Source: Eledone cirrhosa (Eukaryota). From it: a stretch of 64,000 nt of DNA. The position numbers were made by a program, and so were the translations under genes. Positions 1 to 64,000 of the stretch are shown one piece after another. Under the pieces are notes generated by a model that saw only the letters and a program-made list of their open reading frames with translations, was not told the DNA's origin and ran no database searches. Position 1 is the first letter of the stretch, and every line of letters begins with the position of its first letter. The DNA lies in contig OZ024740.1 in assembly GCA_964016885.1 (NCBI GenBank), positions 313,906,001 to 313,970,000 of the forward strand, given 5' to 3'.

Positions 1-397
1 CATCTGCCTGACGCGCTCAACGTTGACCTCAGTCCTGGTTGTTGAGGGCCTTCCGCTCCTGGGTTCATCTTCCACGTCCTCTCGTCTTTCTTTAAACCTC
101 TTGCACCACTCAAAGACACGTGAGCGTGACATCGTCTCATCTCCATACATTTGCTGCAGCAATCCCAGTGCTTCTGACGGAGTTTTCAAGTTTGTTCGTT
201 GTTCATTGCTTGACGACCTAAAACAGAGGACATGTATATAAAATTATGAAGAAAAAAATTTGATCGCTGCAGAGAGCTAAGATTACAGTTACATACTCCA
301 GGGGGATTACTTTGAAGGAGAAAACTCTTAGTGTGAAGTTTGGGTTTGAAATAAATCTTTTGTGACATCAGTCCTGGAACTTTTCTGACACACCTCG
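1..397 (-). mobile_element. Mariner-type DNA transposon, left end with transposase N-terminal remnant
   Basis: Minus strand 1-170 reads LLQQMYGDETMSRSRVFEWCKRFK..EDVEDEPRSGRPSTTRTEVNVERVRQM (mariner HTH region). TIR CGAGGTGTGTCAGAAAAGTTCCAGGACTG ends at 397, followed by TA. Confidence 0.85.
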
Positions 398-1254
398 TAT
401 ATTCTACATTGGATACTTCGTGTGAAGTTTTCAATCAACTCAAACCTATTACAATTATGTTCTTTAATACATCTATGGAGTAATATCTAATGACCGATGT
501 TTTATAACTATGACTGCCATATTTATATCTTGCGTTTGAAATGCTCTACTGGGTTATTTCCCCTCGGTTATATTATTGAGATACATAAATAACGTCATTA
601 AATCTCCTTCATTTCTATATATATTGATCTCTCTTCGTTTTGCCAATTGAGTAATATATGTTTCGCTATGGAGGTCAATTAATCCTAAAACATGTCCGTT
701 GTTATGCGTTCACACAGGCCCAGACACACACACATACGCATATATACATACCCTATATATATATAAATATATATACATGTACTTACAAACTTACAACGAG
801 CATCCATTGCAACATATTATTATAATTTCAAAATCAGATAGGCCAACATTAGGTGATAACATTATAATTATTTATAGAATCTCATACAAAACAAGGGAAG
901 TAATTATGAAGGATTTGTTAATATCGAAATATAGATCAAGAATTAATACACAAGTACAGCATACGTGAAATCAATCATCAAAGCTGCCCAGTTTCAACTG
1001 TTGAACAATTTTAAATCAGGCGTCCATGATTTCCTACCATTTCCATGCTTCTTTACGACTTCAGCTAAGCACTTGATATGCATGCATGGTCCCATAACTC
1101 CTGGGGAAGTCGTTGGTCAGCCGTATAGACATATGGCGTTTCTACTGCATTGTTAAACCTGGCGGAGCCAATCTTTTCTCCATGTGTCAATGCAGCAGAT
1201 TTCTTCCAGAGAAGAATAGAGAGCAAAATTGTGGGAGTGAGAAAAAGATATATA

Positions 1255-1415
1255 GGAAGAATCGACTGCAGTACTACACTGGTATTTTTTTAATCGACCT
1301 TGAATGGTCGGCAAAGTTGACTTTGGCGGTATTTGAACTCAAGAGAGCAGAGAGTAGAAACAAATACCGCAAAACATTCTACACGACGTTCTAATGACTC
1401 TGCCAATTCACCGCC
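1255..1415 (-). mobile_element. SINE family A, degraded copy
   Basis: Matches the copies at 15802, 16035 and 55013 (gtcgat..aaaataccagt core, gagttcaaat B-box-like motif). Confidence 0.65.
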
Positions 1416-1419
1416 TAAG

Positions 1420-2440
1420 CACATGATAGCCATCGATAAAAACAAACTTGCTAATCACCAAATTGGACCAAGAAATGTCGATTATTTCTTACCAATCTCT
1501 GGAAGAGGTTTCCAGTAGCTGAGCTAAAACGTCAAAGTGTTATCTTCTCATGCGGCATGGTGTTGTTGTTAAAGCAATGTACAGAGATATCTCTAGGAAA
1601 TTAAAGCCCTGGGATACATTTAAATTTCAGTACATTCATACATTCAAACGTAAGGAATACTGATAGAATGGTCTCGCCAAAACTTCCATTAACTGCAGGC
1701 ATAACTGGCCACATTTAGTTATTTGAGACAGAAAACAAAACTATGTCCTACTGTAGAGACCAACTGTCCATCAGATGCGAACATTTCATTTAAAATTAGT
1801 GAGAAAGGATATATGTATAGTCAACTCTTCGAAACAACTTTATTCAGATAATAAATATAAATTTGTACCATTGATTTTTGTTACACATCGTTATAGTACT
1901 AAGTCTTTATGTAACAACCTAGTCAGTGGAGGCATGTGGCTTAGCATTTAGGATATGCGTAAGTTCGATTCCCGGCGTCACTATGTGCCCTTGAGAAATT
2001 CATGTTATTTCGCATTGCTTAGTCTACACAGCTGCCAAACCTGAGTTGTACCTATAATTTGAAAGACCTGCCTTGTCACACAAAGCGTTATACTAAATCT
2101 CCCTGAGAATATCGATAAGCGAATGCATATTTGTGTAATGTTCAGTCACTTACACATTAATTTCATGAGCAGGCTGTTCCGTTGATCAAACTGGTCGTCA
2201 GAACTGACGATGGTCTAACAACAATAACCTGGAAATACTTGTCTTTTACCCAAAATAAACAACCATCTCACTCATATTCTGAAGTCTTTAATCGGAACAA
2301 TTATTGTATATCAGCTTTTTTTCTGAAACTCAAAACGTAACTCTAGATTTTTGTTGTTATCTAAAATTTATATTATGGTGCCTTGTTTCTTAGAAACAAG
2401 CCCCTCTTCATCTAAAGATTTCAAATTAAATAATAAGGAA
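1420..2440 (+). pseudogene. Old, degraded R4/Dong-like retrotransposon 3' region, interrupted by a SINE
   Basis: Broken frames give YLLMRHGVV, CRHNWPHLVI*DRK and TVETNCPSDANISFKISEK, homologous to the RHD/NRPD/EISCP motifs of ORF 5108-7132. Confidence 0.6.
1928..2225 (+). mobile_element. tRNA-derived SINE family B
   Basis: GGAGGCATGTGGCTTAG..GTTCGATTCC head, gagcaggctgttccgttgatc body and (AAC)n tail. Flanked by aacaacct/aataacct (TSD-like). Related copies at 30117, 57745 and 62502. Confidence 0.7.
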
Positions 2441-3635
2441 TTGATGCATATACATTCGTATATACATGTATACAAACAAATCTTCGTGGCTTACTGAACA
2501 AAACAAAAATAAGAAACTCACTCTATGTATATATACATCAACAGGCAGACGCACAAACATACCAAACATACAAAAAAATATATAAATATATGTCTTACAT
2601 CACACAGACGTGTATACATGCATGTCCCATGTGGTTTCATACTCTGATTGAAATAATTACATGTTCAACAGTAACGAGTCCTTCTGTCTGGGTTTTACTA
2701 GAGGGACCTTGTCACTCTTTTGGTAACAAACTTTATGGTTTTGTCGTAGAATATTGAAACAAAAGTGTTGCATGTATATGTGTGTGTTTCATATATACAT
2801 ACATATAAACATACGCATACATACATACAGACCGACAGACAGATATATACACACATACATACACATGCATACGTAAGCACATACATATATGCTGACAGAC
2901 AGATGTATACACATACATACATGCGCACATACACACATATACATATATGCGTACATACATATGTATATACAAACATACATACATACATACATACATACAT
3001 ACAATGGCGACCGTTGTGGTCAGTGTCCGATAATTGGACGTGTGTAATTACGGCTTACATGAAGGCAACATACCATATATTGGAAAAAGTTGAGCTACAT
3101 TACGCGGTAAGATTACATACAATAATTCTACATAAGTGTTTGAACTGTAAGTGTGTTGTAAAACACCTATTTATATGAACGATACATACACTTATGATAT
3201 ATGAACGATACATACACTTTAACATATAAATGCAACGTTGTTATATTACATTTATAAAGAAATATAAAAGTAACGTTTTCGATTCAGAAACAAAAATATA
3301 AGTGTTTGAACTGTGAATGTTGTGAATATGTTGTAAAACACCTATTTATATGAATGATACATAAACTTTAACATATAAATACAGCGTTGTTATATTATAT
3401 TACATTCGTAAAGGAATATACTAAGTAACGGTTCTTTTTGTTCTCGATTCAAACGATTCAAGAACAACGTTTAAAACACAGTTGTAGAATTAAAAACTAA
3501 CTGAAAAGAAATATTACCCAAGCTGTGAATAACTTTAAATTTGATTCTGACAGAACTTTGTCGTAACTTTTAAAGAAGATCATCGACTATTAAAAAAAAA
3601 TAAATACAAAATATTAGTGAATAGACGAACTCATC

Positions 3636-5063
3636 ATGGCAAAAAGTACAAGTCTCCTTCGACCAAATCGCAATTACAACCGTTGTATACAGTGGAGCTA
3701 CGAGCTTAACAAAGAATTATATGAAGCATACAAACAATCTGAACCCCAAAAGTTCGGTTTTATGCAAAGGCTAAAAACTTTATGGAACTCCAAACACCCA
3801 GAATTAGACTTTTCTCCAAAGCATCTAAATGAACAGGCAAAACGTATCATTAGATGTAAATTGATACATCTAACGGAATCGAGTGATACTACAAATACAG
3901 CCCTTGTAGACAACCACCCCACCTCCACTGACAGACAAAGAGAATGGCCGGCTAAATCTAACAGTGAACAGCTCACCAACAATTTTGCTGAAATCCATCC
4001 CACTTCCACTGAAGAACAGCGAGAAAGGTCAGCTGACTCTAGTAGTAATTGTCACCACATCAACAACGAGGCTGCAATTCATGACTCTACTGAACAAACA
4101 GAGCACCAAAAACTTGTGGGCACCCTACAAGTGATATGGAACGATATGTTTCAAGAGATACACAGCCTTAATGTGAGTGACAGACCATACAACACTAGAG
4201 TCAGTAAAGAACCCACTAAATTGGAATTGGAAGCGGTGAACGAAATAGCTGGCAATTATCTGAAGGCTATACGATCTAAAGGTGTAGAAACGACATTTGA
4301 AACGCTCAATGTTTTGTTATATGTTTCAGCTGTCACATTGCTATCATATAACACACATCTAAAACCACGCAATCAAGATACAAACAGAAAGCCTGAACCA
4401 GCGTGGATGCGAAATTTAAAAACCAAAATTTTGTCCCTGAGACGAAGTATCTCACACATCGCAGTCGTTATGAAATGCAACATAGAGAGAAACTTCACAC
4501 GACACCAGGAAGACCTAAAGAAAAAGTTAGAGAGACGATTTGGAGATACCAAATTTAAAACTTTGAACTCCAAATTACACCAGTTGAAACAACAACTCAC
4601 AGCTACAACAAAAAGACTAAAATATAAGTCAACAGCCCATAAACGACAAGTGCTAAATAGATTGTTTGCCAGAGATCCTAAATCAGTTTATCGCAGCTTC
4701 GGTGGCAAAAGCTCAATCCCTGTAAACGACACCCCTTCAAAAGAACAGGTTGAGAACTACTGGAGATCTGTATGGGAAACGGATGACGGATTCAACAGAC
4801 AAGCTAATTGGCTAAAACAACTGGAACAGGACTACTGCCAACATGTCCAGACAAAACAATATGACATAGATGAGTCAATACTGGAAACAGCTCTACAGAA
4901 AATGTCGAATAGGAAATCGCCAGGCCCAGACCTCATTACAGGATACTGGTTGAAGAATTTCACTTTCTATCGGCAAGATCTCATACGGCTGTTTACAGAA
5001 ACCATTAAGGGCACACAAGAACTGCCCAGATGGTTATCAACTGCCACTACTCTCCTTGCTAAA
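3636..5063 (+). CDS. Dong/R4 ORF, N-terminal half (up to the frameshift near 5063)
   Basis: ORF 3636-5177 carries PAWMRNL, NRLFARDPKSVYR and KSPGPDLITGYWLK (pre-RT motifs). Homology continues in the other frame as TTLAKNYRPIACQNIMYK. Confidence 0.8.
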
Positions 5064-7132
5064 CCACCCTTGCTAAAAATTACCGCCCAATTGCCTGCCA
5101 AAACATCATGTATAAATTATATACTGGGTGCCTTAACCTGTTCTTACAAGATCACTGTGCTACCAACAACATCATAACACCTGAGCAAGCTGGTGGAAAG
5201 AGGGAGGTGTGGGGTTGCATAGATCACCTACTAACTAACAAAATGATTCAGGAAAAAACAACAAAGAATCGCAGAAACATGACTGTCGTGTGGCTGGACT
5301 ATCAAAAAGCATTTGATAGTGTACCTCATGGGTGGATTATTAAGGCTTTACAGTTAGCTAAAGTCCCACAACCATTAGTAGCTGCTGTTGAACGCCTGAC
5401 CAAGAACTGGTACACCAATTTGATCCTTAGAGGTGAGAAGGAGCAGGTTAAGACTGATAGGATACATTACCAGAAGGGCATCTTTCAGGGTGATAGCTTG
5501 TCAGTACTACTCTTCGTTCTCTCACTGAATCCACTATCTTACCTACTCAGGAAACAAGGTGGACAAAGAAGTGGGCCCAGAAGTATCTCCCATCTTTTCT
5601 TTGTTGATGACCTGAAGTTGTATGGGCCAAATATCAATGACATCAAGAAACAATTGGACCTCATTACACAATTTTCAACCGACATCAAAATGAAATTTGG
5701 TGAGTCCAAGTGTGCATATTTGGCAGTAAAACGTGGAAGAGCTGTGCCCTCCTCTAGAAATCTAGATATGAACGGCCTGACAATACAACCTCTGCAGTCA
5801 GGTGACAACTACAGATATCTTGGACAGGATGAGAATGTCAGATATGATGGACCCATAAATAAGGAGAGAACCAGAACTGAATACCTCAGAAGAGTAAAAA
5901 AAATATGGTCATCAGAACTGTCAGCATACAACAAATACATTGCCCACAATACCTATGCTGTGCCAATTCTAACGCCAACATTTGGCCTACTGAACTGGTC
6001 ATTGCAAGAACTAAGTGAGATGGATGTTAGAACTCGTAAACTTCTCAGTGTTACTGGGAACTTTAACATCAATGGTGATGTGGATAGGCTATACTTCTCA
6101 CGCAAGGAAGGTGGCCGGGGTCTAAAATCAATATTAACAACATATGAAACCCGGATAGTAACACTGAAGCAACACCTTCAACAGAGGAAAAAGGTTGGCG
6201 ACCATCTTGCTCAGGTTTATGAGCATGAAAAAAGAAATATCATTAGAATAGCGACTGATCTGGAGGAGAGATATGGAATAAAGCCTGATATAAATCTCTC
6301 ACCCAGAGAAATCGGAAGATCCTATTCAATGTTCAAACAAGAAAAAAAAATTGACCAATTTACAGAGAAAGTTGTGCATGGATACTTGAGGCGTAAAACA
6401 CAGACCATAGAGGGGATAAACCACTCAAAAAGCCTGGCATGGAGTTCCGACAAGTTTATGTCATCACACCTTGAGGGATATCTCTATGCAATACAGGAAC
6501 AAGAACTCCCTACCAAATATCTGCTGCACAAAAGAGGAGGGCCAGCAGCTGACAATAAATGTAGGCTATGTAAAACAAAGATCGAGGATGTAAGCCACAT
6601 TGTTGCCAGCTGCGAAAGAATGTCATCTCGCTACTACCTCCCCATGAGACACGATGGGATAGCTAGAACTATCTGGAACGCACTTCGGAAAACAAAATTA
6701 ACAACAAACGAGGAAGAATATATTGAGACAGATGGCACTAAGGAATACTGGTGGAACCTGAAAATAAAAACTGCCACCAAATTAAAGCACAACCGGCCTG
6801 ATATTGTAGTTTGGGACCACACATTGAAAACGTGTTCTGTTGTGGAGATCAGCTGCCCACTTGATGTAAACGTTGTCAGAAAAATACAGGAGAAGGAGGA
6901 CATCTACGGACCATTGATGAGGAGCTTACAAATCCAGTATCCAAGATACACCTTTAGCTTCATACCCATCATTATTGGTGCTACGGGTTATATACCAACC
7001 CGCTTGGACCAAAGTATGACCGAACTTGGATTTGCGGACAAAAAGCGCAGCTCCCTAATTCATAGTCTACAAATGGCTGCGATAGCTGGCACCTTCAAAA
7101 TATGCAAAACATTCTTGCGATTCAAGGGATGA
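5064..7132 (+). CDS. Dong/R4 ORF, C-terminal half: reverse transcriptase, CCHC zinc knuckle, restriction-like endonuclease
   Basis: NYRPIAC, WLDYQKAFDSVPH, GIFQGDSLS, LFFVDDLKLY, GGRGL, CRLC..HIVASC, RHD, NRPDIVVWD..VVEISCP..KEDIY. Confidence 0.92.
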
Positions 7133-7599
7133 CAATTTCTTTTCTTTTACAACCTTGCCACCAGGAAGGTGGCCGGTCAAAAAAATATACTCGAAATTAA
7201 GAGAAAGAGAAAACATACATACATACATACATACATACATACATACATACATACATACATACATACATAGACACGTACAAATATATATACATACACACTT
7301 ACGTATGCATGTGCAAATATAAAGACACATACTTTCCTACGTGCAGACATACATGATGGCTGCAAACTCCCGCTAAGAGTATTGCAATCGCTTGTCAGAT
7401 TCAGATGTGGGACGTTCGGATATGGCTTTTCAAGCCTGCTAGAGACTTGCACTCCTTCGCACACTGACAACTATGGATTGCCCTGGCCTCAGGTCTTGCA
7501 TCAGGTTGCCTGTGAACCTTCACAATACCGTGGAGATCATAGCTCACTGTTTATCTCGTACGATCATTTATATATACAATGATACATACATACACATGT

Positions 7600-7640
<41 letters not shown>

Positions 7641-7810
7641 TACACATGTATACATATATACATACACATTTATACGTATATACGTACACATATATACACA
7701 CACACATACATACACATACATACATGCATACATACATGCATACATACATACATACATACATACATACATACATACATACATACATACATACATACATACA
7801 TACATACATA

Positions 7811-7976
7811 CAGCTCCCTAATTCATAGTCTACAAATGGCTGCGATAGCTGGCACCTTCAAAATATGCAAAACATTCTTGCGATTCAAGGGATGACAATT
7901 TCTTTTCTTTTACAACCTTGCCACCAGGAAGGTGGCCGGTCTAAAAAATATACTCGAAATTAAGAGAAAGAGAAAA
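7811..7976 (+). mobile_element. 5'-truncated copy of the same Dong element
   Basis: Nearly identical to 7048-7213; (CATA)n on both sides. Confidence 0.92.
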
Positions 7977-8009
7977 CATACATACATACATACATACATA
8001 CATACATAC

Positions 8010-8809
8010 ATCGAGGATATCAGCCATGTCATCAGCAGCTGTCCAAAGATGTCATCGCGGTACTATCTACCTACGAGGCATGATGTAGTGGCCAAAACAC
8101 TGTACAATGCAGTTCGTAAAAAAGATAGCCCCGATAATAAACACATTAAAAACTACAACAATATGGAAGACATCCATGTACATAATATGAAAGAGTACTG
8201 GTGGAATGTTCCAGTAAAAACCCAATAAAATGCAGGCATAACAGACCAGATATTATGATATGGGACAGGGAGAAGAAAGCAGCATGCACAGTAGTGGAAA
8301 TTAGCTGCTCAGCAGATGCCAATATAATATCAAAGATTAGCGAAAAGGAGAATATTTATGCAGAACTGATGAGAAATCTGCAGATACTCCACCCTGATTA
8401 CACCTTCAGATTTATGCCTGTGATTATTGGGACACTGGGATATGTTAGTAACTGCCCCAATACAAATCTTGAGAAGCTAGGCTTCACAGGAACAGAAAGA
8501 ACACAACTAGTTAGGAAACTACAAGTACAATCCATTAATGGAACAGTAAAAATATGTAAAACATTCCAAAAATGTTGCATCTAATAACTGCATATACACA
8601 TGTACAGATACAAAGCATATACACATGCACACATACAACTCAAAACATACCATCCGCACATACAATAACATCCATATCTACACATGCATGCATACATAAT
8701 CTACCTAGCTGATGTTGTGTAAATTCCAATGAGAGAGTCTTGTGTCTATGTTAGAAACCGTCTCTCTCTCTATTGGGAAAACATTTGTGAAATTATAAAA
8801 CCAGAAGAA
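8010..8809 (+). mobile_element. 5'-truncated Dong-like element, family B (RLE domain plus 3' UTR)
   Basis: IEDISHVISSCPKMSSRYYLPTRHD and CRHNRPDIMIWD..VVEISC, with a frameshift. Different 3' UTR ending ataaaaccagaagaa, then (CATA)n. Confidence 0.85.
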
Positions 8810-9260
8810 CATACATACATACAAATGCAATCGATCAGTTCTACAATAAATATTTGTATAGCATTTTGAAGAATCTCCATTTTATTTTATTTGAATTAGT
8901 ACAACCACAAACGCGCATATAGCACACAGAAACCTCAGAAAAACTCGGGTGAAACGTAAAAACACACCCACATACACTAAAGGAGGGTGTACGTTCATTA
9001 TATGGATGCAGATATATCAACAGAGACCACTATGTATATGTGCCGTTAGTCACGAATTCCTGGGACTATCATAGCACGAAAAGACATGCGTCGCTGATTT
9101 GTTAGTATTCGGCTTGAATTGTGCGAACTTTGAGGCATACTATATAGAATACATACATACATGACATGCATACATACATACATACATACATACATACATA
9201 CATACATACATACATACATACATACATACATACATACATACATACATACATACATACATA

Positions 9261-9826
9261 ATGGTATGGGACAGGTAAAAGAAGACACGCACAGTAGTGG
9301 AAGTTAGCCGCCCAACAGATGCCAATATAATCTTAAAGATCAGCAAAAAGGAGAATATCTGTGCAGAAATAATGAAAAATCTAAAGAGACTCCACCCTGA
9401 CTATACCTTCAGATTTATGCCTGTAATTATTGGGGCACTAGGATATAATAGTAACTGCCTCAGTACAAATCTTGAGAAACTAGGCTTCACAGAACCAGAA
9501 AGAACACAACTAGTTAGGAAATTACAAGTACAATCCATTAATGGAACAGTATAAATATGTAAAACATTCCAAATATTCTGCATGTAATAACAGCATATAC
9601 ACATGTACAGATACAAAGCATATGCACATGCACACATACACATCCACATCCACATATACATTAACATCCACACCTGCACACATTCATACATGCAGGCATG
9701 CATACATATCTACCTAGTTGATGTTTAAATTCCAATGAGAAAGTCTTGTATCTATTTTAGAAACTGACTCTCTCTCTCTCTCTCTCACTATTGGAAAAAA
9801 ATTGTGAAATTATAAAACCAGAAGGA
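9261..9826 (+). mobile_element. 5'-truncated Dong-like family B copy
   Basis: Paralogous to 8255-8809; (CATA)n on both sides. Confidence 0.85.
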
Positions 9827-10019
9827 CATACATACATACATACATACATACATACATACATACATACATACATACATAACTACGCACGGGTGTACGTATG
9901 CATATACGTATATATCATATACACGCATTTACACACACATGGAGTGTCTTTTATTGAAGCTACGATAGACTGACTTGGGATGGCTGACATAACTTATTCA
10001 GCATTTACTGCTTATACTC

Positions 10020-11528
10020 TGTAGATATATATTTTCGTTTTTCTGTTGTAACTGTGAGTTGTTGTTTCACATGGTGTAATTTGGAGTTTAGGGTTCTAAA
10101 TCCTGTATCTCCACATCGCCTGGGGCTTCCTGATGTCATGTGAAATTCTTGTTTATATTATATTTCATAACGACAACGATCTATGAGATATTTCGTCGCA
10201 GGACAACATTTCATATTTTAAGGTACGTGCCCATGCTGGGTCAGGCTTTCTGCTTGAATCTCGATTGCTTGGCTTCATATCTTTGTGATACTCTAGCAAT
10301 GGGATAGCTGAGATATATATCAAAATGTTAACGATTTCGTATCTTGTTTTCAGACCTTTGGAATGTGTGGCTTTCGGATAATTTTCTGCTATTTCGTTTA
10401 CTACCTCAAATTCTAATTTACTGGGTTCTTTACATATATTGATGTTGTGTAGCCTGTCAGTCAAATTAACTTTGTGGACCTGTTGAACATATCCTGCCCG
10501 ATCAGTTGTAAGGTATCCACGAGTTTCTGGTGTTCTTCTGCTTGTACAGTAGAGGTATGGAAATCAGCTATATTTGTGGTGTGTTGTTTACTGCTAGATT
10601 TATGTGACTTGTCTGCCTGACCATCAGCGGAAGTTGGAAAGCTATCTTCAATGGCTGGCTTTGTAGTGCCAGCCTGCTTTGAATCAGAGAGTTCCGTTAA
10701 ATGAATCGATTTACATTTAATGAATGTTTTGTAAAAAACATCTAATTCTGGATGTTTGGACTTCCATAAATTGTGTAGCCTTTGCATTAAACTGAACTTT
10801 TTGGAGTCAAATGAAATACATCTATATATATAAAACTGAGGATGTCTGTCTGTGTGTGTGTGTGTCTGTGAGTTTGAATCCCTAAAACTCGAGAAGTACC
10901 CAACCGATTTTTTCAAACTTTACATGTGTATTACTTATGTTTCAGGAAGTGTTATGCACATAAAAAAATTCAACTTTCTGATCCCCTAGGGCCCACATTA
11001 GGTGAAAAACTGCGGTTTTTTTTCAGCTTTTTAGGGGTTTTTTTTAGGCGTTACGTCAGACCAATTTCCTTGAAATTGTAACTATGTATTAGTCAGTCTC
11101 TTCTTCATACCGTGAGCAAAGAAAATCCAACTTTTCTATGGCCTAGGGCCCGCATTAGGTGAAAGACTTCATTTTTTTCAGCTTTTATGGCTTTTTTGAG
11201 TCGTTACGTTTAGCCGATTTTCCCGAAATTTCAAGGCACATTAAAAAAAATCATTTTCTTGATCCCCTAGGGCCCGCATTAGGTGAAAACCTGCATTTTT
11301 CCTGCTTCATCGAGGAAAATCTTAAAGATGATCCAGCCATCAGAGTATTCGGTTTATTTTCTTTACATATTGTCCAGGCATGCAGTCTTTCCACGATTAG
11401 GTCTGTTGGCCCGCGTTCCAAAATACCTTATCCCGCGCAACGTCTAGTGCTTCATATAAATCTTTGTTACAATTGTTGCTCTATTGTATACAATGACTGT
11501 AGTCCCGGTTTAGTCGAAGGAGTTTAGT
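10020..11528 (-). pseudogene. Degraded N-terminal fragment of a Dong-like ORF, split by a Helitron
   Basis: Minus-strand KLLRLNRDYSHCIQ*..NKDLYEA | CISFDSKKFSLMQRLHNLWKSKHPEL..KEPSKLEFEVVNEIAENY..KPDPAWAR aligns with the start of ORF 3636. Confidence 0.8.
10821..11447 (+). mobile_element. Non-autonomous Helitron-like element
   Basis: Starts TCTATATATATAAAA, ends CTAG, and sits between host A and T with no TSD. Removing it restores the Dong frame. Three internal repeats of cctagggccc(g/a)cattaggtgaaa. Confidence 0.8.
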
Positions 11529-11940
11529 AATGTATGTATGTGTGTTATGCACGATGACATGGAAATACCCGGTTTTGTGCCTGAGCATGTGGTTAGCCAC
11601 CATGAGTGAGACCCCAAGTTAAGACATCATTCAAGGAAAAGGAAAACTCTGATGTAAAACCTGCGAATCGATGATGTTGACTTGTTTTTCTTTTTGGATA
11701 TCTGACACAGTTGCTCAGAGAATGGGATTCATCAATTTAAAAAGCCTCAAGATCAAGCCCTGGCATCACTTAATCTAAACGATTTTCACCTGTGTTGCAT
11801 GACCATAGGCTTTTTTTACTTTCGTCGCAGCATATGCAGAAAGGAATCTGTGCCTTCGGCAGAGTTACAAAGTTATGGTCATGCGGCCCATGTATGAAAA
11901 AGGTGAAGGGATGGCAATTCTCGAAATCGGGATGCAGTCA

Positions 11941-11941
<1 letters not shown>

Positions 11942-11971
<30 letters not shown>

Positions 11972-12496
11972 TGTATGTATGTATGTATGTATGTATGTAT
12001 GTATGTATGAATGTATGTATGTATGTATGTATGTATGAATGTATGTATGAATGTATGTATGTATGTATGTATGTATGTATGTATGTATGTATGTATGAAT
12101 GTATGTATGTATGTATGTATGTATGTATGTATGTATGTATGTATGTATGTATGAATGTATGTATGTATGTATGTATGTATGTATGTATGTATGTATGTAT
12201 GAATGTATGTATGAATGTGTGTATGTATGTATGTATGAATGTGTGTATGTATGTATGTATGAATGTATGTATGTATGTATGAATGTATGTATGTATGTAT
12301 GTATGTATGTATGTATGTATGTATGTATGTATGTATGTATGTATGAATGAATGTGTGTATGTATGTATGTATGAATGTATGTATGTATGTATGTATGTAT
12401 GTATGTATGTATGTATGTATGTATGAATGTATGTATGAATGTGTGTATGTATGTATGTATGAATGTATGTATGTATGTGTGTATGTATGTATGTAT
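11942..12496. repeat. (TATG)n microsatellite with TGAA interruptions
   Basis: Directly visible. Confidence 0.95.
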
Positions 12497-12818
12497 TTAT
12501 AAATCGCTGGATCTACACATAAACATGTGTATATGAACGAAACAACACAACGCAGAAATTTAGTTAAATAAAATCTGAGAATATTATATAAAAACTAAAA
12601 AGTAAATTTGAGAAAGTAAACAAGAAAAAATATGGATATAGTAAAAGGTGAGGAGGGGTTAAGTTGAATAAACAGATGAATTGATAACTAGTGTAAATAA
12701 TAACTAAATAGATTCCTAGATAACAAGCTAACAAGTACTGTATTAAATTAACAACTGCTCAGAGGCGTAAAGAGTTTATCAATACGTTTACGCACAATGT
12801 GACAGGCAAAAGATATAA

Positions 12819-12883
<65 letters not shown>

Positions 12884-12953
12884 AATATATATATATTGCA
12901 TATATATATATCTATACATACACGTATATATATATTATATATCATATACATAA

Positions 12954-13017
<64 letters not shown>

Positions 13018-13136
13018 CCATATACATATATATGTATATATATATATATATACGTATATATATATATTATGTACATATATTACATATATTATATATATAT
13101 ATATACATATATATATACATACACCCACACACACAT

Positions 13137-13204
<68 letters not shown>

Positions 13205-13462
13205 ATTAAAGTGAAACAGTTGATAAATGTTGTAAGTTGTGGTGCTGGTGAATAAGAGGATGAATTTGTGGTGCATTCATGAAAGCAGTTGAAAAAAAAA
13301 ACCGTGCTCCTGGTGTTTATATTTTCCCAGATATTTTAGTGGCATTATATACAATTGAATGCTCCTGAAATAATTACACGCACATACACACATGTAGATA
13401 CAGCTATTTAAATATATGCTTATAACGACATAGAAATATATACATTCTCTCTCTCTTTCTCA

Positions 13463-13497
<35 letters not shown>

Positions 13498-13537
13498 ACT
13501 CTCTCTCTTTCTCTTTCTCTCACACACACACTCACAT

Positions 13538-13614
<77 letters not shown>

Positions 13615-13735
13615 TGATGACCCTGTGATAAACATGCAAAACTCCAGAATAGCAAGACTCACTATTTTGCCTTAATACAATGAATATATATATGTATTAT
13701 ATATATTAGTCTGTGTGTATGTGTGTGTAAAGCTT

Positions 13736-13901
<166 letters not shown>

Positions 13902-15120
13902 TGTGTGTGCGCGCGTGCGTGTGTGTGTGTGAGTGTGTGTGCTATTTATATATATGTCTGCGTGTGTGAGAGGGAGTGTGTGTGTTTCATCATTACCAAC
14001 TTAATTTTGAATATTATCATCGTTAACAAAATATCTTTGTTTACTTAACATATTTTACAGTATAGCACGTAATAGCATATTAATCGAGAGAATAACCAAA
14101 ACGAAAATAAATGCTAAGTTTATGAAACTATTAGATGAGACTTTACATTGTGTGATTCAGTACTCTGTGGTCACCGTCTTACTTGGTCTTCTTCTTCTGC
14201 TGCTTCCTTCTATTTATTTTTTTTTGGCACGTTTTTACTCAACTGCCATCATTCATAAACATGGCATGTACGTACCGGCAAAGACATTTCTCTTGCAAGC
14301 TACATTGCATCCATTTTGTACCCTGTGTTTCTCTTAATTTAGTTGTGCCTCGTTGTTCAAGCTTCTTGACAACATATTCCAAGCGGAGCACGGTTGCCTC
14401 TTTTCTTTGCTGCCTTCGCACATTGTCGCAACATCACACTTCGTACACAAACATCGTATAATCTACTTTTCAATCAGTACACATGCACCACACACATATA
14501 CGCATATGCGTGTATTATTAATACATGCATACATTTATTTATTTTTTTTAAATCTAATTGAGTTCTTCACACGCAGGGTTAAAATTGTTGAAAAAATGAA
14601 TTGACCCACGTGTAAATTATTTTACTTTCTTGTGTTTCGCGATTGCCTCCCTTTTCCGCTTCATGACGCTGCGAGATTCCTCATTCTGAGACTGCTGGAA
14701 TTTCAAATTTTGCGGTCATTATGATGCGAGGAGGGACAATTGCTGACGCGAAAATTGACATCGGTAAGAGAATTTTTCTTATATCAATGTTTGACGGGCA
14801 TCCACTGATGATTTATAAGTGCCCACCTGCATATGTTCTTACAGAAAAATGTGCAGGCTTCTACATAACCCGGACACATTCTCCCAACTTGTAGAAAACT
14901 TATAATGAAACAATTGTTTGGAAAGGGAGATATATTTTAATTTTAATTATATCTCATATAAAATAATACAACTGGCTTTCCGCAAAATACATATAGTTAG
15001 CACCCCAAACATAAAATTGGGATTATACTAAGGTATATCCTAATGTTTGTTGAGTGAGATGGAAGCCAGTCAGAGTATAGCTTAAGGCTTTCTCTGTTAA
15101 TGTATTGTATATATATATAT

Positions 15121-15509
15121 TCTTTTACTATTTTACTCTGCTCCAGCCATCCAGTGAGGCCATGCTGGGGCCCGCCCTTGTTGCTACACATTCTATCTCC
15201 AGCCTGTGTTGGCTAGTCATTGGTGTAAAGGGAGTTAGTTGCTGCTGCCCATGGGTTACCTTCGTGCCGTGCTGTTGAACCTAGATAGCAAGGTGTCAAG
15301 ATTTTTCTCGAAAACATCCACGTCCACACCATGCAGATCTCTCAAATTTCTAGATAGCTTGTTGAAGAGTTGAGGGCCTTTGAATAGCTGGTTATTGCAA
15401 TATCTGCTCCTTATTCTAGATGTGAAAGACGGGACCTTTGGCCCTACACAGTCATGTCCTGTTCAGAGGTTGGTCCAGATCTCAATGCCAAAGTTTGGTG
15501 CTAGTCCTT
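15121..15509 (-). mobile_element. 5'-truncated CR1/L2-group LINE 3' end
   Basis: Minus frame EGLAPNFGIE..RSRYCNNQLFKGPQLFNKLSRNLRDLHGVDVDVF, then a ccccagcatggcc...gtaaaa tail. Confidence 0.7.
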
Positions 15510-15533
15510 CATATATATATTTATTTAATATAG

Positions 15534-15637
15534 ATGGCTTCTACAGGACTGGAACAGTTTCATTCGTATAAAATCATTAGGAATGCATTCCTGATGTTTT
15601 CGTACGAATGAAGCAGTTCTAGTCCTGTAGAAACCAT
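15534..15637. repeat. Imperfect fold-back with degenerate hammerhead-like cores on both arms
   Basis: Centre ggaatgcattcc. Minus arm reads CTAATGA..GAAA CTG TTC CAG TC. Related sequence at 60490-60540 and 54752. Confidence 0.6.
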
Positions 15638-15801
15638 TTCTATATAACATTTTCGTTGTTTTCACTCTACTTTATATATTGAGTACCTTATTTACTCTGG
15701 TTACGCCCGATTACACTCAGGATCTACAAAGTCTTATTATTCAACACTTTATAATAAGACTTTAATTGCACCATTAATACCACTTAGTATTATTAATAAA
15801 T

Positions 15802-16250
15802 AGGCGGTGGATTGGCAGTATCGGTTGAGCGTAGGACAACATGCTTCACGGTCTAGAGTTACGGCACTTTACGTTCTGAGTTCAAATCCTGCCGAGGTTA
15901 ACTTTGCCTTTCATCTTTACGAGGTCGATAAAATAAAGTACCAGTAACGCACTGAGATCGATTTAATCGATTTGCCTCTCCCCCAGAATTGCTGGCCTTG
16001 TACTTAAATCACAAACCATTATTAATAAATAAATGACGGTGGTGGATTGACAAAATCGGTAGAGCGTCGGAGTACATACTTCGTGGTATAGAGTTACGGC
16101 CGGTTGTGTTCTGATTTCAAATTCCGCCGAGGTTAGTTTTGTCTTTTATCTTTACGGGGTTGATAAAATAAGTACCAGTCAAGCACTGAGGTTGATTTAA
16201 TTAACTTTCCCCTCCCACAAAATTGCTGGCCTTGTGCCTATAGTAGAAAT
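15802..16250 (+). mobile_element. Two tandem SINE family A copies
   Basis: Head ggcggtggattggcag, then gagttcaaat, gtcgataaaataaagtaccagt and tgctggccttgt, all present twice. Confidence 0.8.
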
Positions 16251-17805
16251 AATTATTTAACAGTTTATGACAGTGGGGTCAGATAAATGCCATTAATGAG
16301 GAATCTGAATATCCTGGGGGTAAGAACAAACAACAGGGAGTATTTAGAATACGGTTAAATGTAATTAAACATTAATAAGACACCTTAGAATTCTGTGTAT
16401 TTTACACAATACATGAATAAAACAAGTTTAAAGCAAATCATATATATGTGTGGGGGGGGGGGGTGTTTGTGTGTCTGTGTGTGTGTGTTTCTGTGTATGC
16501 GTGTGTGTATAAGTGTATGTGTGTGTGAGTATGTGTTAGAAAGAGTGTGTGTTAGAAAGAGTGAAAGAGATACCAAGAGCTCCAGTGAAAGAGACAGACA
16601 TACACATAGACATACATACATACATACGCACATACATACACACAAACATACATACGTGCACACATGCATACATACATATATACATACATACAAACATACA
16701 TACATACATACATACATACATACATACATACATACATACATACATACATACATGATGGCTGCCCTCTTGTTATTGAGTATGGCCCTTGCACGATATAACA
16801 TTAATGCTATCGTGCAATGCCTGTGCGTGAAGATTTTTTCAAGTGAGGAAAGACTGTGCACTGAGCCAATCCCACTCCCTGAGCGACAGTAGCTATAACC
16901 CGAAAAGAAGAAAAGATCAACATCATCGGTAACTACTGAGCCGCAGGTTTTATGTCGGGGTTATCCCAGTTTCCTGAGTTGCCTTCTGCTAGAAGAATGC
17001 CCTGACAAAGGCTAGGGGTCCTTCACACCCAGTGGTTTAACCGCGCGATCGGGTATCCAACTCGATTATTTCTATGCCCCCGCTCACATATGCACATATG
17101 TATACATGTATACACATATATACATATGTATATACATATTTACACATTTTTGGATGGCCGTTGACTCATGAGTTCTTCCGCCCTTTGTCAGGTTTTGTTT
17201 TTTTGTCCTGCGGGGTGTCCAAAATCACCCTCCTCACCAAGTAAACTTGATAGGGTTGCCGGTTTAGTCGCCGACGATCCGACCATGCGACAGGTTGTAC
17301 TGGGTTACATGTTACCAGTAGCACTCAAGAGTGACCCGACATACATACATACATACATACATACATACATACATACATACATACATACATACATACATAC
17401 ATACATACGTGCACACAAGCATTCATACATATATACACATGATGGACTGCAATAATGCAATCATCACCGTTTTCTTTATCTACTCATATATTATTGGGTC
17501 GAGTGACAGAGGAGTCCCACTTCTCATCTAACAATGAGTTGTATTATCTTATCAGTGTTGTCCACATAGCCTATAGCTCTCTCTTTGGTTATAGGATGTA
17601 TGAGTATTGCTACTCTCGGGCCACAATATATTTTGTATATTATCCCATATGTCATTTTTATATAGTCAGTAATGTTTGCTATTCTCACAGATCAATGATC
17701 AATCAATCACATATAGCACACTCTCGCCGGCTACATATATGTATGTCGATATATACATTAGAATTTCTGTATCTGTTGAGCAGAAATGTTATTTAGATGA
17801 TATTA

Positions 17806-18179
17806 CTCTCGGATTCCAAATAATAGGGGGAGTTGGAATAAGCGGGGGCGGGATAAGCGTGTGTGTGAGGAGGGGAGGGAGCGTGATCGGTAATTTTTCT
17901 AGGTTGTCTACGTTGATGTTTTTAAAAACCAGAATTAGTCGTTTAATTTACATATTGAGACTCCAACTCATCCTATTTATTTTATAACATACAGGATTTC
18001 TAGTAATGTACTTTTTTGGTCATGTATAATGTTTTTTTATTTATGTATAAAAAGAAAAAAATTCGGTGGAACTAGATGAGCAAAATTTAATAAACGGGAG
18101 GGTGTAATAGAGCGGGGTGGGGTGGAAAAATCTGAAAGATTAATAAGCGGGGCGGGGGAGATTATTCGAGACCTAAATG
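17806..18179 (+). mobile_element. TIR MITE, Tc1/pogo-like
   Basis: TA-ctctcggattccaaataa...ttattcgagaccta. Inverted copies at 18349-18736, about 20175-20388 and 31481-31862. Confidence 0.6.
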
Positions 18180-18348
18180 TATGTGTTTAGTTGTTTGCGT
18201 GCACGCATGCGTGTAAGCGTATCTTAGAAAGTGATGTGCGATACCTGATATGTGATGTATTTATCCTTATTATAAATGCTACATGTAAACATTTCATTGT
18301 TTCTCTTAAGGTTCTACAGTTCTAATCAACAGATCTGTCATTCATGTA

Positions 18349-18736
18349 CTTTCGGGTCTCAAATAAGCGTTCCTTCCCCCGCTTATAAATCTTTCAGCCC
18401 CACCAACGATTCTGATTCCCCCCACCTCACCTAAAAAAAAAATCCGCCTATCAAATTTTGTTAATCTATCTCCGGCGATTTTTTATTTTATGTGGTAGCA
18501 TTTCTGCGACAGTTAGACATTAAAAAAGGCATTATAAATGTGATAAAAAATGCATTACTAGAAATCCCAAACGTTATAAAATATATATGATAGATTGGGG
18601 TCTCAATATGTAAACTAAACGACTAATTCTGGTTTTAAAAATATATCAACGGAGACAACCTCGAAAATTATACATTTTCCACCCACCCCATCAGCTTATT
18701 CCATCCCCCCTCCCCCGATTATTTGTGACACGAGTG
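18349..18736 (-). mobile_element. Same MITE family, opposite orientation
   Basis: Reverse complement of 17806-18179 (aaacgactaattctggttttaaaa core), flanked by TA. Confidence 0.6.
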
Positions 18737-19019
18737 TAAGTTACAGTGGTTCAATCAGCTCTCTATTTTATTCATTACTATCACCATTATCATCATAATT
18801 AGAATTATACTCTCATTATCATCATAATTAGAATTGCTATCCTCATTACAATTATAATTTGAATTAATATCTTCGTTAACTAAACAGTTTTATTTAGTTA
18901 ACATATTTTATAATATAGCACGTAGTCCAGTTTATTTATGAAGAGAATAACTCGAACCAAAATGGATGCTAATTTATGAAACTATTAGGTTAATGAGTCT
19001 TACAACCTCTACTAGTCAT

Positions 19020-19440
19020 ACCCTCGTGAGGATTTAAAGAGACAATGCTGGAAGCGTCTTGACTTGCAAGAAATAGCAGTCAAAACTCCTTCAGAGCATA
19101 TCCTACCGTTGCTAGAGGAAGTTTTGTGATAACACAAGAGGGCGGTTTGAAGGAATATTCTTGAGAATATAGGACTCTTTATAACATCAAGAACTACCAC
19201 CTGAAGTCTTCAATATTCCATTTAGCAGCTTCATGGTAGGAGCTGAAGACTATCACTTGGAGAAAGATGATGTAGAAAGAACATTTTTAATTATTTGAAA
19301 CAAAGAGGTTCATCGTATGCTCCGAAGGCCTGGCGGAAGAGATGGTTCAAAAGACAACATCAAAGTCTGGTTAAAAGACACAATCAAGGATCCTGTGAAT
19401 GACAACAGAAGTAGTGAGAATGATTAAGATGATGAACAAT
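19020..19440 (+). pseudogene. Possible pogo/Tigger transposase C-terminal remnant
   Basis: YNIKNYHLKSSIFHLAASW*ELKTIT resembles the post-DDE segment of Tigger/Jerky proteins; heavily degraded. Confidence 0.3.
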
Positions 19441-19491
19441 TGTATAAGAAGCCCAAACTCTCTGTTATGTTACAATCAGATCATAATGCTA

Positions 19492-19635
19492 TTTCGTACA
19501 CAAACTGATATTTCGTAGACATGTGGGTATACACAAACTGTTATTTCGTACATGTGGGGTACACAAACTGTTATTTCGTACATGTGGGGTACACAAACTG
19601 AAATTTCGTACATGTGGGTGTACACAAACTGATAT
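19492..19635. repeat. About 30-bp tandem repeat, roughly 4.5 copies
   Basis: Unit tttcgtacatgtggggtacacaaactgtta. Confidence 0.9.
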
Positions 19636-20609
19636 TCAGCGACATAATCTTTACAGTATTAAGGAAGTTCATTATTCAGATATCCCGCCGAGGTTAACTT
19701 TGCCTTTCATCCTTACGGGGTCGATAAAATAAAGTACCAGTAATACACTAGGTAATTGCTGGCCTTGTGCCTAACGTAGAAACAATTATTCAGATATAAC
19801 ATGACTAAGGCAAACAATTGACACTTCACTCATTGGCCAATTGAATTTGTCACAACTCATTTATTGCTGAAAACTCTACTGTCAATATAAACAAGCCACC
19901 AATTTATATCATCCTTAGTCACATCTGAAATCAAGTAAATCAAGCTCGTCTGTCATCTACAACAGGTAAACGAAATTAATAATTTACACTATTCAGTTTT
20001 TAATTCACACATAATATAATGGTTTCTACTTTAGACACAAGGTCAGCAATTTGGGAAGAAGGGGAAAGTCGATTAAACCGACTCCAGTGCTAAACTGGTA
20101 CTTTATTTTATCGACCCCGTAAGGATGAAAGGCAGTAAGAAATCTACAGAAATATTTTAAGTGCTGGCATTCCTGGGACAATTAATTTTCTTTATACATC
20201 AAAAAACATTAAACATGACAAAAAAAGTACATTATTAGAAATCCTATATGTTATAAAATATATAGGGTGGGTTGGTGTCTCGATATGTAAACTAAACGAC
20301 TAATTCTGTTTATTTTTTTAAATCAACGGAGACAACCGAGAAAAATTACCGATTTTCCAACCATCCCCTATTACTTGGGACCCAAGAATATGTTGTTATA
20401 TAACTATATGGTATCTACAGCATTTTCTGTAGTTTTCTTACTGTTTGTTCTGTTCAACGAATCCCCGTTGAAAGGTCTCTGATCGAAGGGATTTTTTCGA
20501 TTTTTTTTCGTGGTTAACTTTTAATTTTATTTCGCCAGGTAATTGGATTTTGTGTGAAGTTTTGGGATAGTTTAGGCAGTTTTGTATTTAATTGTTGTCT
20601 AGGGTTGTA

Positions 20610-20824
20610 TGAGGGTCGGGATGAAGAGTTCGTAAGCTAAAAAGATCATAGGCTGACCAAGATACTCTTATAGGATGACCAAATGGGGGTAAGTTTTCAG
20701 CATAGTTACTGGAAAGAGAAAATGCAGATATTAATAAGAAGAGTTGAAATTAATGCATGCAAGATTTCACAGCTCAAGCATCACTCCTTTATAGTCAGCC
20801 TTTGAACTTTTCAGTCGACTCTCG
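20610..20824. mobile_element. Mariner-type MITE
   Basis: TA-tgagggtcgggatgaagagttc ... gaacttttcagtcgactctcg-TA imperfect TIRs. Confidence 0.65.
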
Positions 20825-20994
20825 TATAAAGAAAATTATATTAACGCATATCATCCGCGTCTAAAAATAATTGTTTCTACTTTAGGCACAAGGCCAGCAA
20901 TTACCCAGTACATTACTGGTACTTTATTTTATAATACAATTTACTTCTATCAGAACAGCTTAACGAGGTTTTGCTGTGAGGGCGCGTTTTCGTG

Positions 20995-21037
<43 letters not shown>

Positions 21038-21039
21038 CT

Positions 21040-21103
<64 letters not shown>

Positions 21104-21906
21104 ATTTAAATCTGTTGTTTTTTCCCCTACAACTATTGGCAGACGACAAAACAATAGAAAGTTGACATCAACCTCGTCTCTAAGCGTGTATGAACTACTC
21201 AGACAGTCATTTGTTATAAGTGCTGCTTGCTTTTAAGAATAAAATTGAAGGTGGGGAGAGGAAATCTCCCACTCACTCACTATGTTCTTACACACAGATA
21301 CAAACATACACAAACCCACAAATCGATGTGTCTATTTAGACATACACCCACGGGCGCGCACATATATACAGAGATACCCACATACGAACATACATACATG
21401 CACGAACTGAATACTTGATATGGATTGTCAACTGACAAAAGTAAGCTAAAAATTCTCCTTCCTATCATTTGAGACGAACATCTGATTTGGACAGAGGTAA
21501 TGCTGGAAATGTAGGTGCTGTTGGGACAGTATGTGGGAGTGAGATGGCCTTCTTGTTAGGTTGATGTAGTTGTGGAATAATGAAGCTCTCTGTTGATGCT
21601 AATAGTTAGTGGTCGTAGTCTTTGATGACGTTGTTATTATTTAGCCCAGGGCTAAATAAGCACTGGACCATATATATCAGAAGATCCCGTTAAGGGTGAA
21701 AGCAGCGATTCTTTGCTTAAACTTTAATCTGTTATTTTAATAAATATTTGCTCTAGGGTTCTTATATATTTGATATATATTTATCCTTACCAAAGCCCTC
21801 TTTGTATTTTAGTCTTCACATTTATTATTATTACTATTATATATATACATATATATACATGTATATGTTTGTATGTGTGTGTGTGCGTATATATATATAT
21901 ATACAC

Positions 21907-21987
<81 letters not shown>

Positions 21988-22080
21988 TAGAAGTTGTATT
22001 TAATTTGTTGGAAGTCCGACAAACATAAATGTTTATAACTGATTTAGAGCACTCAACAGATTTCTGGAGTAAATATTCAA

Positions 22081-22117
<37 letters not shown>

Positions 22118-22128
22118 TCAGCGTGTCA

Positions 22129-22170
<42 letters not shown>

Positions 22171-22230
22171 TGACACGCTGATGTATATACACATAAATAT
22201 GTATACATACACGCCACACGCACATATATG

Positions 22231-22297
<67 letters not shown>

Positions 22298-22806
22298 TGT
22301 TATACTTGGGGAGGGTCATATTTGTGTAATATTGCCAGAATTAATAACAGAACACACTCACTGTTTGGTTGGTTTTCGCTTTTCGCTTCTGTGTCTTCTA
22401 TATCGGTAATCTAATTTATTCGGTCCTCAATGTTGCCATTGACTGACCAACGGTCAAAAATAATACAGATACAATATAGACACAAACACATATATATAGT
22501 TTATCATAAATCTTTCGTTGCACATCTGCAACATCGTCAGCCCGTTGCATTGTATTTCTACGCCATCTTTATTTAGTCTGTTTATATATTTATTTATTTA
22601 TTTGTTTGTTTGTTTATTTTATTTTGTCTTCTTTGCGCATGCGTTTACGTGTGTGTATAGGGTTTTGTTTGATGTGTGTTCGGATTGGGTGACTGTGTAT
22701 TGGTTAATATGTTCTATGTTTACTAGTGTGTGTTTATATGTGTTTGTTGTTATTGTGCTTGTGTTTGTATTTATTTATTTATTTATCTATTTATTTATTT
22801 ATTTAT

Positions 22807-23295
22807 TTATACTTCTCTTAGGTCAGTGTTGTTTGTTTGGGTGTTGTTGTTATTCCATTCATTCTTTCTGTTTAGTCTTGGCCTTCTAAGTTCTATTTCA
22901 CTGGCCTCTCTGATTTGCCTATCTGCTGGGTCATTTCTATGTTTAGATATTATTCTAATTTCTATGTTGTCTATGTTACCGTCGTGTTGTTGTCTGGCAT
23001 GTTCGTATAGTACTGATCCGTTTTTTCGTCCTTTTAGTTCCCCCCAGAGTTGGTCTATCCTTTCATTTATGCTACGAGCTGTTTCGCCTATGTACGTGTG
23101 TTGTTGTCATGTTTCTGCAAGTACCCTCTGTACATCTTATGCTATAGACTACGTTTCTAGTTTTACAGTTTATCCGGGGGTTTACCTTACATATGATACA
23201 TTTCCTATTAGTACAGTGGGTTTTCTTAAAAGGGTAGGTTTTGCTGATCAGGGATTTTATGGTGGTTCCTGGCTTTTCTACCACCTTAATCTTTA
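22807..23295 (-). pseudogene. Penelope-like element GIY-YIG endonuclease remnant (5'-truncated, frameshifted)
   Basis: KIKVVEKPGTTIKSLI, CTNRKCIIC..NCKTRNVVYSI, YIGETARSINER, SVLYEH, RQIREASEI..PRLNRKNEW, then stop. HHR-like core CTGACGA-TGTTGCA GATG TGCAAC-GAAA downstream at about 22513-22540 (minus). Confidence 0.85.
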
Positions 23296-23383
23296 ATATA
23301 TTGAGATAAGCAGAACAAGCAAAATTCAAACAATTTTTTAAAATAAATTAAAAAATATAATTTAAATATTTACTTACTCCAGT

Positions 23384-23467
23384 TGCTTTTACCGATCGGT
23401 TTCACTTCACAAAAGATTGGAAATCCATGGGCACTTCTAATGGAAAAGTTTAGTTCATCAGAAAGCA
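23384..23467 (-). ncRNA. Type I hammerhead ribozyme
   Basis: TGCTTT CTGATGA ACT..(about 45 nt)..AGT GAAA CCGATCGG TA AAAGCA: 6-bp stem I, palindromic stem III, GUA site. Confidence 0.85.
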
Positions 23468-23683
23468 TTTTCCTTTCCTAAGACTAAAAGTCCCGGGAAC
23501 GGCAAAATATATTGTCATCTGCCAGCTAGCACAGGATTGAATGGGGCCGAAAATTTGACCTGTACATGAACCAGTCCGTAGCAAAAGCGGAAGTAAACAT
23601 AGACGTGTTGTCTGCCTCACCACTAAAACAATAGCAGCCAAATAGAACAACAGATTTGTTCTCTACATAACGGAGAATATTAA

Positions 23684-24087
23684 AAGAAGTTAATATGCCC
23701 ACAGGTACTAAGTACCCTTGGAAATATATAGGTTGTCTATGATACAGGGTTGTTCAATGGTATTAATTTGACATACCAGAACTATAATATTGAGATAAGC
23801 AGAACAAGCAAAATTCAAACAATTTTTTAAAATAAATTAAAAAATTAGAAGTCCCCATGGATTTCCAATCTTTTGTAAAGTGAAACCGATCGGTAAAAGC
23901 AACTGGAGTAGGTAAATATTTAAATTATATTTTTTAATTTATTTTAAAAAATTGTTTGAATTTTGCTTGTTCTGCTTATCTCAATATTATAGTTCTGGTA
24001 TGTCAAATTAATACCATTGAACAACCTTGTATCATAGACAACCTATATATTTCCAGGGGTACTTAGTACCTGTGGGCATATTAACTT

Positions 24088-24090
<3 letters not shown>
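23684..24090. repeat. Fold-back (about 160-bp arms) of a PLE pseudo-LTR abutting (TA)n
   Basis: 23684-23843 is the reverse complement of about 23930-24090. The plus copy starts at about 23844, inside HHR stem II. Confidence 0.85.
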
Positions 24091-24161
<71 letters not shown>

Positions 24162-24282
24162 TGTTGATGTATGTTATTATGGACCTTTAACTCCCGCGTT
24201 GCATTGACATACGACATTTCTATGGAACTTGTTGGAGCCCGTTTCCTCTCTAAGTCTGAATACAGCGGCTTCTTCCAGAGAA

Positions 24283-24336
<54 letters not shown>

Positions 24337-24564
24337 AGGGAGTGTAACTTGGAGTTACTGTAGTTTCACCCGGGTGAGCACTCGATGTTTAGGTTCACTT
24401 CAGTGTCGAGGTGTAGAGCTAGCTATACAGAGTGTATTATAGTTAAATAAGATAACAAGGACGAATGGTTACTCCTTCATTACTCCTTCACCGACCAATA
24501 AACGTAATGAAGGAGTAACCAATATCGTCCTTGTTATCTTATTTAACTATATATATATCTTATT

Positions 24565-24614
<50 letters not shown>

Positions 24615-24877
24615 TATATAGATATATATATATATATATATATACAGAGAGAGAGAGAGAGAGAGAGAGAAAAAGAGAATGAGAGACGAGAGAAGGTAAG
24701 TGAGAAAGAGATACTGAAGAAGAATCGACCCCAGTACTGGACAGGTACTTTTTTTATTGACCTTGAATGAATGAAAGGCAAAGATGATCTCGGCCGAAAC
24801 GAATGGCACAAAGCATTCTTCGCGACGTTCTAACGACTCTGCCAATTCGCCACCATAAACAGTTGGTTGATGTAAAC

Positions 24878-25357
24878 CAGCGGTTCCCAACCTTTTATAA
24901 TAAATTCCACCTTAATGATATAGCAAAACAGTATGGCCCTACAAAAAATTAAAATTTTTGATATAATTTTTTTATGTAGAAATAATTTCGGCATGTCTTT
25001 TTATTTCAATCAAATCATTTTAAATTTATTATAAACTTTACTAAAATTTATTAAAATAAATAATATATATCCTGTTATAAAAATAAGTTTCTTTACTAAG
25101 TTTATTTACTAAAACATAAATTGTTATATCCAGATTTAAATAATTATCAAGTGAAGTGAAATCATAATTAGAAGAAGAAGAAAGTTGATAAAAAGTTGAA
25201 TATAAAAATTTGAAGCAAGAAAAAGAAAAAATTATGTTAGGAAACTTCTCTTCTTTTTTATGTATGAAATTTTGTGATTTTTAGTTAATTCCCGTGGCTC
25301 CCCCAGTAACTACTATGGCCCACTGGTGGGCCATGACCCCCTGGTTGGGAACCAATG
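24878..25357. mobile_element. Non-autonomous hAT MITE
   Basis: TIRs CAGCGGTTCCCAACC / GGTTGGGAACCAATG; 8-bp TSD ATGTAAAC at 24870 and 25358. Confidence 0.9.
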
Positions 25358-25365
25358 ATGTAAAC

Positions 25366-28100
25366 CACAGGTTCTCAACCCATTTAGGCCAAACGCCCCC
25401 TTTTGTCCCTCGAAATCACGAAACGCCCCCCCTACCCATATTTTTCCATTTTTCAATATACTACTGATTTTGATATCAGTAGATTACTAAAAAATTGATT
25501 AACAATATTCCAAAAATACCATTGCAGGCAGCTGAGAGTATAAATACATTCCTTGAAAGGAAATATATAAATTTTAAAAAAAGGAACATAAATGTTCTTT
25601 GTTATGAATAAGGACCAGTTGAATTTGTTATATTCCCACCAGGCGATACCAACTATTTTGAACCTTTATACAAGAGCAACTCTATCCAAAGAGTGCTCTT
25701 ATCTGGAAGAAAGTGGCAATTATATCATTTCAAAGCTTTCCAATTTTCCCTTTAATGAAACAGACAGAATAAATGTTGATATCTAACTTGATGTCCCCTC
25801 TGCTTTGTGAGCTTAGAGACCACAGAAGAGGGTTTTCATGACCACGCGGGAGGGTATATTTATTAGTAAATGGTAAAATATATACAACAAATGAGTAAGT
25901 GAATTGTAGTAGATGGTTTCCAGTCCAGTCAAACTGCAACTACAAATTAAAAAAATTGTTAGTTTGCTTTGTAACAATAGCATATCTAAGTTTTCGGATA
26001 AATCAACTTACTTTGACCTCATTTCAATGGGACCCTTGAACTTTATGGAGTCTAGCTAACTCTTTGACGTCAGGCTGGATTTTTCGTCAGATGTAGCCGG
26101 AGATCTCCACATGTAATTACATTGTAGCGGTTGCGAGCCTTACTGTGCAGTCTGGAAACAGCACCAAACCTCCTCTTGACTAAGTATGAGCTTGGAAAAG
26201 GCAGAGCAAATCTCTTAGCCTCTGCATGTAGGAGTGGAAATCGACGCTGAATTTCCTCTTGCATCCAAAAAAGGGGTTCACCTATTTTGGGAAATCTAAT
26301 TTTGATCATGTCATCTGATTGAAGTTCAATGAATTGTCCAAATCATCGACGTTAGCTGTGAAGGGATCTGCTACCCACATTGGGATGTCCATCGGCAAAA
26401 GGTCGACAAACCGTTCTCTCATGTTGTCTAGTAGCGCACGGAGGTGAGCGGTATAAATTTGGAGTTGGTCGTCGCTTACAATGTTTTGAACATTGGCGAC
26501 ACTAGGAACATTATAGAATTCCCGTCAACAAAGATTCCTTTCGATGACATTCAATTTGGCCAGGAATGTTTTCACAGCATTCCTTGCTTTAAGCAATGTG
26601 ATCTTCTTCCCCTGCAAAGCCAAAATGACGCTATTGCATTTGTTGACGATGTCGGTGAGGTAAGCGCAGTTTTGCCTCACATCGAGGGTTTTCTTGTACA
26701 GTTCTGTGTTGCGTCCTCACAGAAACTCAATGATAGAGTCAAACAGTTCAAAGAAGTGAGTAAGGCAGTTGCCCTTTGAAAGCCACCTCACTCCATTGTG
26801 AAGGAGCAACTTGACGAATTCTTCGTCATTATCTTGGCACAGTTGCCGGAAAATTTGTTCATTGAGGGAATGCCGTTTGATAAAATTGATGATATCAAGA
26901 GCCACCTGCAAGGACTTGCTCAGTGGCTTGCTGAGTTTCTTCACAGCCAAGTGTTGTCGATGAATGAAACAATGAACAACAAATACAGATAGATTTTCTC
27001 TCTTCAGAAGAGTGACGAAACCCTTGTTGGATGACCATTGCTCTAGCGTCGTCCGTAGCACATGATACAATGTGTGTTGTATTTGGTCCTAGATGTATGT
27101 ATTACCTGCCTGTGTGTTGTAGGTAGTCCTAGATGTATGTATTACCTGCTTATGTATTGCATGTGGTCCTATATGTATGTGTTACCTGATTATGTGTTGT
27201 ATGTGGTCCTAGATGTTTTTATTACCTGATTATGTGTTGTATGTGGTCCTAGATGTTTGTATTACCTGCTTATGTGTTGTATGTGGTCCTAAATGTATGT
27301 ATTACTTGCCTGTGTGTTGTATGTGGTCCTAGATGTGTGTGCTACCTCCTTATGTGTTGCATGTAGTCCTAGATGTGTGTATTACCTGCTTATGTGTTGT
27401 ATGTGGTCCTAAATGTATGTATTACTTGCCTGTGTGTTGTATGTGGTCCTAGATGTGTGTGCTACCTCCTTATGTGTTGCATGTAGTCCTAGATGTGTGT
27501 ATTACCTGCTTATGTGTTGTATGTGGTCCTAGATGTGTGTATTACCTGCTTATGTGTTGTATGTGGTCCTAGATGTGTGTATTATCTGATTATGTGTTGT
27601 ATGAGGTCCTAGATGTATGTGCTACCCGCTTCTGTGTTTTTTTTCTTCTTTTTTTTATTTGTAATATTATTTATACAATAGGAAATAAAATAGATCTATA
27701 TAGTGTTAACTCGTTACAGTTGAGTCAATAATTTCAGACATGAAATACGTTGTTATCGGTGAAGGAAAGATAAGATTCTAACTGGCTGCGCTTGAAGTGT
27801 CCTTGACCCAGTTGACTGTGGGTTTTTCCATTGTTAGGATCTCAATTGCCGGTTAATGTCTAAACACGCCTGCACACCTGCTCACAATTGCGGTCAGACC
27901 ATAGTTATGCTGTCTGCATGCTCATTCAAGTGCATTCACACTGGCTGTCTCAAAGACATACAAATATGGCTTACAAAACTTACCAAAGTAAAGAGCCTTC
28001 CAGTGCACTCCAAATCTCCAAACGCCCCCTTCCTCCCAAACGCCCCCCTGGATTTCCGAAATGCCCCCTGGGGGTGCATATGCCCCGTTGAGAACCTTTG
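25366..28100 (-). mobile_element. hAT Buster/Charlie-type transposon, decayed
   Basis: TIRs CACAGGTTCTCAAC / GTTGAGAACCTTTG; TSD ATGTAAAC at 25358 and 28101. Transposase remnants at about 26050-27040: VHCFIHRQHLAVK, VRWLSKGNCL, LPFPSSYLV, GDLRLHLT. Confidence 0.9.
27068..27635. repeat. 40-bp minisatellite, about 14 copies
   Basis: Unit tatgtgttgtatgtggtcctagatgtgtgtattacctgct. Confidence 0.95.
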
Positions 28101-29077
28101 ATGTAAACGAAAGAAAAGAGCAATGAAGACATTATGTGGAAGTTGAATATTTGAATTATCAGTTTGACTTAACTTCGGAACTACTAATGGTGTCATGACA
28201 AAATACACGTAAATCATCAGATCTATTTTCTCAGTATGGTTATGTTTCCGTCTTGAAAAATGAAGTTAATTCAACTATTAATGTGTGTGTGTGGGGGGGG
28301 GGTCTGTGTGTGTTTCTGTGTGTTTCTGTGTTTGTACGTGTGCATCTATATATATATACTGTATATATATATATAGTTATCTATATATACACTGTATATA
28401 TAAATTATATAGATGTATACACACACATGTAGACACACACACATATATATATATATATATGTATATATAGTTGAGAATCAAGGCATGACGATTGAGCTCT
28501 TGCTTCTCGACAGCAAATTATATATAAATATATTCATATATATAAATATATATATCTGTGTGTGTGTGTGGTGTATATACGTATATAAATGTAAATTTAG
28601 ATATGTATATATGTGTATACGTATATATATACGTATATTATACTATCCAACCACCACCACTACACACACAACTTAAAGGTAAATAAAAGACATTTATTGC
28701 AATCATAAGAGACATATACTAAAGTTTAGGTCATTTCCACTTTTTCTTCTTAAGATAACAAACATTAGTACTCATGCAGTTAATGTTTTAACGCCTTATG
28801 CAAAGTAGTATTCTCTAACTATCAAATTCCACTCCCAATGTATTGGTTAATCTGAGGTTAAAGTTCATAACACTTGCTAAATGTGCTGTAGAGTTCGGTT
28901 GCGAAGGCGATCTTTTTAGCCATATTAACCATTATATATATATATATATATAAGCAGAAGGGATATTCAATCTGTTGGTAATTCAACAAATATAAATGTT
29001 TATAACTGATTCAGAGCACTCAACAAATTTTCTGGAGTATAATAGACAATGATATTAAATAAATGGAAACTATATTT

Positions 29078-29743
29078 ATAAAACCATATTTATTCTGTTA
29101 TATATGGTACGCTATCATCAGATAAAATACGAAGTGTGTTTTATAAATTTTGACATAACCAAGGAGAATATACCTTAACGGTTCAAGTTATCCCTGGATA
29201 GTGAAGAAAAGTCAGATATTTCAAATTATTAAGATGAGTATGCAAATGAAGTTTAGGTGAAAGGGCTGTAAAAAATGTTATTTTAGACGCTATAGAAAAT
29301 TTAAATAATTATGATAAGTTATTGTATGCGTTGGAAAAGATTGGGGGAAAAGATTTATTTATCTATATTATGAGTTATAATATTGTATATATAATCAATT
29401 AGATTATATGAAGAATTATGGTTGTAAGTATTTTTATCTTATTACATTACGATAGGTTATATGTATATAAATATCTATATATATATTAATAAATTGCGTA
29501 TGTATTAGTTGTTTATATATCGAAGGATGTTGAATTTGTATTTTACTTAAAAAAGATGCATACTCATCTTAATAATTTGAAATACGGACTTTCTTCACTA
29601 TCCAGGGATAACCTGAACCGTTAAGGTATATTCTCCTTAGTTATGTCAACATTTATAAAACACACTTCGTATTTTATCTGATGATAGCGTACCGACATTT
29701 TTGTACCCTTGAAATATATATGATAGAATAAATATGGTTTTAT
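29078..29743. repeat. Inverted repeat (arms about 29078-29244 and 29557-29743) carrying an HHR-like motif
   Basis: The arms are reverse complements. Right arm 29671-29729 reads ATTTTAT CTGATGA..GAAA TATATA TG ATAGAAT (triplet AUG, non-canonical). Confidence 0.8.
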
Positions 29744-29744
29744 T

Positions 29745-30108
<364 letters not shown>

Positions 30109-30116
30109 ATATTTGT

Positions 30117-30300
30117 GAAGGCGTGTGGCTGAGTGGTTAGAGAATTGGATTCACAATCTTGAGGTTGGGAGTTCGATTCGTGGACCGGGCGATGCGTTAT
30201 GTCCTTGAGCAAGACATTTTATTTCATGTTGCTCCTTCTACCTGGAGTTGCGACCGATAGATAGTACTAGCAACTGGAAAGACCGACGGAAACATTGTTT
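30117..30300 (+). mobile_element. tRNA-derived SINE family B
   Basis: gaaggcgtgtggctgagtggttag..gttcgattc head and tccttgagcaagaca core. Confidence 0.75.
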
Positions 30301-30336
30301 CCTCGGTCCGATTTGACGAAAGTCGATCGATTAAAA

Positions 30337-30367
<31 letters not shown>

Positions 30368-30379
30368 TATGACTTAGAC

Positions 30380-30807
30380 CCCACCCTACGTACACACTGG
30401 TCTTCCTATTACCCGAACATGGAACCTCGTTCTTCCCCAAACTCTCACACTCACATCCACACACATACACACACACCATCTTCCACCCTCCCCGCTCGAA
30501 CCCCTGTCTCCCTCTCCCCTCTCCCCCTCCATCTACCCACAATCACTCCACATGCCTCACACCCTTTCACCACTTTTTTCCTTTTAATTTTTTTACCCTC
30601 TTTTTAATTTCTTTTGCTTCCCTTCATTTCCCCCACTTTTAATGTCTTTCCACCACTCCCCCTCACACCCTCGGAACTCTTTTCCTTCCCACGTTTCTCC
30701 TGATGAAGGGCTTATGCCCAAAACGTCCCCTCCCCACTTTCAAGTGTGAACCTAATACTATCACTTTGTACTGCACTCTTCGTTATTGTTTTTGTTTCCT
30801 GTTTTAA

Positions 30808-30810
<3 letters not shown>
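30380..30810 (+). mobile_element. PLE-like 3' end with degenerate minimal HHR, running into (TA)n
   Basis: CTGATGA AGGGC TTAT GCCC AAAA CG TC at about 30700 (GAAA changed to AAAA). Relatives on the minus strand at about 31350-31378 and 41445-41475. Confidence 0.6.
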
Positions 30811-30852
<42 letters not shown>

Positions 30853-30934
30853 TTATTAACAGATTAAATATATTTGATATATATTTATCCTTATCGAGCC
30901 CTCTTTGGATTTTAGTCTTCAAATTTATTATTAT

Positions 30935-31028
<94 letters not shown>

Positions 31029-33125
31029 GATAAATATTGGTTGCCAGATGAATTATATATGGAGCTATTAAAGATACAGAAGCGAAAAATAATCCAAACC
31101 AAACAGTGAGTGTGTTTTATTATTATTTCTGACAACATTATAACAATATGACAATATTTGTTTCAACACACGATTCCATATCAAAAACCTTGCAAAACAA
31201 ATCCATATATGCACACACACACACACACACATACGTATATATATATATGTGTGTATGTAAAAGGTAAACAGAAATAAGAACATAATCGGTACAGTATATG
31301 GAAGGAATATATTAGGTTAACGCTTGAAATAGCAGGAAGAGTGTTTTTAACGTTTCGGACGCTAGTCATTCATCAGAAGAAAGAATGAGAAATAAGATAG
31401 ATGGAAGGGACGGGTGGGGTGGATATATATATATATAGTATATATATAATTATGTGGTGACTTTTGGGACAGGATTTATATACTCAGACGAGTAATCGTC
31501 TCTCACCACCACGCTTATCAATTTTTCAGATTTTTTTGTCCAACCCCCTCTCACTCTTATTCCAATCCTCCCACTTGTTAAATTTTGCTAATCTATCTTC
31601 GGCGAAATTTTATTTTAAGTGGTAGCATTTCCACCGATTTTTTTCTTTATAGATAAAAAAAAACATTATACATGACCAAAAAAGTACATTACTAAAAATC
31701 CTATACGTCATAAAGTAAATAGCATGGATGGGGTCTCAATATGTAAACTAATCGACTAATTCTGATTTTTTTTAAAATCAACGGAATCAATCGGGAAATG
31801 ACCGGTATTGCCACTCCCTATTGTTCGTCCCCCCCCTCCCCCTATTATTTGGGACCCGAGAATAACATTATCTAAATTACATTTCTGCTCAATAGATATC
31901 GGGTCGTCAACTATGAAGTTTGTAGTGAGGCATATGGTCATATGGTTTTTTTCTACAAATTTCATACTAGACGACCCAATACTTTCAAAGATTCTCGTGT
32001 ATATCAACATATCCACGTGGAACCAGTGAGAGAGTGTTATATGTGGTTGCATGATCTGTGAAGAATAGCAAACACTACTAACTATAGATAAAAATCATAT
32101 TGAATAATGTAGCTTGAGTTCATAAGACAGGTTGGTCACGATAGGGTTGGCTTGCTGACTAAAGAACATCCTTTACACATTTTTCCTCTTGTCTTTGTTT
32201 CTGTCTCTCATTTTACCTCTCTCTCTCTCTCTCTTTCTCTCTCGCTCTCTCTCATCCTCTCTCTCTCTCTCTTTCTCTCGCTTGCTTTCCCTCTCTCACT
32301 CTCTCTCTCACACACTCTCTCACACACTCTCTCCCTCTTTCTCTCTCTCTCCCTTTCTCTCTCTTTCTCTCTCTTTCTCTCTCTCTCACTCTCTCTCTCT
32401 TTCTCTCACTCTGTCTGACACACACACACGCACACACACTCCCTCTCTCTCTCTCTCGCTCGCTCGCTCACCATCTCTCCTCTCTTTATCTCTCGCTCTT
32501 TCACCTACTCCCCTCTCCCAACCTCACCCTCTCGCTTACCAACTCTCTTATTTTCTCTTTCTCATTTTTTTTTTCGATATTCTCCTCTATTTTATCTTCC
32601 AATCTTCTTTACACATATTTTCCCTTGACGATTATAACTTACAACCAGCACGATTGTCTTAGTCCTCTTAATATATATATTATTATATTAATCCGCGTTT
32701 GGCGGAAAGGGGTGAGGAAGGAATGGAAGGGGATAAGGAAGGAAAGGGCGGGGTGAGGAAGATCACCTTGAAACGGTGCTCCAGTATAGTGACTGTATAA
32801 TGACCGAAACTAGTAATAGAATAAAAGAATAAATATATACACACATGCACTGATTTTTGTATAATTTGAAATGCAATGCAAAGTATCATTGGTTTTGTTG
32901 TTGTTTTAAACAACAAATTATTGCTTCACTGTCAAAACTAAACAAAGAGGCTACACCACAGGTTTTTATCTGTCTGTGGACAGAAGTGGGACTGGTCTAC
33001 TCTTGTTAGATCTTCGCTAGAGAAAATGATATTAGTTTCTTGTGTATACAACTAGGACTAAACAAATTTAGCCAATTAAATTTGTATAACAGATGCGTGC
33101 TTACATTAGCATTTTGGGTTAATTC

Positions 33126-33293
33126 CCGTAATTCGCGGCGTCGAAGACGCTACTTTTTTCCTAAAATAAGTCTCAAAACTCTACCCTGCGTCTTGGAGGC
33201 CGAAGGTTGTTTATTAATTTTTTTCAAATTTTTGGTTGTCAAAATTAGGGTACGTCCTCGAGGACGAAGCGTCTTCGGCGCCGGGAAATATGG
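33126..33293. mobile_element. pogo/Tc1-type MITE
   Basis: ccgtaattcgcggcgtcgaagacgc ... gcgtcttcggcgccgggaaatatgg TIRs. A second left end lies at about 33690. Confidence 0.7.
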
Positions 33294-34264
33294 TAATTCA
33301 CATTAAACTACGCAGCATTTTTACGTATATAAATGAAACGTATACACCGGTTGTCTTCGAGACCTCATGTGTCTTCGATACCCGCACTGCCTTCGTAAAA
33401 TCAGAAAGACAGGAGCCCACCGGAGGTAGTAGCCTCTGAGGTGAAGTGGCTGTTGCAATGGGTGTCTCTGGCCATACTCCACAACATTGTCTTTTCCATT
33501 TTTGTCCGCGAGGCGCCACTGAAACACTGCACAGACTCCAGTGTAGAGCCTGTCGACCCATCCCCTCCTTCCTTTCTTTCTATGCCTAATTCACTTTCTT
33601 TTTATTACTCTTTTTTTCTTTTTCTCCCCTCTTTCTTTTGTTTCCTTATTACCTGTATATTGTACAGTGCTGTTTTATACTATTGGATACCGTATTTCCC
33701 GGCGTCGAAGACGCTACTTTATTTCTAAAATAAGTCTCAGAAATCTACCAGGCGTCCTGGAGTATGCATATTTACATACGTATGCATATTTACATTTATA
33801 TACATATATATACATACATATACATATGTATTTTTTCTTGATTTCATTTTCAGTTAAGATTGTATGGCTTTTTTCCCCAACTTACACAAAGTCTGAGGAT
33901 AAAGTTTTTCTTCTTGACTTGTTTTGAATTAAGATCGTATTACTTAAAGATCGTCTTACGTTAAACATTTTTCATTTGATGTTATAGTCACTTATACGTC
34001 CGAATTCATTTCTGGCTGCGATCACTGTAGAAATTTTAGTCCTAACTGAGGGGTCTCTTGAGAAGCTCGAAACCTCATGGATAATACCAGGATTGGACAT
34101 ATCCACAAAGTACGAGCGAAATTATCAATAGTCGGGAATAGAAGAATTCTGTATGCAGATTGGAGCACTCGACGAAGTGCGCAGGTTGGTTTGGTTACTC
34201 CGGAGTAATGTAAAATAAAGTAAAATAAATAAGTCAAATGTTTAAAAATTTTCCTTCGTTTATT

Positions 34265-34319
34265 ACTGCTATATATATTTCGGTGACAGCCATCTTTGGC
34301 TGTGACCTCTTCAAGCAGT
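34265..34319 (-). ncRNA. Type I hammerhead ribozyme (C3U variant)
   Basis: ACTGC TTGAAGA GGTCACAGCCA AAGA TGGCTGTCACC GAAA TATATA TA GCAGT. Confidence 0.75.
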
Positions 34320-35249
34320 CCGAATTAGTGTGGTAGAGACGAGTACACATGTTGTTGAGGTGTATAACTTTGTCAATACTCTGATATGCCCAGTTCCTGG
34401 TTGGGTTGTTATTTCAGAGTATATGAGTTAAAGGATAGGCGCTACAAAGAAAGCTTTAAGCGATACTCTGACCAACACCAAGGAACTTCAAACATCACTG
34501 GTGACAACTCGCTATATTATACTAAAAGAAGAGAAATAAATAAAGAAATATATAGAAATATATATTTTTGTAAATAAGACAATAGAACCGTGTGGAAATG
34601 GAAGCACCAATTGAAACATAAGTTTTAAATCTCCGAAGCCGTTTATGAAAGTATTGAAGAAGACAAGAAAACACACTTCGATCTTCCGACGTGGAAGAGG
34701 CTCCTATCAGAAGAAACCGTCATCGAATCATCATTTTTCTTACTTGTTGTACAAACCTGGCTGGACACAGAACACTGCACAAACATTCTAATAGTTCTAT
34801 AGAGTTATGAAATAATACATATGAATAAGCCATAGATGGCGAACATCATTAAGTAATGTCAGTTTCATGAGGAGATAAAACGCCTCCATCCTTTTTAAAG
34901 AAAAAAAAAAAAAAAAAAAAAAATAGTATAAATCCTGGAAAACTGTAAGTCCAGTATTGGGAAAAAAAAAAAAAATGAGTGTTAATCCTGGAAAACTAAG
35001 TCCGGTATTGAGAAAAAAAAAAAAAAAAAAAAAATGAGTATAAATCCTGGAAAACTGTAAGTCCGGTATTGGAAGAAAAAAAAAAAAATATCACAAGGGA
35101 TTGACACTCCAAATTCACTATTCTCCTTTTACTTTGCTCCACTTTTCAAATTAAATGAATTGACGGTTCAGTTATATTCAAATATTGTAAGCGTGTCCAT
35201 TGAGAATATCGTCTTTGACAAACTGCTCAGTTGCTCGCATGTGTGCGTG

Positions 35250-37270
35250 CTGAATTCTGGGTCTTTCCGCTGGGAACAACCCCTTGTTTCCCTCCTCCCT
35301 CCCTTTTTTTTGTGTGTACATCCATCCATTGACTCATTCATTTACTGCCATTCTACCTTCCTGTGTCTCCCCCTCCATGCAGCCGCTTTTCGCTCTCGTT
35401 TTCTGGCACCTCCATATATATAGGTGAGCTATGCAGCCCTCTTACCAGCACTTTCCCTTCCAACCACACACACCAGCCACCCACCCACCCCTGATGCCGC
35501 TCGGTGCCCCACTCCCCGGCTCCACGCCCCATCCCCCACCCCTCCAAATCGACACCTGCAGCTATTGCGGCACTACTAACAAACGGAAGAGGGGCCGGAA
35601 CTGTTTGGGGTGCGGCTGCTTCCACCACCTCACCTGCGTTGGCTTGACTCGTCGAGCTTCGAATGCCCTCGCAGCATGGAGGTGCAGGAGCTGACTCTTA
35701 CCCACGTCTTCCCAGCCACGGCCGTCTGGCACACCACCATATGGGACAGCGAGCTTGCCTGACGCCCGAGCCTCGTTGGTCAACATCGTTCAGCTCAGGC
35801 GGCTCCGGAAGATCCCACTCAGGATCCCGAGAGCGGCACGGGTACCGGTGGCCGATGCCCTCGCTTCCTCGATTGAAAGCGCCCTGGACGCCAATCGAGC
35901 CAGTGACTGGGAGCGGCTGTTCTATTTCGCCCCACCCGCCCTATCCTCGACCCTCGAGTCTAGCTCAAGCGTTTGCGTGACGAGGTAAACGCAAAGCTTA
36001 TCATGGGTGATATCTCGGCCGCAGTCAGAGTTGTCGCCATGCCGAAGCTCCTCTATACACTCTGCAGCGCTCCATGCTACACCCAGACATCTCTCCTCGC
36101 TGACCTCGATACTTGTATCCGAGCAGCAGCCGAGGGGATATGCAACGTCAAGTTTGAGGACATAGGGTGGCAACAGGCCACTTTACCGGTCAGGTATGGC
36201 GGCCTAGGCCTCCGGTCCCCGATCTCACTAGCTTTGCCGGTGTATCTTTCGTCGGTAACCTCGTGCCGCGTCCTCGTCAGCAGGGTTCTTCAAAACACAA
36301 CAGAACCCTCTGTGTTCAGAGAACATGAAGCTGCCTGTGAGACGTGGGACCGGCTGGCACTTATCCCAGTAGACGTCCCTCCTCCTTCTCCCCCTGTTGA
36401 AGTCAAGTCCCCCCAACGCACTTGGGATGCCATCCAGTGCAGCCTGGCCTCGGACAGGCTCACGCGCCAGCTCGACCAGCACCACCTTGCTTGTTTTAGT
36501 GCGGCCTCCAAACCCCACAGTGGTTCCTGGCTCCATGCTCTGCCCTCCTTCTCCACTGGCATGCAGCTAGACAACCTTAGCCTGCGAATCGGCGTTTCCC
36601 TGAGGTTCGGCCTCCAGATCTGCCAGCCACAACAATGTCGCTGCGGTTCCACCGTGGACTCTTTCGGCCTCCACCCGCTTTCCTGTCGCCACAGTGCCGG
36701 CCGCATTCCACGCCATACTGCCCTCAACGAGGTCATTAAGCATGGCTTGGACGCTGCAGGCTTCCCTTCCCAACTCGAGGGGACGGCAAAAGGCCAGATG
36801 GCATGACCATCTTCCCGTTCCGCGGTGGAAAACCCCTCGTCTGGGATGCCTCTTGCACCGACACTTTCTGCAGCCGCAACCTGGTACAGTCTGCGACTGA
36901 CCCAGGTTCTGGTGCACGTCGGGCTGAGGGGGCCAAACTCCTCAAATACCGGTCGCTCTCCGACAGGTTTGCGGTCGTTCCCCTGGAAGTGGAAACTTCT
37001 GGTGTCCTCGGCCCCAGGGCTACCTCCTTTCTCACCACCATAGGCACTGAGCTGGCGAGCCGTAGGTGTGAGCCCCGCGAGTTGGAGTGGCTTTTCCAGC
37101 GCGTCTCCCTTGCCGTCTTCCGGGGAAACGCCTTCTCCATTCTGTCCGCCGGGGCTGTGGGTGGACCCCATCGCATACCATTACATTAGTTACCATTACA
37201 TTAGTTAAATACCATTCTTGAATGTCTGAATTATTGTTGGCTTTTTGCTTACATTAATTTCTCTATTTTC

Positions 37271-37272
<2 letters not shown>
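35250..37272 (+). mobile_element. CRE-clade non-LTR retrotransposon, internally deleted (RT core missing)
   Basis: PHD-like CSYC..CLGC..HLTC..WRC, then RIPRAAR and GDISAAVRVV fused directly to PKLLYTL. Downstream: QATLPVRYGGLGLR, SGSWLHALP, CRCG..HPLSC, RH, (K)RPDGMTIFPF..GKPLVWD, PLEVETSG, QRVSLAVFRGNA. The 3' end abuts (TA)n; the 5' boundary is approximate. Confidence 0.85.
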
Positions 37273-37306
<34 letters not shown>

Positions 37307-37451
37307 AGGATTGACGGACCCAGCATATTTATCAATGCCAGTACCGGTTGTATCTCAGCGCACTCAATGGGCAATGTAAGATACATTACAAGAGTATACA
37401 CATAGTTATTTGTCTCAACACAACACACGTAAAACGGGTGCCTATAAGGTT

Positions 37452-37561
37452 CCCGGACTCGAGTTTCTGCAGCACTAATGCAGCAGTAAGATGCACTGCA
37501 CCATCTGTCTGCATATATTATGCAACAATGCACAATCTGCTTAAGCTGCTTCATCAGCGGG
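37452..37561 (-). ncRNA. Type I hammerhead ribozyme with long stem II insertion
   Basis: CCCG CTGATGA AGCAGC..(about 70 nt)..GCTGCA GAAA CTCGAG TC CGGG; GUC site. Confidence 0.85.
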
Positions 37562-37877
37562 TATCGCCTAATCAATAACCAATCGATCGACATAATCCAA
37601 ACATATATATATATATATAACTTTGATAGGTTTCGGCCAGTATTAGCCCAGGTCATGTCTAACTTAATAGCACCACCTGGCGAAGTCTTTCGAATCAGGA
37701 TTTGGACACCATGTTCCACTCAAGTAGAGAAAGTGCAGGAGATTTACCCGTGATTTCTTGGTGGAAATTGTCCAAAGACTATTTGAATTTTATGGGATCT
37801 GTTTCTATTTTTATGTGTTTCGGTGTAATGCTAAAGCAAGCGACACCACATTTGAGGTGAAATAATTCTACCGTGAT

Positions 37878-38380
<503 letters not shown>

Positions 38381-39313
38381 AATTAGCGAGAATCGTATTT
38401 CGGCTATTGGAAATTAGCGAAAAACAACTTCCGAGATGTGTGGCAAGCGCTCAATGAATTCTAACGAACCAGAGCTACAACATACGTTAAAAGGCCAAAC
38501 ACACTGAGACGATGGTTAAACCATTATCCGCACAGCCATAGAAACGACCAAATAATTCGGGTCAAACAAATAAAAAAATGTGATTGAAAAATTTACCCGG
38601 ACCCTTGGATGGTTGGTAAAATCCAGCATTTGGGTTTCTGCGACTCCTAAATAAAGTACTGTCCGCTTAGACAAATAATTGCTTCTACTTTAGGCACAAG
38701 GCCAGCAAATACCCAGTGCATTACTGGTACTTTATTTTATCGACCCCGTAAGGATGAAAGGCAAAGTCAACCTCGGCGACGAGGACGTCACTTTCTCAAC
38801 AGGTTTTAGTTGAAGTGCCAGACCAAGGATTAACCGTTACCAATACCCACGTGGGGCTCGGCATGGGAGGCAACCCTTATTTGGGGCGGAAGAATTCAGT
38901 GTGTAATATTGCAAAATTGCAAAATATCACAAAACGAATTAAGTTCTCAACAGAATGGTTTTAAAGTTAACAAAAGCTATTCATCACTCAATAGAATCAA
39001 CTAAAGAAATCAAGAAAATTAACTGGTCAATAGCTAGACTCTGGAGATTAATACAAATATAAATTAGCGAGAATCGTATTTCGGCTATTGGAAATTAGCG
39101 AAAAACAACTTCCGAATATATATATATATATATACAATATAGAAAGGAAAAACACAGGAGAGTGTGTTTTCATTTACAGGATTCTAACCACGAGCGTGAA
39201 GAGAATATAAGCTAAGAAAGGTGTAGGAGAAACATAATAATTAAAAGGATAAATTAAAATGAAAAACTAACCTCATAACTAAATCGCACAACTGGTTAAT
39301 TGTTAATAAATAA

Positions 39314-39374
<61 letters not shown>

Positions 39375-39607
39375 TTGGAGCTCTGAAACAGCAATATATA
39401 TATGGATGTATATATAATGTATTTTGCAATACACTTTATGCTTAATTAAGCATAAAGTGTATTGCAAAATACATTATATATACATCCATACATATATTGC
39501 TGTTTCAGAGCTCCAATTCTAATTTTTAATTTCTGCCTGACCAACAACCGCTCTGTATAATCAGTTCCTGATTATTTACTAGAATTCTATAAGAATATAA
39601 CATCAGT

Positions 39608-39702
39608 GATCTCGGTAGGCAGGAGGGAGTAGTTAGCCTTGATAAGCTTCAACAAAAGCGAAACAAGGCCTTGTCGGCTTATCTCCCCTGTTTGCTGAGA
39701 TC
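39608..39702 (+). ncRNA. Extended type I hammerhead ribozyme, U3-A8 variant
   Basis: AGCC TTGATAA GCTT CAACAA AAGC GAAA CAAG GC CTTG TC GGCT. Distal stem I GATCTCGGTAGGCAGG / CCTGTTTGCTGAGATC. Confidence 0.8.
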
Positions 39703-39792
39703 AAAGTAAGTGAATTTATCACTACTCTAAAACAATAGCTTACGGTCTTCAAAATGCTCTTAATTAAGCATAAAGTGTATTGCAAAATACAT

Positions 39793-39824
<32 letters not shown>

Positions 39825-40286
39825 GTATAAAAGAGAAAACACAGGTAAGCATTAAGAGAAGGATTTTATCCAGGTATTTACGACCGTTTCATTGGTAAGT
39901 GCAACCTTGTATTGCTATACTGCAAATAGCAGCCACTCAATTATAATTGTTGTTCACAGTCCAAATTTTCAAAATAGTAAGTTACTCTTGAAATAATTCT
40001 TAATATGTAGAGAAAACATTTATTTGGAATTGTATTTACTAGTATCGAGAGAGAGGAATCAGAAGGTGAGGGGATAAACGGAATAGTATAGAGAGAGAGG
40101 AAGGGGGAAGAGGTAGGAAGTAGAGTGACAAACTGAGATGGAGGGAGGGGTAGAGGTGGAAGGATTCCTTGGTCAGTTTTGATAGCAGACTTCATGTCGT
40201 GGAATGTAGTGAGTTAAAGAGAATTAAATTGATCATAGTGGGAGGGATGGATAGAGAGGGAGAGAGGGGGGGGGAGATATAAAGAG

Positions 40287-40352
<66 letters not shown>

Positions 40353-40684
40353 AAGATAAAGATAATAATGACAAAAATAAAAGCAAAGAAGGGGGTGAGA
40401 AAGAAGAAAAGAAAAGATAGCCAAGAAGGGGAGGGAAGGAAGGAAGAAAACGAAGAAATAGAAGAGGAATGAGGGAGAAGAGGGGGATATATGTATTGGT
40501 TTTGTGGGTAATTAAAAGGGTTTACATACAACACGAGGGTATAAAGTCTAAGTATATGCGGTTTGTCAGTTGCTAGTAAGAGGTTAAGGGTTCGATTTGT
40601 AGTGCGAAAACTTCTCTTTGAGTCTATGGTTACAATAAATTGATCTTTCGAGAACTGGATCACAATAAGCCATTTTTTGCTTCT

Positions 40685-40743
<59 letters not shown>

Positions 40744-41156
40744 AAGTCCATAGAATCGTTAGATAAAATATATACAGTATTTCTTCTCCCAATCAGCATA
40801 AATCAACCACACAAAAAATCATTTAAACGAGGCTATAAGTTTAAAATATACTTATGAAGAAACAATAGAAAAATGATATAGCTTCTTATCCGCACATATA
40901 GCTACAAAAAATTTACCTAGTATTTCTAATAACCTGTCGAGACATTAACCATACATAATTAAGCACAAAATCAAAGTTAGAAGAAAAAATGTACATAAAC
41001 CTTACCAAAATCATAAAAATATCTCTGCTCCCGGTGGTTTCATTCCATTTTGGGATATATCCGATCTTGGATAAATCAACGAGGTTTGTTATATATTGCT
41101 CTGATTATTAATTATTTAATTAATCTTCATTGAGCCACACCGTGAATGGTTGCCAA

Positions 41157-41199
<43 letters not shown>

Positions 41200-41235
41200 C
41201 TCTGTCTAGTTTGTAGGTATATACCCTTTAAATTT

Positions 41236-41367
<132 letters not shown>

Positions 41368-41820
41368 GAAGGTAAACGGAAACAATAATGCAAACAACGA
41401 AGAAATATACTAGTTTAACGCTTAATGTAGTAGGAAAATAGTATTTACGTTTCCGATACCAGTCCTTCATCAGAAGATAGAATGAGAAATAAAAGATGAA
41501 ATAGAAACATATATATACATACGGAGTAAACTAGTTAGATCTTTATTCAACAATGTACTCCATACATGGGATAGTAGAGTGTGACTATATTAGAAAAAGT
41601 CAGAACCCATCATTTGACCTTTTGTCATTTCAAACAGACATGCTGTGGACTGGCCATTTAATCTGCTAAAGTGATTGACGTGTCGGCAAATAATAGGTTC
41701 TCAATATGGGTTTATAAGCTGTCCATATAAGAGTAAAGGTTCTTTATAGTGTGTCAAAGAAAAATTTAGAATAAATTGATTATATTTTATATATAACTAT
41801 ATATATAGCTATATATATAT

Positions 41821-42183
41821 ACTAGACATGGAAAATGCGCAAGCTCAAAAGAGCCACAGAATGTTATAATTAACCTTCAAAAGTGTAGGACTAGAGTTGT
41901 TGCTCAAAAAATATTGTAATCATTATCTATCGTACATTCTGTGGCATCCTTTATAAAAATATCACAATAAATACATTTATGTTTAATATTACGTAATTAT
42001 TTATAGCTGTTATTACATTAAACATAGATGTATTTATTGTGATATGTTTATAAAGGATGCCACAGAATGTACGATAGATAATGAATACAATATTTTTTGA
42101 GCAACAACTCTAGTCCCACACTTTTGAAGGTTTATTATAACATTCTGTGGCTCTTTTGAGCTTGCGCATTTTTCATGTCTAGT
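41821..42183. repeat. Fold-back with about 165-bp arms, next to (TA)n
   Basis: actagacatg..gtttaat / attaaac..catgtctagt, with scattered mismatches. Confidence 0.9.
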
Positions 42184-43258
42184 TTAATATTTTTTTAAGG
42201 CAACGCTTGTAATAACTCTAGTTAAACATGATATATATTAATAATTGTTTCTACTTTTGGCACAAGGCCAGCTATTACCCCAGGGTATTACTGGTACTTT
42301 ATTTTATCGACCCCGTAAGGATGAAAGGCAAAGTCAACCTCGGCGGGATTTGAACTCAGAATGGCAAGGGCCATTATTATATATATATATATATATTAAT
42401 AATAAATTATCGTTGTAATATAATTAGATTATATAATTGTTATTATAAATGATCTTATAAATATTAGTGTAAGATGTATAAAAATATTTTCAGACTTTTA
42501 ATATAAACAACTACAAAAAACAATCAATGTTAAATAAGTATATTATACATAATAGAAAACATAAAATAAATAAACAATATAAAAATAAAATATTTACATA
42601 CAATTGCAATTATCAGTCTATATAAATGTTCTCTATTCCCTGAGCAAATTAATGAGATTTGTTCTTATTGCACATAATTTGATGACTTTTTGGAGTGTAT
42701 TAAAAGATAACAATTTGTGATTAAATTGGACATCAATACGAGAAGCAGTTATAATTATTAAACTACGGATGTTGAATTTATTTTCTTAATCCTGTATGTT
42801 ATTAAAAGGTTCCCGAGTAGTACAGTAAATTAAAGCCTTTACAAACGGAACTATGCAATGAAAGTATTTTTAATAAGTGTATCTCATCGTAAACGTATCT
42901 CTTAGAAATTCATAAATGGCTGTGTAAACCCTTACAGTTTAAAACAAAATTACAAACCAATTATGTGGCCATTGAAGTTGCTAGAAATAGCAGGCAAATC
43001 TTATACCCTCTACCACATTTAAAAAAGAAAGAACGAAAACGGGAGTTCTTTATTTGGCATAAGGGCGCACAAAAATGGGACATTACAGAACATGAATATA
43101 CGCTATTTTGAAGTGTTTAAACATTTTTTACAAACAAAAATTTAGAATCGTTTTTGTACAAACGATAAATTTAAAAATATTTGTACAAACTTTTACGATA
43201 GACTTTCATCTTATCTATTGACCGCCTAACCTTAACCCTAACGTCAATATATTACATT

Positions 43259-43875
43259 GGCACTACCATGCTAATAGCTGTCAGAAGTGAAAGTTTCGTC
43301 AACCTTCTCAATCGTAAACATCGTTTATTTCCGTATTACCACGCGTTATTTTAATAAAGCATATCGATGTAAGTGGAGTTACTTAAATGAAAATATAGGT
43401 GGCCCTTAAAAGGGCCAAACTAGAAAACAAATTTAAGTTAATTAGAAAACAAGTCATGGTTGTCAAATAAATTGGATTTAATCATTTATATTTTCATAGT
43501 CATGGTTATCAATGTAGAAAACAAGTCATTTTCACCAACAGTGGAGTTAACTTAAATGAAAATATAGGTGGCCCTTAAAAGGGCCAAATTAGAAAACAAA
43601 TATATGGTTATCAAATTTTTTTTCATCAACCCTATACATGAAATTGATAACCATGACTATGAAAATATAAATGATTAAATCCAATTTATTTGATAATCAT
43701 GACTTGTTTTCTAATTTACTTAAATTTGTTTTCTAATTTGGCCCTTTTAAGGGCCACCTATATTTTCATTTAAGTAACTCCACTTACATCGATATGCTTT
43801 ATTAAAATAACGATGTTTACGATTGAGAAGGTTGACGAAACTTTCACTTCTTACAGTTAATAGCATGGTAGTGCC
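43259..43875. repeat. Inverted repeat with about 250-bp arms
   Basis: ggcactaccatgcta.. / ..tagcatggtagtgcc. An extra partial direct copy lies at about 43541-43600. Confidence 0.85.
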
Positions 43876-44175
43876 ATTACATTTGTTTTAAAAATAGTTA
43901 ATATGAATTTTTAAAAATCATATAATGACGAAATAACAAAAATAAATGAACTAGGAAAACAAACAAAAAAACATGACGGATACTTTTGAGCAACACTTAC
44001 TCTGATTGGTTGAAAATTAGCCAATGGGATGTAATCACCACGGCCACGGCTAGACCTTGAAAAAAAATTGACGATCTACACATATATGTTAGAACACTAA
44101 AATGACTTAAACATTCTTACATATATATCGATCCTTATATATATATGTACCGATAGATAGTATTAGCAACTGGAT

Positions 44176-45170
<995 letters not shown>

Positions 45171-45272
45171 GTAGGAGGTGAGTTTTATTGTAGTACAATA
45201 AAGCAATGCAGATATCGGATAAGAAGCACTCTACAGTTTGTAGTGTTTTTTAACCTTCATATCATGTCTTCC

Positions 45273-45343
45273 TATTTTATCTGATGAAAACACAAATATT
45301 ATTGCATGATGATATTTGTTTTTGAAATGCGCATAATAAAATA
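45273..45343 (+). ncRNA. Type I hammerhead ribozyme
   Basis: TATTTTAT CTGATGA AAACACAAATATTAT..GATATTTGTTTTT GAAA TGCGCA TA ATAAAATA: 8-bp stem I, palindromic stem III, AUA site. Confidence 0.85.
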
Positions 45344-45539
45344 CATGGAACTCTTTTAACCATCTTTTGATCTGATATATTATATACATATAAATATATA
45401 CATATATATATATATATGTATTTATATATATATATGTATGTATTTATATGTATTTATATATACGTATGTATATATATACATATATATATATACATATATA
45501 TATATAAATACATATAAATACATACATATATATATATAA

Positions 45540-45580
<41 letters not shown>

Positions 45581-45609
45581 CATATAAATACATACATATA
45601 TATATGTAA

Positions 45610-45645
<36 letters not shown>

Positions 45646-45705
45646 CAAGGCTCTGATGCCATCAACACTATAACACACAGAGCTGGCATATCTAAGAACT
45701 GACTA

Positions 45706-45761
45706 ACTGCCTGATGAGGTCATAGCCATTCAATGGCTATCATCGAAATATATATAGCAGT
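45706..45761 (+). ncRNA. Type I hammerhead ribozyme
   Basis: ACTGC CTGATGA GGTCATAGCCA TTCAA TGGCTATCATC GAAA TATATA TA GCAGT. Confidence 0.85.
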
Positions 45762-45767
45762 AAATAA

Positions 45768-46261
<494 letters not shown>

Positions 46262-46271
46262 ATGTTAAAAT

Positions 46272-46331
<60 letters not shown>

Positions 46332-46338
46332 GTATATA

Positions 46339-46381
<43 letters not shown>

Positions 46382-46530
46382 ATTATTTCTGAAGACGGCA
46401 TATATGTGTGTTTGGTATGTATATTTAATCTTGATAGTTTGTATAATTTTGTATAATTTTGTACATAGATCTGTTGAATGTGCATGCCAATTCTAACACA
46501 TATATATCCTAGAAACGATCGTTAAATAAT
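46382..46530 (+). ncRNA. Probable type I hammerhead with about 115-nt stem II region
   Basis: ATTATTT CTGAAGA ... GAAA CGATCG TT AAATAAT: 7-bp stem I, palindromic stem III, GUU site. The base of stem II pairs weakly. Confidence 0.65.
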
Positions 46531-46587
46531 GAACTTTTTTTGTTTAATATAAGGAACTGTTTCATTGTTTTATTCATTATTTGTTTA

Positions 46588-46651
<64 letters not shown>

Positions 46652-46859
46652 CTCTTTTGTATAGCAAACTGTGTCACTCTTTCTTGATTTATCATTACTC
46701 CAAGTGTAAACAACATAGAATCACCGCGTACTCGCCACATCACTATGGAAACGCCTTGTTGAGTCAAACTTAGCCAAGCGTTGATACGATCCACTACTCG
46801 GTGTACCCTAACTGGACTACACTTAAGTGGACTACCTATAACAATAATCTGTTATCTCG

Positions 46860-46986
<127 letters not shown>

Positions 46987-47009
46987 CAACTAGATGTAGA
47001 TTGACATAT

Positions 47010-47311
47010 ATATAAAATAAACATAGGAAATAATCACAGGGAATAATTTGTAAAGTATGTGAGCACACACACCTAGGTAGGTAACTAATTAAAGTTTAAC
47101 TAGAACTTCAAATATAGATACCTGTTAAAATGATTAATCTCATTTGTATATATTTCTTTAAATATAAAATATATTTCACCAATTAATCATTTTAACAGGT
47201 ATCTATATTTGAAGTTCTAGTTAAACTTTAATTAGTTACCTACCTAGGTGTGTGTGTGCTCACATACTTTACAAATTATTCCCTGTGATTGTTTCATATG
47301 TTTATTTTATA
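47010..47311. repeat. Fold-back with about 130-bp arms between (TA)n runs
   Basis: ataaaataaacat..aaaatgattaat / attaatcatttt..atgtttattttat. Confidence 0.9.
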
Positions 47312-47386
47312 TATATATAATTATGGTAATTGGGAGAGGTAATGTTGTATATATATTATCAAATGATTCTATGGACATACTTTATA

Positions 47387-47431
<45 letters not shown>

Positions 47432-47434
<3 letters not shown>

Positions 47435-47617
47435 CGAAGGAATTGTGGTAAGGAACCAGATGGACCATAACGCACCAGAGTACTCAATACATAGGGTAGT
47501 AGAGTGAGTAATAGAAAAAAGTATGACCCCGACGGCTATTTTTGGACTAGAAATAGTAGTCCAGAAATAGCCGTGGAAACGGCTTGAGCTCTGCCGTCGG
47601 GGTCATACTTTTTCCTA
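47432..47617 (-). mobile_element. Short HHR-derived fold-back element (family also at 54080-54275, 54821-54993 and 61200-61260)
   Basis: Shared tail gtattgagtac..ttccttcgtta-(TA)n and head ..AGTCCAGAAATAGCCG TC GAAA CGGC..GCCG TC GGGGTC. Confidence 0.75.
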
Positions 47618-47659
47618 TATATATATATATTATGAATTTAGTTTCCATTTATTTAATAT

Positions 47660-47730
<71 letters not shown>

Positions 47731-47768
47731 CTATGCATATTTGTATAATGCTATGCCTGAAGTGAAAT

Positions 47769-47808
<40 letters not shown>

Positions 47809-47836
47809 ATTTCACTTCAGGCATAGCGTTATTATC

Positions 47837-47873
<37 letters not shown>

Positions 47874-47879
<6 letters not shown>

Positions 47880-48813
47880 TAGTCCTTCATCAGTGATCTT
47901 CCAACCATCATCGGTATTTCATCGCTTTAAAGACCATATACCTCCGGTTGGTGCGAGCAACGGCTAAAGAAAGTCGTTGGGCCACGTAAATAAAGGGAAC
48001 AGCGAGAGTGTAAACAAACAAAGATGGTAAAGCAACGAAAAGTGGGGAAGAACGACTCAAGTCCCAAATTTCCATGAATATAAGTTCGGTGAAATCGTGA
48101 ACGCGAGAGAATAAAGACCATCAAACCTGGTTGAAATGTGAGCAAGGAAGGAATTCCGCACAGGTCAAACGGGAGGAAGAAGGAGTCTAGTCTGTGAATT
48201 CGGTGAACATAAGTTCTGTGAAATTGTAGACGAGAGAGAGAAAAAAGGGGAACCGGCCTGGCCAAGCGTGCGAGAGAAAAGAATTACGCACAGGTCAAAC
48301 GAGAAGAAGTAGGAGAGGTAGTAACAGAGAGTGAGTGAGTGAAGGGTGAGGAAGAGGCTAACAGAGAGAGTGACTGTTAGAGAGGGTAAAGATACAGAGA
48401 AAGAGGAAGCCGTAAGAACGAAATAGACGGGTCATAGCGGGGGAAAATATATGTGTAAATATGAGAATAAACGTGTTGCGTGGTTGCAAATGGGTTACAT
48501 ATGAATAAAGTTAGTCCTTCATCAGTGATCTTCCAACCATCATCGGTATTTAATCGCTTTAAAGACCATATACCTCCGGTTGGTGCGAGCAACGGCTACA
48601 GAAAGTCGTTGGGACACGTAAATAAAAGAAACAGCGAGAGTGTAAACAAACAAAGATGGTAAAGCAACGAAAAGTGAGGAAGAACGAGTCAAGTCCCAAA
48701 TTTCCATGAATATAAGTTCGGTGAAATCGTGAACGAGAGAGAATAAAGACCATCAAACCTGGTTGAAATGTGAGCAAGGAAGGAATTCCGCACAGGTCAA
48801 ACGGGAGGAAGAA
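47874..48813. repeat. Direct repeat of about 310 bp (47874-48182 and about 48505-48813)
   Basis: Both copies begin ataaagttagtccttcatcagtgatc and end cacaggtcaaacgggaggaagaa. Confidence 0.9.
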
Positions 48814-49813
48814 AAATAGGATTTCACTACAGGCATAGCGTTATCCTAAACGGACGGTAGTCCGTTTAGTAATATTGTTGTGGTCGTGTTTTCGTTGGCA
48901 ATCGTCTGTTTACGACAGTACAGCGCGGCTCTACTTTATTTAACTGAGATAAAACTTATATGAGCATGAACAGTAGATCATTACGCATCTTTTGGCTTAA
49001 AAATCTAGAAATTTGGTCCAGCGGGAAAAAGTTTATAATCAAAGTTTGCTGATAAATCTTGTGTTCAAGTGAGTGAGTAGTAAGCGTGACGCTAGGGGAG
49101 GTAATCCAGAAATGACGAATTTTTTTCGGCGGAACTCTTGTGATTGTGATTACGTTAGTCAAATGTAGTCAAATCGCCGAATCCCCTCCTCCTAATTGAC
49201 TACTTGCGTCAGTGTGAAACATTACTTCACTTTTCACTGCTAAAATGCTTTTTAAATACTTCGTTAAAAATTTATGTTTATTATCAAACTATTTTTTGTA
49301 CCAATCTATCAATAGTTTGCGAAAATATAGGTAAACATGTGAGTTAAATTTTTTTTAATCGCATCGATCGCTTTGTCGCACCGACTGTGACACTGTCTGA
49401 CTGACACCTTTGTCGGACCGACACCTTTGTTCAAGCGGACAACTTTGTGTCACTGACACCTTTGTTCGTGCCGGCATCTCTGCGAAACACCGATGACAAC
49501 AATCAGACCAAAATTTCACTTCATTCTTCATTCTTCTTCAAGACCGATCGCCGACCGATCGTATTGGTTGCTCTTCATATACCAGGTATTCAACAGATAG
49601 TTTGCACTTCTAGTATTATTAACAGTCGTGCGATTTTTTGTACCGATAGGTGCGAATAGTGCGCTATATTTTTGTACCGATAGGTGCGAATAGTGCGATA
49701 GGTGCGAATAGTGTACAATATTTTCTGAGATTTGCATCCACTAATTTCGCTTAATTAAAAATGATGTTTCGCGGCTTTTTGATCGGCTTATTCATTTTTT
49801 CCATGGCACGGAA

Positions 49814-50552
49814 ATGGAGTATTTCCATTTCGAATCAAAATCACTAAAATCGGGCAATTGGACTGATCAAATTCACATTCATGCCAGTTTTTACAAATCC
49901 ATAATTAGAAATGTGGCGAAATCGAATGACCAGAAGGTATAAAAATATTAATTCAAATGTATTTACTTATCATACCAACAAAAATACTTAGTTATTTTGT
50001 ATACCTGGGGCCCGTCAGGGCCAGGTAATGTTAATCGCCAACATTGTTATCTGTTGTCCTTTTGTGAAAGTATTGGTGGTTCATGTCGGCTCTAATGATC
50101 TGAATCCTCGTCGCACCGTTGGCACTACAAAGCTGTGCAAAGTAATACAATAATTTTTGCCCAAGTATTTTTTATTAATCATTTATTTGTAAATTAAGGA
50201 CAAAGTGACCATTCGAGGCACAAAACAGGAAAAACAGGGGAAGAGTCTCTTTGCAAGGCTACAGAAAATAGCGGAAAAGCACCACTGTACACCCATTTTC
50301 TACAGTGGTGTCATTCCACGTTCACAAAGTGTAATTGAAAATAAAAATGACTTGGGCAAGAGAAATTCTCGTTTGGAAAAGTTTAATTACTGCATGAAAG
50401 AAATGATTCAAAAATTGAACTTACCCAATCTTCACAACATTGAAAATTGTTCAAAATTTGACAAATCTGACTTCAAACCAGATATGATTCATTTGAACAA
50501 TGTTGGAAATCTTAAATTGACACAAATTTTTGCCAATGTTTTTGCCACCTGA
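49814..50552 (+). CDS. Three-exon SGNH/GDSL hydrolase-like gene (exons 49814-49936, 49992-50141, 50199-50552)
   Basis: Two phase-0 GT-AG introns (55 and 57 nt) join one open frame: KSIIRNV (block I-like), IPGAR (II), VLVVHVGSNDL (III), SGVIPR, DMIHLNNVG (V). The start codon is uncertain. Confidence 0.75.
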
Positions 50553-50732
50553 TCCTTGTTCTATGGCTGACTGACTAATTTTGTGACTTAATAAAATGTC
50601 ATCATACTAGTAATGCACAATGGTCATTTTTAAATTTAAATTTTATTAAATAATTGTTGCTTGCATTGCCTTAAAATAGTAACAAGAATGTACACATACT
50701 TTTTAAAAATACATCATTATCAGTCAAATCAG

Positions 50733-51092
50733 TCAAATGTCACTAAAAGCCAGGTGGTCGATAACAACTTCTATAAGATTAGTTACATGCTCACACATTG
50801 GATCACCTCTCATCAATGGCATTGGGTGTCTGAGATAATCGTGGAGATAACTGATGAAGTCACAAATGAAGTGATGGTCTTCCAGTGTGAACAACTCCCT
50901 ATATCCATTGATATATGTGATGGCTTCCGATTCATAGGTGCATTTTATGAGGAATTCCATGCATCCGATTTTCAGTGATTCAATGGGCATTTTATCAGAG
51001 ATGATAAGGTATTTGACCACGTTTTGCTTTGTAAGTAAATTGGAGAGAATCACTGCAGTCAAAGTCATTTCTTTGCATGGGTTTTTGTCCAT
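50733..51092 (-). CDS. 119-aa ORF resembling a SPOP/BPM-type BACK domain
   Basis: NLLTKQNVVKYLIISDKMPIESLKIGCMEFL..INGYREL parallels the NL..EN...LILAD....LK...DFI...GW pattern. Recognised by eye only. Confidence 0.5.
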   Translation of the reverse strand: MDKNPCKEMTLTAVILSNLLTKQNVVKYLIISDKMPIESLKIGCMEFLIKCTYESEAITYINGYRELFTLEDHHFICDFISYLHDYLRHPMPLMRGDPMCEHVTNLIEVVIDHLAFSDI

Positions 51093-51365
51093 TCTAAAAA
51101 GTTAAAATGATAAAGTATTACTACTATATAACTTACATCTATTGTTGTAACACCATTGAAATGCACAAGTTTCACCAATTCACTATTATGCACTAATCAT
51201 CTCAAATGCATTCATGATTTACTAGCTTTGTCATTAAGCCAGTTGCCTCAACTAGATTGCAATTATAATCAAAAGAACTTTAAAATGTCAATCACTTGTC
51301 AGTAATTCACTATGATCATTTAATTATTAGATAGTTGTTGCTTGCATTGCCTTAAAAAATAGTAG

Positions 51366-52540
51366 ACCAGATAGAAAAATGCGTACAGCAAAAAAAAGTA
51401 ATATTGTTGAAATATAAACCTTTAAAAATACAGGACAAGAAACTAAAATAAAACTTTAAAAGAATAGGACAAGAAACTAAGATAAAACTTTAAAGAATAG
51501 GACAAGAAACTAAAATAAAACTTTAAAAGAATAGGACAAGAAACTAAAATAAAACTTTAAAAGAATAGGACAAGAAACTAAGATAAAACTTTAAAAGAAT
51601 AGGACAAGAAACTAAGATAAAACTTTAAAAGAATAGGACAAGAAACTAAGATAAAACTTTAAAGAATTGGACAAGAATATTAGTGGCAAAATTTTTTTAT
51701 TCGTTTCCTGCGCTATGCCCCAGTATCTTCTTGATTAGTGCATAATAATTGTCATGCTCTCATTGTGCGTTGCCCCTGAGCGGTTGGTTCTGGTTGGGGT
51801 TGGTTGGCTGAGCAGTTCTGCCCCGTCAGAATGACCATTGCAAGAAGAATTGGCCGATGCAGCTGCAGGTCTCCTCCAAGAATGCACTTCTGGTCCCGCA
51901 ACACCAGACGAAGATGGAAAAGACGACCGGGACAAGATGTCGACTCTGACCACCGACTACGGCACCTCCCTCAACCACCGGTCCTCCCTCCCTCTGTCCC
52001 GTCATCTCTCCAGTCCTCCTGCTCCCTCTTCCTGTACCAGAAAGCTGTGGCACGCATTCATCTGGACTGCCGGACTTGAACTCAATGACAAGATGCAAGG
52101 AGAAGATGGACGGGTTGGTCAAGATCAAGGATGAGCGGGACGACAAGACCGTCCGCTGCTGCTCAAGATCTGTGCTCATGGGCCCATGGGTCCATTCACA
52201 TTATGCATGACACATGAGGCGTGTCGCCGAATGATGAAATAGGGGTATGGTTATGGCCCAATTGGTGTTCAAACCAGGATCAAATGATCCCCGGTCTGAC
52301 GACGACCTCTGAATGTGGAACCCAGAGCCTATGAATGTGGAACTCGATTTTTTACCAATAAAAATTTTGCCACTAATATTATTGTAAAATTTTTTATTTC
52401 TTGTCCAATTCTTTAAAGTTTTATCTTAGTTTCTTGTCCTATTCTTTTAAAGTTTTATTTTAGTTTCTTGTCCTGTATTTTTAAAGGTTTATATTCCAAC
52501 AATATTACTTTTTTTTGCTGTACGCATTTTTCTATCTGGT
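51366..52540. mobile_element. Long inverted-repeat element with subterminal tandem repeats of about 34 bp
   Basis: ACCAGATAGAAAAATGCGTACAGC.. / ..GCTGTACGCATTTTTCTATCTGGT. Unit aaagaataggacaagaaactaagataaaacttt occurs about 7 times on the left and 2-3 times inverted on the right. GC-richer core; no clear TSD. Confidence 0.7.
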
Positions 52541-52568
52541 ACAAATATGCATTGAAATATATATATTG

Positions 52569-52636
52569 CCTTATCCGACGAACGAATGAGGACGTTTTTC
52601 GTATTCGTCTTATTCGGGAAACCTCTGGTAATGAGG
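52569..52636 (+). ncRNA. Type I hammerhead ribozyme (U4C, probably inactive)
   Basis: CCTTAT CCGACGA ACGAATGAGGACG..CGTCTTATTCGG GAAA CC TCT GG TA ATGAGG. Confidence 0.75.
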
Positions 52637-52662
52637 TAATTATATTGTATTGTTTATTATAC

Positions 52663-52706
<44 letters not shown>

Positions 52707-52791
52707 GAATTTTATTTCTCAACCTAGCACAGCTGATACATAAATGTAAGTATGCATAGATATATTTATATGTATATATGTGTATTTATGG

Positions 52792-52888
<97 letters not shown>

Positions 52889-53789
52889 TACTTATATTTA
52901 TATATATATATACATATATAGAGTTTCTGCTATCAACTCATGTCTACAGGCACACAAGTACTCACACACTGACTATGATATGTAATGTTACGTATAAGTT
53001 ACACAATCCTCTACACGAGCACACGCAATAACTTAGACACATCAATATATACACAATAGGTGTGAGGTATTATAAACCTACTCATATTTACACACATGGA
53101 CATACATATCACACGCACACATACGCACATACACTGACGCACACACACACACGCCCATACACTGACGCTCACACACACACGCCCATACACTAACACACAC
53201 ATACACTGACACATACACACACACAAACACACTAACTCATACAATGGCGCACACACATATACACACACACACACACACACGTACACTGACATACACACAC
53301 ATACATACACACACATATACATACACAGACACTCACACATACAGATACAGATACACGGGCACATACACTGACATATAAACGTATACATACACACACACAT
53401 ACACTGACATACATACACACACATACACTGACATACACACATACACACAGAGACACAGACACTGACATACACACACACAAATACCGACACACACACACAC
53501 AGACATACACACACACATACAAACACACACAAACACACAGACACACACACAAACACACACATACATACACACTACCAGACACACACATACACACATACAC
53601 ACACACATACAGGCATATGCGCTGCACTTAAAATTACGATCCTATCCCCTTTCACCTCCGCTCATTCAACTTCTCATTCTGTTCACTTCCGCTTATCCAC
53701 CACCGCTCGCTCCAAACTGCCCCTCTCCCCATACTTCCCACACACACCCTTACTTTTAATTTTGCCTCTCTCATTCTCTCTTACATTTC

Positions 53790-53889
<100 letters not shown>

Positions 53890-64000: not shown

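What the first reader, a model, noticed from the sequence alone, without database searches (positions are those of the whole stretch)
48817..52670. Compact cargo cassette: spliced SGNH hydrolase, BACK-like ORF and PHD remnants, ending in a hammerhead and (TA)n
Seen: a microsatellite-free island of about 3.8 kb. It holds an SGNH-family reading frame missed by the ORF track because two tiny phase-0 introns (55 and 57 nt) split it; G, GxND and DxxH blocks are intact and block I is divergent (KSIIRNV). It also has short tandem motifs (ccgataggtgcgaatagtgcg at 49645-49710, gacacctttgt at 49400-49465), a convergent ORF, a long IR, and then an HHR (52569) and (TA)n. Known: SGNH esterases occur in ORF1 of some LINEs (intronless) and as intron-bearing GDSL cargo in giant HHR-containing PLEs (Terminons) of bdelloid rotifers. 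Inference: a fragment of a large multi-gene mobile element, either Terminon-like or a cargo-carrying DNA transposon. No replicative enzyme is visible here.
Basis: partly seen in the sequence, partly recalled or inferred. Interest (0 to 1): 0.72.

Follow-up and report, generated by a model that had tools for sequence, protein, structure and literature searches.

The report
Helitron carrying an intron-split esterase gene
A 3.7-kb repeated DNA element with the end signals of rolling-circle (Helitron) transposons carries a predicted three-exon esterase gene and is likely copied by the transposase of a separate partner, while the ribozyme-like motif next to it appears to belong to a different, far commoner repeat.

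Summary
The cassette is real and mobile, but it is not Terminon-like. The element runs 48844-52539. It starts TC, ends CTGG and sits between A and T without a target duplication: its joined flanks match an uninterrupted paralogous site at 49 of 52 bases with no gap. Contigs from two other organism labels show the same left end with other flanks, plus sister ends reading CTAG|T; three internal-deletion derivatives occur. A 5' hairpin and a 13-bp asymmetric inverted repeat resemble the 'HLE2-reverse'/proto-Helentron ends described in Fusarium and Phytophthora. The spliced SGNH frame holds up (best path 231 codons; 0 of 100 shuffles reach 208) with Ser, Gly, Asn, Asp and His in place, but no RNA was available. 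The long inverted repeat is an inverted copy of the element's own 3' end. The hammerhead lies outside the right end, has other flanks elsewhere and over 100-fold higher contig depth. BACK and PHD labels were not supported. No RepHel gene could be linked, so Helitron membership rests on ends and target only. An SGNH gene beside Helitrons is already known in fish (texim).

The parts
48844..52539 (+). Whole element, 3696 bp, TC...CTGG between A and T, no target duplication (the boundary can slide one base right with the same sequence)
48846..48869 (+). 5' terminal hairpin, 10-bp perfect stem, -10.2 kcal/mol as DNA
48868..48880 (+). Left 13-bp subterminal inverted repeat, directly behind the hairpin
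49115..49118 (+). Shared left breakpoint of three internal-deletion derivatives (joined to 50370, 50954, 51223)
   Evidence: table 5; sizes
49394..49467 (+). 17-nt tandem motif
49635..49713 (+). 18/34-nt tandem motif upstream of the SGNH start
49761..49936 (+). SGNH exon 1 (predicted): hydrophobic N-terminus and block I serine; this copy lacks 4 nt at 49840 relative to contigs of X1 and X5
49937..49991 (+). Intron 1 (predicted), 55 nt, phase 0
49992..50141 (+). SGNH exon 2 (predicted): blocks II and III
50142..50198 (+). Intron 2 (predicted), 57 nt, phase 0
50199..50552 (+). SGNH exon 3 (predicted): DxxH block and stop
50592..50681 (+). 90-bp segment repeated at 51281-51364 (75%), starting at an AATAAA
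50733..51101 (-). 122-codon open frame, no family assigned
51367..51696 (-). Inverted internal copy of the 3' end, also closing CTGG|T, with 7.8 units of a 34-nt tandem repeat
51700..52360 (.). GC-richer segment between the two arms; no protein family found
52360..52539 (+). 3' arm: 34-nt repeats (52397-52492), right subterminal inverted repeat (52497-52509), weak 3-bp hairpin, terminal CTGG
48817..48843 (+). Left half of the short repeat that served as target (not part of the element)
52540..52564 (+). Right half of the target repeat (not part of the element)
47721..47772 (-). Uninterrupted paralogue of the target (empty site)
   Evidence: 49 of 52 identical, no gap
52565..52639 (+). Type I hammerhead-like motif of a separate high-abundance repeat (not part of the element)

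Best explanation
This is a multi-copy, non-autonomous element with Helitron-type ends that carries a predicted intron-containing SGNH esterase gene and is likely moved by rolling-circle transposition, using a RepHel protein supplied by an autonomous partner not present in this window. Shown: ends, A|T site without duplication, other flanks elsewhere, internal-deletion derivatives that keep the same 5' 272 bp and share the 3' part, the open spliced frame. Inferred from known Helitron biology: RepHel nicks at the 5' T, displaces one strand, stops at the outer CTGG and joins it into an A|T site. The 13-bp repeats would help set the end point, as Bao and Jurka propose for Helitron2. The introns indicate that the esterase gene was taken up as DNA, not as a retrocopy. 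The inner inverted 3' end would come from insertion of a sister copy in the opposite direction or a template switch; lying on the other strand, it would not stop replication. The restored frame starts with a hydrophobic stretch, so the protein is predicted to be secreted or membrane-anchored. I think it is most likely a passenger here, because the commoner derivatives have lost it.
For: Empty site: joined flanks equal an uninterrupted paralogue, 52 vs 52 nt, 49 identical. Left end: one X5 contig and one X6 contig start to fit at 48842 with (TA)n or an A-rich flank before it, and X4 contig 10 stops fitting at 48843 (tables 7, 8). Right end: the inner copy closes at the same CTGG|T with another flank; X5 loose ends at 51376 (4 contigs, agreement 0.64) and 52534 (1 contig) read CTAG|T on the element strand. 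Derivatives: joints 49117>51223 in X1, X5, X6; 49115>50954 in X4; 49118>50370 in X1 (15 of 17 joints shown). 13-bp end repeat: 0 of 1000 shuffles and 0 of 2000 real random pairs reach 13. Literature passages: HLE1 = TC, CTRR, A|T (PMC11417382); proto-Helentron = 3' CTAG, A|T, no duplication, about 12-nt repeats and a 5' stem-loop (PMC4067079; PMC11417382 section 24); FoHeli3-5 = 5' hairpin, no 3' hairpin, 13-16-bp repeat, with the 3' repeat about 20-40 bp from the end in FoHeli generally (PMC5148889). Run X4 has only 88 million letters of contigs yet covers all 30 bins, a hint of repetition.
Against: No RepHel gene is linked: none in the window's long frames, no genome was held, and no contig spans the element. 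The canonical strong 3' hairpin is missing (last 60 nt fold at -2.7 kcal/mol). The boundary can equally be written CC...CTGGT between T and A. The left-end evidence is one contig each in two runs; only 24 of 365 loose-end rows were shown, and none for X1 at this place. The CTAG|T ends come from diverged sister families in one run. Contig depth is not a copy number. No close protein relative was found, so the gene's donor is unknown.
Confidence: 0.78

Rival explanations
1. Terminon- or Penelope-like retroelement whose 3' end is the hammerhead followed by (TA)n, with the SGNH gene as cargo.
For: A hammerhead pattern lies 25 nt downstream, same strand as the SGNH gene. Terminons carry GDSL esterases and end in a hammerhead (PMC6431247, passages).
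Against: The element's boundary falls before the hammerhead. In X6 the hammerhead has a different upstream sequence, in X4 it runs on for 255 or more unlike letters. Its bin has 214-fold (X1) and 127-fold (X4) the depth of an SGNH bin. No RT and no telomeric repeat tail in the island. Derivatives lose the middle and keep the 5' end, unlike 5'-truncated retrocopies.
Confidence: 0.04
2. Non-autonomous tyrosine-recombinase transposon (CryptonV-like) or another DNA transposon without terminal repeats that favours TA-rich sites.
For: No target duplication; all three left flanks seen end in TA; some CryptonV families target microsatellites (PMC8869645, passage). The 13-bp repeats could be recombinase binding sites.
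Against: TC, CTRR and A|T all match the Helitron rule, and sister ends vary within CTRR. Crypton ends are described as short direct repeats (PMC3627910, passage), which are not seen here. The window's target is a short repeat, not pure (TA)n.
Confidence: 0.1
3. Chance composite: the right 1.17 kb (51367-52539, CCAG...CTGG) is an independent TIR element or MITE and the rest is something else.
For: The arms are 97% complementary with subterminal tandem repeats; the outer 150 bp of the arms have 5-10 times the depth of their neighbours in X1. No contig crosses the 34-nt arrays from end to end.
Against: The inner arm's flanks do not form a duplication (GA before, TA after). Contigs in X4, X5 and X6 run across the inner end at 51367 (51147-51398, 51223-51477), and X5 contig 18 joins it to the 5' end. 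The empty site is restored only by removing all 3696 bp. The arm carries the same 13-bp repeat as the left end.
Confidence: 0.08

Closest known systems
FoHeli3/4/5 ('HLE2-reverse', Fusarium oxysporum) and proto-Helentron (Phytophthora infestans)
   Same: 5' stem-loop upstream of the left short inverted repeat; 13-bp repeat with the right copy 30 nt from the end; no strong 3' hairpin; for proto-Helentron also CTAG-type end, A|T site, no duplication.
   Different: Starts TC (FoHeli3-5 TGCCT, proto-Helentron TT); animal host (inferred); RepHel not available, so the clade is untested; carries an inverted second 3' end.
Canonical Helitron (HLE1)
   Same: 5' TC, 3' CTRR, insertion between A and T, no duplication, non-autonomous derivatives sharing both ends, gene capture.
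   Different: Strong hairpin is at the 5' end, not near the 3' end; has subterminal inverted repeats, which HLE1 lacks.
texim genes of teleost fish (Tomaszkiewicz et al. 2014, PMC4021074)
   Same: Intron-containing SGNH hydrolase gene related to CR1 retrotransposon esterases and associated with a Helitron.
   Different: texim has up to 15 exons and lies beside a Helitron coding region; here three exons lie between defined ends of a 3.7-kb non-autonomous element. Homology to texim was not tested.
HINE/DINE-1 and oyster Cg_HINE (non-autonomous Helentrons)
   Same: 12-15-bp subterminal repeats, internal tandem repeats, no duplication.
   Different: Those insert in TT and have the 5' repeat 2-4 nt from the end; here the site is A|T and the repeats lie 24 and 30 nt inside.
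LINE ORF1 esterase (PDB 4C1B)
   Same: Only PDB match of exon 2, covering blocks II-III (E 0.35).
   Different: Weak score; here the gene has introns, a hydrophobic N-terminus and FYKS in place of the usual GDS (motif recalled).

Membership tests
Helitron-like elements (any) | RepHel transposase in the element or in a partner with the same ends | not testable with these tools
   No genome held; no RepHel in the window's long frames; contigs are short
Helitron-like elements (any) | No target-site duplication | tested here: met
   One empty paralogous site, 49 of 52, no gap
HLE1 (canonical Helitron) | 5' TC and 3' CTRR | tested here: met
   TC at 48844, CTGG at 52536-52539; CTAG in sister ends; one-base boundary ambiguity
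HLE1 (canonical Helitron) | Insertion between A and T | tested here: met
   A before TC in 3 of 3 left flanks seen; T after CTRR in 4 of 4 right ends seen (window outer, window inner, two X5 rows)
HLE1 (canonical Helitron) | Hairpin 10-12 nt before the 3' end | tested here: not met
   Only a 3-bp stem; whole last 60 nt -2.7 kcal/mol
HLE2 (Helitron2/Helentron, canonical) | Short asymmetric inverted repeats, 3' copy 20-30 nt from the end | tested here: met
   13 bp, 3' copy ends 30 nt from the terminus
HLE2 (Helitron2/Helentron, canonical) | 5' repeat 0-4 nt from the end; insertion in TT | tested here: not met
   5' repeat starts 24 nt inside; site is A|T
HLE2-reverse / proto-Helentron | [quoted passage not shown] | tested here: met
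   against descriptions
HLE2-reverse / proto-Helentron | RepHel groups with HLE2 and carries DUF6570 | not testable with these tools
   No autonomous partner found
SGNH/GDSL hydrolases | Ser, Gly, Asn, His (plus Asp) in four ordered blocks | tested here: met
   Motifs start at codons 47, 65, 93 and 205 of the 227-codon frame; block I assignment rests on position and recall (one search gave no support)
SGNH/GDSL hydrolases | Profile score above the curated cut-off, or fold match | tested here: inconclusive
   Exon 3 alone 20 bits vs cut-off 27; single-sequence fold pLDDT 42.6; the joined protein was not searched
Terminon / Penelope-like elements | Hammerhead at the element's 3' end, linked across copies | tested here: not met
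Terminon / Penelope-like elements | PLE reverse transcriptase; telomeric-repeat tail | tested here: not met
   None in the island
BTB-BACK proteins (convergent ORF) | Match to BACK/BTB profile or fold | tested here: inconclusive
   No match; fold unusable; a short helical motif resembles BACK starts by eye only (recalled)
Type I hammerhead ribozyme | Core plus three stems; self-cleavage | tested here: inconclusive
   Pattern met with one core change; X4 and X6 relatives have the CUGACGA core and stem I changes that would keep pairing; no Rfam hit; cleavage untested

The most novel reading that the evidence does not exclude
An animal (probably octopus) lineage of HLE2-reverse/proto-Helentron rolling-circle transposons, so far described from Fusarium and Phytophthora, combines HLE1 terminal bases with HLE2 repeats and has recruited a retrotransposon-type SGNH esterase, secreted or membrane-anchored, independently of fish texim. 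Repeated recruitment by LINEs, Terminons and Helitrons would mean that the esterase does a job for mobile DNA itself, such as acting on membranes during transmission.
Probability: 0.2. Interest if true: 0.68.

Novelty: new variant of a known kind. Interest (0 to 1): 0.42.

Why it matters
It turns a seemingly exotic retro-cassette into a rolling-circle DNA transposon with an unusual mix of end signals. Tools that look for TC/CTRR plus a 3' hairpin, or for TT-flanked repeats, would each miss one criterion here. It gives a compact, recent (about 99% identical between copies and organism labels) second case of an SGNH esterase gene inside a Helitron-type element, which makes the open question from the texim work testable: passenger or helper of transposition. 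If the partner's RepHel falls with HLE2-reverse, that group extends to animals.

Tried and rejected
Own genome not held. No RNA holder listed: no evidence on expression either way. Protein relatives: exon 3 among longer proteins 0 of 64 candidates; exon 2 0 of 4; convergent frame 0 of 71; HMMER over 1.84 billion representatives gave 1 hit, a repetitive spurious protein. End motifs in metagenome contigs: 0 and 0; 3 viral-contig hits to an 18-mer show only 20-27-nt matches and are taken as chance. Single-sequence folds of the convergent frame and exon 3 were too poor to search. My first idea that the ends were 48819 and 52558 was dropped: that short unit is the target. A third intron 49819-49888 giving a more usual block I does not open the frame (stop at codon 26), and X1 contig 3 shows no letter change there, so it stays speculation. 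A decayed second copy of the SGNH 3' coding part near 51100-51280 is not significant (30 of 300 shuffles score as high). Lack of cover of the SGNH 5' part in X6 is no evidence of absence. Earlier-findings look-ups by sequence and place were empty.
Full report
Setting. The window is an animal genome crowded with (TA)n, (CA)n and (CATA)n tracts and LINE remnants. A repeat near 53900-54000 looks like an abundant octopus repeat; this is recalled and comes from no call, so the host is only probably an octopus. No whole genome was held. Copy information therefore comes from one laying of contigs from 4 of 14 listed runs (X1 and X4, organism A; X5, organism B; X6, organism C; two studies) on 48190-52664. 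The tool showed 40 of 175 letter differences, 12 of 36 indels, 15 of 17 joints and 24 of 365 loose ends.

The SGNH gene. Their removal opens a 208-codon frame from ATG 49814. In 100 shuffles of the region none reached 208 codons (median 78, max 119; real 231). Contigs of X1 and X5 carry 4 more bases at 49840. With four placeholder bases there, the frame runs stop-free for 227 codons from ATG 49761 and begins with a hydrophobic stretch (mean hydropathy 2.5 over residues 6-16). The window copy stops at codon 29 from that ATG, so it is a slightly decayed copy; 5 of the 6 listed coding differences from the other contigs change the amino acid. Ser, Gly, Asn, Asp and His lie in the order that defines SGNH hydrolases (definition in PMC4021074). 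Block I reads FYKS, and the X1 contig over 49720-49930 has no other letters, so that is the family state. Database support is modest: Pfam E 9e-4 for exon 3, Atlas GDSL neighbours at 0.90-0.91 with unnamed eukaryote clusters at 0.93-0.95, and 4C1B as the single PDB match of exon 2 at E 0.35. The joined protein could not be searched, and no RNA run was listed. The BACK and PHD labels found no support.

Boundaries. A short repeat occurs three times in the window. One copy, 47721-47772 on the minus strand, is uninterrupted. Joining 48817-48843 to 52540-52564 reproduces it at 49 of 52 bases with no gap. So a 3696-bp insert, 48844-52539, split this repeat without duplicating the target. It begins TC and ends CTGG between A and T; the same sequence can be read one base to the right, between T and A. 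Independent flanks agree: an X5 contig and an X6 contig begin to fit at 48842, preceded by (TA)n and by an A-rich sequence. Two X5 loose-end rows show sister 3' ends reading CTAG followed by T. Three joints remove the middle while keeping the first 272 bp: 49117>51223 (X1, X5, X6), 49115>50954 (X4), 49118>50370 (X1), giving units of about 1.6, 1.9 and 2.4 kb if the rest is complete. Depth rises from the SGNH exons to the parts that the derivatives keep (3- to 9-fold), as expected if short derivatives outnumber the long form; the tool warns that depth is not a copy number.

End architecture. Two bases inside the left end is a perfect 10-bp hairpin, followed at once by a 13-bp word whose reverse complement ends 30 nt before the right end. 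No shuffle (0 of 1000) or random real pair (0 of 2000) gave a 13-bp repeat. There is no strong 3' hairpin. The terminal bases and target are those of HLE1 (PMC11417382). The repeats are an HLE2 trait (PMC3627910). [quoted passage not shown] The long inverted repeat is an inverted copy of the 3' end, closing on the same CTGG|T at 51367; contigs from all three organism labels cross that point. Opposite-direction self-insertion is proposed for FoHeli composites and would explain it; this is inference.

The hammerhead. A type I pattern with a 10-bp stem I, long stem II and 2-bp stem III starts 25 nt beyond the right end. Rfam does not score it and the free fold differs. Relatives in X4 and X6 have the standard core and stem I changes that would keep pairing, but other neighbours, and the bin is 127-214 times deeper than the SGNH exons. 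Type I hammerheads in animal genomes are typical of Penelope-like elements and retrozymes (passages of PMC7229834 and bioRxiv 10.64898/2026.07.22.740005). It is best read as a separate repeat in the same TA-rich spot. The 632-bp tandem on the left (47864-48813) is likewise separate, 327-535 times deeper.

Mechanism. Shown: a mobile, multi-flank family with Helitron end bases, no duplication, deletion derivatives and a spliceable esterase frame. Inferred: nicking at the 5' T by a RepHel in trans, strand displacement to the outer CTGG, insertion at A|T; DNA-level capture of the esterase gene; passenger status. Untested: the partner, expression, enzyme activity.

Against this reading: no RepHel is linked, the 3' hairpin criterion fails, and the left-end flanks rest on single contigs in two runs.

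What is known. Helitron-associated SGNH genes are published for fish (texim; PMC4021074, parts 1-3 of 5 read). A search for Helitron plus SGNH gave 11 papers, 10 listed, none on cephalopods by title or abstract start. Proto-Helentron plus CTAG plus animal gave 2 papers, both read in passages, neither describing an animal case in what I saw. A repeat annotation of Octopus vulgaris lists 8 recently active Helitron families without structure (PMC13282606, passages; search). Repbase and Dfam could not be searched, and the supplements of the HELIANO paper (Figures S17-S19, Table S11) were not read; the family or its end type may already be catalogued there. Other papers were seen as passages only: PMC6431247, PMC8869645, PMC5148889, PMC4067079, PMC3627910, PMC7492417; PMC11417382 as passages plus sections 22 and 24.

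Verdict. A real element, reassigned from Terminon-like to non-autonomous Helitron-like (confidence about 0.78), with a hybrid end type and an esterase cargo that has a fish precedent. New variant of a known kind; interest 0.42.

Noticed in passing
window 49115-49118: Three different deletion derivatives share almost the same left breakpoint, just before an A|T followed by a T-run, with different right partners (50370, 50954, 51223) and no obvious microhomology. Unexplained; may mark a minimal 5' module or a nested 5' end.
   Followed up: partly
window 47864-48813: Very abundant tandem unit of about 630 bp (joint 48813>48190 in all four runs); many copies end at (TA)n near 48499; carries a CTGATGA word on the minus strand at 48525 but no complete hammerhead. 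Satellite or Penelope-type terminal repeat.
   Followed up: partly
window 47719-47840 and 48817-48843: Short (about 50 nt) repeat embedded in (TA)n, three copies, two of them head to head across a TA tract, forming a long hairpin that gives spurious microRNA-family matches in Rfam.
   Followed up: partly
window 43300-43830: Histone 3' stem-loop motifs (two Rfam hits at 43545-43590 minus and 43735-43779 plus, a third similar one near 43385-43420) inside an inverted duplication, with no long histone frame seen in the scan.
   Followed up: no
window 3621-8581: Non-LTR retrotransposon with an RT frame (Pfam RVT_1 E 3e-24, zf-RVT) whose C-terminal part is interrupted by (ACAT)n tracts; a further RT-like remnant lies at 35964-37186.
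   Followed up: partly
window 47408-47711, 54056-54343, 54782-55012, 60993-61259: Dispersed repeat family, 72-81% identical, with an internal inverted repeat, usually next to (TA)n.
   Followed up: no
window 26435-27088 (minus): Frames that look by eye like a hAT-type transposase remnant (recalled motif; no Pfam hit at E 0.01), next to a 40-nt tandem array at 27073-27638.
   Followed up: partly
window 50592-50681 and 51281-51364: A 90-bp direct repeat (75%) brackets the convergent open frame; the first copy is the SGNH gene's likely 3' end signal.
   Followed up: partly
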